Part shown: piece by piece, positions 1-64,000 of the stretch
How the letters are laid out: the number at the start of each line of letters is the position of its first letter
Numbering within the stretch: position 1 is the first letter of the stretch
Origin: Candidatus Poribacteria bacterium
Lineage (GTDB): Bacteria > Poribacteria > WGA-4E > PCPOR2b
Assembly (NCBI GenBank): GCA_965208675.1
Contig: OZ242351.1
Span: 4,828,039-4,892,038, forward strand
Length of the DNA: 64,000 nt
Reading direction: 5' to 3'
Program-made: the position numbers and the translations under genes
Notes under the pieces: model-generated
Seen by the model: the letters and a program-made list of their open reading frames with translations, nothing else
Databases searched by the model: none
Told to the model about the DNA's origin: nothing

Positions 1-1343
1 CCGGAATTCCCATCAGATGTTCCTGCATACCGAAAAGATTGCGAGGTTGCAGTAGTTGCCACTAGCATGACCTGATCCGACGGATTCAAATTGTTCAGCT
101 CAAGGCGGGCATTGTCGTATTCATCAAATTGAAGCCGATGAATCATTGGCGAGCCGCGTTGCGGTATATGCACAACTTGTGCATACATTTCCCCATTGCC
201 GGCTCCATCTAGGGCAATTTCAAGTTTAGGTGATAGATTCTGATAGGATACATAACGAACTCCCCAATCATCTAGGTTGTCCAATCGAATCGTGGGATAG
301 CTGTTAACACGACGTTCAACGCCTCTATTGACGCGCTTATTTGGCAGGTTTTCATATCCGTAATTGGCGCCGCGCCTGATGTCGTTGACGAAGTTAGCAA
401 TCGCCCAGTTTTGAAAAATATCGGCAAACCGTGCTGACCTACCTATCGACCCTAAAGCCGAATTAATTCCGTCTATACCGAGCAGATCTTGTCGTGCAAG
501 TTCACGAATGAACGCCGCGCCGCCGTAATTCTCGAATGCGTATAGCAGCAGCATGAAAGCAGCCCCGTAATAGACATCGCGGGTATTTCCAGACGTCAAC
601 GAAACGCTTGGATCTCTTAAATAACCATCGACAAAGATGTTGTGGACATTTCCGTAGATTGCCCATTCTGCGAACGACGCTATCCCCTCTTCCAACCAAT
701 TCTCATCGGTTGTTCCACCATTCTGATACCAATTGGCGAGGTGGGCAAATTCGTGGGCGAGCAGGGCGAGGAGGATAAAACGCCCCCGCTCCTTGAGCAG
801 GTACACATCGGCAAAGATAATCTCGCGCCGGTTGCTATTGAAATCAGTCGGACGTTGATCGGTCGGTGAGAAATAACCGCCGATGTCTTGAGCTGAACCA
901 TTCAATCCCACATCGTGTATTAATAGTGTTACTCGGGCATCCCGGTCTAAGCCCGGCTTCCATTCGCTGCCAATCCACCGGTGAACTTGCGGGTAGATTC
1001 GCGAATCAAATTCAGCTGCAATATCCTGTGCTTGTATTTCGTTTACTATACCGAGCACCGAATTTTCGACGTAGATGTAGATATGCTCGCCGATGGCAAT
1101 GCAAGTGCCTTTCACTAATTGTTCGGGGATATGTGTATAAAACCGTTCAATCTGCCCGAGGTGTATTTCAGGTGCCGGAGCGGCAGAAATTTCCGGCAAT
1201 TGAAGAGCCGAGTGCGTATGCTGGGTGAGTTCCGGCGTTCCGCAGCGCCAATGTCCGCCATAAGGTGGATGCAGATGGATGGGTTGCGCGCAGACTTGAT
1301 GAGCGATGCAACAAAAATATAAAAACAAATCGCAGCAACGCAT
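1..1343 (-). CDS. Secreted zinc metallopeptidase (HExxH; peptidase M30/immune-inhibitor-A-like), 3' end runs off the window
   Basis: Not in the ORF track because there is no stop before the edge. Manual translation from ATG 1343 gives MRCCDLFLYFCCIAHQVCAQ...DIGGYFSPTDQ...SNRREIIFAD...LAHEFAHLANWYQ...WLEEGIASFAEW, an HExxH plus downstream EG gluzincin pattern. The frame is open to position 1. Confidence 0.75.
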   Translation of the reverse strand, partial: MRCCDLFLYFCCIAHQVCAQPIHLHPPYGGHWRCGTPELTQHTHSALQLPEISAAPAPEIHLGQIERFYTHIPEQLVKGTCIAIGEHIYIYVENSVLGIVNEIQAQDIAAEFDSRIYPQVHRWIGSEWKPGLDRDARVTLLIHDVGLNGSAQDIGGYFSPTDQRPTDFNSNRREIIFADVYLLKERGRFILLALLAHEFAHLANWYQNGGTTDENWLEEGIASFAEWAIYGNVHNIFVDGYLRDPSVSLTSGNTRDVYYGAAFMLLLYAFENYGGAAFIRELARQDLLGIDGINSALGSIGRSARFADIFQNWAIANFVNDIRRGANYGYENLPNKRVNRGVERRVNSYPTIRLDNLDDWGVRYVSYQNLSPKLEIALDGAGNGEMYAQVVHIPQRGSPMIHRLQFDEYDNARLELNNLNPSDQVMLVATTATSQSFRYAGTSDGNS

Positions 1344-1528
1344 TTACAAACAACCCCCCATTCATCAAGTTATTAATTAGAACCTTTAATATCCAAAAGA
1401 CACGGATATACGGTTAAAACGACGTTGACACACCCCCATGTAAAGTTTGAGATATTAGCACTCATTTTCGAATTCGGTGCACCTATCTAAGTTTTAGTGA
1501 TTAGCGTTTGACTCTGTGCACTGTGGTA

Positions 1529-1557
1529 ATTCTACCACAAACCCCATGTAATGTCAA
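1529..1557 (-). promoter_or_regulatory. Sigma70-type promoter for the metallopeptidase gene
   Basis: Minus strand TTGACA-17bp-TAGAAT. The palindrome TGTGGTA-ATTC-TACCACA (1522-1539) overlaps the -10. Confidence 0.55.
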
Positions 1558-1686
1558 CGTATATTAAGTATATATTGAAATCAAACCATTAGTTAATGCG
1601 TTTACTCGATGAAAACTGGCTGATGTTGGTTGCGTCCGTTGACATGGGATCTTTGGTGTTTTGGACCTAAAATTGCTATGTTTCGC

Positions 1687-2448
1687 TTAAACAAGTGTTT
1701 GCCAGACGAGCCGAATTGCGAAAGCCAATGAGGTGACAACGAGTACGATTTTAATCCATTTTTCTCCTCTGTCAACCGCCCAATTGCTTCCGAACCACGC
1801 ACCGGTCGCATTTCCAAGTGCAAGTGTTAACCCCAAAAAGGGGTCGACATTGCCATTGTAAATGAAGATTCCCAGCGCGACGATGGTGAAAAAGAAGCTG
1901 ACAAACAGCTTGATCGCGTTTGCACGAACGAGGTCATAACCATTTATTGATGTCAATGCGCCAATGATAATGAAACCCACTCCGGCTTGAATAAACCCGC
2001 CATAAATACCAATAAAAAAGAAGGCAATTATTGCGACAATCTTTCGTGCAAGATTCTGCTCAATTCTTGTTCCTTCACTTTTCCTTGTCGGACTGAGATA
2101 AGTCAATGCCAGTACTCCTACCATGATAGCCGCTAACACTCTCTTGAAAGCAACCTCACCCATGAATACTGCAATGATAGCCCCAATGATAGCTCCTGGA
2201 ATTGCTGGAATGGTCAGGAAAGCGCTAAAGCGAAAGTCAGAAAATCCTTTGGCACGAAATCCTGCAACGCCGGTTGCACACTGTATGGCGACCGCTACTC
2301 GATTTGTGCCGTTCGCTGTCGCGGCGGGTAAACCGAGGAAGATTAGCACCGGAAGGGTTAGTAATGAACCGCCGCCCGCAACCACATTTAGGAAACCTGC
2401 AGCGACTCCAGAAATTAAGATTAAGGGAATTTGCCAAACCAGTTGCAT
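1687..2448 (-). CDS. Sulfite exporter TauE/SafE (TSUP) family membrane protein
   Basis: AGFLNVVAGGGSLLTLP, ANGTNR and GIYGGFIQAGVG motifs; about 8 hydrophobic segments. Confidence 0.85.
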   Translation of the reverse strand: MQLVWQIPLILISGVAAGFLNVVAGGGSLLTLPVLIFLGLPAATANGTNRVAVAIQCATGVAGFRAKGFSDFRFSAFLTIPAIPGAIIGAIIAVFMGEVAFKRVLAAIMVGVLALTYLSPTRKSEGTRIEQNLARKIVAIIAFFFIGIYGGFIQAGVGFIIIGALTSINGYDLVRANAIKLFVSFFFTIVALGIFIYNGNVDPFLGLTLALGNATGAWFGSNWAVDRGEKWIKIVLVVTSLAFAIRLVWQTLV

Positions 2449-2449
2449 G

Positions 2450-2743
2450 TCAGTTTTTAGTCCTTTCTTTGTGGCTAGATTTTGATGCCTGACGGCGTTT
2501 CGCCGCTAAAATTAACAGTAACGCAGACCCATTTCCAATTAGGACCGCGCTCAGAATGCCCATGAGGAACACGAATCCGCCGGTGGCTACTACGCCGGAT
2601 CCAAACGGGCATGACCAGATTCCCAAAGCAAAGGCAGAGAGTGGAATGAGCGCACCCAATAGGAAACCGATTACAGCAGCGACTGTAGCGAAGTTTTGAT
2701 GTTTTTTTATTGGGAGTTTTACGGATCGTAAAGTCATGTTCAT
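2450..2743 (-). CDS. Small hypothetical membrane protein (2 TM)
   Basis: Two hydrophobic helices flanking WSCPFG; ends 1 bp before the TSUP start. Confidence 0.6.
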   Translation of the reverse strand: MNMTLRSVKLPIKKHQNFATVAAVIGFLLGALIPLSAFALGIWSCPFGSGVVATGGFVFLMGILSAVLIGNGSALLLILAAKRRQASKSSHKERTKN

Positions 2744-2794
2744 ACCTTCATACGTTAGCAGGGCTTAATCCTCTTGATTTAAATTTAGTAGCAA

Positions 2795-3637
2795 TTAAGT
2801 CTTTACTTGTGGATCCAAGACATCGCGCAGCGCATCGCCTAGCAAGTTGAACCCTAACACCATCAGGAAAATGGCAGTTCCCGGCGTCATCACCGTCCAA
2901 GGCGCGCGGCGGATGAGCGAGCGATTTTCGTTCAACATTGCGCCCCACTCCGGCTCGCCAATTTCGGCCCCAAGTCCTAAAAAACTTAGGCCCGCAGCGT
3001 CTAGGATTGCAGCTCCCATGCCGAGCGTAGCTTGTACAATCAATGGGGCAAGGCAATTTGGGATAACTGCTGTCGTCATTATTCGAATGTCGCTTGCACC
3101 AACAACTCTTGCTGCCATTACATATTCTTCTTCGCGAATTTTGAGCACTGACGCCCGTAGTATTCGGGCATATTGCGGAATATAAACTATCGAAACAGCG
3201 ATAATTGCATTGGTCAGGCTCTGTCCTAAAATGGTGATTATCACCATCGCAAGCAGGATGCTTGGCATAGCAAGCATCATATCCATTATGCGCATAAACG
3301 TGTTATCCATCCAACCGCCGTAATAGCCTGCGATAATTCCCACCAGCGCGCCAATGGAGATTGAAAACGACATTGCAACCAGCCCTATTTTTATAGAGAT
3401 TTGCGATCCGTAAACGATCCGGCTAAAGATATCCCTCCCTGCCTTGTCGGTGCCGAAGTAATGTTCGGACGACCAACCCTTGAGTCCAGCGATGACATCA
3501 GCTTCGCGCGGGTCGTGTGTGGCAATGAATGGAGCTAGGATTGCGATGAGGACAAAAATGAGGATAATTGAAAAGCCAATCATGCCGGATGTGTGACGCA
3601 AAAGATTTTGATGAATCCTGCGGCTGTTCCCGCTCAT
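2795..3637 (-). CDS. dppC: Dipeptide/oligopeptide ABC transporter permease
   Basis: FGTDKAGRDIFSRIVYG, EAA-like loop (EEYVMAARVVGAS), PEWGAML. Confidence 0.9.
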   Translation of the reverse strand: MSGNSRRIHQNLLRHTSGMIGFSIILIFVLIAILAPFIATHDPREADVIAGLKGWSSEHYFGTDKAGRDIFSRIVYGSQISIKIGLVAMSFSISIGALVGIIAGYYGGWMDNTFMRIMDMMLAMPSILLAMVIITILGQSLTNAIIAVSIVYIPQYARILRASVLKIREEEYVMAARVVGASDIRIMTTAVIPNCLAPLIVQATLGMGAAILDAAGLSFLGLGAEIGEPEWGAMLNENRSLIRRAPWTVMTPGTAIFLMVLGFNLLGDALRDVLDPQVKT

Positions 3638-4659
3638 GTGTTTCCTCCAATCCTGATTCGTGGATCGAAATAGATGTAAAGCAGGTCAACAATCAGATTG
3701 ACGGCCATGAAAACGGTAGCCACAAATAGCACACCTCCTTGAACCGGTCGAATATCTCTGGCTTCGACAGCGGCGCGCAGCCATGAACCGAGTCCTGGCC
3801 AAGAAAAGATGTGTTCGGTTAGAATAGCACCGCCCAGTAAGTATCCGAAATTCAAACCAATAACAGTCAACACAGGATTGACGCTATTTTTCAGCGCGTG
3901 CTTAAGCACAATTTTCGATTTTGAAAGCCCTTTCGCATGCGCGGTCATGATGTATTGTTGATTCAATACTTCAAGTAGGCTAGAACGAGTCATGCGCGCA
4001 ATGATTGCCAACGGAATTGTGCCAAGCGTCACTGCGGGAAGAATCAGGTGCCAGATTGCATTCCGAAACGCGGCAAAGTTTCCGGCAAGCAGCGTATCTA
4101 TCAACAAAAAGTTTGTGCGATGTTGTATTTTTAGGTTTGCATCTAAAAGAGTATCTAATCGTTGGGAACTTGGGAAAATCGGAAATGTGTAGGCGAACAG
4201 CAGAATTAACATTAACCCGAGCCAGAATATTGGCATCGAAATTCCCGCCAACGATCCGAACATTGTGGAATAGTCCCAAAACTTGCCGTGATTGACCGCG
4301 GCTAAAATCCCCGTACCGACGCCGAAAACAATCGAGAATCCCATCGCCGCGACTGTCAGTTCAACCGTTGCCGGGAAATAGTGTAAAATTTCATCAACTA
4401 CGCGCGCATTTGTCTTAAACGACCGCCCCAAATCTAAGTGAATCAGATCCCAAAGAAACACTCCATACTGCCGATAGAGCGGCTGATTCAGTCCCATCTG
4501 TTGACGAAGTTTAGCCAGCGCGTCCGCCGTGGCGCGTTCTCCTAAAATCGTTAGCGCCGCATCACCGGGAATTAGATGAACCATAAAGAAGACGAGAACC
4601 GACACACCGAAGAGAGACAACGCCATAGAGAGCAGCCGTTGCGAGATGTATGTAGTCAT
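3634..4659 (-). CDS. dppB: Dipeptide/oligopeptide ABC transporter permease
   Basis: HLIPGD, DLGRS, HLILPAVTLGTIPLAIIARMTRSSLLEVL, TEHIFSWPGLG; ATGA overlap with dppC. Confidence 0.9.
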   Translation of the reverse strand: MTTYISQRLLSMALSLFGVSVLVFFMVHLIPGDAALTILGERATADALAKLRQQMGLNQPLYRQYGVFLWDLIHLDLGRSFKTNARVVDEILHYFPATVELTVAAMGFSIVFGVGTGILAAVNHGKFWDYSTMFGSLAGISMPIFWLGLMLILLFAYTFPIFPSSQRLDTLLDANLKIQHRTNFLLIDTLLAGNFAAFRNAIWHLILPAVTLGTIPLAIIARMTRSSLLEVLNQQYIMTAHAKGLSKSKIVLKHALKNSVNPVLTVIGLNFGYLLGGAILTEHIFSWPGLGSWLRAAVEARDIRPVQGGVLFVATVFMAVNLIVDLLYIYFDPRIRIGGNT

Positions 4660-4747
4660 GCGTAATGCGTAATGTGTAAATGGTTGGCTGCTTCTAGCTA
4701 GTGAAACGAAGTTTATCTGACTTGAATTTCACTTCGAGCAGCAAGAC

Positions 4748-7700
4748 CTATTTCAAGATTACCATTGGCCGCAATTGACGGAATGACGGCGTCCGTAGCT
4801 GGTAAAAGTAAAGACCGCTGGCAACCATTTCGCCGAGTTTATTACGGCCATCCCAGTAGGCAGCTTTTTCCTGCGCGGTATAATAGCCTGCCAACCGATG
4901 CCCTAGTTCCAGACTACGAACCGCTGCACCCTTAATATCAAATATCGTCAACGTGACGTTCGCATCGTCCGCCAACTGATATGGCATCCACGTCTCCGGA
5001 TTGAACGGGTTCGGGTAGTTTGGCAACAGTGCCGTCTTGATAGGTATTTCGTATGCGGATATTGCCGGCAACTGGATTTTATTGTTAATCACATCGCTGT
5101 CTGTTACCGTGTAGTGCAACGGCTGAACACCAATTAGCGGACGTGAGAATTCGGCAGAGATTTCAATGGCATCTCCGACCTGTGCCGCATGACTAGCTGC
5201 AGTTTCAACTAAGGTCAGTTGATAGCCAATCCCGTCTGTGTGCAGACTGCCACCGTCCGTTGTGTGAACCGTCGACTTCATGCCGGAAGCCAAATTTGTC
5301 AACGTTACCCTCAATTTTAGCGGCGTAATCGATAAATCGCTCTCCGGAGTTCCATTCTCGTAAATGATCGATCCGATTATGCACAATAGGGGCGTAGTTT
5401 TCGTAAAATTGATACCGTTGCGTGATAATGGCGCTGCGGCACCCGTGCCCGTGAATCCACCCCAACCATCGCCGGAGATTGCAATTGACGCTGCGGATTG
5501 TGCATCCATGATAAACGACTGACCGCCAGTTATGTGGACATCTCCGTCATCTCCTGCATGTTCAACGACCTTGAAAATTCCGTCAACTGACACTGTGACA
5601 GAAGATACATTGTCACGAATTCCTTCGAGAGCGAGCAGGTCGCTTACTCGTTCGATTCGTGAATCGCGGAGAGGCACCGCCACGAGGTTTGTTCCTTGCA
5701 TCAACGAAATTGTACTGCTCCCCTCTTCGCCGAGTGGGTGGCCTGTCAGAAGAAGTTCCACCGGCGCCCTCATACTTGCAATTATGCCTTCGTCATCTGT
5801 CAATTGAGGGTCTTCGGTTTTGCCTCGGCTGGAGTCTCCGAGGTAACTGTGCCACTGCTGCCTTTGGCGATCTCTAGTCGTGATCAAATTCACCGTCGCC
5901 GCTCCACCGAGGGCGTCGTAGAGGTCGCTAACAGATTCGATTGTACCTGTCTCCCCGTCAACTGAAGTAACCCGCAATGGAATGTGTATCAAACTAGTAC
6001 CCCTTGGTACCGAGAGAGCAAACTCGCGTCTTTTTGCAACGGCATTAAAGATTACCGGCGTCTCTACTCCCGCGGCGGACACTTCGGCCGTGTGTATTCC
6101 CGGATTTGTCCCTAAGGTTAACCAACTTTCCGATCTGCCGTTAGCGCCAGTTTGTGTGCTAGTAATGCTGAGTGTCCCATGCCCCGCGGTTACTGTAAAG
6201 GTCAGAACCACGCCTTCAAGCGGCGCACCTTTCTTGTCTTGTACTTCAACTACGAACGGGTCGCCAAGCATCGCACCTGGTAGTCCCTCCTGCAAATCAC
6301 CTGAAATTATCACAATTTTGTTGGGAAATCGGACGCCTTCAGCATTGAAAATTATTGAACTGTCGATCCCAGACGCAGACACAGCGACCGTATTAGTTCC
6401 AGCGTTCGGTCCAAGGGTAAGTCTGCTTACTGCCCTTCCGTTACTATCGGTTTTAGTGCTTGTGGTGGACAATGATCCTCCTCCAGCAGTTGCCTCGAAG
6501 GTTACCTGAACCTCAGATAAGGGTTTATCCGACTGGTCTCTCACCTCAACAATTAGCGGATTTGGAAGTGTCTCGCCGGGGAAACCTTCTTGGTTATCGC
6601 CCGAGATTTTCGACAGTTCGTTAGCCACTCGAATTCCCTTTGCGGTAAAGGTCAGCGGCTGCGAAATCCCTTCGACTTTAACACGTACGGTGTTCCTTAC
6701 CGAAACCTGCCCCAATGTAAGAGTACACTCTGCCCTGCCGTTGGAGTCGGTCGTTGCGTTAGGCGTATTGAGCGAGCCCCCGCCTTCCGTTACCGAAAAC
6801 GCTACGGGAACCCCTTCAAATGCAAGACTGTTCTCATCCTTTACTTCGACGACGAACGGATTGGGAAGCGCTGCGCCGGGTGCACTGCTTTGGTTATTGC
6901 CAGAAACCTGGCTTAGTTCTGTTGGATTACGGTCGTCGAACATGATGTCTACGCCGCGTGCTTTTAGGGTTGGTATGTGCGATTTAATAGATTCGTAGCT
7001 AAGGAGGTTTTCGCGAAGGTTTATCTCGTCTCCGTTTCCCAATCCCATATTTGATACTAAATTCGCAAGGTCTGATATTTTGTTGTCGGAAAGTTGGAGA
7101 TTCCGCAGGGTCGTCAATCCCTCTAGCGACGAGATATCCGATACCTTATTGGCGTCGAGAAGAAGAGATTCCAAGTTGGTCAACCCCGCCAGCGGTGAGA
7201 TGTCTTCTATTGAATTGTGTCTAAGCGCCAACAGCGTAAGACCGGTCAATTCCTCGACATCCGAGATTTCCGAAACTGAGTTGTCGTCAACGACGAGCCA
7301 TGTCAGCTTGGTTAAACCTGACAATGGAGATAGGTCAGATATAGAGTTGCCGCTAAGCGCAAGTTGTATTAAGTTGACTAAACCGGCAAGCGGGTAAATG
7401 TCTTCGATTGAGTTGTGCCTTAGGTCTAGGTGCGTGAAGTTCACAGCGAACTCCATCCCAGTCAAATCACTAATGCCGAGGCTCCAGGTTCCCTCTTCAG
7501 TGAAGACTAGCGTCGCCATCTCAGCTTGGGATATCGGTTCCCCTGCTACCTTCTCAAGGGATTTCTCAACAACGATGCGGAGTTTTGGGTCGGGAATCTC
7601 TACAGGCTGTCCCGCCGAAGCGTTAAAGGTCACCGTAAAACCCAAGGCAGAGGCATTGACGGTGTTTGGTCCTAGGTTGGGACCGAGTGTTAGTGTGCTC

Positions 7701-7957
7701 ATTGCACTCCCGTTGTCAAGTGTCGATACGCCTGTTGTGCTGAGATTGCCGCCTCCGGCAGTCACGGAAAATGAAACCCAAACGCCAGGCCGCGCCAAAC
7801 CGGTGTTTACATCGCGCAATTCGACGATAAAAGGGAGTGGCAACGGTGTACTGGGTAAGCCCGCCGGCTGATTATCGCCGGAGATTTTTGTCAGTGCATG
7901 AAGTGTTTCCGGAAAAAGGTTAAAATCGGTTTCGCTCTTATTTCCGTTTATGTCCAC
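4748..7957 (-). CDS. Surface protein (C-terminal part): Big_1-type Ig repeats, internalin-like LRRs, C-terminal FlgD-Ig/T9SS-A-like domain
   Basis: Repeated (K/Q)ISGDNQ.G.PG..L..P..VEV.D units; LRR units L..L.L..NSI.DISPL.GL; terminal LLPNYPNPFNPETW..YQL...WDGRN..GE.VASGLYFYQL. No signal peptide; in frame with the upstream ORF. Confidence 0.8.
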   Translation of the reverse strand: MDINGNKSETDFNLFPETLHALTKISGDNQPAGLPSTPLPLPFIVELRDVNTGLARPGVWVSFSVTAGGGNLSTTGVSTLDNGSAMSTLTLGPNLGPNTVNASALGFTVTFNASAGQPVEIPDPKLRIVVEKSLEKVAGEPISQAEMATLVFTEEGTWSLGISDLTGMEFAVNFTHLDLRHNSIEDIYPLAGLVNLIQLALSGNSISDLSPLSGLTKLTWLVVDDNSVSEISDVEELTGLTLLALRHNSIEDISPLAGLTNLESLLLDANKVSDISSLEGLTTLRNLQLSDNKISDLANLVSNMGLGNGDEINLRENLLSYESIKSHIPTLKARGVDIMFDDRNPTELSQVSGNNQSSAPGAALPNPFVVEVKDENSLAFEGVPVAFSVTEGGGSLNTPNATTDSNGRAECTLTLGQVSVRNTVRVKVEGISQPLTFTAKGIRVANELSKISGDNQEGFPGETLPNPLIVEVRDQSDKPLSEVQVTFEATAGGGSLSTTSTKTDSNGRAVSRLTLGPNAGTNTVAVSASGIDSSIIFNAEGVRFPNKIVIISGDLQEGLPGAMLGDPFVVEVQDKKGAPLEGVVLTFTVTAGHGTLSITSTQTGANGRSESWLTLGTNPGIHTAEVSAAGVETPVIFNAVAKRREFALSVPRGTSLIHIPLRVTSVDGETGTIESVSDLYDALGGAATVNLITTRDRQRQQWHSYLGDSSRGKTEDPQLTDDEGIIASMRAPVELLLTGHPLGEEGSSTISLMQGTNLVAVPLRDSRIERVSDLLALEGIRDNVSSVTVSVDGIFKVVEHAGDDGDVHITGGQSFIMDAQSAASIAISGDGWGGFTGTGAAAPLSRNGINFTKTTPLLCIIGSIIYENGTPESDLSITPLKLRVTLTNLASGMKSTVHTTDGGSLHTDGIGYQLTLVETAASHAAQVGDAIEISAEFSRPLIGVQPLHYTVTDSDVINNKIQLPAISAYEIPIKTALLPNYPNPFNPETWMPYQLADDANVTLTIFDIKGAAVRSLELGHRLAGYYTAQEKAAYWDGRNKLGEMVASGLYFYQLRTPSFRQLRPMVILK

Positions 7958-8008
7958 TACGACAGCACGGATTGGGTGAACAGCGCGGTCGGAAAGACTT
8001 TCGAATTC

Positions 8009-9034
8009 CTAGAGGGTAAAATCGCCGTCATAATCGAATTCAACGGATCCTTGTTTTTCTCCTCGAAATTCACGGCACATCCTCAGCCTGTCGTTTCTCA
8101 GCCTGTTGTTCCTTAGTCTGTCAACGCCGAACACGAGCACTTGATGAAGCCCCTCGTAATCGGAAACCCTGAGTTGGATTGAGATAGTTTCCGAACCTGC
8201 CGCGTACCTACGCGGCGAAACGAGGTCGATAGCCGGTGGATTTCTAAACCCGGAAGAAATGGCGGGATTGAAATACCTCTGGATTTGCAGCCATTTGACA
8301 GCACACCGGGACAATCTCGTGGTTTGCCCCCATACCCACGGTCCGTAGGACATTACGTGTTCATTGGCGCGGAAATCGTGTTTTAATCCGAAGGTATGGC
8401 CTAGTTCGTGTGCCGCGAGTGGATGGCTAAAAAACTTACCGGAGGCGGGGATAGCTGCGAAACCGCCCCAATCCCGGTAAGTAGAACCAACACCTGCCGC
8501 ATTACCAATCTGTTCGTTGCTGACATCCACGGCTGCCAAGTAGATGTTCTGCGAGGTATCAAACCGTTTGTGGACTTCATTCCAGACCTGGTAAAAAGTT
8601 TCTAGCCTAGAACTGTGAGGAGAATCGCGGTAATAGGAATCGAAGAACTGCCCGTAGACTCGATGTACCACCGCCTTCCCACTGTAATCAGTTTCGATGT
8701 TGAAGGTCCTTCTGCCGAAGCCGTGGTTTTCCATCTGGTCGGCATAGAATTCGCGGACACCTTTAATCAGCGTGTCCATTTTACTCTCAATGTCTTCCCT
8801 CGGTTGACGGTCAGCGGGAAGAAAGTAGATTAACCGCACCGTGCGCGGCGCACCGATGTCACGATTTGCAAAGGTGCGGACAGGTTTCTGTGTGAACCCC
8901 TGGAGTTCAGAATAACCGCACAAATGGATTTCGTTACTCGGCAATAATGGGAAAGCGGCAATCGCTGCTGAATCGTAGTATCCCAGATACACCGCAATCA
9001 AATAAAGGATAAGACGACGTAGGTGGGTTTTCAT
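8009..9034 (-). CDS. Secreted metzincin zinc metallopeptidase (N-terminal part of the split surface protein)
   Basis: Signal-like N-terminus, HELGHTFGLKH zinc motif, Met-turn VMSY. Ends at TAG 8009-8011, in frame with 4748..7957. Confidence 0.75.
   Translation of the reverse strand: MKTHLRRLILYLIAVYLGYYDSAAIAAFPLLPSNEIHLCGYSELQGFTQKPVRTFANRDIGAPRTVRLIYFLPADRQPREDIESKMDTLIKGVREFYADQMENHGFGRRTFNIETDYSGKAVVHRVYGQFFDSYYRDSPHSSRLETFYQVWNEVHKRFDTSQNIYLAAVDVSNEQIGNAAGVGSTYRDWGGFAAIPASGKFFSHPLAAHELGHTFGLKHDFRANEHVMSYGPWVWGQTTRLSRCAVKWLQIQRYFNPAISSGFRNPPAIDLVSPRRYAAGSETISIQLRVSDYEGLHQVLVFGVDRLRNNRLRNDRLRMCREFRGEKQGSVEFDYDGDFTL
8081..8125. repeat. Three imperfect 15-bp tandem units inside the peptidase ORF
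   Basis: cctcagcctgtcgtt / tctcagcctgttgtt / ccttagtctgtcaac, encoding VDRLR-NNRLR-NDRLR. Confidence 0.7.
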
Positions 9035-9100
9035 CGAGTAAGTTGTTACGTAATATTCAATCGGGGAGGTTGGATTGAATGGATTATACTGGTGTTCGTT

Positions 9101-10696
9101 TTATTGCTCAAGCCAAATTTGCCGGAAATATTTCCACGTCGTCGGGTGTAGCTTGAGATTTTTGACTCTTTTGTTGATGATAACAATCTGTTTGGCGTGT
9201 GCGAGTGGCACCCAAGGGATGTCTCGGTGAAAGATTCGCTGGGCTTCTTTGTAAAGTTCGATGCGTTCCGCTTGATTGGTGGCTGATTGCGCTTGGACGA
9301 GGATGTCCTGCATTTCATCACTGCGATAGAAGGAGATATTGCCCGCCGGCTTTTGTGCAGCCTCTTTGCTCAAGAGGTAGTAGAAGAAGTTGTCCGGATC
9401 GCCGATGTCGGCGGACCACCCGAGCATTGCCATATCGTGTTCTCCGTATTTTGTCTTCTCCAGATACGTCCCCCAATCATACGTCACAATCTTTCCTATG
9501 ATTCCGACGCGGCGTAAATCCGATTGGATAACCGCTGCGAGGAGTCGTCCGGCGGGAATGTACGGCCGCGGCACCGGCAATGCCCATAGTGTAGTTTCAA
9601 AACCTTCTGGATAACCCGCTTCTTTGAGTAATTGTTTTGCTTTTTCGGGATTATACGTGTATTCCTCAATCGAATCATCGTAACTCCACATCGTCGGCGG
9701 GATAGGGTTTTTGGCGGGAATTCCCATCCCTTGATACAATTGCTTGATAATTTCGTGCTTGTTTATAGCATGATTGACGGCGCGGCGTATCTTAAGGTTG
9801 TCGAACGGCTTTCTATCCATGTTCATTGCTAAATAACCGACGTTCATCCCGGGCTGCTCAACGATTTCAAGTTGAGTATCCTCGCGAATCTGTGGTAGGT
9901 CATCGGGGTTGGGAAACTCCATCGCGTCAATACTCCCATTTTGCAGTTCTATGAGTCGCACCGAATTGTCAGGAATCGATCGGAAAATAATTCGGTCAAG
10001 CGGCGGGCGGCCGCCCCAATAGTCGTGGTTTACTTCGAGGACAACCTTATCGCCACGATCCCAGCGTACGAATTTGAACGGTCCCGTGCCGACGGGACGG
10101 TTGGTAAAATTTTCCAGGGATTCGCGTGCTGAGGCTGGACTAACGATCGAAAAGGGCGTCATCGCAATAGTATAAATGAAAGGTGCGTATGGGCGTGTGA
10201 GGGTTATCTGGACCGTGAAACGATCCACCGCGGTGACTTTATCTACGATTTCAGCAAGTCCGGTGTCAGACCAGTAGATATAAGGTCCCCCGACATTATG
10301 GAAAGGGTGAGCGGAATTGTGCTGCCGGTTGAGGGAAAAAAGCACAGCCGCGGCGTCGAACGGTGTTCCGTCATGAAACTTGACATCTTTTCTAAGATGG
10401 AACGTCCAGGACAGTCCATCAGAAGAGGCTTCCCACGAACTTGCCAACGCCGGTTCGACTTCGGTGCTCTCATCCTTGTATTGTATTAGTGTGTCGTAGA
10501 TGGCGCCGCATACCTTGAAGGACTCTCCATCTTCTTCATGCGCAGGGTCCAACCCGACAGAGTCGCCTCCGCGACCAAAGATAAGCGTACCGCCGACTAT
10601 CGGTCGTGCACCCTCCGTACATATTGGTAGGGCGAGTGCCCAGAGAAGCGCAGTGAATAAGACTATATTACAAGTTTTGATGCCATGTTTTCCCAT
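9101..10696 (-). CDS. dppA: Dipeptide ABC transporter substrate-binding protein (family 5)
   Basis: PALASSWEASSDGLSWTFHLRKDVKFHDGTPF, PVGTGPFKF, PVPRPY, GWSADIGDPDNF. Confidence 0.9.
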   Translation of the reverse strand: MGKHGIKTCNIVLFTALLWALALPICTEGARPIVGGTLIFGRGGDSVGLDPAHEEDGESFKVCGAIYDTLIQYKDESTEVEPALASSWEASSDGLSWTFHLRKDVKFHDGTPFDAAAVLFSLNRQHNSAHPFHNVGGPYIYWSDTGLAEIVDKVTAVDRFTVQITLTRPYAPFIYTIAMTPFSIVSPASARESLENFTNRPVGTGPFKFVRWDRGDKVVLEVNHDYWGGRPPLDRIIFRSIPDNSVRLIELQNGSIDAMEFPNPDDLPQIREDTQLEIVEQPGMNVGYLAMNMDRKPFDNLKIRRAVNHAINKHEIIKQLYQGMGIPAKNPIPPTMWSYDDSIEEYTYNPEKAKQLLKEAGYPEGFETTLWALPVPRPYIPAGRLLAAVIQSDLRRVGIIGKIVTYDWGTYLEKTKYGEHDMAMLGWSADIGDPDNFFYYLLSKEAAQKPAGNISFYRSDEMQDILVQAQSATNQAERIELYKEAQRIFHRDIPWVPLAHAKQIVIINKRVKNLKLHPTTWKYFRQIWLEQ

Positions 10697-10708
10697 AGAG
10701 TTTTTACC

Positions 10709-11731
10709 TCACCATTTAATATGAAAAACCTTGTTCTGGTTTGCCGACTCGTAGCCGCCAAACACGAGCTCAAGCGTTTTCAAGTTATCAGCGCCAGATG
10801 TACACGGCTCGAGTCCGCGGTGTAAGCAGTCTACCCAATGTTTCTGGGTATTCATGACACTTTCAGCAAGTGCCCCGCCCAACGGGCTATCCCAAGAATA
10901 TTGGGAAGGCGGCAAATGGTAGTGGTTAAGTCGCTTTCGCGATACAACACTGAGTTGATAGTCGCGCCGAATTTCCAGTGACCCGCAATCTCCTTCGATT
11001 CGCACCGGTATATGTATGATTTCATCATGCTCTACGGCTGATACGTAGTGCATATTTGCGACGCTGGTTCGGTTCTCATGTCGAAGCAGGGCGACAGCGA
11101 CATCTTCGCCGCGAATGTCCGGGTTGATACGATGGATTTGTGCGGAAAAGCTGGTGACTTCTCCCATAAAGAACCTCACGAGATCGAACATATGCACCCC
11201 CATATCCAAAAGAACCATCCGTTCTTCCGTAGCAAGGTAAGGTTGATTAGGGTAAACATCGTACCCGGTACGGAAAGACATTTGAGCGAAGAACGGGATG
11301 CCAATTTCGCCCGCGTCAATAATCTGTTTCGCATGTTGGATGATGCCTTGCCATCGGATATTCTCGTGCACCATAAAGGATAGGCCTGCAGATTGGCAAA
11401 CGTCGACCATCGCGGTCGCATCTTCCAACGACATGGCCATCGGCTTTTGGCAGATTACATGCCTGCCATAAAGGGCAGCCATTTCCACGAGTTCACGGTG
11501 GGTCGGTGGCGCCGTGACGATGTCAACGAAGTCGAGCGGTTCGTTTGCAAGCATCTCTTCAGCATGCTCGTATGCATTCCCGGCGTTGAACTTTGCCGCC
11601 GCCGCGTTTGCGCGATCTGCCTGTAAATCGCAGACCGCCGCAAGCGTTACATCTTCGATTGCATTCCAAGCGGAAAGGTGATTTTGCGCGAAGAACCCGC
11701 ATCCGATTACGCCAGCGTTCAATTTTTTCAT
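10709..11731 (-). CDS. Gfo/Idh/MocA family oxidoreductase
   Basis: GVIGCGFFA Rossmann motif, CQKPMA, DMGVHMFD. Confidence 0.85.
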   Translation of the reverse strand: MKKLNAGVIGCGFFAQNHLSAWNAIEDVTLAAVCDLQADRANAAAAKFNAGNAYEHAEEMLANEPLDFVDIVTAPPTHRELVEMAALYGRHVICQKPMAMSLEDATAMVDVCQSAGLSFMVHENIRWQGIIQHAKQIIDAGEIGIPFFAQMSFRTGYDVYPNQPYLATEERMVLLDMGVHMFDLVRFFMGEVTSFSAQIHRINPDIRGEDVAVALLRHENRTSVANMHYVSAVEHDEIIHIPVRIEGDCGSLEIRRDYQLSVVSRKRLNHYHLPPSQYSWDSPLGGALAESVMNTQKHWVDCLHRGLEPCTSGADNLKTLELVFGGYESANQNKVFHIKW

Positions 11732-11759
11732 TTCGATCGCGTAAGTTTTTTATTAAGCC

Positions 11760-14702
11760 TTATGCCCGTGATTCTTGAATAGCATCACGGAAAACTTCAA
11801 TTAGATGTTTCGCCGATTTTCCCGTCCCGTGTTCAATCTGGTGCCGGCAGGAGAATCCCGCGGCGACAATTTCAAAGTCGCCTTTTTTTTCCTCGACAGC
11901 TTTGAAAAGTTCGCGGCGACCACACTCCATTGAGACCTGGTAGTGCTCAGCTTCATATCCGAACGACCCTGCCATGCCGCAACATCCAGAATCAATAACC
12001 TTCACATCGTGTCCGGTGGGCAAACTTAGAACTTGCACAGACGGTGAAATACCAATCAACGCCTTTTGGTGACAGTGACCGTGCAAAACAACATTTTTCT
12101 GCGTATCTTTAAATTGAACAGGAAATTCTCCATTCTCGTGGCATGCGAGTAAAAATTCCTCAATCATGAACGTGTGTTGTGCAACAATCTCGGCATCGCT
12201 GCCCGGGATGAGGTCCACGTAATCATCACGCAGGGCTGAGACACAACTCGGTTCACAACCGATAATGGGCGTGCCTTCGTTGGCATAAGGGAGGAGATTC
12301 TCAATATTGTATTGTGCATTCTCGATTGCATGATCGAGCATGCCTTTGGATATCATAGGCCGGCCGCAACAACGCTTGTCAGGCAATACGACTTCAAATC
12401 CCGCGGCTTCAAGCACTGTTACTGCGGCTTTTCCAATTTGGGGTTCGTTAAAATTCATGAAGGTGTCATGAAATAACACGACCTGCTTACGGTTTACCGC
12501 GTAATTTCCCGGCATTCGTTTTGCATACCACTTTTGAAAGGATTCCCGAGCGAAGGCCGGTAGCGTTCGTCGCCGGTCAATGCCAATGGTTCTTTCCATC
12601 GCCCATTTCGAGGCGCGGTTATTCGCTAACCAGTTTGATACTGGAGCCGTCGCTGATCCAATTGCACTTAGCGTGGCGATATTTCCAAATATCCTGTTGC
12701 GGAGAGGTAGACCGTTTGCATTGTGATAGTGAGCCAAAAATTCGTATTTGAGTTTCGCCATGTCCACGTTTGACGCGCATTCTGCCTTACATCCTTTACA
12801 CTCCAAACAAAGACTTAGCACGTCGTACAACCGCCTGTCTTTGAATTGTTCCGCTGGTAATTTTCCGGACAGCACAGCCCGAAGCACGTTTGCCCGGCCG
12901 CGTGTGGAATGCTCTTCCTCCATCGTCACCATAAAGGAGGGGCACATTGTGCCGCCGAGTTTCTTGCGGCACGCTCCAACACCGTTACACATCTCAATTG
13001 CACCGGAAAACCCACCTTGACTGGAAAAGTCAAAGTAGCTGTCAATCTGAATTGTCCGGTAATTTTCACCGTAGCGCAGGTTTTCCGTCATCGGCGGCGA
13101 GTCTATTATTTTACCCGGGTTCATAATGCCCTTTGGATCAAATGCGGTTTTGACTTGGCGAAACGCATTGTAGATTTGCGCCCCAAATGTAGTTTCAATC
13201 CATTCGCTTCGCACAAGCCCGTCACCATGTTCGCCGCTCATCGTACCACCAAACTCCAACGTTAAATCCAGAACGCGGCATGCGATGCTGCGCATTTTTT
13301 GAATTTCGACCTTTTGCTTTAGATTAATTACCGGTCGGATGTGCAAAAGTCCAACACTCGCATGGGCATAATAGACCGCTGTTGTGTTGTGATCGGCGAG
13401 GAGTTTTTCAAAGAGACGGACATATTCGGGTAAACTATCTACGGGGATTGCGGCGTCTTCTACAAAGGGTATCGGTTTGTAATCTCCTTTCATACCCATC
13501 ATCAACCCAAGCCCCGCCTTGCGAATATTCCATACTTGCGATTGCTCAAAGGTAGTCATGCATCGGACAAACGCATAACCTAATCCAATCGAATTTAGTT
13601 TACGTTCGAGCGTATCGAGTTTGTCTACCAACTCGTTATCGGACTCACCATAAAACTCTACAGCAAGAATTGCCGCTGGATCGCCTTGTATGAAAGTTCG
13701 TAGGCGTGAATATTCTAGCGATCCTTTTGTCATATCAAGGATGGTTTTATCTACTAGCTCTACAGCGGAGGGGTGACACTCGAGAATTGTATTCACAGCT
13801 TCCATCGATTCCATTAGTGTATCGAAATGGATTGCGACGACGGATGTCTTCGTGGGACGCGGCACAAGGTTAATCTTAGCTTCGACCGTAGTGGCAAGTG
13901 TTCCTTCAGATCCAACGACGATTTTGGCTAAGTTGAACGGACGTTCAACGTCCCAGCTAGACCGCCTGTACGGCGTTACCTCTTTTGAACCGGCATTCGG
14001 AATGAACTCATCAAGGTTATATCCGGAGACGCGGCGCAAAATGCGTGGAAACCGCTCTCGAATTTCTTGGGAGTTTTCCGCAGTTATACGGCATATTTCA
14101 CGATATAAATGGCTTTCACGAGAGTTTCCCTGCTTTTTAACCGCGAGCTCGTCGAGCGAGACGGGTTCAGCCGTAATCTCTTCGCCGTCGGGAAGAACCA
14201 GTTCTAAAGATATTACATGATCAATCGTTTTACCGTAAATTAAAGAGTGGGCCCCCGCTGAGTTGTTTCCTATCATGCCCCCGACGGTCGCTTGACTGCT
14301 AGTCGACACATCCGGTGCAAACATCAGGTTATACGGTTTCAGATTGTGATTCAATTCGTCCAGAACAACCCCCGGTTGGACACGTGCCCACTGATTTTCA
14401 ATATTTACCTCAATAATGGTGTCCATGTATTTGGACATATCCATGATTATCGCTTCACCGATCGCTTGCCCTGCCAGACTCGTGCCGCCTCCGCGTGCGA
14501 GGATTGGCACATTCCGGTCATGGGCGATTTGAATAGTTGTTAGCACATCCTTCTTATGACGGGGGACGACAACGCCTATTGGATTAATTTGATAAATGCT
14601 TGCGTCTGTACTGTATAATACTTTAGAATAAAGATCGAAGCGCACTTCACCTTCAATTTGATTGGTCAGTAGGTGTTCAAGTTCGTTGGATGAATTATAC
14701 AT
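11760..14702 (-). CDS. FAD-linked oxidase fused to 4Fe-4S/CCG domains (GlcD-GlcF/YdiJ-like 2-hydroxyacid dehydrogenase)
   Basis: RGGGTSLAGQ, GSEGTL, SGEHGDG, CNGVGAC, CLECKGCKAEC, CCGRP, HGHCHQKA, CCGMAGSFG. Confidence 0.85.
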   Translation of the reverse strand: MYNSSNELEHLLTNQIEGEVRFDLYSKVLYSTDASIYQINPIGVVVPRHKKDVLTTIQIAHDRNVPILARGGGTSLAGQAIGEAIIMDMSKYMDTIIEVNIENQWARVQPGVVLDELNHNLKPYNLMFAPDVSTSSQATVGGMIGNNSAGAHSLIYGKTIDHVISLELVLPDGEEITAEPVSLDELAVKKQGNSRESHLYREICRITAENSQEIRERFPRILRRVSGYNLDEFIPNAGSKEVTPYRRSSWDVERPFNLAKIVVGSEGTLATTVEAKINLVPRPTKTSVVAIHFDTLMESMEAVNTILECHPSAVELVDKTILDMTKGSLEYSRLRTFIQGDPAAILAVEFYGESDNELVDKLDTLERKLNSIGLGYAFVRCMTTFEQSQVWNIRKAGLGLMMGMKGDYKPIPFVEDAAIPVDSLPEYVRLFEKLLADHNTTAVYYAHASVGLLHIRPVINLKQKVEIQKMRSIACRVLDLTLEFGGTMSGEHGDGLVRSEWIETTFGAQIYNAFRQVKTAFDPKGIMNPGKIIDSPPMTENLRYGENYRTIQIDSYFDFSSQGGFSGAIEMCNGVGACRKKLGGTMCPSFMVTMEEEHSTRGRANVLRAVLSGKLPAEQFKDRRLYDVLSLCLECKGCKAECASNVDMAKLKYEFLAHYHNANGLPLRNRIFGNIATLSAIGSATAPVSNWLANNRASKWAMERTIGIDRRRTLPAFARESFQKWYAKRMPGNYAVNRKQVVLFHDTFMNFNEPQIGKAAVTVLEAAGFEVVLPDKRCCGRPMISKGMLDHAIENAQYNIENLLPYANEGTPIIGCEPSCVSALRDDYVDLIPGSDAEIVAQHTFMIEEFLLACHENGEFPVQFKDTQKNVVLHGHCHQKALIGISPSVQVLSLPTGHDVKVIDSGCCGMAGSFGYEAEHYQVSMECGRRELFKAVEEKKGDFEIVAAGFSCRHQIEHGTGKSAKHLIEVFRDAIQESRA

Positions 14703-14888
14703 AAAGACTGTATTCGCACCCCGATAGCCGTTCTTCCCGTTGATGCACTCTGCAATTTCTGTACGTGGGGTTTGGGATTGTAGTAGGCGTTGTATTTCCT
14801 GGGGCCGCTGACCTGATTGATTGGTTAACAGTTAAGATTGAGGGCTGCGTGGTAAAAGTGATTTTGAATCCACTCACAAATGCTAAAC

Positions 14889-15707
14889 CTATGAAGACGA
14901 TAGGGGTTCCATACCCAACTTTTGACAAATTCTTTTCACGCCTGTTAGCCGCGGATAAAGCTCGAACGCCGTTTTTAGCATCCGTTCTGCCTGGATATGC
15001 CGGTTAATATCGAAATAAAATTCCGCGAGCTTTTTATAAATCCACGCTGTTTCACGTTTTGACAGGTCGAGGGCATGGACTTTTTCTAGGTCGATGGGAA
15101 TATCTTCTAGACACTGCGGATGGGTAAGATTGTAAAAATAGACCTGTTTAAGCCGCGCTTTAATTTCATCTGTAAAATGGCGAAAAAACAAGCGGCGCTT
15201 TTCATGTGAAATTAACGATTCATAAATTCGCATCGCCGTTCGGTAGTTGCCGAGGGCATAGTAGGCTTCTGCTATAAGGAATTCGCAGTCTCGACTGTCC
15301 GCGTAGCTTAGAAAATCATCAATATGAAAATTTTTATCCTCACGCAGTAGCTGTTCATAAATCCGGATGCCAGCCTCATCATTTCGGTTAAGCAACTCCT
15401 GAAACATCAGTTCGTATTTTTGCCGTTTTTGTTTTGCCCTTCTAAGGTTCTTAAGATAGGCAACCTTCAATTGTTCCTCATCGTCCAAGGCGTCTAATGT
15501 CATGTCGTATTTCAATCTCTGCTGGGAATAGCATAGTGTATCGTAAGCCGTACAGATTTGATGGAACATCCGCTCGGCAAATTCCTCGCGCCCCGGGTTC
15601 TTATCAGGATGATATCGCTTCGCCAGCTTACGGAATGCCCTTTTGATTTCCGCTGCTGTCGCTTTGCGATGGACTTCCAATATACGATAGTAGTTTGGAA
15701 TATGCAT
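14889..15707 (-). CDS. J-domain protein with TPR-like C-terminus
   Basis: NYYRILEV...IKRAFRKLAKRYHPDKN (HPD motif); helical TPR-like segments IAEAYYALGNY and YKKLAEFY. Confidence 0.8.
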   Translation of the reverse strand: MHIPNYYRILEVHRKATAAEIKRAFRKLAKRYHPDKNPGREEFAERMFHQICTAYDTLCYSQQRLKYDMTLDALDDEEQLKVAYLKNLRRAKQKRQKYELMFQELLNRNDEAGIRIYEQLLREDKNFHIDDFLSYADSRDCEFLIAEAYYALGNYRTAMRIYESLISHEKRRLFFRHFTDEIKARLKQVYFYNLTHPQCLEDIPIDLEKVHALDLSKRETAWIYKKLAEFYFDINRHIQAERMLKTAFELYPRLTGVKRICQKLGMEPLSSS

Positions 15708-15967
15708 CTGGATTATGAATGACTTTCTTTAGTCTTTACTAAACTAGCTGTCTGTAGAAGAATTTCATCGGTGTAATTTGTATTTTCCTATAATCTCACA
15801 GCGGCAATATTTTGTCAAGGCAAACTTCTGTGCTCTACACGCCACGCTAAATCCGAAAGCCGCGTGTCCGCGGAAATTGGTTTTACCATCATGGACATGG
15901 ACGACAGTCGGCTGTTATTGGGATTTCGAGGCGCTTGAGAAAATCTCAAAAATAATTTGATTTTGCC

Positions 15968-15996
15968 TTGACAGCGAATACCATGCGTGTTATAAT
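15968..15996 (+). promoter_or_regulatory. rrn promoter
   Basis: Consensus TTGACA-17bp-TATAAT about 155 bp upstream of 16S; boxA-like GCTCTTTGAAA at 16032-16042. Confidence 0.85.
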
Positions 15997-16151
15997 TTGC
16001 GCTACTCTGTACGTCAGAGTAGGCAACATGCGCTCTTTGAAAGCTGAATAGTTTCTCGTGACATGTCCATGATGTTAATACAAACATCAGAATTAAGAGC
16101 TTGTTAAGGCTCGTAGAGTCATTGCTGGTTCAAAAGGATCAGTACACGTTT

Positions 16152-17720
<1,569 letters not shown>

Positions 17721-17828
17721 CCTATATAGGCTATCACTTGTTGGATGACACGTGGTATGCTTAGCTCGTTTCAGTGGGCACGTTCGAGATGCTATTTAGC
17801 TTTCTTAAAGCGCTTGTTGTTTTTGTAA

Positions 17829-17905
17829 GGGCTTATAGCTCAGGCGGTTAGAGCGCGCGCCTGATAAGCGCGAGGTCTCTGGTTCGATTCCAGATAAGCC
17901 CACCA
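17829..17905 (+). tRNA. tRNA-Ile (GAT)
   Basis: GGGCTTATAGCTCAG...CTGATAA loop...GGTTCGATTCC...AAGCCCACCA. Confidence 0.95.
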
Positions 17906-17914
17906 CTCTCGTGT

Positions 17915-17988
17915 GGGGGTGTAGCTCAGTTTGGGAGAGCGTCTGCTTTGCACGCAGAAGGTCAGCGGTTCGACTCCGCTCATCTCCA
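17915..17988 (+). tRNA. tRNA-Ala (TGC), CCA not encoded
   Basis: GGGGGTGTAGCTCAG...TTTGCAC loop...GGTTCGACTCC...CATCTCCA; G3:U70 pair. Confidence 0.95.
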
Positions 17989-18060
17989 TTTGCCTGCATC
18001 TATTGCAGGCTTCGGTCTTTGACAATTGTATAGATTTGATTGATTTACTTCATAACTGTT

Positions 18061-21079
<3,019 letters not shown>

Positions 21080-21183
21080 CATTCTTGTTGAAGTAAATCT
21101 TCAAATCTATAGAGTTGTCAAATATCAGTAAACGAAACAATTGCGGGATACAGACTTAGCGTTAAAATCTTATTAGTTTATCT

Positions 21184-21300
21184 TCCGGTGACAATGGCGG
21201 AGGGGAAACACCCGTACTCATTCCGAACACGGCAGTTAAGTCCTCCAGCGCTGATGATACTTCGAGGGTAACCTTGTGGAAAAGTAGGTCGTTGCCGGGA
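21184..21300 (+). rRNA. rrf: 5S rRNA
   Basis: CCGGTGAC...CACCCGTACTCATTCCGAACACGGCAGTTAAG...AGTAGGTCGTTGCCGG. Confidence 0.93.
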
Positions 21301-21310
21301 GAATTATTCA

Positions 21311-21353
21311 GCCTGTATTGTACGAAAATCTCGTATAATACAGGTTTTTTTTT
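21311..21353 (+). terminator. rrn intrinsic terminator
   Basis: Hairpin CCTGTATTGTACGA-aaatc-TCGTATAATACAGG followed by a T9 run. Confidence 0.85.
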
Positions 21354-21574
21354 GTCCACTCCGAGGTGATTTCGTATTCGTAACAATAATTTGGTTCGTC
21401 AATCCGATTCTTGATGTGATTGGAGTGGACAGATTGGAAGTTCTTTTGGAACTCTGGACACATACCAATTCGTCTCCGGCCGATTGATGAGGTGTGTTTT
21501 CAACATTCGGGGGAGCTGTCAATGGCTCAGGACAATTAGTAGATTTTGTTTTTTTTGGGAGGGGTAAGGAGAAT

Positions 21575-22099
21575 TTAGTTGCAATCTTCCTGTTTGGAAA
21601 TTTTGATGGGCGGCGGTGCAACACGACGCACCACTTCCGGGCCCGTCAGTTCCGATAGTAAGGTATGGACGTTTTTACCAAGGATAGGGTGAACTACATC
21701 CGGTGCGATTTCGGCGAAAGGAAGGAGCACAAAACGGCGACGCTGCATTTCAGGATGCGGCACTGACAATTCGGGCGTGTCAACACATTGGTCGCCAAAG
21801 ATTAAGAGGTCTAGATCGATCTCTCTGGGTCCCCAGCGGGACCGCTGCTCCCGTCCAATTTGATTTTCAAATGTCTTTAACAAAGCCAAAAGCGGGCGAG
21901 GTAAAACCTTGGTTTCAATGGCGATGACGCCGTTAATAAACCAATGCTGGTTCTCATACCCGACAGGTTCAGTCTCATAGAGAGAGGATATTTGCATCGG
22001 CGCAACGCCTTCCGCTTCTAGCAGCAGGTGTAATGCGCGATTGATGTGAGCAAATCGATCTCCGATGTTCGCTCCAAAACCGATATAGACATCTGCCAT
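21575..22099 (-). CDS. folK: 2-amino-4-hydroxy-6-hydroxymethyldihydropteridine pyrophosphokinase
   Basis: YIGFGANIGD, SSLYETEP, RWGPREIDLDLL, VPHPEM..RRFVL.P. Confidence 0.95.
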   Translation of the reverse strand: MADVYIGFGANIGDRFAHINRALHLLLEAEGVAPMQISSLYETEPVGYENQHWFINGVIAIETKVLPRPLLALLKTFENQIGREQRSRWGPREIDLDLLIFGDQCVDTPELSVPHPEMQRRRFVLLPFAEIAPDVVHPILGKNVHTLLSELTGPEVVRRVAPPPIKISKQEDCN

Positions 22100-22161
22100 A
22101 TTTCAATTGAGAATTGTGCAGTTCAGAATTTGCGATTAATCCTGGTATATTTTTCAGGGTT

Positions 22162-23013
22162 CTATTTTTCCAATCCAAGGAGGCGCGCTGCGGTGGCATA
22201 CAAAACTTTGTGCTTTACGTGGTCGTCGCGAAAGGGCAGTCTGTGGAAGTCATTCACACTTTCTGGTAGTGGTCGTGTCGGGTAAGCAGTTCCAAAAACG
22301 ATTCGATCTTCCAGCAGCAAGTTTGCTGCACGGACATATTCGAGGCCGCCAGGCATCTCAGGATATATCATATACATATCCGGGGACACATATACGTTGG
22401 GGCAAGAGTAAGCAACTGCAATTGCTTGATGTACCCACGGCCATCCGCCGTGGCACATGATCAGTGTAAGCCCGGGAAAGTCCCTGGCGACGCGTTGGAT
22501 GGCGATAGGATTGACGTATGTATAGTCAGGGCCCATGAGACCTCCTCCGGATATGGCCGCAATGATTCCCAGACGTTCCGCCTCTGCATAGAGCGGGTAA
22601 TACACACGGTCATCCGCTGCACGTGCTGGGGCTGATCCCATGGGTTCCAGGTGAATTCCCGGCATCTTGGGGTGTTGAGCAACCTGACGCAGTTCATCAA
22701 GAGACTCTCGCGGACGGACACTATTTACCCCAGGGAATCCCACAAAGCGATTCGGATATGCATCGACGAGTTCATAAATGTCCTCGTTTGCAATTGTGCC
22801 GTACTGTTCATCTGCCAACCGACCCATGACGACTCCCCACCGAATTCCCGCCTCATCCATCTCTTGGATGAGCAGGTCCATTGATCGTTCTGTGGCTGAA
22901 CGCGGACGCTCGGCTCCTTTAATCTCTGGCGCATAACTGCCCGGCGGAAAATTATAAACAGCCAGACTAGGAATGCTCTTCCACGGCGGCCGCAGCCGCA
23001 TATCAATAATCAT
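22162..23013 (-). CDS. Amidohydrolase_2 family protein
   Basis: IIDMRLRPP, YPNRFVGF, HGGWPW, FGTAYP, LYATAARLL. Confidence 0.8.
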   Translation of the reverse strand: MIIDMRLRPPWKSIPSLAVYNFPPGSYAPEIKGAERPRSATERSMDLLIQEMDEAGIRWGVVMGRLADEQYGTIANEDIYELVDAYPNRFVGFPGVNSVRPRESLDELRQVAQHPKMPGIHLEPMGSAPARAADDRVYYPLYAEAERLGIIAAISGGGLMGPDYTYVNPIAIQRVARDFPGLTLIMCHGGWPWVHQAIAVAYSCPNVYVSPDMYMIYPEMPGGLEYVRAANLLLEDRIVFGTAYPTRPLPESVNDFHRLPFRDDHVKHKVLYATAARLLGLEK

Positions 23014-23803
23014 CTGACAATTCCTCCCTTAATTCTGTAAGAATGCGGCAACCTCCCCGCCGCCATTTTGTTCCCGTCTCTACACGGAGGGAATTAAGTA
23101 AGGCAACGAGGGTATTCATTGTGTGGATCATTAGAACTTTACAATCTACGACACGGTGTACCGTTTTACACCGCCGTTTGTGTGAAAATGTATGCCATTA
23201 ACATGCGCGAATTTCGAAGTGAACCAGAAAGGCAAGTGCTTCCTTCGCTTAACCAAGCTTTACCGACTGAATGCGCATCGTTGACGGAAGTTGAATACGC
23301 AACCATGTTGGTGATTGTGTGTCCCGTCCGTGTTGATGTGTTCCGGCAAACCCGACGTGTCCACATCACCACCGATGAAATATGTGTGATTGTAAAGTTG
23401 AACGCCGCTGCATCTGGTTAGGTGTACGCCTCGACATCATCATGATGATGTGATGAGCGAATTCCCAAGATTTTTTTGCGTGTGTTATTCTCACTGAGTA
23501 CGCGTCGTTGTCCAGTACGGCTTGGCTCAGAAAGTACGCCGGACCTACTAACGGAACGTCAATGTTTCCGAAGGCATGGACTTCATAACCACCCACAACG
23601 GCGGTGCCTGATTTTGAATCCCTTGTTTTGACAAGCATGTATTTCCAGCGGACGCGGGTGCTTCCTCAAATTTACCCGACTTAATTATTAAGTGGTGCAA
23701 GAGCAAACGAATGATTTCGCAAAATCTCGGTTGCTTTTAGCGCTTAGCGCTTTCCTTTGCTCGCGCGTTTGTGAGTCGCCCGCCGTTTGGATTTCAGTAC
23801 ATC

Positions 23804-25732
23804 TCAACGGAAAAAGCGGTAGACCACCTCCCCTTGCGCGATGCCCACAATCGTCCACAATCCGCCGACCATGTGTTGTCCTAGGATTAGCCCTGCGAAG
23901 AACGGCACGAATTGACGATACAGCCGCGGTCCTCCAACCGTCAGGATGGTGGTCTTCAAAGCCCATGCGATAAGAATTGAAAACCATGCTCGCTTCTCCA
24001 TCACAGATCCACCTGCGACAGCATAACCTACCGGATGAAAGGGAAATCCTACATATCGATGATGGAACACCATTAAGATACCTGTAACCACCGCGCCAAT
24101 TCCCATCTCCCGCAGGAGCTCGTAGTTCCGGTGGCCAGGCGCCAAGAGCCACGGCTGAAGCCGGCGAAAGGGTTCCATTCCGATTTGATGCTGGACGTTC
24201 ACCGCTCCAAATTGATACATCGCTTCAAGGAATATCCAAAACCCGCTGATTGTCCCGATGACCGAGGCGATGACCATTGCCGTCAGGAACGCCCGCACCG
24301 GCCCTCCGGCAACCTGAGCTGTCTTAAAACCCTCAAGTTGATGACCGATGGGAACGCTTCGATAAGCACGACTCATCCAGTAAAACCCGCTGAACAGTGC
24401 AACATTTTTCGTTCCAATGCTCCTCGGGCCGAAGATGTTTAGTAAGACCTGTTCGGGCCCCATAAATTCCGCGCCGTGGGATGGAGGCCCCGCCTCGGCT
24501 CGAATGCGGCTAATCGCAATCATATATGCGAGATAAATCAGTAAGAAGAGCGTGCCCACCCAAACCGACAGTCCCGCCGCCATTAGCATCACCACAAGCA
24601 ATACCACGCCGCCTACTAGACCAAAAACGGCGCTTCGATACCGCATTGGTTCTTTTTCATCGCTTGTATCCAGATTGCCGCGAAGTGCTGTCCGAAGCAC
24701 ACTCCTCAAGTGTCGACGGCCTGTCCACGCAACAATTGCGGTAAGAATCATCCACGAACCGGCTGTCTGATAACCCCGAAATGGGCCTGGCGTTTCCCAT
24801 ATGCCGATTGCCGCACGGAAAACTAGCTCCGCCTTCCATATCAAGTAGAAAAACCAAGCTGACAGCGACAGATTTACGGGGAGGAAGTAACCTAACCCCA
24901 CGACAAAAGGGTAAATCCATGCCACTAGCGGCTTGGCTGCAGTCCAAGGCTTCTCCGTCAGGTAGACCCCGATATCCATGCTAAGTGTGAACACGGGAAT
25001 GACCGGAATGTAGGCGTGCAAGCCATTAATCAGGTCCAGTGTCCCCGCCAGTGCGAATCCCAACCACAACATTCGATTCCTCAAAATTGAGCTGCCCGTT
25101 GCGAGCGCTATTGGCAACTGAATGATCGGATAAGCTAATTTCTCGTGCTCAGTCCACTGCCGTCGAACAATGGCAGTCAAGCAGAGCGTAACGAAGAGTA
25201 GAGTAATTAAAAACGCACTCCAGTAAAGCACAGGCCGGTACCATGCGCTTATGTGCGCCCCATAGTAAAAGGCGGACTCTCCAAGGAAATAGCCTTGTGC
25301 AGCCGCATCGTCAATTCGGAGCCATGAGGGCAAGTGGCGGAGAAATAGATTTTCCCAGTCATTTTCCGGTGTCGTGTACCAGCCGGTTCCGGCGAGAGAT
25401 TGGACCAACACGAGCATTAAATCGTGCCCAAAGATTCCCGTAGCGACGGTGAGCATCACGAAAACAATTAAGAGTTCGCTCGGGCCAAAGGCGGCGCGCG
25501 GTGCTACTCGCCGGAGTAAACTGTTAGCCGCAACAAGCACAAATAACGTGAAAGTCACGTTGTAAAAGATGGTCAGAAGCGTGGAAAATGTGCCTGGGTA
25601 AACGGTTTCGGCGCGCATCAGCCAATATTGGTTCACCGGTATTAGCAGGGAACCGAGGAATATGGCGCAGATGGGCTTGATTTGGGAGGTTCGTTTCTCC
25701 ATACGGGGAGCAGTACGAGTTGATGAGGACAA
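23804..25732 (-). CDS. Polytopic membrane protein, OPT-like (DUF6785/DUF6784-type)
   Basis: Many TM segments with RRQWTEHEKLAYPIIQLP, RIRAEAGPP, PFHPVGY and PFFAGLILG motifs typical of this family. Confidence 0.7.
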   Translation of the reverse strand: MSSSTRTAPRMEKRTSQIKPICAIFLGSLLIPVNQYWLMRAETVYPGTFSTLLTIFYNVTFTLFVLVAANSLLRRVAPRAAFGPSELLIVFVMLTVATGIFGHDLMLVLVQSLAGTGWYTTPENDWENLFLRHLPSWLRIDDAAAQGYFLGESAFYYGAHISAWYRPVLYWSAFLITLLFVTLCLTAIVRRQWTEHEKLAYPIIQLPIALATGSSILRNRMLWLGFALAGTLDLINGLHAYIPVIPVFTLSMDIGVYLTEKPWTAAKPLVAWIYPFVVGLGYFLPVNLSLSAWFFYLIWKAELVFRAAIGIWETPGPFRGYQTAGSWMILTAIVAWTGRRHLRSVLRTALRGNLDTSDEKEPMRYRSAVFGLVGGVVLLVVMLMAAGLSVWVGTLFLLIYLAYMIAISRIRAEAGPPSHGAEFMGPEQVLLNIFGPRSIGTKNVALFSGFYWMSRAYRSVPIGHQLEGFKTAQVAGGPVRAFLTAMVIASVIGTISGFWIFLEAMYQFGAVNVQHQIGMEPFRRLQPWLLAPGHRNYELLREMGIGAVVTGILMVFHHRYVGFPFHPVGYAVAGGSVMEKRAWFSILIAWALKTTILTVGGPRLYRQFVPFFAGLILGQHMVGGLWTIVGIAQGEVVYRFFR

Positions 25733-26082
25733 TTAAGGCGCCGGACAAAGGATTGGTAAAGGGCGGTGACGGGCTTTCAAATGGAACCATTTTTCGGTGG
25801 GCGTTTCGTAACCGTAGCAAATTTGCCTGACATCAAACGAGCCAATGGTAAATTCCAGGTGTCATCCTGAACTGCGATCTAGTTGGGCTCCTCGACAACG
25901 CATCGTACTCGGGAATAGCAGGGTTTTTGTTGTCGTGCAGGATTAGGAATAGCCATCCAAAACCGATTAAGGAAAAGTCATGAATGGAAGATGGAGCCCG
26001 AGATGCATTCCCAGCCTCAAACCAACAATGGAGGTGCATCACAGGCTCCGTGAAAAGCGTTTAATACGTACAGTGAACAGTG

Positions 26083-26853
26083 TCAATCCGAAGTCTTCAA
26101 GGCGGCCCAGGTAATGGCAAGTTTACTTTTCGGAGAGACGGCAGTACCTCCTCCCTGAAAAAATTGCATAATCTCGTCCGCTGATAAAGCTCGATTCCAG
26201 ATGTGGAATTCGTCCAACACGCCCTCGAAGTTCTGTTGCTTAGGATTACCTGCCGCTAAAATCCCCATGTCTCCGAAGTACATCGGTTCCGTAGTGAGGA
26301 CAATGGGTCCCATATCCGGCTCTGTGTGAATTGCTACGCCATCAAGATACGAGGTGCTTGCCGTTGGAGAGTGTACCCACGCGCAGTGATGCCATTCTCC
26401 CCAATTTGCGGCAAAAGGAGAAAAAGTAAACCCCGGTCCGCCGCCCCAGTGGAACCGCCAGCCCGGATCTTCTTCAAGGATGTACCACTGAATTCGGTTG
26501 ACTTCATCGGACTTGTCCATCATTGCACCGCGGCTAAGCGGTTTCGCCCAGTTCGCCACAGTGAACGAACCGTCGGCGCCGAAGAAGTCGTTGGAATGAG
26601 CGACAGTCACTTTCGTATCGTCCGCAGGGGAGAATTCCAACGCGTATCCGCCACCTTGGGCATCAGTTGTCCAAGCAGCGCGCTCAACCGTACCATCATG
26701 CCCGCCGATTTCATCATGGGCAACATCGCCCTGTCCTTCGTCAAATGACCATTTGCCCACCAACCCGTCAGTAACAGCAGAGAACGCATTGGAATGCAAA
26801 AACGCGATCGCAACAAGTACCATCAACGTAGCGCACCATTTCTGATGTTGCAT
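26083..26853 (-). CDS. Secreted LamG-like jellyroll protein with C-terminal AVxPxxKLxxTWxxLK motif
   Basis: Signal peptide, GLVGKWSFDEG, WHH, YLDG, FEGVLDEFHIWNRALS. Confidence 0.85.
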   Translation of the reverse strand: MQHQKWCATLMVLVAIAFLHSNAFSAVTDGLVGKWSFDEGQGDVAHDEIGGHDGTVERAAWTTDAQGGGYALEFSPADDTKVTVAHSNDFFGADGSFTVANWAKPLSRGAMMDKSDEVNRIQWYILEEDPGWRFHWGGGPGFTFSPFAANWGEWHHCAWVHSPTASTSYLDGVAIHTEPDMGPIVLTTEPMYFGDMGILAAGNPKQQNFEGVLDEFHIWNRALSADEIMQFFQGGGTAVSPKSKLAITWAALKTSD

Positions 26854-27251
26854 TATTTTTTCCTTTCTCGAAACGAAACCAGATGGTAACGTAAGTTATG
26901 TGCGAATCAACTGTATCTTTCACACTTTTTCAAGATTTGCCAGTGTTAGCGCAGAAGAGACACAACAATGGTTATGATTGGGCAACCTCGACAATAAAAA
27001 CAACACTGACTGTTAACACTGTGATGCTAGCTATTGCGGTGAGTATATCCCCACTTTCTCTCCATCACTCAGACTTTGAGGGGTGAAGGGGGGAGGAAGA
27101 AATGGCTGAACTCAACCATTCCAAGTCATTTTAACCGAATTTAACTTAAATGTAAATTTATTCATGAATCGTCAAATTGCTCTTTCGCTTGGTGTTGCGA
27201 TTCAAGAGCCCGCGCCGCAGGACGGGATAGAACACTACAGAATCGCTCGTA

Positions 27252-28022
27252 TTAATTACTCACTTTCAAGGCTGCCCACGTCATCGCCAGCTTATTGCGG
27301 GCAGCGACAGCGAGAATCTGATCGATGCCCCTGTCGTATACCTCCGCGACTTCATTGGCAGATAATGGGCGGTTCCAGAAGCCAATCTCGTCAATAATGC
27401 CTTCGAAGTTCTGTTGCTTGGGATTGTTGCCGGGGAGGACTCCCATGTCTCCGAAGTACATCGGCTCACCGGTGGGTACAAATTGTCCCAATCCCTTCTG
27501 GCTGTGAACTTCTTCTCCGTTGACATAGGCAACACTTTCATCAACCGGATCGTGTGACCATACGACGTGGGACCAATCTCCAAACTCGACTACGGGACCG
27601 TCGGTAAAGGTGAAGTTTGGACCGGCACCCCAATGAAGCCGTCCATCTTCCATGAGAAACCACTGGATTCTGTCTGCCCGGCCGGACTTATCCATCATTG
27701 CGCCGCGGCTAAGCGGCCTTATCCAGTTCGCAACGGTTAATCCGTCCGGGAGTTCATCAAGATTCTTGTCATCTTCAACACGTACTTTTGTATCATCTTG
27801 CGGCACGAATTTTAACGCCTTGCCCTTAATTGCGTTATCGGTCCAAGCGGCACCCTCGACCGTTCCATCATGGCCGCCGATTACATCGGCGGCTACCTTG
27901 CCTTCGCCTTCGTCAAAGGACCAATAGCCAATCAAACCATCTAAGACATCAGCGAACACGAAGGGCTGAATAGCAAGCACAAGTAGGGCGACTACTGTAG
28001 CACAGCGTACACATCGATTCAT
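27252..28022 (-). CDS. Secreted LamG-like jellyroll protein (paralogue 2)
   Basis: GLIGYWSFDEG...FEGIIDEIGFWNRPLS...AVAARNKLAMTWAALK. Start moved to ATG 28022, which follows an AGGAG RBS. Confidence 0.85.
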   Translation of the reverse strand: MNRCVRCATVVALLVLAIQPFVFADVLDGLIGYWSFDEGEGKVAADVIGGHDGTVEGAAWTDNAIKGKALKFVPQDDTKVRVEDDKNLDELPDGLTVANWIRPLSRGAMMDKSGRADRIQWFLMEDGRLHWGAGPNFTFTDGPVVEFGDWSHVVWSHDPVDESVAYVNGEEVHSQKGLGQFVPTGEPMYFGDMGVLPGNNPKQQNFEGIIDEIGFWNRPLSANEVAEVYDRGIDQILAVAARNKLAMTWAALKVSN

Positions 28023-28110
28023 GACTTTCTCCTTTCTCAAAATTAAGAGTTGTTGCCCTGGACGAAGCTAAACATCAGTTTTTTGAGAGCTTTGCTCCAC
28101 TCAAGGATTG

Positions 28111-28884
28111 TTAATTGTGCACCTTCACCGCCGCCCATGTCATAGTCACTTTACTGCGGGGGGAAACGGCAAGAATTGTGCCAATCCCCTTCTCGAAGAC
28201 CTCGCTGATTTCCTTTTCAGATAAGGGACGATTCCAAAAGCCGAAGTCGTCCATGATCCCCTCGAAATTTTGTTGTTTTGGATTTCCGGCGGCTATAATC
28301 CCACTTCTTCCGAAGATCATCGGCTCGCCGGTTGGAATAGGCGCCCCCATGTTCAACTCTTCATGAAATATCTCACCGTTAACATACACGACGCTCACTT
28401 CGTCCGAATGTGACCATGCGACGTGGGACCACTTTCGAAAGGACACGGGATTTTCGCTAAAGGCAAAATTAGGCCCGCTACCCCAATGAAGGCGCCCATC
28501 GTCAAAGAAGAACCACTGTATGCGTAAATGGTTGCCTCCTGACTTATCCATCATTGCGCCTCGACTCACCGGCCAGATCCAGTTCGCCACCGTATGGCCA
28601 TCCGGTAGATTATCGAGCGCTTCGGCATCCGGAACTACAATTTTCGTATCCTCTTCAGGCGAGAATTGAAGCGCCCACTTTCCAGACTTCGCTCTGTCAG
28701 TCCAAGCGGCACGCTTGATTGATCCATCATGTCCGCCAACTATATCGTGAGCCACATCTCCCTCTCCTGCATCAAATGGCCAGTAACCAACGAGTCCATC
28801 CATGATGTCAGCGGCGAAAATGCTGGTGTGGATAGAAAGCCCAATAAGTGTTGTCAGTACAGCGCAACATTTTTGTCGTTTCAT
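28111..28884 (-). CDS. Secreted LamG-like jellyroll protein (paralogue 3)
   Basis: GLVGYWPFDAG...FEGIMDDFGFWNRPLS...AVSPRSKVTMTWAAVK. Confidence 0.85.
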   Translation of the reverse strand: MKRQKCCAVLTTLIGLSIHTSIFAADIMDGLVGYWPFDAGEGDVAHDIVGGHDGSIKRAAWTDRAKSGKWALQFSPEEDTKIVVPDAEALDNLPDGHTVANWIWPVSRGAMMDKSGGNHLRIQWFFFDDGRLHWGSGPNFAFSENPVSFRKWSHVAWSHSDEVSVVYVNGEIFHEELNMGAPIPTGEPMIFGRSGIIAAGNPKQQNFEGIMDDFGFWNRPLSEKEISEVFEKGIGTILAVSPRSKVTMTWAAVKVHN

Positions 28885-28997
28885 GATTTAGTCCTTTCAC
28901 TGAAAGGCGGATTGACATTCTGACCGCTTCGCCGCGCTGAAGTGCCGGCTTCGTGAAGTATCCCTTTTTGCGAAATTCACTTTGCGCAGGCACCGAT

Positions 28998-29744
28998 TTA
29001 ACGCATTCGTTTGATTTTCCCCCAGGCTGTAGTCAGGGCGCCGATGGGTGAGACAGCAATCGGTTCTTCAAATAAGTCCAACACCTCGCTGTCAGTCATC
29101 GCACGATGATACCACCTGTGCTGGTCCATTATACCCACGAACGCGGCATGTCCAAGATTCCCGAGTCGCCAGTAGTCGTTTGTCTGGTCGAGCGAAGGAA
29201 CTTCCAAATTCTCGGCAACGCGCACCCCGTTGTGGTACATTGCGGCGCCTGATGCCGTCGAAAAAGTCAAAGCCATATGGAGCCACTCGTTTAATTCGAC
29301 CGGCGGTTGCTCTTTCGCATCTGTACCCCACCATCGCTTACCGGAACGCACCTCCAGTCGACCCCGTCCATACTGGAGGTCGAGGTTGAACTGGTCGTGT
29401 TTATAGGTCACTCGATTTTCTCCTTCCGGATCGAGCGCGAATGGTTTCACCCAAACACTGATGGTGAAGGCGTCTTTAGCAACCAATCCCTCATCCACCG
29501 CGGCGTCGGCGAACTGATCCGGGGCGGTGAATTCAATTCCTTTTCCGATTAGCCCCTCGCTCGTTCGCGAGGCGGTGCTAAGCTTACCGTCGAATCCATT
29601 CCCACTTGAATCAATTAGGACATCGCCATCTCCTTCAAATTCGTAAAAGAGGACGAGTCCGTCGTCTATGCCGGCGAAGCCAACCGAAGCGAGGGTGAAG
29701 AGCATCAAGGCAACGCCGAACCTAGAGTTCCCATTTCTCATCAT
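28998..29744 (-). CDS. Secreted LamG-like jellyroll protein (divergent paralogue 4)
   Basis: GLVLFYEFEG...DSSGNG...FTISVWVKP...WLHMA...FVGIMDQ...AVSPIGALTTAWGKIK. Confidence 0.85.
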   Translation of the reverse strand: MMRNGNSRFGVALMLFTLASVGFAGIDDGLVLFYEFEGDGDVLIDSSGNGFDGKLSTASRTSEGLIGKGIEFTAPDQFADAAVDEGLVAKDAFTISVWVKPFALDPEGENRVTYKHDQFNLDLQYGRGRLEVRSGKRWWGTDAKEQPPVELNEWLHMALTFSTASGAAMYHNGVRVAENLEVPSLDQTNDYWRLGNLGHAAFVGIMDQHRWYHRAMTDSEVLDLFEEPIAVSPIGALTTAWGKIKRMR

Positions 29745-29792
29745 TGTAATCTCCCCTTATCTGCCGGAAAAGTGAAACGGTTAAATTGGGGT

Positions 29793-29821
29793 ATTATATT
29801 GAACTGACCAGAAGGTGTCAA
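29793..29821 (-). promoter_or_regulatory. Consensus sigma70 promoter heading the LamG cluster
   Basis: Minus strand TTGACA-17bp-TATAAT, about 50 bp upstream of the 29744 start. Confidence 0.75.
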
Positions 29822-30182
29822 GCGGTAAAGACACGATTTAGCAGTTATATCCCGATTGATAAATGGCGTGAGTTTCAGTAATGAATCGAGACTATTTTAT
29901 GGATTGCAGCAATGAACAAACAGCTTGCCGCGGAAATCAGAAGTCGAGAATGAATAAAAGGATCCATCCAAATTGCAATGAAGCGAGAATGCTTTGCTTG
30001 CTTTCGCGCTCTATGATATCACGGAAATGTCTAGCCTGATTTCCAACTTGTTTTGTGCTAATAATGGGAAATTCTTAAAAGGAAGGAGAGTTTGGGAAAC
30101 CGCTGCGCCAAAAAATGTAGAAAATGACAGTGAAGCGCAAAAAGTCAAGAGCTAGATGAAATTTACGCTCCACTTGTACGGG

Positions 30183-31424
30183 TTAAGCGCTTACGAATTT
30201 TTGAATTACGATGGACGTGTTGTGCCCGCCAAATCCAAAAGCGTTTGATATGGCAACCTGAATTTCTGCAGTACGGCCTTGGTTGGGGACATAATCGAGA
30301 TCGCATTCCGGATCCGGAGTCTCGTAATTTATCGTAGGAGGAATAAAGCCATTTTCGATGGCGCAAACACTGGCAATGAGCTCAATTGCACCGGCGGCGC
30401 CGAGTAAGTGCCCCGTCATTGATTTGGTCGAACTTACGGCAAGCTGATTAGCATGCGTACCGAAAAGCGTTTTAATGGCTAGTGTTTCAGCTACATCGCC
30501 TGCGGGCGTTGAGGTGCCGTGAGCATTAATATAGTCAACGCTCTTTGAGTCGATCTTGGAATCTTGCAGCGCGAATTGCATCGCCTTAGCTGCACCTTCG
30601 CCGCCCTCTGAAGGATGCACCATGTCGCATGCGTCCGAACTCATTCCATAACCGACAATCTCTGCATAAATGGAAGCATTTCGCTTTAAGGCGTGGGAAA
30701 GGGACTCCAGCACCAAAATCCCCGCGCCTTCTCCCATTACGAATCCATCTCGGTCTTTATCAAATGGACGGCATGCACGCTGTAGTTCGTCGTTACGCGT
30801 CGACATCGCACGCATTGAACAAAATCCCGCAAAACTTAATGGCGTAATTGCGGCTTCGGTGCCGCCTGTGAACATCACATCGGCATCCCCACGTTGGATT
30901 ATGCGGTAGGATTCCCCAATCGCGTTGTTCGCGGTCGCGCAAGCGGTAACTGAGGCGAAGTTTGGTCCCTTGAGGTTTAAATGGATTGAGACCTGCCCGG
31001 CAGCCATGTTGATAATCTCGTGAGGTACAAAGAACGGGCTTACCCGCTTGGGCCCCCTCTCTAGCAAGATTCGGTGGTTCTCTTCAATCACACTAAGACC
31101 GCCAATCCCGGACCCGACGCCAACACCAGCGCGGTATGGATTGACTTGAGACAGATCCAGCCCTGAATCCTGCTGTGCCATTATTGAAGCGACAAGTGCG
31201 TATTGAATAAACAGAGGGAGGCGAGATACGGCTTTCGGCGGTAGAAATGCCTCGGGTTCAAATCCTTTGACTTCTCCAGCCACCTGTGTTCGAAAATCTG
31301 TCGGATCAAAGTACGTCACCCTGTCAATCCCGCTTTTACCGGACGCGATCGATTCCCAAAATTCCGGAATGGAAGAGCCCACCGGGCTGATAACTCCCAT
31401 GCCGGTAATAACAACTCGCTTCAC
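30183..31424 (-). CDS. fabF: 3-oxoacyl-ACP synthase II
   Basis: [13 protein letters not shown] catalytic Cys, [27 protein letters not shown]. Confidence 0.97.
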
Positions 31425-31482
31425 GAGATTTACCTCTAAATTATTGGTGTCTGCCGCAACTTGTTTCTGCTATGATTCGGAA

Positions 31483-31716
31483 CTAGACATGCGAATTCAT
31501 GTAGTCAATTGCATCTTGTACGGTCCGAATCTTCTCGGCGTCACTGTCTGGAATTTCAATGTCGAATTCTTCCTCAAGTGCCATGATTAGTTCGACCGTG
31601 TCTAGTGAATCTGCACCTAAATCATCCATGAAAGAGGCATCAGCCGTTACCTGACCCTCATCAATTTGTAACTGGTTTGCAATTATCTTTATAAGCTGGT
31701 TATGATCGATTGCCAT
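31483..31716 (-). CDS. acpP: Acyl carrier protein
   Basis: [20 protein letters not shown]. Confidence 0.97.
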
Positions 31717-31797
31717 CGAATTAAAGAACCTCCTATTTCACAAAGTTTAGATTTTGGGCGTTACGAAAAATACGATACACAAACAACATTTGGTAAA

Positions 31798-32535
31798 TTA
31801 CATCACCATCCCGCCGTCAACTTGGACGACTTGCCCGGTGATGTATTGAGCTTCATCAGATGCCAAAAATAAGGCGACTTGTGACACATCTTCAGGTAGG
31901 CCAAATCTGCCTATAGGAATCATCTCCAAAATTTTCTGTTGGTCTTGTTCCGCAAGATTTGCCGTCATTTCCGTTTGAATGAAACCGGGTGCAATTGCGT
32001 TCACAGTAATACCGCGCTTAGCGACTTCTCGCGCAATTGACTTGGTCAAACCGATTATACCGGCTTTGGATGCGGCATAATTCGCCTGTCCTGCATTTCC
32101 CATTAAGCCGATTACTGATGTAATATTGATAATTTTTCCGCTTTTTTGGCGCATCATTGAGCGGATAACGGCGCGCGTACAATAAGCAGTTCCTGTGAGA
32201 TTTGTTTGCAGGACTGCATCCCAGTCTTCATCTCTCATGCGCATGAGTAAGGCATCCCGCGTGATTCCGGCGTTATTCACCAGAATATCGACACGCGAGA
32301 ATGCTTTGAGCGTGGCATCTACAAGCCCTTCCACATCCGACTTCCGAGAAATATCCGCTTGTATCGATTTGGTGTTCCACCCTTCACACGCTAATGCGTC
32401 AGCCGTAGCAGACGATGCGGCGGACCGAGAACAGAGCATCACGCTCGCACCTTCTTCACAGAATTTTCGCGCAATGGCTTCACCAATCCCGCGGGATGCA
32501 CCAGTTACAATTGCAACTTTACCTTTAAGTTTCAT
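31798..32535 (-). CDS. fabG: 3-oxoacyl-ACP reductase
   Basis: TGASRGIG, NNAGITRD, YAASK. Start placed at MKLKGK. Confidence 0.95.
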   Translation of the reverse strand: MKLKGKVAIVTGASRGIGEAIARKFCEEGASVMLCSRSAASSATADALACEGWNTKSIQADISRKSDVEGLVDATLKAFSRVDILVNNAGITRDALLMRMRDEDWDAVLQTNLTGTAYCTRAVIRSMMRQKSGKIINITSVIGLMGNAGQANYAASKAGIIGLTKSIAREVAKRGITVNAIAPGFIQTEMTANLAEQDQQKILEMIPIGRFGLPEDVSQVALFLASDEAQYITGQVVQVDGGMVM

Positions 32536-32596
32536 TGAAAGATGTCCCAGAACGGCAGGCACAGTTCAAAATCGGCGGTTGCCTTCTGTTATGGTT

Positions 32597-33532
32597 TCAG
32601 GGTTTGCCAATGGCATCAACTGTTTTTCCGAGGCTGTTGATGTCCTCAACATTCAAGCAAACCGACTGGGGCAGTGTGCGGCGAACCATACCGGAAAGGA
32701 CATTTCCGGGGCCAACTTCTACAAAATGAGATATCCCAGCGACTCCCATGGTTCGTATCGATTTTTCCCATAGAACCGGACTCGTTACTTGGGCTATCAA
32801 CAATTGGCGGATTTCATCCGGCGTTTGCACGCACTCCCCTGTGACATTGGCAACGAAACCAATTTGCGGGTTGTCAAATGAGAATTCCGCAATGACAGAT
32901 TCAAGTTGCGCCCTTGCGGATTCCATCAGAGATGAATGAAATGCTCCGCTTACTGCAAGCGGCCGACAACGCTTAGCGCCGTTTGCCTTCGCGGTTGAAA
33001 TTAACCTTTGAACGGCGTCTGTTTCACCGGATACAACCAGTTGTCCGGGGCAGTTGTAATTCGCAATTTCTACGATGCCCACGGATTTAACTTCTTCGCA
33101 GAGCGTTTCTAACTGCTTTTCTTCAAGCCCCAAAACCGCTGCCATCATGCAATCTTGCTGCAGCGAGGCTTCAGCCATAAACCGCGCACGATATTCAATC
33201 AATTTAAGTGCGTCCGTAAAGCTGAACACGCCCGCAGCCACGAGCGCAGAGTGTTCTCCTAAACTATGTCCTGCGACAATGGTTGATGCAATATTGAGTT
33301 GCCGCAGCACACGCAAAACGGCAACACTACACGTCAATATGGCTAATTGCGTATTCTCAGTCTGCCTCAGCAGTTCATCGGGGCCGTCAAAACAGAGTTG
33401 ACTTAGACGCCGCCCCAAAAAAGAGTCTGCTTCATCAAAGGTATCGCGAGCAACAGTGTACGCTTGCGCGAACTCCAATCCCATTCCGACTTTTTGGGAA
33501 CCCTGTCCGGGAAAAATAAATGCAACATCCAT
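32597..33532 (-). CDS. fabD: Malonyl-CoA:ACP transacylase
   Basis: FPGQGSQ, GHSLGE, VSGAFHS. Confidence 0.95.
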   Translation of the reverse strand: MDVAFIFPGQGSQKVGMGLEFAQAYTVARDTFDEADSFLGRRLSQLCFDGPDELLRQTENTQLAILTCSVAVLRVLRQLNIASTIVAGHSLGEHSALVAAGVFSFTDALKLIEYRARFMAEASLQQDCMMAAVLGLEEKQLETLCEEVKSVGIVEIANYNCPGQLVVSGETDAVQRLISTAKANGAKRCRPLAVSGAFHSSLMESARAQLESVIAEFSFDNPQIGFVANVTGECVQTPDEIRQLLIAQVTSPVLWEKSIRTMGVAGISHFVEVGPGNVLSGMVRRTLPQSVCLNVEDINSLGKTVDAIGKP

Positions 33533-33622
33533 ATCACAGACAATTAATCCGCATTGGAGCCCATAATTTTGAAGGCTTAAAACCGACCCTGGTTCATGTG
33601 CATATCAATTTGGTAAAGGGAA

Positions 33623-34612
33623 TCAAAGTTTAATCAAGGTACTTCCCCATGTCAGCCCTGCACCAAATGTAACCATGAGAATCATGTCACCGAAGTTCAC
33701 TCGCCTTTCACGAATCGCTTCGTCGAGCGCAACGATTGTGGTTGCGGCGGAAGTATTACCGTATCTGTCAACATTGATGTACACTTTTTCACGCGGAATC
33801 CCCAACCGATCGCCGACGGCTTCAATGATTCGGATATTCGCTTGGTGTGGAATAAACAGATCGACCTCGTCAATTGTGATTCCTGCGAGAGTTAATGCTT
33901 TCAGGGCAGCTTCGGGCATAATTCGGACGCCAAGTTTGAATACTTCCCTGCCGCGCATTTTAATAGTGTGGAGCTTTTGATTGACGGTCTCACATGTTGC
34001 CGGCATACGCGACCCTCCAGCCGGCACGCCCAGCAAATCTGTATCGGAGTAGTCTCCATCAGAGCCGCAGTAAGAGGCTAAAATACCTTTTTCCTCATCT
34101 GTTGCTTGTAAAATTGCTGCACCGGCGGCATCGCCAAACAACACGCAGGTGTTTCGATCTGTCCAATCAACAATTCTACTGAGAACTTCTCCTCCAATGA
34201 CCAAAATCGTGTCATAACGCCCAGATTTAATCAGTCCGTCCGCAAGATCCAAACCGTAGACAAACCCTGCGCATGCCGCTGCTAAATCGAAGGCATACGC
34301 CTTTTTTGCACCAAGCCCCCGCTGTACATAGCACGCCGTAGAGGGGAACAGCGTATCAGATGTCACCGTGCCAACAATGATTAAATCAATGTCGAGCGGA
34401 TCTATTTCAGCATGCTTAATAGCTCGACGAGCGGCTCGAAGGCATAAATCAGAGACCGCCATATCGGGTTCGGCGATATGGCGTTTGACGATACCAGTGC
34501 GTTGCCGAATCCATTCATCGTTGGTATCAACAATATTTTCTAGATTGACATTGGTCAGAACTTTTTCCGGGATGTACGAGCCTGTCCCAGTCATAGCCGC
34601 ATATCGGACCAT
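33623..34612 (-). CDS. fabH: 3-oxoacyl-ACP synthase III
   Basis: AACAGF, PHQAN, GNTSAA, FGAGLTWG. Confidence 0.95.
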   Translation of the reverse strand: MVRYAAMTGTGSYIPEKVLTNVNLENIVDTNDEWIRQRTGIVKRHIAEPDMAVSDLCLRAARRAIKHAEIDPLDIDLIIVGTVTSDTLFPSTACYVQRGLGAKKAYAFDLAAACAGFVYGLDLADGLIKSGRYDTILVIGGEVLSRIVDWTDRNTCVLFGDAAGAAILQATDEEKGILASYCGSDGDYSDTDLLGVPAGGSRMPATCETVNQKLHTIKMRGREVFKLGVRIMPEAALKALTLAGITIDEVDLFIPHQANIRIIEAVGDRLGIPREKVYINVDRYGNTSAATTIVALDEAIRERRVNFGDMILMVTFGAGLTWGSTLIKL

Positions 34613-34709
34613 TATAACAGAATCCCTTTTTCAATTGATAGTTCTATTTTCCATTGAAACTCATCATTTGGAGCACATGAATTAATGTTTTATTGTTGAG
34701 TATACAGAG

Positions 34710-34895
34710 CTATATCTCTTCGACAGTTTTTAGAATTTTTCTGCCTCGGTAATACCCACAACTTGGACAAACGCGGTGGGACAAAATTGCCACCGAACAG
34801 TTCGGGCATATTGCAAGGAATTTGTCGCGAAGTGCATGATGGCTTCTTCTCATTCGTTTTTTTGACTTTGATGTTCGACGTTTTGGATGTGCCAC
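34710..34895 (-). CDS. rpmF: 50S ribosomal protein L32 (zinc-ribbon type)
   Basis: HPKRRTSKSKKRMRRSH, CPNC...HRVCPSCGYY. Confidence 0.95.
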   Translation of the reverse strand: MAHPKRRTSKSKKRMRRSHHALRDKFLAICPNCSVAILSHRVCPSCGYYRGRKILKTVEEI

Positions 34896-34970
34896 TGTAT
34901 TCTCCGATTTGTTAGAAAAATCAGAATTTCACCTCCTTACTGTTCTAGTATTATGCTTCTGAATATTAGG

Positions 34971-35516
34971 CTATTTACCAACGGCGCGCTTTGAGTCGTT
35001 CAGAAGATTCCCCAATGCTGCAAATGGCGAGGCGACGCCGTCAGGGGTATTACAGCTACAAGGCACTGAATTTCGGTCTTCGCCGCAGTGTGGGCATAAT
35101 CCTTCGCATGATTCTGAACATAGCGGCCAAATTGGAATTTCGAGCAAAAGGGTTTGACGCACTTCATCAGATAAGTCAATGGATTCTCCTGAATAATACC
35201 GTTCGCCGACATCAAGAAGAAAGGGTTCGACGTGCTTGGATTTTTCCGCGGGATAAAATTGTAACTCAATCTTTGCCTCGACATCCGATCCAAACCTTTG
35301 GGTGCAGCGACGACACGCAGCCTCAATTGATGCCGCGATGTCGGCTTTAACATAAACGTCATTCACACGGCGCGCCAATTGGATAATTCCGTTAATCGGC
35401 TGTACAAACTGTGCCTCTTCTACGGCCAAGCCAATTTCCGTTGGAGACACGGGAAGTTCGTGTACATCATAGGAGTTCTCATGAATATCCTTAACCCTGA
35501 ATTCCAACGTTTTCAT
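34971..35516 (-). CDS. yceD: DUF177/YceD family protein
   Basis: CRRC, IDLSDEVRQ, PLCSESCEGLCPHCG, SPFAAL; canonical position upstream of rpmF. Confidence 0.88.
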   Translation of the reverse strand: MKTLEFRVKDIHENSYDVHELPVSPTEIGLAVEEAQFVQPINGIIQLARRVNDVYVKADIAASIEAACRRCTQRFGSDVEAKIELQFYPAEKSKHVEPFLLDVGERYYSGESIDLSDEVRQTLLLEIPIWPLCSESCEGLCPHCGEDRNSVPCSCNTPDGVASPFAALGNLLNDSKRAVGK

Positions 35517-36735
35517 CGGAAGTATTCCCCAACTCAAACCTATCGTGGATTACACGCACAGCGTGTTCAGCCTCCCTGTCATCAATGACACAAGAGATTT
35601 TGATTTCCGATGTGCTAATCATCTGTATGTTGATGCCTTCGTCGGCAAGTGCGCGAAACATACGCGCGGCAATACCGACATGGCTTTTCATCCCGATTCC
35701 GATTGCCGACACTTTGGCGATATTCTTATCTGTACTGATGTTTTGACATCCGATTTTGGCTTTAAGTATTTCAGCGATTTTCAGAGTTGCGTCTAAATCT
35801 TTTTTGGAAACCGTGAAGGATATATCGGTTGTACCTTCATGACTTATGTTCTGAATTATCATATCAATATTGATGTGTGAGTCGGCAATTTCTTGGAAAA
35901 TACGCGCGGCAACGCCTGGGGTGTCCGGCACACCAAGCAATGAAACCTTGGCCTGGTCTTTGTCCGAGGTAACGCCGCTAACAACAACTTCCTCTATCAT
36001 CTCACCTTCCTTTACAACAATTGTACCTTCAGTTTCGGTGAAGCTAGACCGAACACAAAGATTGACGTCAAATTTCTTCGCAAGTTCAACCGATCGGGAG
36101 TGTAGGACTTTTGCACCGAGGCGCGCCATTTCAAGCATTTCATCGTGTGTAATCTGGTCCAGTTTCCGGGCGTTTGAAACGATGCGCGGATCTGCCGTGT
36201 ATACTCCATCCACATCCGTATAAATGTCACAGCGATTGGCATCCAATGTTGCCGCGACAGCGACCGCGGTGGTGTCCGAGGCACCGCGTCCGAGCGTAGT
36301 GATTTCGTTGTCAATCGTAACGCCTTGATAACCCGCCAAGATAACAATCTTTCCCTGTTCCAACTCCGAAAGGATACGCCCTCGATTGATACTCTGAATT
36401 CGCGCCTCACTATAAAAGCCGCCGGTCATGATGCCGACCTGCGTTCCCGTGAGAGAAATTGCACGGTGTCCGAGTTCTGAAACTGCCATGGCAAGCAAGG
36501 CGATCGAAACCTGCTCCCCTGTGGACATAAGCATGGCGAGTTCGCGTTCGGGAGGATTTGCAGAGATTTCATAAGCTAAGTTTTCCAATCGGTCAGTCGT
36601 GTCGCCCATCGCGGAAACAACGACCGCAACACGATGCCCTTCATCACGCGTCTGCACTATTCGTTTGGCGACATTTTTGATTTTTGTTGCGTCCGCAACA
36701 GAAGTGCCACCAAATTTTTGGACTATGATTCCCAC
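35491..36735 (-). CDS. lysC: Aspartate kinase
   Basis: VQKFGGTSV, VVSAMGDTTD, TLGRGASDTTA, two ACT domains, STSEIKIS. Confidence 0.95.
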   Translation of the reverse strand: MGIIVQKFGGTSVADATKIKNVAKRIVQTRDEGHRVAVVVSAMGDTTDRLENLAYEISANPPERELAMLMSTGEQVSIALLAMAVSELGHRAISLTGTQVGIMTGGFYSEARIQSINRGRILSELEQGKIVILAGYQGVTIDNEITTLGRGASDTTAVAVAATLDANRCDIYTDVDGVYTADPRIVSNARKLDQITHDEMLEMARLGAKVLHSRSVELAKKFDVNLCVRSSFTETEGTIVVKEGEMIEEVVVSGVTSDKDQAKVSLLGVPDTPGVAARIFQEIADSHINIDMIIQNISHEGTTDISFTVSKKDLDATLKIAEILKAKIGCQNISTDKNIAKVSAIGIGMKSHVGIAARMFRALADEGINIQMISTSEIKISCVIDDREAEHAVRVIHDRFELGNTSDENVGIQG

Positions 36736-36763
36736 ACGTGCGCCTCTCTACGGTATTGCGGCG

Positions 36764-38086
36764 TTAAAATGCGACTTCGTCTTCGATACGAATCAGTTGA
36801 CTGGTACGCTTGATGGTATCAAGTTTGTCAATCTTCTGCATGGCTGCTTGCATATCTTTCTCGACAGCTTCGTGAGTCACCATAACAATGGAGGCGGTGC
36901 CATCGGTTTCGTGGCGTTCTTTTTGAATCAGCGACGCAATACTGATATGATGGGCGCTAAAAATACTGCTGACCTGAGCTAAGACCCCCGGCTGATCCAA
37001 GGCCATCAGGCGAACATAGTATCGCGTTTCAATTGCATCTATAGGACAAGCTGAAACATCGGATTGTGATTCGGAAAGCCAGCCGGGCGGGACATGAGCG
37101 TCAGTGTGTCCACAGATAGATTTTGCCGAGTCTATTATGTCTGCTACAACAGCGCTCGCCGTGGGCATTTCACCTGCGCCCTGTCCGTAGAAAAGGGTTG
37201 GTCCAACTGCGTCGCCAATGACGCAGACTGTATTGAAGGCTCCGCCAACATTTGCCAGTATACTTCGTACCGGCACCATTGTCGGGTGCACCCTAGCCTC
37301 GATTTTGCCTTTATTCCGTTTGGCAATGGCAAGCAGCTTAATGACGTACCCTAGTTCGTGTGCGTGCTGAATCTCCTTTTGCGTAATTTTCGTAACACCC
37401 TCGGTGTAAATTTCTTTTAAGGGTATGTTAAAACCGTAAGCAAGCGCCGTAAGTAGCGTCAGTTTCTGAGCCGCATCAATGCCTTCAATGTCGAGCATCG
37501 GGTCGGCTTCTGCGTATCCTAGCGCCTGTGCTTCCTGCAACACCTCATCGAAATCAGCACCCTCTTCATGCATTTGTGTCAGAATGTAGTTGCATGTGCC
37601 GTTGATGATGCCGTAGATTGATTGAATACGATTCGCCGCAAAACTCTCCTTCAATGTTTTTATAATTGGTATGCCGCCAGCTGTGCTGGCCTCAAAGTTG
37701 AGGCTGACCCTCATCTTGGAAGCAAGCTGAAAGAGTTCAAAACCGTGTTCTGCTAACAGCGCTTTGTTGGCGGTCACGACATGCTTTCCATTTTGGATAG
37801 CCCGAACTATAAAGCGCCGAGCATCTGTGACTCCGCCAATCAATTCTACCACAATGTCTATATCGGGATTATCTACGACTTCAGCAGGATCTGTAGTGAA
37901 GCATTCTGAGGGCAACTGAAAGCCGTCACTTGATGCCGGTAGTGTGCGTTTTGCAATTCTGGCCAATCGAAGGTGAACTCCCGTGTTCTGAGAAATTAGC
38001 TCATATTGATTGACCAAAATTTTTGAGACCCCTTTTCCGACGGTGCCCCAGCCTAGAAGTCCTACGCTCACGCTTGAACTATCCAC
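36764..38086 (-). CDS. hom: Homoserine dehydrogenase with ACT domain
   Basis: GWGTVG, VTANKA, GIINGTCNYIL, GYAEADP, GAGEMPTASAV. Confidence 0.95.
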   Translation of the reverse strand: MDSSSVSVGLLGWGTVGKGVSKILVNQYELISQNTGVHLRLARIAKRTLPASSDGFQLPSECFTTDPAEVVDNPDIDIVVELIGGVTDARRFIVRAIQNGKHVVTANKALLAEHGFELFQLASKMRVSLNFEASTAGGIPIIKTLKESFAANRIQSIYGIINGTCNYILTQMHEEGADFDEVLQEAQALGYAEADPMLDIEGIDAAQKLTLLTALAYGFNIPLKEIYTEGVTKITQKEIQHAHELGYVIKLLAIAKRNKGKIEARVHPTMVPVRSILANVGGAFNTVCVIGDAVGPTLFYGQGAGEMPTASAVVADIIDSAKSICGHTDAHVPPGWLSESQSDVSACPIDAIETRYYVRLMALDQPGVLAQVSSIFSAHHISIASLIQKERHETDGTASIVMVTHEAVEKDMQAAMQKIDKLDTIKRTSQLIRIEDEVAF

Positions 38087-38437
38087 AGCTCCCTCTTTTT
38101 CCTACAATGGGTGTCATAAGCTATCCAATTTTATCTGATTCAGAAACATCTAAGTTCTAGTAGTTAAATCTTTTGCAATATGGGATTCACACACTTGACC
38201 GACGAGGTATTGTATTTCGACGCAACATTGCAAATGCGGGGCGCGCTGCCCCGCATTCGGTGGAATTAACTGTCCGATAGCAAGTTTAGCCCATAAAAAC
38301 CTTTATCTGTATTAATGCGGCAGAGGAGGAGTTTTAACACGATAACCGTGGAGAACTTAGTCTGTCGGGAAAGAGATTCATGTCACATCAATGCGGCAGG
38401 CTACGACCATCGAATCAAAATAACGACAAGCAAAAAA

Positions 38438-38511
38438 TCGGGGCGACTGGATTTGAACCAGCGACCTCTTGAACCCCATTCAAGCGCGCTTCCGGGCTGC
38501 GCCACGCCCCG
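38438..38511 (-). tRNA. tRNA-Pro (GGG), CCA not encoded
   Basis: Reverse complement CGGGGCGTGGCGCAGCCCGGAAGCGCGCTTGAATGGGGTTCAAG...GGTTCAAATCCAGTCGCCCCGA. Confidence 0.95.
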
Positions 38512-38536
38512 ACAAAATACCACAAAATGTTTATAA

Positions 38537-38565
38537 ATATTAGCATTCATCATAACGACTGTCAA
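38537..38565 (-). promoter_or_regulatory. Promoter of tRNA-Pro
   Basis: Minus strand TTGACA-17bp-TAATAT with an extended TG. Confidence 0.6.
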
Positions 38566-38789
38566 GAAAAAATTGTAAACGTAGAAAACCGTAAAGGTTT
38601 TTGGGAGTGATGTGCCTGCCGATATGGACAATATCGGAGAGGGGTGAAAGAAGTTTCCATTTCCATGTTTTTAAATGGTATAATCTGTGAGAATTGTAGG
38701 AGGTGTTGTATTTCGATGATTCGTTTCAAGTGCGGGGCAAGATGCCCCGCCTGAAGCCGTCGTGCCACGAATTGGCATGAGAGAATTAT

Positions 38790-39581
38790 ATGGTTGCTGC
38801 TTTAGTCTTCGTGCTTGGGTTAGCTATTGGGAGTTTCCTGAACGTGTGTATCTATCGGATTCCGCGCGAAGGGCTTTCCATTAACGTCCCACAGAGATCG
38901 TTTTGCCCTCAATGCCAGACCCCGATTCGAATATTTGACAATATTCCGGTGGTGAGTTTTCTTCTCCTGTGGGGACATTGCAGGGCTTGCAATTCGAAAA
39001 TTTCAATCACCTACCCCATAGTTGAACTGGTTACGGGCGGACTTTACCTCTTGATGTTATTTCGCTTCGGTATTTCGCTTGAATTGCTACACGGTTGTCT
39101 ACTCGTCGCACTGCTAATACCGGTTGCTTGGATTGATGCACGGTGGTATATTATTCCGAACGCAATAATAGTCCTCGGCCTTATTGCGGGTTTGTCAATT
39201 ATAATTGCCATGTCGCACCTTCGGCAAGATGTGAACTTTTTCATTGAGCGTCTGATTGGAGCCATAGCGGGCAGCGCCGCGACAGCGATGATAGGCGTAT
39301 TGGGAGGCATCGTATTTCGCAAACAGGCGATGGGGAGGGGAGATGTCCATTTAATGGGATTGATTGGCCTGTTTCTGGGGGCATGGCCACACCTGCTTCT
39401 TGTAATTACGTCTTCAGCGCTAATCGGTTCAATCGTAGGCGTGACTCTAATCATTTGCGGCGCGAAAGACGGGCCCCAAAGTCCGATACCCTATGGTCCA
39501 TTTCTTGCGCTCGGTGCGGTGCTAGACCTTCTTTGGGGAAGGACGATTTGGTTATGGTATCTGAAACTTATTGGTTGGTGA
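38790..39581 (+). CDS. pilD: Prepilin peptidase (A24)
   Basis: GSFLNVCIYRIP, SFCPQC, NIPVVS, CRAC, MGRGD, IPYGPFLA. Confidence 0.92.
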   Translation: MVAALVFVLGLAIGSFLNVCIYRIPREGLSINVPQRSFCPQCQTPIRIFDNIPVVSFLLLWGHCRACNSKISITYPIVELVTGGLYLLMLFRFGISLELLHGCLLVALLIPVAWIDARWYIIPNAIIVLGLIAGLSIIIAMSHLRQDVNFFIERLIGAIAGSAATAMIGVLGGIVFRKQAMGRGDVHLMGLIGLFLGAWPHLLLVITSSALIGSIVGVTLIICGAKDGPQSPIPYGPFLALGAVLDLLWGRTIWLWYLKLIGW

Positions 39582-39682
39582 CGCGGTTGAACACTGGAGG
39601 CATTGTAGTAGACACACTTCGTGTGCATTAAATTGAAGAGATACGGCATAGCGAGTATGCCTGCTACTTTATGGAATAAACT

Positions 39683-40720
39683 ATGGAACGCAGAAAATTT
39701 ATCAAGATGACTGTTATGGGCGCCGCTGGGACAACGCTGCCGCTGCGTTATCTTGATGCGGTAAATGTCGATTCCGCCTTGCCCGAATATTTTGCGGAAG
39801 GTTCAGAGGCAACGTCGAGAACAAACAGCCTTATACCGTCTTCGATGATCACGCCGACCGGCGAATTTTACGTGCTTCAAATTAGGCGTCCGCCGCACAT
39901 CAAGTCGGCGCACTGGCGGTTGCGGGTTTCAGGTTTGGTGGAAAAGGAACATATATTTAGGTATGCAGATATAACGCAAATGCCATCCGTAACTACGATG
40001 CGGACACTGAAGTGTATCGGCGATTTAATCGGTGTCGAACAGATGAGCAATGCGATGTGGACTGGCGTACCGCTTGCTGACGTTCTTCAGAAAGCAGGCG
40101 CAAAGAAGGAGGCAAGGGTAGTTGTGTTCCGTTGTGCAGACGGTTACCATACGGCTATTCCCCTGGACCGCGCGCTGCGGGAGGAAACACTTTTGGTGTA
40201 CAAGATGAACGGAGAAGCCTTGCCTCAAGATCACGGATTTCCCGTTCGCTTACTCAATCCCGGCCACTACGGCACAAAAAACCCGAAATGGATTGTGGAT
40301 ATCATGCTTGCGGAAAAGCACGAGGGGTATTGGGAAAAGCGGGGATGGGACCCGATCGCGCGCGTCAAATTGGCAACCCTCATCGGTACACCTAGCGATA
40401 GCGAAAAAATCCAAGGCGGGACGGTGTATACGATTAGCGGCGCCGCATTTGACAGTGGAAATCACGACGGCATAAAGAGCGTTGAAGTTAGCCATGATGC
40501 CGGCAACACGTGGGAAGCGGCGGAATTCTGGGCGAGTGACTCCCCACTCGCGTGGTACCTTTGGAAATACACGTGGCACGTACCGAAGAATTCGGGAGAA
40601 ACTGAGATTTACGCTAGAGCAATTGCTAACGACGGGTTAATCCAGCGCGAAAGCGGCTATGATGCCGAACCCGCGGGTGCAGTTGGGTATCACACCGTTC
40701 GTGCTGAAATTGTAGAATAG
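39683..40720 (+). CDS. Tat-exported molybdopterin oxidoreductase, sulfite-oxidase family
   Basis: MERRKFIK twin-arginine signal, TLKC Mo-ligand Cys, WTGVPL, MNGEALPQDHGFPVRL..PGHYG.KNPKW, C-terminal dimerisation domain. Confidence 0.85.
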   Translation: MERRKFIKMTVMGAAGTTLPLRYLDAVNVDSALPEYFAEGSEATSRTNSLIPSSMITPTGEFYVLQIRRPPHIKSAHWRLRVSGLVEKEHIFRYADITQMPSVTTMRTLKCIGDLIGVEQMSNAMWTGVPLADVLQKAGAKKEARVVVFRCADGYHTAIPLDRALREETLLVYKMNGEALPQDHGFPVRLLNPGHYGTKNPKWIVDIMLAEKHEGYWEKRGWDPIARVKLATLIGTPSDSEKIQGGTVYTISGAAFDSGNHDGIKSVEVSHDAGNTWEAAEFWASDSPLAWYLWKYTWHVPKNSGETEIYARAIANDGLIQRESGYDAEPAGAVGYHTVRAEIVE

Positions 40721-40778
40721 CCGCTTTGCGGTTCAACAGGTATGCTATCCTTTGCCGTGATTAACCTGGAGGACTCCC

Positions 40779-41732
40779 TTGAAAATCCTCGTCACCGGAG
40801 CTGCCGGATTCATCGGTTCTCATCTCTGCGATGCGTTGCTGGCGCGCGGCGACGAGGTTATCGCTTTGGACAGCTTTAATGATTATTATACTTCTCACCG
40901 CAAACGTAAGAATGCCGCCGGTATACGGACGTACCCGCGCTGCATCATGTACGAGGAAGATATCCGAAATCGGGATGCCATCGACGGTATCTTTGCCGAG
41001 CACAAACCGGAAGCAGTTGCACACCTCGCTGGCTACGGGGCTGTGCGGTACTCAATAGGGCGAGCATACCTATATACCGAAGTAAACATAGTAGGGTCTA
41101 CCAATCTGTTGGAGGCTGCCCGACAAAATGACGTTGGAAACTTCACATTTGCCTCTACGTCTTCCGTATACGGTGAAACGGAACAGTTGCCGTTCATTGA
41201 GACCGATCCCTGCAACCGCCCGCTGGCGCCCTATCCGGCTAGCAAAAAAGCGGTCGAGGTCATGGGCTACACCTACCACCACCTGCACCAACTCAATTTT
41301 ACAGCGCTGCGCTTCTTTAGCGTCTACGGCCCCCGCGGACGCCCGGACATGATGCCCTACTTGGTCACGGATAACATTGTGCACCAACGTGAGATTGCAC
41401 TTTTCGATGGGGGTCAAATGCGGCGGGATTGGACATATATAGACGACGTTGTTGCCGGAGTGGTGTCTGCGCTGGATAAACCGCTTGGCTACGAAATCAT
41501 CAATCTCGGGCGCGGCGAACCCGTGCTTATGTCAGATTTCGTGGAGATTATCGAATCGCTCGTGGGGCGCAAAGCCATGTTGTCCAACCCCGCCGCGCCA
41601 GCGAGCGAGCCGAAAATCACCTTTGCCGATATTGGCCGCGCACGCCGTTTGTTGGATTACAGTCCCCGCACTGCGGCGGCGGATGGGTTAGCCAAGTTGT
41701 GGGAATGGTATCAGAACGAGGTCATGCGCTAG
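40779..41732 (+). CDS. NAD-dependent nucleotide-sugar epimerase (UDP-glucuronate 4-epimerase-like)
   Basis: VTGAAGFIG, ASTSSVYG, YPASKK, YGPRGRPDM, RDWTYIDD. Confidence 0.85.
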   Translation: MKILVTGAAGFIGSHLCDALLARGDEVIALDSFNDYYTSHRKRKNAAGIRTYPRCIMYEEDIRNRDAIDGIFAEHKPEAVAHLAGYGAVRYSIGRAYLYTEVNIVGSTNLLEAARQNDVGNFTFASTSSVYGETEQLPFIETDPCNRPLAPYPASKKAVEVMGYTYHHLHQLNFTALRFFSVYGPRGRPDMMPYLVTDNIVHQREIALFDGGQMRRDWTYIDDVVAGVVSALDKPLGYEIINLGRGEPVLMSDFVEIIESLVGRKAMLSNPAAPASEPKITFADIGRARRLLDYSPRTAAADGLAKLWEWYQNEVMR

Positions 41733-41766
41733 ACATTGCGATCAGTTTGGTCTGGGGTAGATTCGG

Positions 41767-42558
41767 TTAGGGTGATGCGGCGAGCTCTTCGGTTAAGGAC
41801 TGCAGATCGAATCCTTCTTTGCGAATTCTCAGGTCGTAGTAGAGCATCGTGGTTGCGACGATTTTGAAAGGGGAGGACAGCATTAGCAGAATGGCGAAAA
41901 CAGCGGATAGAAATAGATGATGAAGAAAGAAGAGTTTACCAAAGAGATTCGGCAAGAAAAGGACGCACAATGCCAAGACAATCTCAAGAATGGCTGCTGG
42001 AATAACTATAAGGAAGGTTTTATTGAAGTAGTCTTTGACAACGGTCCGGCTCCGCTTAAGCGCGCCCAAGCCGCCTTCTCCCTCAATCGTTACAACGGGC
42101 GGCGCCATGCAGAACCATACAAAAATGATGATGCCCGGTATCAGGAAAAGCCTTAAGCCAACCGTGATTGCGACTGTGGATAGCGTTAATGTGCCGAGCA
42201 GCGGGAAACCGATATCCAACGCGCGCATGAAAGCTTTTCTAACGTTTAATTCTTTCTCTACAAATTGCCCGGATATGGCAATGGTTCCCACCGCAGTAAC
42301 AACAGCCGATATAAAAAGGAAAACACAGAGCGCCAACGCCACATATAATTCGTGCGCCCCTGCTTCTTGAAGGGGTTCAGTCGGCGGACCTGACGCATCG
42401 TATCGAAATACAAATAAGAAAATAATCAGCCATACAGCAAAGCCCGGGATAACAAGGACGAACAGCTCGTGGAAATTCTGCCGATAATAACGGAGGCTCC
42501 AAGTAATAATCTCAATAGGTGTCATCGGTTGGAGCTTAACGTTCCGGTCTGAATTCAT
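41767..42558 (-). CDS. Integral membrane protein (YciC/GDPD-membrane-domain-like)
   Basis: Multiple TM segments; LIPGI, ALKRS, YYDLRIRKEGFDL. Confidence 0.65.
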   Translation of the reverse strand: MNSDRNVKLQPMTPIEIITWSLRYYRQNFHELFVLVIPGFAVWLIIFLFVFRYDASGPPTEPLQEAGAHELYVALALCVFLFISAVVTAVGTIAISGQFVEKELNVRKAFMRALDIGFPLLGTLTLSTVAITVGLRLFLIPGIIIFVWFCMAPPVVTIEGEGGLGALKRSRTVVKDYFNKTFLIVIPAAILEIVLALCVLFLPNLFGKLFFLHHLFLSAVFAILLMLSSPFKIVATTMLYYDLRIRKEGFDLQSLTEELAASP

Positions 42559-42580
42559 TAACCCCCACTGTCATGCGCAA

Positions 42581-43315
42581 TCATCGAAGCTGATTGAGAT
42601 ATTCCTCAAGTTCCTTATCCCTCGAATCCAAGCGATATGCATTTTCAAGAAGATCCACAGCGGCGTTGCGTTTTCCAATTTTCATGTACAAGGCACCAAG
42701 GTTCATATAAGGTTTGGGATAACTCGGTTTAATATCCTTTGCCTGAAGATAGGCTGACTCCGCTTTCATAAAAAATTCTTTTGTTTTTCCAATGAGAATG
42801 TGGATTTTCGCGTTATTTTGGAATGTATCGGAATGTATACGCGCCCCTTCGGCTCTGGCTTTTTCTTGAATTTCTTTGGTGACTTCGGGGTTATCAGATG
42901 TAAAAACAATGTAACCGGAGCCGGTTTGTGCAATTGCGGTCTGCAGTTCCCGAAGCGCTTCGGCCACGGTCCTACCTGACAAATCAGTGTCCCAAGACGG
43001 CCAATTGGGTCCTGCATGAGCAAGACCAAATTCGTAATAGGTTGCGCCGAGATCATTATGCACGTATGCATTTTCAGGACGCATCCGCAAAGCCACCTTA
43101 TAATGTTCGATTGCTTGTGTATATCTTTTTGCGTTGAATGCGACAGCGGCGAATTCACGCGCCGTTTTAAACTCTTCACTTTCCACGTTTACGGCTTCGC
43201 GATTCACGCCCTCCTCATTGGCGTTCATAAAGACAATAAGCGTTATCATGATGATGAGTGATACACACACGCAGATGACTGTTGGGAGCTGTAAGCGCAT
43301 TTTCTTTCCCCTCAC
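42581..43315 (-). CDS. Membrane-anchored TPR protein
   Basis: N-terminal TM; TPR units AIEHYKVALRMRPENAYVHNDLG and PKPYMNLGALY. Confidence 0.75.
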   Translation of the reverse strand: MRGKKMRLQLPTVICVCVSLIIMITLIVFMNANEEGVNREAVNVESEEFKTAREFAAVAFNAKRYTQAIEHYKVALRMRPENAYVHNDLGATYYEFGLAHAGPNWPSWDTDLSGRTVAEALRELQTAIAQTGSGYIVFTSDNPEVTKEIQEKARAEGARIHSDTFQNNAKIHILIGKTKEFFMKAESAYLQAKDIKPSYPKPYMNLGALYMKIGKRNAAVDLLENAYRLDSRDKELEEYLNQLR

Positions 43316-43404
43316 TTCTATTGAATTGGTGTTCGGTTATCTCTACAAACACCTAATAGGAATTTCAGTTTCGAAATATCGGGTTTTACCACCGCCTGCG
43401 GGTT

Positions 43405-44862
43405 TTAGCGTTGGATTATTAAGTCATACAAGGCGTCACGCTTACCGTCTCTTTCAAAGTGGATTGAAATCCGCTGGTTTTGCCTCAATTCGCTGATCAT
43501 GAGTTTAAAGTCTTCAACCGACCTGACGGGGTTATTACTGATTTGGAAAATGAGGTCGCCCCGTTTCAATCCGCGTCTCGCTAAAGTGCTCCGCCGATTT
43601 ATCTTTGCAACAACAACCCCCAGCTGTCGATATTTCCGTCCAGATTCCAGATCTAGTTGTTCAACGGTAATCCCCCATCCTGGCAACTCGAATCTCCACT
43701 GAAGTTCCTCAATTTTCAGATTAAGATTTTCTCGTTTACCTCTGCGAAAAACCTGAAAAGTGACTGTCTGGTCTTTGTTTAGCAAGCGCGTGATTGACCG
43801 GAATGCCTCCTCCGAATTTAGGATTGGCTGTTGGTTGATTACTTGGATGACATCGCCGCGGCGCATCCCGGCTTTTTTGGCGGGGCTTTTATCATCCACT
43901 GCGCTGACCAGCACGCCGATACTGCCGTCCAATTTCAGGTCTTCCGCGATTTCCTGCGGTAAGTTTTGTACGCTGATTCCAATGTATGGCGGGACGACCG
44001 AACCGTACGCAACGAGATGACTGACTATCTGTTTGGCGTCATTCGCCGGAATTGCGAACCCGATGCCCTGCGAACCTCCGCTGGTTGAAAAGATTGCCGT
44101 GTTGATGCCAATTAGTTCGCCGTAGAGATTAACGAGCGGGCCGCCGCTGTTTCCGGGGTTGATTGAAGCGTCAGTCTGTATGAGATTATGGTAATGCCGA
44201 TTCTCGGTTTTCAGGACGCGGTCTGTCGCACTAATGACGCCGATGGTTACTGTCGGTTTGGGATTGCCGACGGCTAAAGCAAACGGGTGTCCAATGGCAA
44301 TCGCCCATTCGCCAATCATCAAATCATCCGAATTCCCCTGCTTAATCTCTGACAGCTGTGCCGCATCGATTTCTAGGACGGCAAGATCGGAAAGAAAATC
44401 TTCACCGACAATCCTAGCTTCATATTCCCGTCCGTCTGAAAGGATTACTTTGGTTGTATCGGCGTCCTCAATCACATGTTGGTTAGTCAACACATAGCCG
44501 GCTTGATTAAAGATTACACCGGACCCAAGCCCGCGGCGCGGCGTCCGCTGGCGGTACAGAAATGGGGAATCAGAAAAAAATGGCGACCAGAAACCGTCCC
44601 TACGGACATACTCAACGACTTCTCTAACCGTGCTAATGTTAACGACTGCAGGACTTGCGTTTTCCACGGCGTTGACGATTGCACTTCTGCGGGAGTTTGA
44701 AACACTATTCTGTAGGTCAGGTGTCGATTGGCTCCAACCATGTTGTGAAATCGATAGGCAGATTGCGAGGAGCAATGCCCATTTCGTCCAGTATGCATCG
44801 CCAAAAATATGATGTTTTGTTGTCAAATTATCCCGCCTTGATAGGTTTTTGGGTATCGGCAT
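43405..44862 (-). CDS. HtrA/DegP-family serine protease with two PDZ domains
   Basis: LGSGVI, LTNQHV, SDLAVL, IQTDASINPGNSGGPL, GIGFAIP, two PDZ domains. Confidence 0.92.
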   Translation of the reverse strand: MPIPKNLSRRDNLTTKHHIFGDAYWTKWALLLAICLSISQHGWSQSTPDLQNSVSNSRRSAIVNAVENASPAVVNISTVREVVEYVRRDGFWSPFFSDSPFLYRQRTPRRGLGSGVIFNQAGYVLTNQHVIEDADTTKVILSDGREYEARIVGEDFLSDLAVLEIDAAQLSEIKQGNSDDLMIGEWAIAIGHPFALAVGNPKPTVTIGVISATDRVLKTENRHYHNLIQTDASINPGNSGGPLVNLYGELIGINTAIFSTSGGSQGIGFAIPANDAKQIVSHLVAYGSVVPPYIGISVQNLPQEIAEDLKLDGSIGVLVSAVDDKSPAKKAGMRRGDVIQVINQQPILNSEEAFRSITRLLNKDQTVTFQVFRRGKRENLNLKIEELQWRFELPGWGITVEQLDLESGRKYRQLGVVVAKINRRSTLARRGLKRGDLIFQISNNPVRSVEDFKLMISELRQNQRISIHFERDGKRDALYDLIIQR

Positions 44863-44873
44863 AAACAGCCTGT

Positions 44874-44902
44874 ATTATAGCACAGCGGTAAGTTGATTTC
44901 AA
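44874..44902 (-). promoter_or_regulatory. Promoter of the htrA-like gene
   Basis: Minus strand TTGAAA-17bp-TATAAT with an extended TG. Confidence 0.65.
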
Positions 44903-44957
44903 CATCTCCCCGACAGCCGCCTCTGCTTGTTTAATGTACAGACGGAGGGGGTTAATT

Positions 44958-46712
44958 TCACCCATGCACCGCGTCGTATGACGCATTTTTGGATGTCGCC
45001 GCTAAGTATTCAATTTTCCGTTTGTATACCTCAGTAACTGCTGCGGTTTGGGTGATTTGCTGCGCCCAAGCGCCTTCGGTAGCGTCGGGCGCGTCGAGGT
45101 ATTTGCTGGCGGGGAAGGCACAGAACCGATCCCAGAGTTCTTCAGACAATTCTCTGTTGAAGGCGAGCCAACCGTTTTGGATTGGGGCTTCCAGTGCTTC
45201 GATTCGATAATACTTGTTTTTGGTACGCGTGACAAATTGAAGGGGTTTGGTGACTTTTTTGGCTATGGATACCGCATCGTAGTGCCGCACGAAATTTTCT
45301 CGCATGTCGCCGTGCGTATCTACTAAAACTTCGCAACAGATGTGAAATTCGGGATTTCTGACTCTGGTGCTCATGAAGGATTGAATTGAGATATACGCCT
45401 CTAGCAAAGCTTCGATTTGCATTTGGCGATTGCCTCGATCCAGCCAGTCGCTGAACACATATCCGTATGCGTTGCCGGTGCCGTAATCGTCTTGATATCC
45501 ACCATCGGGCACCGGTTCCCAGACAATAGTAACCACGGCGGCGAATGCGTTGTCAATTTTCTTGTCATTCACGCCCGCCCAGTCGAGGAAGACCGTGGCA
45601 CCGCTTAGCTCGCCCCAGCCAACCAACCTTCCGTCGGAACGGCGGAATCCAGCCTCGGTGACATCAAATCGTATAGCTTCGTCCATGTTGAAGATTGCTA
45701 GCGAACGGTCTGCCGGAAAGTTTTGATATTCGCGAAGCACATTTGCATTACCTTCATCGAACGCTTTCTCGCGAAGGGCACGATAAGGCCATTTTTCGGG
45801 CCAGGTCTCAACGACGCCCTGGGTCATTTGTTTTTCGCGCTTACCGTAGAAATCGTCGAGTTTTTGCGCTCGCTGGAGTGGTTCTATAGACTTATCGATA
45901 AAGATTTTGCGGAAGTCTTCCCACAGATTCTCATAAGTCGGATGGATTAAAGTTGCCGGTTCTTCGATTGCACGTATGAATATAGTTTCCCAGCTTGCAC
46001 TGGCTTTCAATTGCATTGAGATAGCGTCCGAAGATTTAACGGTATCGACGTTGATGAAATTGGTGTAGTCATCGCCGCATTGCATGAGATCGCTATTCCA
46101 CCACCTACTATCTTTGATTACAATGTTGGGATTCATCAGCGCTTCAAAGTCGTCGATGTCGTCTGCGACGACGAGGGAGGGGCGCCAGCCTTTATAAAGT
46201 GCGCCGCGGATTTTTCCGCCGCGTCCCTGCGCCATCAGGCGTACGCCGTTCGCCGTCTCGGTACCGTCCATGCCCCAACACTTGCCCTTCAGCTCTGGGA
46301 ATTTTTGTTCGATGTAGTAGCGGATATCCTGAACACGATCGGCTGCAGTCGAATAGTTGCGGCTGACGATAAGAATGAATCGATCGCTCGTCACGCCGAT
46401 TGATTCGTAAAGCTCTTTGTACACAATACAGTGCAGCGGGTAGATGACCGCTAGGATGGTGCTTTTGGCAGATCCGCGCGGTGCGATAATATTGACTTTT
46501 TTCCCTCTCGCGCCAAACGGGATTGCGTTAAAGAACTTGTCGTGGTGTTTACCGAACCGTTTCCGCACGATTTCGGGAAACTCGAAATAGGTGAACACAC
46601 CGAGCGACCAGAAGCAGGCTACTTCGATATCGCCGCCGCTGAAATTCACTTTAACGATTAAATCGATTTCCTCCTTGACGGTCAAGCCGTCAAGCGCCGT
46701 TTTTATGTCCAT
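44958..46712 (-). CDS. Phage terminase large subunit-like protein
   Basis: Walker A APRGSAKST, GGKIRG, Walker B LVVADDID, REYQN, RNase H-like FLDWAG...DNAFAA...CCE...K..RIEALE...FP.SKYLDAPDA. Start placed at MDIKTA (46712), overlapping the upstream stop. Confidence 0.8.
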   Translation of the reverse strand: MDIKTALDGLTVKEEIDLIVKVNFSGGDIEVACFWSLGVFTYFEFPEIVRKRFGKHHDKFFNAIPFGARGKKVNIIAPRGSAKSTILAVIYPLHCIVYKELYESIGVTSDRFILIVSRNYSTAADRVQDIRYYIEQKFPELKGKCWGMDGTETANGVRLMAQGRGGKIRGALYKGWRPSLVVADDIDDFEALMNPNIVIKDSRWWNSDLMQCGDDYTNFINVDTVKSSDAISMQLKASASWETIFIRAIEEPATLIHPTYENLWEDFRKIFIDKSIEPLQRAQKLDDFYGKREKQMTQGVVETWPEKWPYRALREKAFDEGNANVLREYQNFPADRSLAIFNMDEAIRFDVTEAGFRRSDGRLVGWGELSGATVFLDWAGVNDKKIDNAFAAVVTIVWEPVPDGGYQDDYGTGNAYGYVFSDWLDRGNRQMQIEALLEAYISIQSFMSTRVRNPEFHICCEVLVDTHGDMRENFVRHYDAVSIAKKVTKPLQFVTRTKNKYYRIEALEAPIQNGWLAFNRELSEELWDRFCAFPASKYLDAPDATEGAWAQQITQTAAVTEVYKRKIEYLAATSKNASYDAVHG

Positions 46713-47307
46713 GATGTTCGCCTTCAATTCGATCAGAATCCGCATCGAGCGACGTGTTTTTCTCGGCTGCCGGCAGCGGAATGCTGGGGCTGTTTTCGGG
46801 GTAAAGCAGCCGCCACTCATCGCGGCGCTGCTCGAGATGGTTGCGGTCGTCGGCGGCTGTTGAGTCTTTGTTGTTTTCGGCCGGAACGGCGATTGATTGC
46901 AAGGCTTTGTGCATGTCCGATAGTGTCCTCATGAATGCGATTATGTCTTTGGGGGCACTCAATTCCATCGGCAAAATTTTGGTTGATTTTACAATTTCCG
47001 ATAGCTTCAAAAACCCGTCAAACATTAGCTCCGTGGCATGTCCGGCACCGGCTTCAATGAGTTGGTCTCGGTGTGTCCTAAAGTGCCCTTTTGTGTCCTC
47101 AAACCGGAGTTTCCATTTTTTTGAACACTTTACATGGTACGGGTTGCACGTCCGGATTGCGTTTTTTATTTGATGCCTCGGCGCAACATTCCAGTGCGGG
47201 TGGGTTGAAAGTAGATAATCGATGACGCGGGTCGTAGAGTAGCCGATTGCGTACAAATCGACAACGTCGGTTCGTTCTTCGTCGGTCAGTTTAATTTTTG
47301 CAGCCAT
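46690..47307 (-). CDS. Putative terminase small subunit / DNA-binding partner
   Basis: Directly upstream of and overlapping terL. N-terminal HTH-like segment (LTDEERTDVVDLYAIGYSTTRVIDYL), helical middle, AAGGAG RBS. Assignment is positional. Confidence 0.5.
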   Translation of the reverse strand: MAAKIKLTDEERTDVVDLYAIGYSTTRVIDYLLSTHPHWNVAPRHQIKNAIRTCNPYHVKCSKKWKLRFEDTKGHFRTHRDQLIEAGAGHATELMFDGFLKLSEIVKSTKILPMELSAPKDIIAFMRTLSDMHKALQSIAVPAENNKDSTAADDRNHLEQRRDEWRLLYPENSPSIPLPAAEKNTSLDADSDRIEGEHHGHKNGA

Positions 47308-47407
47308 GGTGTGCTCCTTGAAATTCAGTGGTAGGATTGAGAATCGAGGCTAGGAAGCCTCTCCCACAATCGAGTGAGTAAAATTGTGGTTGCAACGACC
47401 ACCGATC

Positions 47408-47446
47408 AAAAAAAAAGCGAGGGTGGACGCCGTACAGCGCCCTCGC
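47408..47446 (-). terminator. Intrinsic terminator in the leader upstream of the terminase pair
   Basis: Minus strand GCGAGGG...CCCTCGC followed by T9. Confidence 0.65.
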
Positions 47447-47592
47447 CTCGCCGTTAAACATATTTTAGTATTCCAGTTGAAACAGTAATGAGCAACTAAT
47501 ACTGACTCGTTACCGCTTCTCGCACACCCGCCGTAGAGTGTTGAGATTGATAACCGTTAGTTCAAATCCTCCATGTTTCGGGAATTTCCAAG

Positions 47593-47622
47593 ATTATGCG
47601 CAAAGGTTATTCAGGTTGTCAA
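47593..47622 (-). promoter_or_regulatory. Candidate promoter upstream of the terminase leader
   Basis: Minus strand TTGACA-18bp-CATAAT. Confidence 0.5.
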
Positions 47623-47774
47623 GAAAAAATGCATGGGTTTGCAAAAAAAGTTGATTATTGGTCAGAGGAGGGTGGTAATAGCATTTGCGGGGGTCTGGGG
47701 TGTGATTTGTGTGAATGAATGAATGATGGGCTATGATTGGGTGGTGGTGGTTTATCGTAGTTATGTGCGATTAA

Positions 47775-47815
47775 GAAACCGGGTTTTGAAGAAATAGTAT
47801 CAAATGACCTGATGA
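47775..47815 (+). repeat. Left inverted end
   Basis: GAAACCGGGTTTT-gaagaaata-GTATCAAATGACC-tgatga. Confidence 0.85.
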
Positions 47816-48018
47816 TAGTTGGAATGCGCGTGGTTATTGACTTCGAGCCATCATCAAATGAGCGAGTTAGGTTGGCTTAACTAGCCTATCCTTCAAGAAA
47901 TTCATTCGGTTTGGCTAGAAGCATGACAAAGTATATCAAAAAGGCTATCGCGTGCCAAGCCGATGCCAAAGAAAGAGACGTTGTTTTCCCAAGTCTAAGC
48001 AATAATAGGCGTATTCTG

Positions 48019-48912
48019 TCATTGCAAGTCTCCTGTAGGTTTGGAACTGGACGGCACGTTGTTATCTTTGTCGTCGTCCAAGTTTGCGTTGATGTCATTG
48101 AGCGAATGTTGAGGAATAAGGTCGAGATATTGAGAAATGACGCGCTTGGAAAGTTTGGTAATCTGAGAGATTTTGTCAATATCATCAGTAGCGGTGCGAA
48201 CAATCTTAACCGACTCATAATCACGGATGTATCGGTCAACAGCTTCTTTGGAGTGCTTGGTCTTAGCCGCAATGGTTGGCGTCAGATACCCTTGTAGATA
48301 AAGGGTGATAATCTCTTTCTTGTGGGTAATTGCTGCTGACAAATCGTGAATGTTGCCGCGGGTGGGCAAGATTTTTCCACTGGTGCTTTGCCACTCATTG
48401 ACATACGCACTGACCACCGGGTCTCGGACGTTGAGCAACACAGCCAGGTCTAGTTGAGTCAACAATGCCCCTTGGTCATAGGCTTGATAACACCATCGCA
48501 CCAATCGATGAATTCTGAGTTCACGAGAGCTGAAGCCGCTGTAATAGTGTTCAATGTCCTCGGGGGCGAGAAAGCTTAAAACCACAGGTTTCATGCGGGT
48601 TTTAACGATTGACTTGGCTTTCTGTGGATATTCGTCAATCGGTACAGCCATCCAAACCAGTTGACCATAGCTAAGCAGTCGTTCGTTAGGGAGTTGTTCG
48701 CCGGAGGCTAGTTTATCAAGTGGCAAGCGAATCAGGAAATAGTCCTCAATGGTTTTGACGATGTCATCGACAATGGCTTTGGCAGTCACTTCGCCTTTGT
48801 CATACCCATAGGAATTGATAAAGCGATGAATCAGCAACTGCCGCAACGATTTATCATTGATACGTCTGATTTTCTTCTCGTTGATTTGGGTTCGCGTCAA
48901 TGATTTACTCAT
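48019..48912 (-). CDS. DUF1670-like protein B
   Basis: RLVRWCYQAYDQGALLTQLDLAVLL...PTRGNIHD...THKKEIITLYLQGY...KHSKEAVDRYI. Confidence 0.8.
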   Translation of the reverse strand: MSKSLTRTQINEKKIRRINDKSLRQLLIHRFINSYGYDKGEVTAKAIVDDIVKTIEDYFLIRLPLDKLASGEQLPNERLLSYGQLVWMAVPIDEYPQKAKSIVKTRMKPVVLSFLAPEDIEHYYSGFSSRELRIHRLVRWCYQAYDQGALLTQLDLAVLLNVRDPVVSAYVNEWQSTSGKILPTRGNIHDLSAAITHKKEIITLYLQGYLTPTIAAKTKHSKEAVDRYIRDYESVKIVRTATDDIDKISQITKLSKRVISQYLDLIPQHSLNDINANLDDDKDNNVPSSSKPTGDLQ

Positions 48913-49709
48913 GAGTGCTCCCCCTTTTTTTCATCAACGGGTTCAGGACGAAGTAAAGTCGTCATTCGCTCTGTATGTTTGTATTCATCATACAGGGCTA
49001 GGTACTCACGAATCAATCGGTCAGAGAGATGGGTGATGAGCCGTATCTGTTCCTTTGGAAAGTCTTGATGATGGAGCGTTGCTACCTGAGTGAAATTACG
49101 CAAGTATCGCAACACGGCGCGTTCGGTATGGTTCGTCTTTCGCTCAATGTCAGTGAATTGATAGCCTTTAAAGTACAGTTCTAGGATTTGGGTTTTATGA
49201 GAAATGCCGGGGCCCATGTCGTGCTTGGCGCCGCGAGTCATTACAAAGAACCCTTGCTGTTTCAACTGTCGGATATCGCGTTTGACGGTCGCCGGGCTGG
49301 AGGTTAATAGCACGGCTAAATCTTCATAGCTGAGCAAAGCGTCTTGTTCATAGGCTTGTTTGGTTAACCGTAAGATTCGATGTCGTCTGAGTGCTGCAAG
49401 TCCATTGTTGGCTAACACCTCAAGGTCGGTGTGCACATCATTGAGGGTGAGTTGGCAGGAGACCTTTTTGGCTAAGGCGATGTGTTTACCTGCGGGTTCG
49501 TCGGCGGCTACGGCTTCATAGCAGATTTGGCCTGATGTGAGTTTGATATCGGCGTGTTGGGCAAAGTAGGAAGAAATCTGATTATAGTAGGCTTCGGCAA
49601 GAATAGGCATCAGATTGAAGTCTGACGCAATCTTCTGAATAATTGCCGCTCTCGCCGTCTTTGATTCCAGACGATTGATACCGTAGTTTGAATGACGTTG
49701 TGGTTTCAT
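48909..49709 (-). CDS. DUF1670-like protein A
   Basis: RILRLTKQAYEQDALLSYEDLAVLL...MTRGAKHDMG...SHKTQILELYFKGY...NHTERAVLRYL. GGAGG RBS before ATG 49709; ATGA overlap with protein B. Confidence 0.8.
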   Translation of the reverse strand: MKPQRHSNYGINRLESKTARAAIIQKIASDFNLMPILAEAYYNQISSYFAQHADIKLTSGQICYEAVAADEPAGKHIALAKKVSCQLTLNDVHTDLEVLANNGLAALRRHRILRLTKQAYEQDALLSYEDLAVLLTSSPATVKRDIRQLKQQGFFVMTRGAKHDMGPGISHKTQILELYFKGYQFTDIERKTNHTERAVLRYLRNFTQVATLHHQDFPKEQIRLITHLSDRLIREYLALYDEYKHTERMTTLLRPEPVDEKKGEHS

Positions 49710-49766
49710 AATGACCTCCATGGATTCATGGTGATTGATGGAAATACCATCTGTTATCAGTTTAGC

Positions 49767-49807
49767 TCATGGGGTCATTTGATACAAACTATAAAAAACT
49801 CGGTTTC
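49767..49807 (-). repeat. Right inverted end
   Basis: tcatgg-GGTCATTTGATAC-aaactataa-AAAACTCGGTTTC (plus strand). Confidence 0.85.
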
Positions 49808-50747
49808 AAATAAATGTCGCGACTCGGAAATCGCTCTTACAGGGGGTGATTTCTACATTCCAGACGATAGGATTCTGCGCTTGACCCAACATACAAGAAT
49901 TCTTCTTAATCGACATCCCCAAGTACCACCGCCTGAATTGGGGTTTATGTTTCACCTGCCGCCATTGCCTTCCGCCAATGCGACTAACACTAAATTTTCA
50001 TAGTTAACTCCTCTGTCCACTTGCACGCTAACTAACCGGAGATCGGTTTTAGACTGAATTCACTCCGTTTTTGGATTTAATCAAACTCTCAAGATACATC
50101 GGAAAACTATGAAATTTTTACAGAATCGAAATTAAACATTACATAACCGCTCTCGTTTTTGAAACATTTACCTAAGGTGCATTTGTAATAGCTTTATCGT
50201 TGGATTTCACGAGTCCACTCAACCATCCTACAAAGATTGTCTGAACTGTGATTAATATGATTCAATGAACACGGCTCGGCGCCGCTTGAGAGATTATTTC
50301 AACTATTACAACCGAGAGCGGTCACATCAATCGCTCGAATACCGTACACCTTACGAGGTGTATTTTCACTAACTTCAGGCGTTTAAGTTTGACCAGAATT
50401 AGTCGGATTTTATTACTTAAATCTCGTTAGTTGCTGTCTAAAGGATGGGGGTAAGTAATGATTGAGAATCGTGCGTTGTAGAATTGCCGAAACCTTTTGT
50501 TAAACTTCATTCAGATTGTGGAAGTAGCAAATTAACAGTTTGCGATACTGAAGTGCGAGCGAGTATGAGGGTAAATCGACTCTTCCGCCGGATTAGGCAT
50601 TTAACCAATCTATGTATGTTCGAACGTATGTTCGAACCCTCGCAATCTTGAGAAGCGTTGGGTTAAGGACAAATCTATCGCTGTAGATTTCTATCGAACT
50701 TCCAATTTGGTCATCTGATTTCATTCGCTCAGAAGTCTCGCCCCGGC

Positions 50748-51341
50748 TTATGTTGTTCGTTTATTAATTGAATATTGGTCAGCACTGCCGTTAAATTGGT
50801 TCATCGCCGTCTGGATGCCGCAGGAGATTAGTGTTTCGACCGCGTCCGCAGCACGGTGAAGCATATGATCTATTTCCTGCCTCTCCGCCGGCAAGAATTC
50901 ACTGAGAACGTAATCGACCCAGTGGTCATTTTCGGGCTTGCCGATGCCTATTCGCATGAGTGCAACTTCCTGCGTGTTTAGCAGGTTTTGAATTGATTTG
51001 ATTCCCTTGTGTCCACCGTCGCTGCCAGAGCGGCGAATGCGAAGCACGCCGATGTTTAAATGGAGGTCATCAAAAACTACACACAAATCCTCCAAAGCGA
51101 TGCCAAATTGGTGAACCATCTCGCTAACGGCGCGTCCGCTATGGTTCATGTAGGTCAGCGGTTTGGCAAGGAGGGCCTCACTTCCCTGTAATTCAGTTTT
51201 CGCTACGAGAGATTGACACATATTTTGCAAATTGGTCGTTCGCGTCCGCTGTAACAGTTCATCAATGACTCGAAACCCGATATTATGGCGGGTGTTTTTG
51301 TAGCGTTGACCGGGATTCCCTAGTCCAACAATTAACTTCAT
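50748..51341 (-). CDS. pth: Peptidyl-tRNA hydrolase
   Basis: LIVGLGNPG, TRHNIGF, KPLTYMN.SG, GGHKG, RIGIG. Confidence 0.96.
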   Translation of the reverse strand: MKLIVGLGNPGQRYKNTRHNIGFRVIDELLQRTRTTNLQNMCQSLVAKTELQGSEALLAKPLTYMNHSGRAVSEMVHQFGIALEDLCVVFDDLHLNIGVLRIRRSGSDGGHKGIKSIQNLLNTQEVALMRIGIGKPENDHWVDYVLSEFLPAERQEIDHMLHRAADAVETLISCGIQTAMNQFNGSADQYSINKRTT

Positions 51342-51462
51342 GCTCGGATAGCCTATTTTTTTCGGCAGTCTTCAATTCAGCCAAGGGCGGCGGTGCGGCA
51401 GGCCGCGGCGAAATTATGCTAATATGTCATCTTATGGTGGATAACGATTTGAAATTCCGTTA

Positions 51463-51591
51463 GAACCTGTTTGAAAAATCCAAAACCGTCTTCCGGACGA
51501 GCCATTTTGGGGTAAATGCGTTGAAATTCCGATGATTATTGCCCGGAAATGACCAAACAACGGCTATGCTACATACTTTTCAAACAGGTTC
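51463..51591. mobile_element. 129-bp MITE with 15-bp perfect TIRs and TTA duplication
   Basis: TTA|GAACCTGTTTGAAAA...TTTTCAAACAGGTTC|TTA; no ORF inside. Confidence 0.8.
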
Positions 51592-51687
51592 TTAATACGC
51601 CGTGATGCAGCGGAGAAAAATTTGCCGGAATTTCAGTTTGAGAAGATTGCATCGTCACGTGCTGCCGCGGTACAGTCGAAGGGTTTT

Positions 51688-52308
51688 CTAGCGCGAATCC
51701 GCGGTCAAATCTTCCGACGGCAATTGGCGCGGTGGAGCAAGGGCGAGGGGATGTGATATATCTATGTGTCCGGCAATCGTAACCACCTGTTGCCCTTCAA
51801 TGAGGATTTGCACGTATTGAATCTCATTAGGGAAATTGGCGAAAACCGTTTGTAAAATGGTTTTTATGGTCGCTATTTCTGCTGTTGTGCCGCCGATGTG
51901 CGCGTCTGTCAGATGGCGGGAGAAATCTAGATAGGCAATGGATTCGGCATCAATATAAACTTCATGAAGAATTGCACCGGAAGGAATGGTGTTCTTCAAG
52001 CCGTGGCCGGAGCCGCTGATTAATGCGCTGATGATTTGCTTCAGCCGATCGGGGAGTTCGGTAGACAGATGCAACGCCCTTTTTTCGCGGACAAGTTTGA
52101 GAGATTCAACATCTAGGAAAAAAAGACTGACTTCCTGACGGGGAAGTTCAGCGCCGGAAGGATCTTGTACCCGCGTCTGTTGAAGAACCATCGGTATCAA
52201 TTCAGGGTCTTTAGGATGCAACACGGCAATCGAAATAGCCGTAACGATTATGACTACGGCTCCAATTGCGATTCCGGTAAGCACCTTGAAATTTCTTTTT
52301 TCACCCAT
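51688..52308 (-). CDS. GerMN domain protein
   Basis: N-terminal TM; LISG...TIPSG..LHEVYI...AYLDFS...GGTTAE...VQILIEG...TIAGHIDISHP. Confidence 0.85.
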   Translation of the reverse strand: MGEKRNFKVLTGIAIGAVVIIVTAISIAVLHPKDPELIPMVLQQTRVQDPSGAELPRQEVSLFFLDVESLKLVREKRALHLSTELPDRLKQIISALISGSGHGLKNTIPSGAILHEVYIDAESIAYLDFSRHLTDAHIGGTTAEIATIKTILQTVFANFPNEIQYVQILIEGQQVVTIAGHIDISHPLALAPPRQLPSEDLTADSR

Positions 52309-52312
52309 GGTT

Positions 52313-53578
52313 TCAATTTCCTTTCACGGCGGCGTTCTCCGATTCAAACGCTGAAATAAACCGCTGAACCGCGAGGAATACCGCCATGGATGCCGACGCG
52401 AGACGTTCGTCGTCATTAAGGCGAGCTGCATCGTCCGTGTTGGACAAAAATCCAATCTCGACTAGGATAGCGGGCATGTAAACACCTGAAAGGGTTACGA
52501 GCGGCATTTCCGATTGAGAGACCGGAGAAGCGGGAAAGATTGCAGTGAATTGGTCCTTTAGCACGGCTGCGAACTCGCGGCTCTGCAGCAGATAGTCGTC
52601 TTGCGTAAGGATTTTGATAGAGCCGCGCCCTGAATTGTGGTTAGGCGTCGGTAAAACGGTTTCTGACCTGAACTCCCCCATAAGATTGTTGATATAGATT
52701 CGGATTCCCGCGGCATTTGGTGAAAATGAGGCGTTACAGTGCAAGCTCAAAAAGAGCTGACCTCGATTTCGGTTTGCAATTCGAATACGCTCGATTGGTC
52801 TCCGCCCAACGTCCGATTCCCGTGTCAGTTGGATACGCATGCCGTTTTGCAGGCAGAGTGCGCGAATCCGCTTGGCGAGGTCGAGTACCACATTTTTTTC
52901 AAGCACACCTGAAGCTCCTTGACACCCTGTATCTGACCCGCCATGCCCTGGGTCAAGGACAAGAAGGAATTCTTCAAGTTCCACTGCTGACGGTGCAGTT
53001 GGAAAATTCATCGAGTGCGCCGACTTTTCTGTAATGTGTACCGTTTGGAGGGGAGCGTTATAGAAAACTTCAACGTTGAATAGTTTGGGGAGAAGTTCGG
53101 TGAAGAAGTCGAGCGGCAACATCCGCTTCCCCTCAATAATTCGAGGGGGATTGGAGAGCGTGATTGCGTCGTCATCGTCATCTGTCGTTACCGATGTCGT
53201 TACCGATGGATTGCCAATGCGTAAATGTATCAGTTGTCCCTTAAGGTTCAGAACAAGGGTTTGTGTTAGGGACGTATACTGTTGCTTCAAATTTGGGTCG
53301 AAAGCACTTCTCACGACTTCAACCGGAAGATATAGGCTTCCGTTGTGCATCTTCGACTGCACTTCAGCAACAGAATTGCCGCTCTCGTCAACGAAGCGTA
53401 TCAACGGCGTTTGCGCAGCACAGATGCCGGCGCAAATCAAGAACGCGATTAGCCGCAGGCAGGCTATGTCACTCGTCCGTGTCTTCGCCGCGTTTCCGGG
53501 TGATGAGTTCCGGTTCTTCAATGGCAGCTTCTTCCACATCGCCTTCAATTTCCTCTTCTGGTTCTGCTTCCGCCTCAA
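52313..53578 (-). CDS. N-acetylmuramoyl-L-alanine amidase (Amidase_3); start uncertain
   Basis: LDPGHGG, EK.VVL, LTRESD, FLSLHCNAS, PAILVEIGFLSN. Signal-like segment near 53400-53460. Confidence 0.85.
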   Translation of the reverse strand: MRRKQNQKRKLKAMWKKLPLKNRNSSPGNAAKTRTSDIACLRLIAFLICAGICAAQTPLIRFVDESGNSVAEVQSKMHNGSLYLPVEVVRSAFDPNLKQQYTSLTQTLVLNLKGQLIHLRIGNPSVTTSVTTDDDDDAITLSNPPRIIEGKRMLPLDFFTELLPKLFNVEVFYNAPLQTVHITEKSAHSMNFPTAPSAVELEEFLLVLDPGHGGSDTGCQGASGVLEKNVVLDLAKRIRALCLQNGMRIQLTRESDVGRRPIERIRIANRNRGQLFLSLHCNASFSPNAAGIRIYINNLMGEFRSETVLPTPNHNSGRGSIKILTQDDYLLQSREFAAVLKDQFTAIFPASPVSQSEMPLVTLSGVYMPAILVEIGFLSNTDDAARLNDDERLASASMAVFLAVQRFISAFESENAAVKGN

Positions 53579-54131
53579 CTCTAGGCCGATTAAGGAGAAC
53601 TACTATGGTTTGAAGGTCATCTAACACTTCAACGGTTTCATCAAGAGACATATCTTCAATCCGAATAAAATCATCAATATCCAATCCGCTCACGTCCACT
53701 TCAATGGTGTCAGGGAGAAGTGTTGGCAGACAACGGACATGAAGCTGCCGATGGGCAAACTCAACGATACCACCTGATTGGAGGCCGATAGCCGATCCGA
53801 CTAGAACGATAGGGACTGCCGAAGTTACCGGTTCATCAAGTGAAATGCGGATAAAATCGGTATGAAGCAAGTTCTGTTTAACGGGATCTCGTTGGATTTC
53901 TCTAATCATTATGGTTTCGTGACCGTGATCGGTGATTTCCAAATCAATTAACACATTCTCTCCATTTGATTGAAGAAACCGTTGAAAGGTCCGCGTGTCA
54001 AGCTGGAGCGGGATAACATCCTCGTGACGCCCGTACAAAATTGCCGGCATTGCCCCATTTCGCCGTAGGGCTTTCCCCGCGCTTTTTCCAAAATCACTGC
54101 GCTTTTGCGCTTCAAGTTTGGCTAACCGCAT
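53469..54131 (-). CDS. rplY: 50S ribosomal protein L25 / general stress protein Ctc
   Basis: GKSAGKALRRNGAMPAILYG, EIQRDPV, HTDF, acidic tail. Confidence 0.95.
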   Translation of the reverse strand: MRLAKLEAQKRSDFGKSAGKALRRNGAMPAILYGRHEDVIPLQLDTRTFQRFLQSNGENVLIDLEITDHGHETIMIREIQRDPVKQNLLHTDFIRISLDEPVTSAVPIVLVGSAIGLQSGGIVEFAHRQLHVRCLPTLLPDTIEVDVSGLDIDDFIRIEDMSLDETVEVLDDLQTIVVLLNRPRVEAEAEPEEEIEGDVEEAAIEEPELITRKRGEDTDE

Positions 54132-54372
54132 AATAATCTCCTAATTCTGAGATGCAATATCTGGCTTAATCACCTGAATTTCTCTTCGAAATTTTTCCGA
54201 TTAAAATAATAAACCGTAGCTTTTGTACCCCTAGCTACGGTTTTTGACTAAACTCATGCCGTTACGAAAGAGGACTGTGGGCTGGAACGGCGATTTTTCC
54301 GCTCAAGATAGGATTCTAATACCGCGTGCCCACTGATTTTTTCTCCACTGCTTCGAAAATTGCTCGAAAAAG

Positions 54373-54444
54373 CTGGGCGGGTAGGATTCGAACCTACGAA
54401 TACGGGTTCCAAAGACCCGTGCCTTACCGCTTGGCCACCGCCCA
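54373..54444 (-). tRNA. tRNA-Gln (TTG), CCA not encoded
   Basis: Reverse complement TGGGCGGTGGCCAAGCGGTAAGGCACGGGTCTTTGGAACCCG...GGTTCGAATCCTACCCGCCCAG; abuts the ispE stop. Confidence 0.95.
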
Positions 54445-55329
54445 TCAATCAAGACTCAGCCCAACCGGACTTGCAGATGTTACAACCCGAAATGCTGCCG
54501 GGGCTCCGATAATTGAGACAGCCGCGTTGGCTTGTTGTTGGTTTTCCACGAGTGCAAATACGGTTGCGCCGCTGCCTGACATCAATGCGCCGAAACTTCC
54601 GGGGCATGCTGCGAGTTGCGTTTTTAACTTGGCAACCGACGGGTATTTTGAATTAACCGTCGGTTCTAGCCTGTTATAAAGCTGTGCGGCTACCGATTCA
54701 AGCTCGCCGTTTTGCAAATGGCAAACTAAAATTCTAACACTTTTCGGCGATTTCGTCAACGGAAAATTGATATTGTCATATGCCCAGGCAGTAGGTACTC
54801 CGAATCCAGGATTGGCTAGCACAATCGAAGCATTGTCTAGAGGCGGCAAAGGCGTCAGAACCTCTCCTATTCCACGTCCGATGGCTGAGCCTCCCAATAG
54901 GCAAAATGGTACGTCGGCTCCGATGCGCGCACTTAAACACATCAACTCCGGTTGTGTCAGATTCAAATCAAACAGTTGATTCATGCCCCAGAGTACCGCG
55001 GCTGCGTTGGCGCTTCCACCGCCGAGTCCGCTCGCCACCGGTATCCTTTTCCGAATATGAATCTCGACGCCGGGAATATCCGGGCGTAGGTCGGTTAGTA
55101 ACTTTGCGGCACGATAGGCGAGGTTGCGCGCATCAGTCGGCACTCGCGGGTTATCGCAGTGTACCGTAATCGTCCCATGGCTGCGCTGACGAAGTTTCAC
55201 GTCGTCGTGCAGCGCGATTGAGTGAAAAACGGTTTCTATTTCGTGATACCCATCGGGGCGTTTGCTTATTACATCAAGGTATAGGTTAATTTTGGCGTGT
55301 GCATGTATGCGAATTTCAGGGTTAGCCAC
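54445..55329 (-). CDS. ispE: 4-diphosphocytidyl-2-C-methyl-D-erythritol kinase
   Basis: AKINLYL, DGYHEI, KRIPVASGLGGGSANAA, GADVPF, MSGSGATVF. Confidence 0.96.
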   Translation of the reverse strand: MANPEIRIHAHAKINLYLDVISKRPDGYHEIETVFHSIALHDDVKLRQRSHGTITVHCDNPRVPTDARNLAYRAAKLLTDLRPDIPGVEIHIRKRIPVASGLGGGSANAAAVLWGMNQLFDLNLTQPELMCLSARIGADVPFCLLGGSAIGRGIGEVLTPLPPLDNASIVLANPGFGVPTAWAYDNINFPLTKSPKSVRILVCHLQNGELESVAAQLYNRLEPTVNSKYPSVAKLKTQLAACPGSFGALMSGSGATVFALVENQQQANAAVSIIGAPAAFRVVTSASPVGLSLD

Positions 55330-56201
55330 TATTCACTCAAGGCACGAACTTTTGTGTTTTCATCCAAGAAACGGTCATATTCAAACTTCGTGCCGCTAAT
55401 CTCCGAATTGATTTCCGGTTTGATAACATTAAGCACGACGCGCGTCTTTTCATTCGGGCGTTCAACTTCGACTTTGTGCGGGCGCATAATCCCGCCGACA
55501 TCCCGATAGTCCGAGAACTTGGTTTTTTGAATAACTTTCCCCGATTCATTCACGATGTTCCAATCTTGCACTGCCGGATGTGAATCTCGTATATAAATTG
55601 TGATGATTTCAATATGTCCGGCTTTCGCACCCGGCCGCCTTACTACATATTTCGCGCCGGAATGCGCGAGGGATAATTCCGTTGTGGAGCCGTCGAGGAA
55701 AGGGTTGGCGAAAATTGTATTACGAATGTCGGAGACGCGCAAATCCATCCCAAAAATTTCCTGGAGCACTCCATCAGCCAAAGGCCCAATAACGACCTCA
55801 TTTTCATTATGGTATCGCAGGAAAAACGTCTCACGTGCGGCAATCGCAATCACGCGGGGTTCGTTATACGGCCCCATGGCTTGAATGTGCAGCAAATCTC
55901 CATCTGTCTCCGATTTCTTGTACCAGAGGTATTCTCGGATTTCCTCCTTTTGCCCACCTTCCTCGATTGTTACTTTCATCGCCATTTGCAAGGTAGAAAT
56001 GAGATCGTACTTTACCCTCAATGCATCGAGGATCGGTGTCAGCTTATCTTTATCTAAAGGGGACAACTGAAATTTTGCATTTGGGCTGCTGCAGCCTCCG
56101 ACGGGAAGGATGCAGAGTAAAACCAGCGAGACAATGAAAGGTACGATTAACAACACACGGAAGTTTAAACGCATTACGCAATTCGTAAGCCGTGAACTCA
56201 A
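55329..56201 (-). CDS. Lipoprotein with predicted LolA/LolB-like fold (DUF4292-like)
   Basis: Lipobox VGGC, beta-rich body, C-terminal FSDYRDVGG..RP.KV....EINSEI...KF pattern; 1-bp overlap with ispE. Confidence 0.55.
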   Translation of the reverse strand: MSSRLTNCVMRLNFRVLLIVPFIVSLVLLCILPVGGCSSPNAKFQLSPLDKDKLTPILDALRVKYDLISTLQMAMKVTIEEGGQKEEIREYLWYKKSETDGDLLHIQAMGPYNEPRVIAIAARETFFLRYHNENEVVIGPLADGVLQEIFGMDLRVSDIRNTIFANPFLDGSTTELSLAHSGAKYVVRRPGAKAGHIEIITIYIRDSHPAVQDWNIVNESGKVIQKTKFSDYRDVGGIMRPHKVEVERPNEKTRVVLNVIKPEINSEISGTKFEYDRFLDENTKVRALSE

Positions 56202-56442
56202 TTTAGCGCTTTCGCTCCTGTGCTCTGGTTAGTTGCATACGGGGCAAGGAAGATCTCTATCGTGCGGGATTTGCTATCGCCTTCGCTATACGTTCAATTG
56301 ATCCTATTCAATCGCTTGATTCCCGCCTACGGAAGGTATTGGGGTGCCATACACCTGCCGCCCCTCTAGGGCTGCATAAATTGAATTTTCTAACAGGTTC
56401 TCATTAGTATTTCGACTGTGCAGCAAAACCGCTAAGGCCAAC

Positions 56443-57633
56443 TTAAATGGTCGCGGCGAGCGATTTTTCGACAATGGAAACCGCTTCGTCAACGTGTGCT
56501 CTGTTAATGTTAATCGGCGGCAGAAAACGGAGGACATTATTGTTTGTGCAGATTGTGATTAAGCCGTTTTCAATACATTTGGCGGCAAGCGCGGCCGCAT
56601 CAACCGACATCACCAATCCAAGCAACAAGCCTCTTCCTCGAACTTCTTGAATAGGATACTTCGCTTTAAGCCGCATCAACTGATCGGTCAAATACGCGCC
56701 CATATCGACTGCATTGTCCCCCAGTTTCTCACCAATAACGGTTTTTAGCGTTGCATATGCGGCGGCGCTTGCTAATGGATTTCCGCCAAAGGTTGCAGCG
56801 TGTGTGCCGGGTGAAAAGCTCTCAGCGATGTATTTTGTTGTAAGCATGGCACCGATGGCAACACCGCCGCCGAGGAATTTTGCCATCGTAATAATGTCCG
56901 GAGTCACACCATAACTCTGATATCCAAACAGTGTCCCCAAACGTCCCATAGCTGTTTGGACTTCGTCGAAGACTAGCAGTAGATTATAGGTGTCACATAA
57001 TTCGCGTAAACCTAGAAGGTATCCCTCACTTGGGACGTTCACGCCGCCTTCCGACTGGATGGGTTCCACCAATATGGCGCATGTTTTTCCACTAATTGCA
57101 GCTTCAGTTGCGCCGAGATCGTCATACGGTACATATTTAAAACCTTCGAGCATGGGTTCAAATCCGGCGTGGTATCTCGTCTGCGCAGTTGCAGTAACGG
57201 TCGCCATAGTCCGCCCATGGAACGAATTCTCCATGGTGATGATTTCGTATGCATCAGTCCGCGCCTGATCTTTCGCGTGCTTCCGCGCCAATTTAATAGC
57301 GGCTTCGTTTGCCTCCGCGCCGCTGTTGCAAAAAAAGCACTGGTGCATATCGCAGTTGTCGATTAGCAGCTTCGCCAACTGAACCTGCGGTTCGATATAG
57401 TAAAGATTAGAGACGTGAATCAGGGTACCGGCTTGTTCACGAATCGCAGCAACGACCTCCGGATGGCAGTGCCCTAAACCGTTGACGGCTAATCCACCCA
57501 GGAAATCGAGATATTTTACGCCATCCGCATCCCAAACGTAGGGCCCCTCCCCTTTTACAAAAGCGAGTTTGCGTTCGCCGTAAGTGTTAATTACGTACTC
57601 CGTTGCCATCGCTTTAATTTCAGCGTTTGTCAT
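56443..57633 (-). CDS. argD: Acetylornithine aminotransferase
   Basis: YLDFLGGLAVN.LGH, CNSGAEANEAA, SFHGRT, EPIQSEGG, DEVQT, HAATFGGNP. Confidence 0.92.
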   Translation of the reverse strand: MTNAEIKAMATEYVINTYGERKLAFVKGEGPYVWDADGVKYLDFLGGLAVNGLGHCHPEVVAAIREQAGTLIHVSNLYYIEPQVQLAKLLIDNCDMHQCFFCNSGAEANEAAIKLARKHAKDQARTDAYEIITMENSFHGRTMATVTATAQTRYHAGFEPMLEGFKYVPYDDLGATEAAISGKTCAILVEPIQSEGGVNVPSEGYLLGLRELCDTYNLLLVFDEVQTAMGRLGTLFGYQSYGVTPDIITMAKFLGGGVAIGAMLTTKYIAESFSPGTHAATFGGNPLASAAAYATLKTVIGEKLGDNAVDMGAYLTDQLMRLKAKYPIQEVRGRGLLLGLVMSVDAAALAAKCIENGLITICTNNNVLRFLPPININRAHVDEAVSIVEKSLAATI

Positions 57634-57808
57634 TTAAATTTGTTCCTTCCTCAGGTTTGCATGTGGTGATAGTTATTAAGGCTTCGCACAGATAATTGAC
57701 GAGTTATTCGTTCAAATTCCTTGGTTTGTTCTCGACGCATTTTCGGGACCCGTCATGACGACAAGCAAAAGGAACTTCTAAATCTTTTTTTTTGTGCGAT
57801 ATTGTCGA

Positions 57809-58273
57809 TCATAACCCTTCTGCTTGGCATTCAAAACAGTATCCCAAAATTTCATTTCTGTATTTAATGGGTTTAAATGCATACGCCTTGCAAACTGATT
57901 CTTGAAGCCTGTCAATATCGACGTTTTTAAACTCGATTAGTTTCCCACACCGCAGGCAGATTAGGTGGGCATGTTGTTGTTGAAGAGAATTGATGTGTTC
58001 ATAGTGAGATTGCTTTTGCGCATCAATAACTTCAGTCAGAAGACCGCTTTTTACAAGCAGGGGCAGCGTCCGATAGATTGTAGCCCTAGAAACCTGATAT
58101 CCGTTTTGGCGCATGCGAACCAATAGATCTTCTGCGCGAAAGTGGTCGTCGTATGCAAAGACTTGTTCAAGAATCGCTAGCCGTTCAGACGTGAGTTTTA
58201 GAGTGTTGCTTTTTAGATATTTTTTGAACTGTTCGATGCTTTGCGGCGGAACCTCTTGTGAGCCTTTCCGCAT
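57809..58273 (-). CDS. Fur-family transcriptional regulator
   Basis: KLTSER..IL, SRATIYRTL, HAHLICLRCG, GYCFEC. Start placed at MRKGSQ after an AAGGAG RBS. Confidence 0.88.
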   Translation of the reverse strand: MRKGSQEVPPQSIEQFKKYLKSNTLKLTSERLAILEQVFAYDDHFRAEDLLVRMRQNGYQVSRATIYRTLPLLVKSGLLTEVIDAQKQSHYEHINSLQQQHAHLICLRCGKLIEFKNVDIDRLQESVCKAYAFKPIKYRNEILGYCFECQAEGL

Positions 58274-58368
58274 AATGGCATACTCCTTATTGCTTATGAA
58301 TGGGGGGATTTCTCTTTTCGCGCCCGGCGTTTCGTATTGGGTTGGACAATTCGCATGACACGCCATTC

Positions 58369-59535
58369 CTAGGGATTTATAGGCAACTGATCACTACAAG
58401 ATTGGCGATGAAACACCTCTTGTGCTGCAGCAACGCCGGCGCCGAGTTGGACAGCTTGCCCAATCTCCGACAATCCTCTCTCTAGCGCCGCAATTGCCAG
58501 GACGATATCGTTTTCCCCCATCCATCCGAGGTGAGCGATTCGGATGATATTCCCGCGCAGTTTTCCCTGTCCACCGGCGATAGTAATCCCGTGTTTTTCT
58601 CGCATCATTCTCACAAACCGCGTTCCGTCGACTTGTTTGGGAAGCCGAATAGAGGTCAAGGTGTTCGCCGGGTTTGACGCGAAGAGTTGCAGACCCATTG
58701 ATTTTGCAGCGCTTCGCGCGGCTTTAGCGAGCCGTGCATGGCGCGCGAGGACATTCCGTATTCCCTCAGTACAAATCCGATTTAAGGCGAGTTGCAGCGC
58801 GGCGATGAAAGTAATCGCCGGCGTGTATGGCGCCGAGCCGTCCCAGCCTGCCTGTTGTGCCTTGCGGAGGTCGAAATAGTATTTGGGAAGTGATGCGTTT
58901 TCCGAGGCTTGCCAAGCCGCTTGGTTCAGTGCGGCAAATGCAAGTCCGGGCGGCGTCATTAGTCCCTTATGGGAGCATGAGACAACGACATCAACCCCCC
59001 AACTGTCCATCTGCAGATCATCGGCGCCTAGCGCGCTGACGGCATCAACCACGAGTAACGTTGGCCTGTGCTTGGTAATCTCTCCCAAACTCTTGATGTC
59101 GTGCAACGCACCAGTTGAGGTTTCACAGAGGGTTGAGAATACCGCCTTAATGCCTGCGTGTTCATCTAACAGGTCGGCGACCATCTGCGGTTCGACTGAT
59201 TCACCCCACTCAAGATCGATAGGAACGAACTCGACTCCAAACGCCGAACAGATTTCACCCCACCGCTCGCCGAATTTTCCGCTTCGGATGACAATCACCC
59301 GATCGCCGCACGACAGAATATTCGCCACCACACTTTCCATTGCGCCGGTGCCGGATGAAGTCAAAATTAGGACGTCATTCCGGGTTTGAAACACGAGTTT
59401 GAGTTTTTCAGAAACGTCCTTAATCTGCAATGCAGCTTCCGCCGATCTATGGTAATCTATCTGGTTCGCCATTGATAGCAACGATTCCGGAGGGATGGGC
59501 GTGGGACCCGGGGTGAATAGAAAGTGTTTTTTCAT
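58369..59535 (-). CDS. Class V aminotransferase (serine-pyruvate/alanine-glyoxylate type)
   Basis: LFTPGPTP, SSGTGAME, ETSTG, VDAVS, SHKGLMTPPG, RIAHLG. Confidence 0.88.
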   Translation of the reverse strand: MKKHFLFTPGPTPIPPESLLSMANQIDYHRSAEAALQIKDVSEKLKLVFQTRNDVLILTSSGTGAMESVVANILSCGDRVIVIRSGKFGERWGEICSAFGVEFVPIDLEWGESVEPQMVADLLDEHAGIKAVFSTLCETSTGALHDIKSLGEITKHRPTLLVVDAVSALGADDLQMDSWGVDVVVSCSHKGLMTPPGLAFAALNQAAWQASENASLPKYYFDLRKAQQAGWDGSAPYTPAITFIAALQLALNRICTEGIRNVLARHARLAKAARSAAKSMGLQLFASNPANTLTSIRLPKQVDGTRFVRMMREKHGITIAGGQGKLRGNIIRIAHLGWMGENDIVLAIAALERGLSEIGQAVQLGAGVAAAQEVFHRQSCSDQLPINP

Positions 59536-59698
59536 TTCACTCCAATGTATTTTTGTTTATGGAATTGCAATTAGAAATCACCAAAAAATACAGACTACGG
59601 CAGCCGATCTTATCTGCCTTGTGCCTTATTTAATGCGAATAGGTTTACACGATACGAGTTTATGCCGAGTGTTGACAAGGCTAGTGAGTGAGGCACTA

Positions 59699-60223
59699 TC
59701 ATCTCGCAAAATTTTTATGAACGTCCTGAGTATTGCGCTCTAGTGCAAGCAATTGACGTTTGCAGATTAACCCGCGGGCAAATCCGCCAAGTTCCCCATC
59801 GCTGCGGACGACACGATGGCAAGGAACAATGATTGACAGGGGGTTAGCTCCCATTGCTTGGCCGACGGCTCTAGCCGCTTTCGGCTTTCCGATTTCCCGT
59901 GCAATCCAACCATAACTTTGAACCGTTCCGTAGGGAATCTGACGGGCTTTCCGCCATGCGTCGATTTGGAATTTGGTTCCCGCGCTCAAGTCTAAATCAA
60001 GGTTGAAATTCACGTGCATGCCGTTAAAATACCGGGTGAGCAGGTTTACAGCTTCGGATAACCCCGAGGGCGATGCGACTGCCTGCATTTCATTAAGCAG
60101 CAGCCCTTCGGCTTCGGCTTCCGATGATGCGCCAAACATGATTCGCGCGATGCCTTGATATGAACCTGCGACGACGACCCATCCGAACGGAGATTTAAAA
60201 CAGGTGTAATTGAATTTTGTCAT
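59699..60223 (-). CDS. ogt: Methylated-DNA--protein-cysteine methyltransferase
   Basis: IPYG, AARAVG, NP.SIIVPCHRV active-site motif. Confidence 0.93.
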   Translation of the reverse strand: MTKFNYTCFKSPFGWVVVAGSYQGIARIMFGASSEAEAEGLLLNEMQAVASPSGLSEAVNLLTRYFNGMHVNFNLDLDLSAGTKFQIDAWRKARQIPYGTVQSYGWIAREIGKPKAARAVGQAMGANPLSIIVPCHRVVRSDGELGGFARGLICKRQLLALERNTQDVHKNFAR

Positions 60224-60312
60224 GATGAATGCAGTTGGTAAGCCATCTTTGGCGGCGAGCGGCGGTTACTACTCACTTTTTAACCACACACAACCGCGTA
60301 AATGAAATGGCT

Positions 60313-61413
60313 TTATGGATGTTTCCCAATAACGCTTTCAATTTTCACATGGCGGCCAGTTGCGTTGGACTCATAAGCAGCGTCGAGAATTCGCAAAACG
60401 CGCAGCATGTCGCTGCCAGAAATTCTCGGATCCGAATCGCTTTGGATTGCACATAAAAATTCCTGAACAAATTGCACGCCGTGTGCGCCGCCATAAGCAT
60501 CGGAGTGGGGGAGCTCGTATCGGAACGTCCGATGGTGAGCGGTTTCCCACGCCGGAACGGCGCTCTCGGCGGAAAAGGAGGGTGCACCCGCCTGCGTCGG
60601 GTCCCAAACGATATTACCCGCTGTGCCGCGGATAGCAATGTAGGTATCGTACGAAGGTCCCAAGTAACCCTGTCCGCTGAACGGTAACATATAGCCTGCC
60701 TGGAAGGTCCCAATCGCCCCGCTTTCAAAACGGAGGGTGAGCGATGCCGAATCTTCAACATCAATGGCTTCACCGCTGCGCGTGGCTAGGGCGGCGCTGA
60801 CTTCCGTAATTTCTTCTCTCATGAAGTAGCAGATTAAGTCTAGGTAGTGGCAACCAAGCCACGAGAGTATGCCGCCTCCGGCAAGCTCTTTTTTGAACAG
60901 CCAATGCCCCGGGTTGCGATGCTTTACCTGAGATGTAACCATTCGAATCTCAACGCCCATCGGCTGCCCCAAGATACCTTCCCCAACAAGTTTATGGATC
61001 TCCTGCGAGACTGGGTGATAACGGTTTTGGAAACACACCGTCAATTTGACGCCCGCCTTCTCTACAGCTTGCAGTGCCGGTTCAAGTTCTTTACCACACC
61101 GGGCGATAGGCTTTTCGGCGATAATATGTTTACCGGCTTCGGCTGCACGGACGAGGGCATCGGGTGCTTCGTCATTTCGAAGACAGACGAATGCCACCGG
61201 CACATCATCCCGTTCTAGCAGTGCATCAAGATTGGTATAACACTTTTCGACTTTCTTGCCTTCCGGGTTCTCCTTAAATTTCTGCAACGCGTTCACGTCT
61301 GAATCATAGATTGGAACGTTGGCGATGGCGTCAATCCAGTTAAATGTCTTCAGATGTGCGGTTGAGTGCGGGTGCGTGACGCCGATCAAGGCGATGTTTG
61401 TTGATTCACCCAT
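60313..61413 (-). CDS. Gfo/Idh/MocA family oxidoreductase
   Basis: AGKHIIAEKP, GGGILSWLGCHYLD, VEDSA, AAYES. Confidence 0.85.
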   Translation of the reverse strand: MGESTNIALIGVTHPHSTAHLKTFNWIDAIANVPIYDSDVNALQKFKENPEGKKVEKCYTNLDALLERDDVPVAFVCLRNDEAPDALVRAAEAGKHIIAEKPIARCGKELEPALQAVEKAGVKLTVCFQNRYHPVSQEIHKLVGEGILGQPMGVEIRMVTSQVKHRNPGHWLFKKELAGGGILSWLGCHYLDLICYFMREEITEVSAALATRSGEAIDVEDSASLTLRFESGAIGTFQAGYMLPFSGQGYLGPSYDTYIAIRGTAGNIVWDPTQAGAPSFSAESAVPAWETAHHRTFRYELPHSDAYGGAHGVQFVQEFLCAIQSDSDPRISGSDMLRVLRILDAAYESNATGRHVKIESVIGKHP

Positions 61414-61463
61414 AATGATATGGTTCCTTCAAGCGTGGTGTATTCAGCATGTGTATGCCGTCG

Positions 61464-61880
61464 TTAACGATTTAGCTGTCCGACTATCTGCTGCTTGTAA
61501 GCCGCCGCAATGGTGTTTAATATGCGGTCAGGTACAAATTCCAACTGCGATTTTAACTCCGACTCGACGTTAATCATCATGCTGTAATCGAACGTTTCGC
61601 GTTCAGCGCATGGATCGAACGACTCTCCATGTGTGTCGAGCATTTCAGCTAGTTTCGCGGGTGTCAGGCCTTCCGATATTCCGTAACGCTCCCATGCGGT
61701 ACCGCGATACCCGTCGTCGTAATCTGTACCGAGATGTTTGCGCAATATTGTTTCACGCGCGGCACCCTGCGCTTCACAGTTTGCAATCTCGTCCATTGCT
61801 GCAATGGCGCGTGAATCCAACTCAATCTGAAAGGCCGTCGATGCGTCTGACGCGGCGGTTGGACATATTCTATACGGCAT
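61464..61880 (-). CDS. Hypothetical protein
   Basis: 138-aa acidic ORF co-oriented with its neighbours; no recognised motif. Confidence 0.5.
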   Translation of the reverse strand: MPYRICPTAASDASTAFQIELDSRAIAAMDEIANCEAQGAARETILRKHLGTDYDDGYRGTAWERYGISEGLTPAKLAEMLDTHGESFDPCAERETFDYSMMINVESELKSQLEFVPDRILNTIAAAYKQQIVGQLNR

Positions 61881-62485
61881 TGTTTCTACGGCTGGAGCTT
61901 TTCCGGGGTTTTAGTTCAGGAATTACGGTGACTACTGTACACGCGCCGCCCCTCTGGGGCTATTGATGTAGTGAAAATCGATGTTTGTATTATACTGAAA
62001 AAACTATCTTCGATTTGATGATGGAAGATCCCGTCTGGGGGTTGCGGAAATTCCGAATTGTACCGTAAAGAACTGCGGTACAAAGTCCATTATGGCAGCG
62101 GTTCAAACAAATGCTTTGATGGAACTTAGCCGTCTAGCCAGTAGATTCTAACCGGTAATTTTGCCCTTGCAACGGACGCCAATGTTTGCTAAACTTCAAC
62201 CAACTTCAGGAAGGACGCCATTCCATCCCCGGAAAATGTGTGGTTATGCGACACGCCATCATCAGCGCCACGGGATGGACAATTCTTTTAAGGAACAAGG
62301 GAAATAGAGAAACTGAAAGAAAATAAGGGATTGAATTTTATTGATTTCAGAATTCGTTTGCACACACCTGACCGGCTTCCACCGTGCACCGCTGATTTAT
62401 CTATATGTTATCACGCGCTGATCAGGATGTCAATGTATAACAGCCGCTTGCTCAATTCTGTGGTAAATCGCACTTCCGCTTAGTA

Positions 62486-63193
62486 TTGGGAAAAATTTCA
62501 ATGAGGTATTTTCTTTGCATATTTGCCTCCATATTGGGTTGTTTGGCTATGGGCTGTTCGGGTTTGGTAAGCAACTTGGTTACGCCGCAGGGATGGAGTG
62601 AAAACTATGCCGCACTTGACGGAACAACGTGTACTTACGTATTCCAAAATTCTGAGTATCCGGTGAATGAGATGATTGACGGAGATTTAGAAACCGGCAA
62701 CAAAGCCGGTCACCGCATTATTGTCAAACTGCCAACGCGCAAGGCGATCCACCGCGTTGTCCTCAGAGGCACAAATATTGAGGATGTAATTGTATACGAG
62801 GGGCTGGGCGGACTAGGCGGCCAAGGACATTGGAAGGTGGTTAAACGGCTGAAAAATAACCGCGAACCGACGCTAGATGTGCGAGTGCGGGCTGTTACGG
62901 ATAGAATTCGACTACAGGTTGGCGGGACATTCGACGATAAGCGGTTGCCGGGAATTCCTACAAAGAGCGGTACGATGAGAGGACGCCAAGTAAAGCGCGC
63001 GAATACGGTAATTCATGAAATTGAACTGTACGGATTGGCTGCGAAAAATGGCAAGCGCATCGAAAAAACGGTAAGCGCTGAAGAAAAAGAAGGGGCAGTT
63101 GAAGCGCAGACAGAATCTATAACGGAAGAAATGTCAGATGAATCGCCAACGGAAGAATTACAAGACATTGCGGAAGAATCGCCGGAGTTTTGA
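62486..63193 (+). CDS. Putative lipoprotein with discoidin/F5-8C-like domain and acidic tail
   Basis: Lipobox AMGC (likely start 62501), MIDGDLETG, TDRIRL, IHEIELYG. Confidence 0.65.
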   Translation: MGKISMRYFLCIFASILGCLAMGCSGLVSNLVTPQGWSENYAALDGTTCTYVFQNSEYPVNEMIDGDLETGNKAGHRIIVKLPTRKAIHRVVLRGTNIEDVIVYEGLGGLGGQGHWKVVKRLKNNREPTLDVRVRAVTDRIRLQVGGTFDDKRLPGIPTKSGTMRGRQVKRANTVIHEIELYGLAAKNGKRIEKTVSAEEKEGAVEAQTESITEEMSDESPTEELQDIAEESPEF

Positions 63194-63293
63194 ATAATCC
63201 CGTTCAATGACTCAAGGTTCTTCAATTCTGCACGGGGCATTACATTGTGCACTATAGGGCGCTCACTATCGACTCGATGTTATTGTCCACACG

Positions 63294-64000
63294 ATGTTAA
63301 AACTCAGTTTTCGCAAGCAACTTGGCAGTTTTAGGCTCGAAGTAGATTACACAATTACGGAAAAAGTCAGCACATTTTTTGGGGCCTCGGGCAGCGGAAA
63401 AAGTACACTGCTCAACTGTATCAGCGGAATCTTGCATCCGGATGAAGGGGGCATCTCCTTCCGGGGCCAGACGCTGTTTGATTTGAAGCGTAAGATACGG
63501 CTTCCTCCAGAGAAACGACGTTTCGGGTACATTTTTCAAGACGGACATCTCTTCCCGCATTTGACCGTCCGCCGAAATATCTTCTATGGATGCCGCCGTG
63601 AATTACGCAGTGAACGCAAGATACCGCGCTATCCTCATCAGCTTTCCGGCGGTGAGCGTCAGCGGGTTGCAACCGCGCGCGCCTTGGCTATGCGTCCGAA
63701 AATGTTATTGATGGATGAACCGTTAGCTTCCCTTGATTCCAGCTTAAAAAACCGCATCCTGCCTTATTTATACCATATCAAACAGGCTTTTGACATACCT
63801 ATTCTTTACGTGACTCACTCCGTTTCGGAGGCGATGGCGTTGGCGGATGAGGTGCTTTTGATGTCGGACGGCCGTATCATCGCACACGGCGAGCCGTACA
63901 AATTGTTGATGACCCCGTCGGCGTTGCCGATAGCACAGATTACGGGCGTTGAAAATGTGCTCTCATTACCGATTGCCGCGCTTCACGAACGGCGCGGCGT
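63294..64000 (+). CDS. modC: Molybdate ABC transporter ATP-binding protein (partial, runs off the window)
   Basis: Manual translation: FGASGSGKST, LPPEKRRFGYIFQDGHLFPHLTV, LSGGERQRV, LLMDEPLASLD, IPILYVTHS. Confidence 0.85.
   Translation, partial: MLKLSFRKQLGSFRLEVDYTITEKVSTFFGASGSGKSTLLNCISGILHPDEGGISFRGQTLFDLKRKIRLPPEKRRFGYIFQDGHLFPHLTVRRNIFYGCRRELRSERKIPRYPHQLSGGERQRVATARALAMRPKMLLMDEPLASLDSSLKNRILPYLYHIKQAFDIPILYVTHSVSEAMALADEVLLMSDGRIIAHGEPYKLLMTPSALPIAQITGVENVLSLPIAALHERRG

Follow-up and report, generated by a model that had tools for sequence, protein, structure and literature searches.

A two-gene DUF1670 insertion sequence of Poribacteria that enters hairpin loops and tail-gene ends, with no recognised transposase domain

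The locus lies in a window of 64,000 nt, a stretch of contig OZ242351.1 from a Candidatus Poribacteria genome, and all coordinates given here are positions in that stretch. Both genes of the element are on the minus strand. The features are the following.

47775 to 47791, unstranded: target DNA, not part of the element, made up of the 5' arm of a REP-like hairpin (47775-47787) and the first four bases of its loop (47788-47791)
47792 to 49795, minus strand: mobile unit common to the copies, 2004 bp with a net insertion of 2001 bp; diverged copies align over its positions 1-2004
47792 to 47797, plus strand: left tip AAATAG, which at tail-type targets is a replacement last codon (Lys) and stop for the invaded gene
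47797 to 47809, unstranded: left inverted-repeat core, 13 nt
47810 to 47856, unstranded: imperfect palindrome, subterminal in the left end and present in solo-left-end remnants
48019 to 48912, minus strand: orfB, DUF1670 paralogue of 297 aa (Pfam PF07900, E = 1.1e-60)
48909 to 49709, minus strand: orfA, DUF1670 paralogue of 266 aa read from ATG 49709 (PF07900, E = 9.1e-63)
49710 to 49795, minus strand: leader and right end, where base pairing is possible between the right repeat core and both the ribosome-binding site and the start codon of orfA
49773 to 49785, unstranded: right inverted-repeat core, 13 nt, followed by a 7-nt tip
49795 to 49807, unstranded: target DNA, the 3' arm of the REP-like hairpin, whose first A is inside an ambiguous AAA

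The stop of orfA and the start of orfB overlap as ATGA (48909-48912). A longer frame for orfA is available over 48909-49721 (270 aa); ATG 49709 is preceded by GGAGG, and the database relatives of OrfA are 266 aa long. Against a Pfam cut-off of 25 bits for DUF1670 (PF07900), OrfA scores 212 bits and OrfB 205.3 bits, and the two are 34% identical over 186 residues, which confirms the coupled pair of DUF1670 paralogues described in an earlier note on this DNA. The absence of cargo claimed there also holds: orfA and orfB are the only conserved ORFs in nine diverged copies, among which no third one is found. ORFs of 128 aa on both strands at 47886-48297 were considered as a hidden third gene and rejected, being absent from relatives.

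The boundaries of the element are given by a second copy in the same genome (G000:C1:2044729-2046732), which lies 2.8 Mb away in unrelated flanks, is 99.85% identical, and matches the first copy only over 47792-49795. The earlier note had placed the element at 47775-49807 between 41-bp inverted ends. The repeat exists, pairing 47775-47815 with 49767-49807 at 78% complementarity around a perfect 13-nt core, but it is composite, with an outer part that is target hairpin. The outer 17 nt of its left arm and 12 nt of its right arm are absent from the second copy, so the inverted repeat belonging to the element is the 13-nt core with 3-4 tip bases, and both the wider interval and the 41-bp ends have to be given up. 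A 4-nt indel separates the two ends when they are compared, and in a junction of abutted ends the 13-bp cores are 12 bp apart.

Across nine copies that are 78-95% identical overall, the left terminal 30 nt are 92% conserved and the last 26 nt on the right 98%. The 13-bp inverted core and the tips are kept in 26 genomic and 36 metagenomic copies, and since the same ends bound the pair in these 26 Poribacteria copies and 36 non-redundant metagenome elements, a chance origin of the ends is excluded. In the 36 metagenome elements, the two genes and the ends remain together over protein identities of 58-96%. The leader and right end fold as DNA at -13.2 kcal/mol (z = -2.8), and the consensus RNA fold of nine copies is -20.9 kcal/mol with 22 pairs, only 1 of them compensatory. 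A structured hairpin in the left end was considered and rejected, as shuffled sequences fold about as well as the single sequence (z = 0.03 and 0.23) and the consensus fold is weak (-5.0 kcal/mol, 1 compensatory pair). The first ~63 nt of the left end persist in the remnants L038-L041. Contigs from an RNA library (X17) cover parts of the element, a coverage that does not show transcription, and the depth of the element relative to that of its flanks does not measure copy number.

Related loci were searched for with a single protein and a closer alignment as queries. Of 41 related genomes, 9 have PF07900, in every case as a pair and with 1-5 full copies per positive genome, and a further Poribacteria MAG has 10 full copies. 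The pair is thus patchy and multi-copy in relatives, not single-copy and syntenic, and it has the further copies in different flanks that the earlier note proposed to look for. Many database relatives are on contigs of ~2.0 kb. The family amounts to 1247 clusters at 50% identity, 1541 relatives of orfB are matched at E <= 1e-3, and the family search also matched Methanosarcina acetivorans, an archaeal control genome; a tblastn search with OrfA against 72,556 plasmids gave no match. Miniature derivatives with both ends are found in this genome (L003) and in genomes with no full copy (L042 and L044). Genomes G001 and G003 have short derivatives and many solo left ends and no DUF1670 gene; because all the inspected ones are diverged (76-88% identity), these derivatives say nothing on present activity. 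In four genomes, the left-end-like motifs number 12, 17, 21, and 12 versus 2, 2, 4, and 1 right ends, an excess that is not fully explained. A motif resembling the repeat core that occurs nine times in the genome was traced to the coding end of an IS5-type element (~860 bp) with no relation to this one.

The REP-like hairpin around the window copy is found in this genome as 26 exact, uninterrupted copies versus 0 for a reversed control pattern, and a 32-nt variant of it equals the occupied site minus 2001 bp. In two further genomes, 14 other copies are likewise bordered by the hairpin arm. A metagenome contig from run X14 joins 47791 to 49793 with the hairpin unoccupied (2001 bases skipped, 3 ambiguous) and only 21 nt on the far side. 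This contig is the sole evidence of an empty allele, as an orthologous one was not found in three genomes of the same genus because the intergenic region is one of short repeats and is non-collinear. With its multiple copies, different flanks, and empty sites, this is an IS-sized mobile element, as the earlier note had it, with no conserved ORFs apart from the DUF1670 pair. That the two-gene unit is mobile we regard as nearly certain, and the copy at 47792-49795 in the window is best explained as an intact, recently active insertion sequence.

Of the 26 full-length Poribacteria copies, 15 occupy hairpin loops, 9 stand at the terminal codon of genes that end in a type-IX-secretion-type tail (tail genes), and 2 lie elsewhere, and the insertion orientation is identical in all copies. 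The insertion point is four bases past the 5' arm in the hairpins and directly before the last codon in the tail genes. Left flanks of six tail-type targets were tested, and FlgD_ig is above cut-off in all six; Por_Secre_tail also matches in all six (E = 1e-8 to 3.4e-4) and is above cut-off in two. In the metagenomes, 21 of the 36 non-redundant elements satisfy a strict tail pattern. The two kinds of target have no obvious sequence in common besides A-rich junction bases, which is awkward for a protein that purely reads sequence.

The left junction is AAA+TAG in all Poribacteria copies, and the right junction is AAA or AAG followed by the gene's own stop. AAG is the right codon in L019, L042, L044, L072, L075, and L122, with the left codon fixed. 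Among the 36 metagenome elements, the left codon is AAA in 27, CGA in 5, AAG in 2, CAA in 1, and TGA in 1, and left and right codons are equal in just 17 of 30 elements. The earlier note saw no flanking direct repeat; AAA does stand at both junctions of the window copy, of which comparison with other copies allows <=2 bp to be target duplication, giving a duplication of 0-2 bp. Because the left tip brings a spare last codon and a stop, the invaded gene stays whole. Hairpin loops and tail-gene ends are two kinds of harmless site.

The question is then what the two proteins are. OrfA also has a Pfam match to a DeoR-like HTH, and its AlphaFold2 model (pLDDT 90.7) presents a weakly HU/IHF-like N-terminal domain, a winged HTH (residues 107-168), and further HTHs (172-259). 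Foldseek places HU/IHF in the top rows for that N-terminal domain, below significance (E = 0.1-0.5, with TM 0.44-0.49 on the target), and HU/IHF proteins are also the only whole-domain VIA matches, with Z = 4.5, 3.9, and 3.5 at an rmsd of 10-13 A and likewise below significance. The model thus has possibly an HU/IHF-like N-terminal domain plus three helix-turn-helix domains, and a conserved Pro-Gly-Lys is at the tip of a beta-hairpin of the former. The near-invariant residues are R118, R163, H175, H198, Y206, and Y240, and both paralogues have the motif TRG-x3-D-x-G-x3-SHK; since the near-invariant residues fall within HTH elements or in the stretches linking them, their role may be confined to DNA binding. 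Natural fusions consist of two or three DUF1670 modules alone. The transposase-type families HTH_23, HTH_28, and HTH_29 weakly match the C-terminal HTHs of DUF1670 proteins. A complex prediction for OrfA with OrfB scored 0.27 with the mark at 0.32, uninformative either way.

The search for a catalytic enzyme agrees with the earlier note, which saw no DDE, HUH, or serine-recombinase motif. Pfam gives no transposase or recombinase domain in the two proteins or in 12 fused relatives, only DUF1670 and HTH families, and no match to DEDD or Transposase_20. The NCBIfam transposase models (IS1, IS3, IS5, IS110, IS200/605, IS630, and others) give none above cut-off: OrfB has no NCBIfam hit, and the best transposase for OrfA, IS1, reaches 15.5 bits (E = 0.012, cut-off 100 bits) over the HTH stretch only. 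For two models, OrfA and its N-terminal domain, Foldseek finds nothing at E <= 0.001, VIA alignment finds only DNA-binding folds at Z <= 6.8, and the matches listed include no DDE, HUH, serine, or tyrosine recombinase or transposase fold. A profile search of the PDB gives HTH-type chains only. The best ESM Atlas look-alikes of OrfA outside PF07900 (0.80) are small archaeal HTH proteins and give no lead, PADLOC returns nothing meaningful besides one CARF row at E = 0.008, and no complementarity of the folded leader to the hairpin target, such as a bridge RNA of the IS110/IS1111 kind would have, is seen by eye. Going by profiles and models, every recognisable domain of OrfA and OrfB would be DNA-binding or DNA-bending. 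The earlier note took the DUF1670 pair for the mobilising enzyme, which we too can only infer.

We tentatively favor, at a little short of even confidence, an insertion sequence whose two coupled DUF1670 paralogues act together and exchange the strands themselves. OrfA and OrfB would work jointly as a hetero-oligomer, for which the ATGA overlap of the genes and the natural DUF1670 fusions are the grounds. The complex would bind both end cores, pair them, and recognise the target, and it would carry out strand exchange by an active site of a kind not yet recognised, with R118, R163, H175, H198, Y206, Y240, and the shared TRG...SHK motif as candidates. By pairing with the ribosome-binding site, the right end would keep transcripts that read in from flanking DNA silent, a property shared with other insertion sequences. 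A more specific proposal, possible and rather doubtful, is that the pair is a DNA strand-transferase of a new class, in which a hetero-oligomer made only of an IHF-like arm and HTH modules, with an active site of near-invariant Arg/His/Lys/Tyr residues around TRG...D.G...SHK, would perform conservative, base-precise insertion in hairpin loops and at the terminal codon of secretion-tail genes.

Alternatively, the element is mobile and OrfA and OrfB only bind, bend, and target DNA, leaving a host recombinase, topoisomerase, or replication/repair activity to cut and join. We give this a minority share of our belief, of the order of one in a few. It is consistent with all recognisable parts of OrfA being DNA-binding or DNA-bending folds, with the failure of the searches described above to find a nuclease or recombinase fold or family, and with the 0-2 bp duplication, which resembles conservative site-specific recombination. 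However, a family of 1247 clusters with a match in Methanosarcina acetivorans means that any helper enzyme must be near-universal, 13-bp cores with a 12-bp gap do not look like an Xer site, and the analysis turned up no candidate helper.

It is unlikely that the element is non-autonomous, with the transposase of another IS acting in trans on the same ends and the DUF1670 genes being cargo or regulators. The short derivatives that persist in genomes lacking DUF1670 genes point that way, but the ends and interior match, in this genome, solely the element's own two copies and one miniature derivative, and the one look-alike motif that was followed up led to the unrelated IS5-type element. The linkage of genes and ends over 58-96% protein identity is also unexpected for cargo. 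That the pair is immobile, a duplicated regulatory cassette of two genes inherited by descent, is very improbable. The proteins do resemble transcription regulators in Pfam, in PHROGs (only 'transcriptional regulator' families), and in some database names of relatives such as 'biotin operon repressor', but descent does not account for near-identical copies in unrelated flanks with a patchy multi-copy distribution, or for empty sites, conserved terminal repeats, and miniature derivatives. Hardly any weight is left for an element running from 47775 to 49807 with 41-bp terminal inverted repeats and no target preference, for despite the 78% complementarity of the arms, the second copy is without the outer 17 and 12 nt, these bases are the arms of a hairpin found 26 times unoccupied, and copies in tail targets have identical tips immediately next to quite different flanking DNA.

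The element can be compared with known systems. ISPpu9 is a member of the IS110 family. Specific insertion into repeated extragenic palindromes is described for ISPpu9, ISPpu10, ISPsy8, ISPa11, and ISRm19/22 (PMC1525189). The DUF1670 element is like these REP-targeting ISs in repeatedly using small extragenic palindromes as safe sites, but they encode a recognised transposase, whereas it has none by Pfam or NCBIfam and has a second target in the last codon of tail genes. Tn7 is directed to attTn7 by TnsD, and has the catalytic and regulatory proteins TnsA/B/C; its insertions lie downstream of the gene and duplicate 5 bp. The DUF1670 element shares with it an orientation-specific, harmless insertion at the 3' end of a conserved gene, where in Tn7 a sequence-specific DNA-binding protein is the guide, and differs in having two HTH proteins only, a duplication of <=2 bp, and insertion within the reading frame, whose last codon and stop the element resupplies.

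The IS200/IS605 family is defined by an HUH Y1 transposase, and its ends are not mutual inverted repeats. Both keep a single orientation, have subterminal palindromes, and favor REP-like hairpins, and insertion beside a short target word with minimal or no duplication (0-2 bp here) may also be common to both, but the DUF1670 element encodes no HUH protein and its ends share a 13-bp inverted core. IS630 transposases have a DDE domain behind the HTHs, and the dinucleotide duplicated in the IS630 / Tc1-mariner group is TA. A 2-bp duplication is one possible reading of the junctions here, and the weak HTH_23, HTH_28, and HTH_29 matches are in line with this group, but unlike IS630, DUF1670 proteins end after the HTHs. 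IHF is a heterodimer of two DNABII paralogues and an accessory factor in recombination. The DUF1670 pair likewise has two paralogous subunits, and the N-terminal domain of OrfA resembles HU/IHF with matches below significance, but its proteins are element-encoded and have three further HTH domains. IMEX such as the CTX phage use the host Xer recombinases for integration at the single chromosomal dif site. The DUF1670 element is similarly without a recognisable recombinase gene of its own, yet it occupies dozens of dispersed sites and has ends unlike a dif site.

Literature searches gave no paper describing the two-gene DUF1670 family, which supplementary files could still mention. The classification of insertion sequences follows the transposase, and a few catalytic classes are generally taken to account for all of them. 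The present two-gene element is widespread, with 1247 protein clusters, and clearly mobile, and it has no recognised catalytic class. Either a domain of unknown function contains a new DNA-joining enzyme or the family hijacks a host activity, and both would be new. The strand-transferase, if true, would add a class beside DDE, DEDD, HUH, serine, and tyrosine enzymes, one that is compact and naturally site-specific. Since the insertion is base-precise, orientation-specific, and repairs the invaded gene, the element is a natural example of safe-site targeting and a candidate for a compact genome-insertion tool. Annotation is affected too: pairs of DUF1670 genes at present named repressors or hypothetical proteins should be taken as mobile DNA, and in Poribacteria they point to REP-like hairpins and to genes of the secretion-tail family as hot spots of insertion.

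The two-gene DUF1670 unit is mobile, as the earlier note had proposed, and lies at window 47792-49795. A second copy is found in the window's genome (one contig, 4.89 Mb) at 2,044,729-2,046,732, 99.85% identical across 2004 bp, and the identity between the two copies is confined to window 47792-49795 with unrelated flanks, so the boundaries as first drawn were wrong. The 41-nt inverted repeat that had been taken for the ends exists, with 78% complementarity, but its outer part is not element sequence: the outer bases are the two arms of the target hairpin, a small REP-like repeat. Uninterrupted, this hairpin has 26 exact copies in the window's genome versus 0 for a reversed control pattern, and the window site minus 2001 bp is exactly its commonest form (32 nt). 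Because identity stops at 47792 and 49795 and the outer bases recur as empty hairpins, each 41-nt end consists of two fused pieces. The outer piece is a target stem of 13 nt with some loop bases; the inner piece is the inverted repeat proper to the element, a perfect core of 13 nt extended by 3-4 tip bases, and the two ends differ by a 4-nt indel. The hairpin itself sits within a longer repeated unit (window 49796-49850): the stretch of about 50 nt that follows its right arm is found again, 84-92% identical, at more than 25 places, some of them in tandem arrays with 489 bp spacing in another genome, G002.

The unit carries 2 genes:

48019-48912, minus strand: orfB, 297 aa
48909-49721, minus strand: orfA, 270 aa, or 266 aa if started at the ATG at 49709

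GGAGG precedes the ATG at 49709, and the database relatives of orfA are 266 aa long. The genes are paralogues overlapping by ATGA, as had been read from the sequence; their products are 34% identical, and both match Pfam DUF1670 far over the cut-off. No additional ORF is conserved across nine diverged copies of the element. In four copies in genome G006, including loci L017 and L024, orfA is intact and orfB is interrupted at one same position, through a frameshift or an in-frame TGA; this may reflect decay of the lineage or, alternatively, programmed recoding.

The DUF1670 family is present in 9 of 41 related genomes, always as two adjacent genes, with copies per genome of 4, 5, about 4-5, 2, 1, and 1, plus two fragments; a further Poribacteria MAG has 10 full copies. 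Every copy aligns end to end with the 2004-bp unit and is 75-96% identical to it. Many database relatives are on contigs of about 2.0 kb, which is how collapsed repeats behave, and we take this as a sign of mobility. The same ends are found on other DUF1670 pairs, in a non-redundant set of 36 metagenome elements that are 1687-2055 bp long, with protein identity of 58-96%. An empty allele is moderately supported by a contig from sponge metagenome run X14, which joins the locus's left flank (184 nt; 5 differences, 8 gaps) to the right hairpin arm with the 2001 bases absent, but its far side covers only 21 nt past the joint. Gene-less derivatives with both ends occur in the window's genome (L003, 177 bp) and in two genomes of the same genus, neither of which has a full copy; left ends are also found on their own, and they strongly outnumber right ends. 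At L013 (genome G018) and L089, a full copy is followed immediately, past its right end, by a degenerate left end, as though a newer element had gone in ahead of an older element; in this arrangement the left junction re-creates a usable target.

Left junctions were read for 26 full-length Poribacteria copies. Insertion was into the hairpin loop in 15, in every case 4 bases past the 5' arm irrespective of what those bases are, and into the end of a gene, with terminal residues like ...TRKM.L.K, in 9; the other 2 sites include the intergenic second copy of the window's genome. The invaded gene ends match FlgD_ig above cut-off (6/6) and a type-IX-secretion sorting-tail model (6/6, E = 1e-8 to 3e-4). 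Tails of this type are known from Poribacteria, where the Por machinery was not found (PMC3909097). The window's genome has 42 tail-type ORF ends with a Lys codon (22 AAG, 20 AAA), and degenerate left ends follow 5 of them. The same hairpin lies within 35 nt past the stop of several secretion-tail genes of this genome (e.g., at 3824745, 3810710, and 3629585), so that the two kinds of target are often neighbors.

Orientation is identical in all copies, the left tip adjoining the gene. That tip supplies a Lys codon followed by TAG, and the invaded gene thereby retains its last residue and a stop; its own final codon and stop are located past the right tip. In the window lineage the left codon is AAA without exception, whereas the right codon is AAG at L019, L042, L044, and L009; the three junction bases are therefore not a duplication. 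Left codons of the 36 metagenome elements are AAA (27), CGA (5), AAG (2), CAA (1), and TGA (1); where a right stop is visible the codons agree left and right in 17 of 30, their first two bases in 23. The strict tail pattern is passed by 21/36, and several others are tail-like by eye. The simplest rule would be insertion precisely ahead of the last codon, duplicating 0-2 bp.

Other repeats and genes surround the element. Window 44958-47307 encodes, beside housekeeping genes, the large subunit of a phage terminase (PHROG 38, E = 6e-41) and an upstream 205-aa ORF with no family match. Two matches at 92% identity in G002 cover the 809 bases with which window 46900-50700 begins, comprising the 5' half of this ORF and the spacer that follows. 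Repeats of 45-50 nt at 47335-47382 and 47408-47460 have dozens of copies (84-97% identity) in all four same-genus genomes, and in run X8 the summed contig depth is 3737 across window 47300-47400 versus 42-72 nearby. A repeat of about 200 bp at 50256-50460, with many further places in the window's genome and G002 (85-96% identity), looks like a miniature mobile element, and a 12-nt word is perfectly duplicated in tandem at 50614-50637. Beyond the window, the contig carries 9 copies of an IS5-type element, one of them at 784303-785200; this element is about 860 bp long and contains an open frame of 276 aa, counted from stop to stop.

Aligned with 76 cluster representatives, OrfA has R163 as its only invariant residue, with G78, D99, R118, D134, G164, G170, H175, H198, Y206, F210, and Y240 near-invariant; the motif TRG-x3-D-x-G-x3-(S/T)HK is kept in both paralogues. 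The AlphaFold2 model (pLDDT 90.7) has three helices, a beta-hairpin with a conserved Glu-Pro-Ala-Gly-Lys at its tip, a long helix, a winged HTH, and two more HTHs. Foldseek finds no match to it at E ≤ 0.001, and VIA-align finds solely DNA-binding domains at Z ≤ 6.8 (e.g., TrpR, NiaR/DeoR/BirA-type winged helices, and Mor/C). Modeled alone (pLDDT 78.7), the N-terminal domain matches HU and IHF best in Foldseek (E = 0.1-0.5; probability no higher than 0.87), and these are also its only whole-domain VIA rows (Z = 4.5, 3.9, and 3.5; rmsd >10 Å), which is a weak lead to a possibly HU/IHF-like domain.

The right repeat core is predicted to base-pair with the translation start of orfA (its ribosome-binding site and start codon), with a DNA fold of −13.2 kcal/mol (z = −2.8) for that region; the nine-copy consensus fold is −20.9 kcal/mol, with nearly all pairs invariant and one compensatory. 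This pairing would arise only in transcripts entering from outside. Other insertion sequences avoid activation through read-through transcription, and by analogy the leader may be a similar guard.

The earlier note's view that this is no recognizable insertion sequence family held up, in that the element's proteins failed the defining Pfam and NCBIfam protein test of every named family tested. NCBIfam gave no transposase match to OrfA or OrfB, PHROGs labels them regulators, and PADLOC and plasmid-collection searches returned nothing; a literature search whose reach excluded supplements found no paper mentioning DUF1670 or PF07900. Three systems are closest in behavior. Two are Tn7 at attTn7 and IS200/IS605; the latter inserts without target duplication, a trait that this element, with 0-2 bp duplicated, may share. 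The third is the REP-targeting insertion sequences (PMC1525189).

Mobility, ends, target rule, orientation, two-gene content, and DNA-binding architecture being established, the point of interest is the enzyme. OrfA and OrfB would bind both end cores and the target, and our tentative preference, at somewhat under even chance, is that they themselves carry out strand exchange. Natural fusions have two DUF1670 modules (about 25 proteins of 500-570 aa) or three (P0250, P0253, P0255, and P0261, single chains of 930-952 aa), and no additional Pfam domain was found in the 12 scanned. The fusions support joint action of the paralogues and argue against a missing fused catalytic part. Recruitment of a host enzyme for strand exchange is possible, if less probable; mobilization by another element is less likely than either, and improbable. 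Proposed because of the sub-threshold fold matches, an IHF-like heterodimeric core in OrfA and OrfB would be in keeping with the requirement for two paralogues as well as with a preference for hairpin or cruciform DNA.
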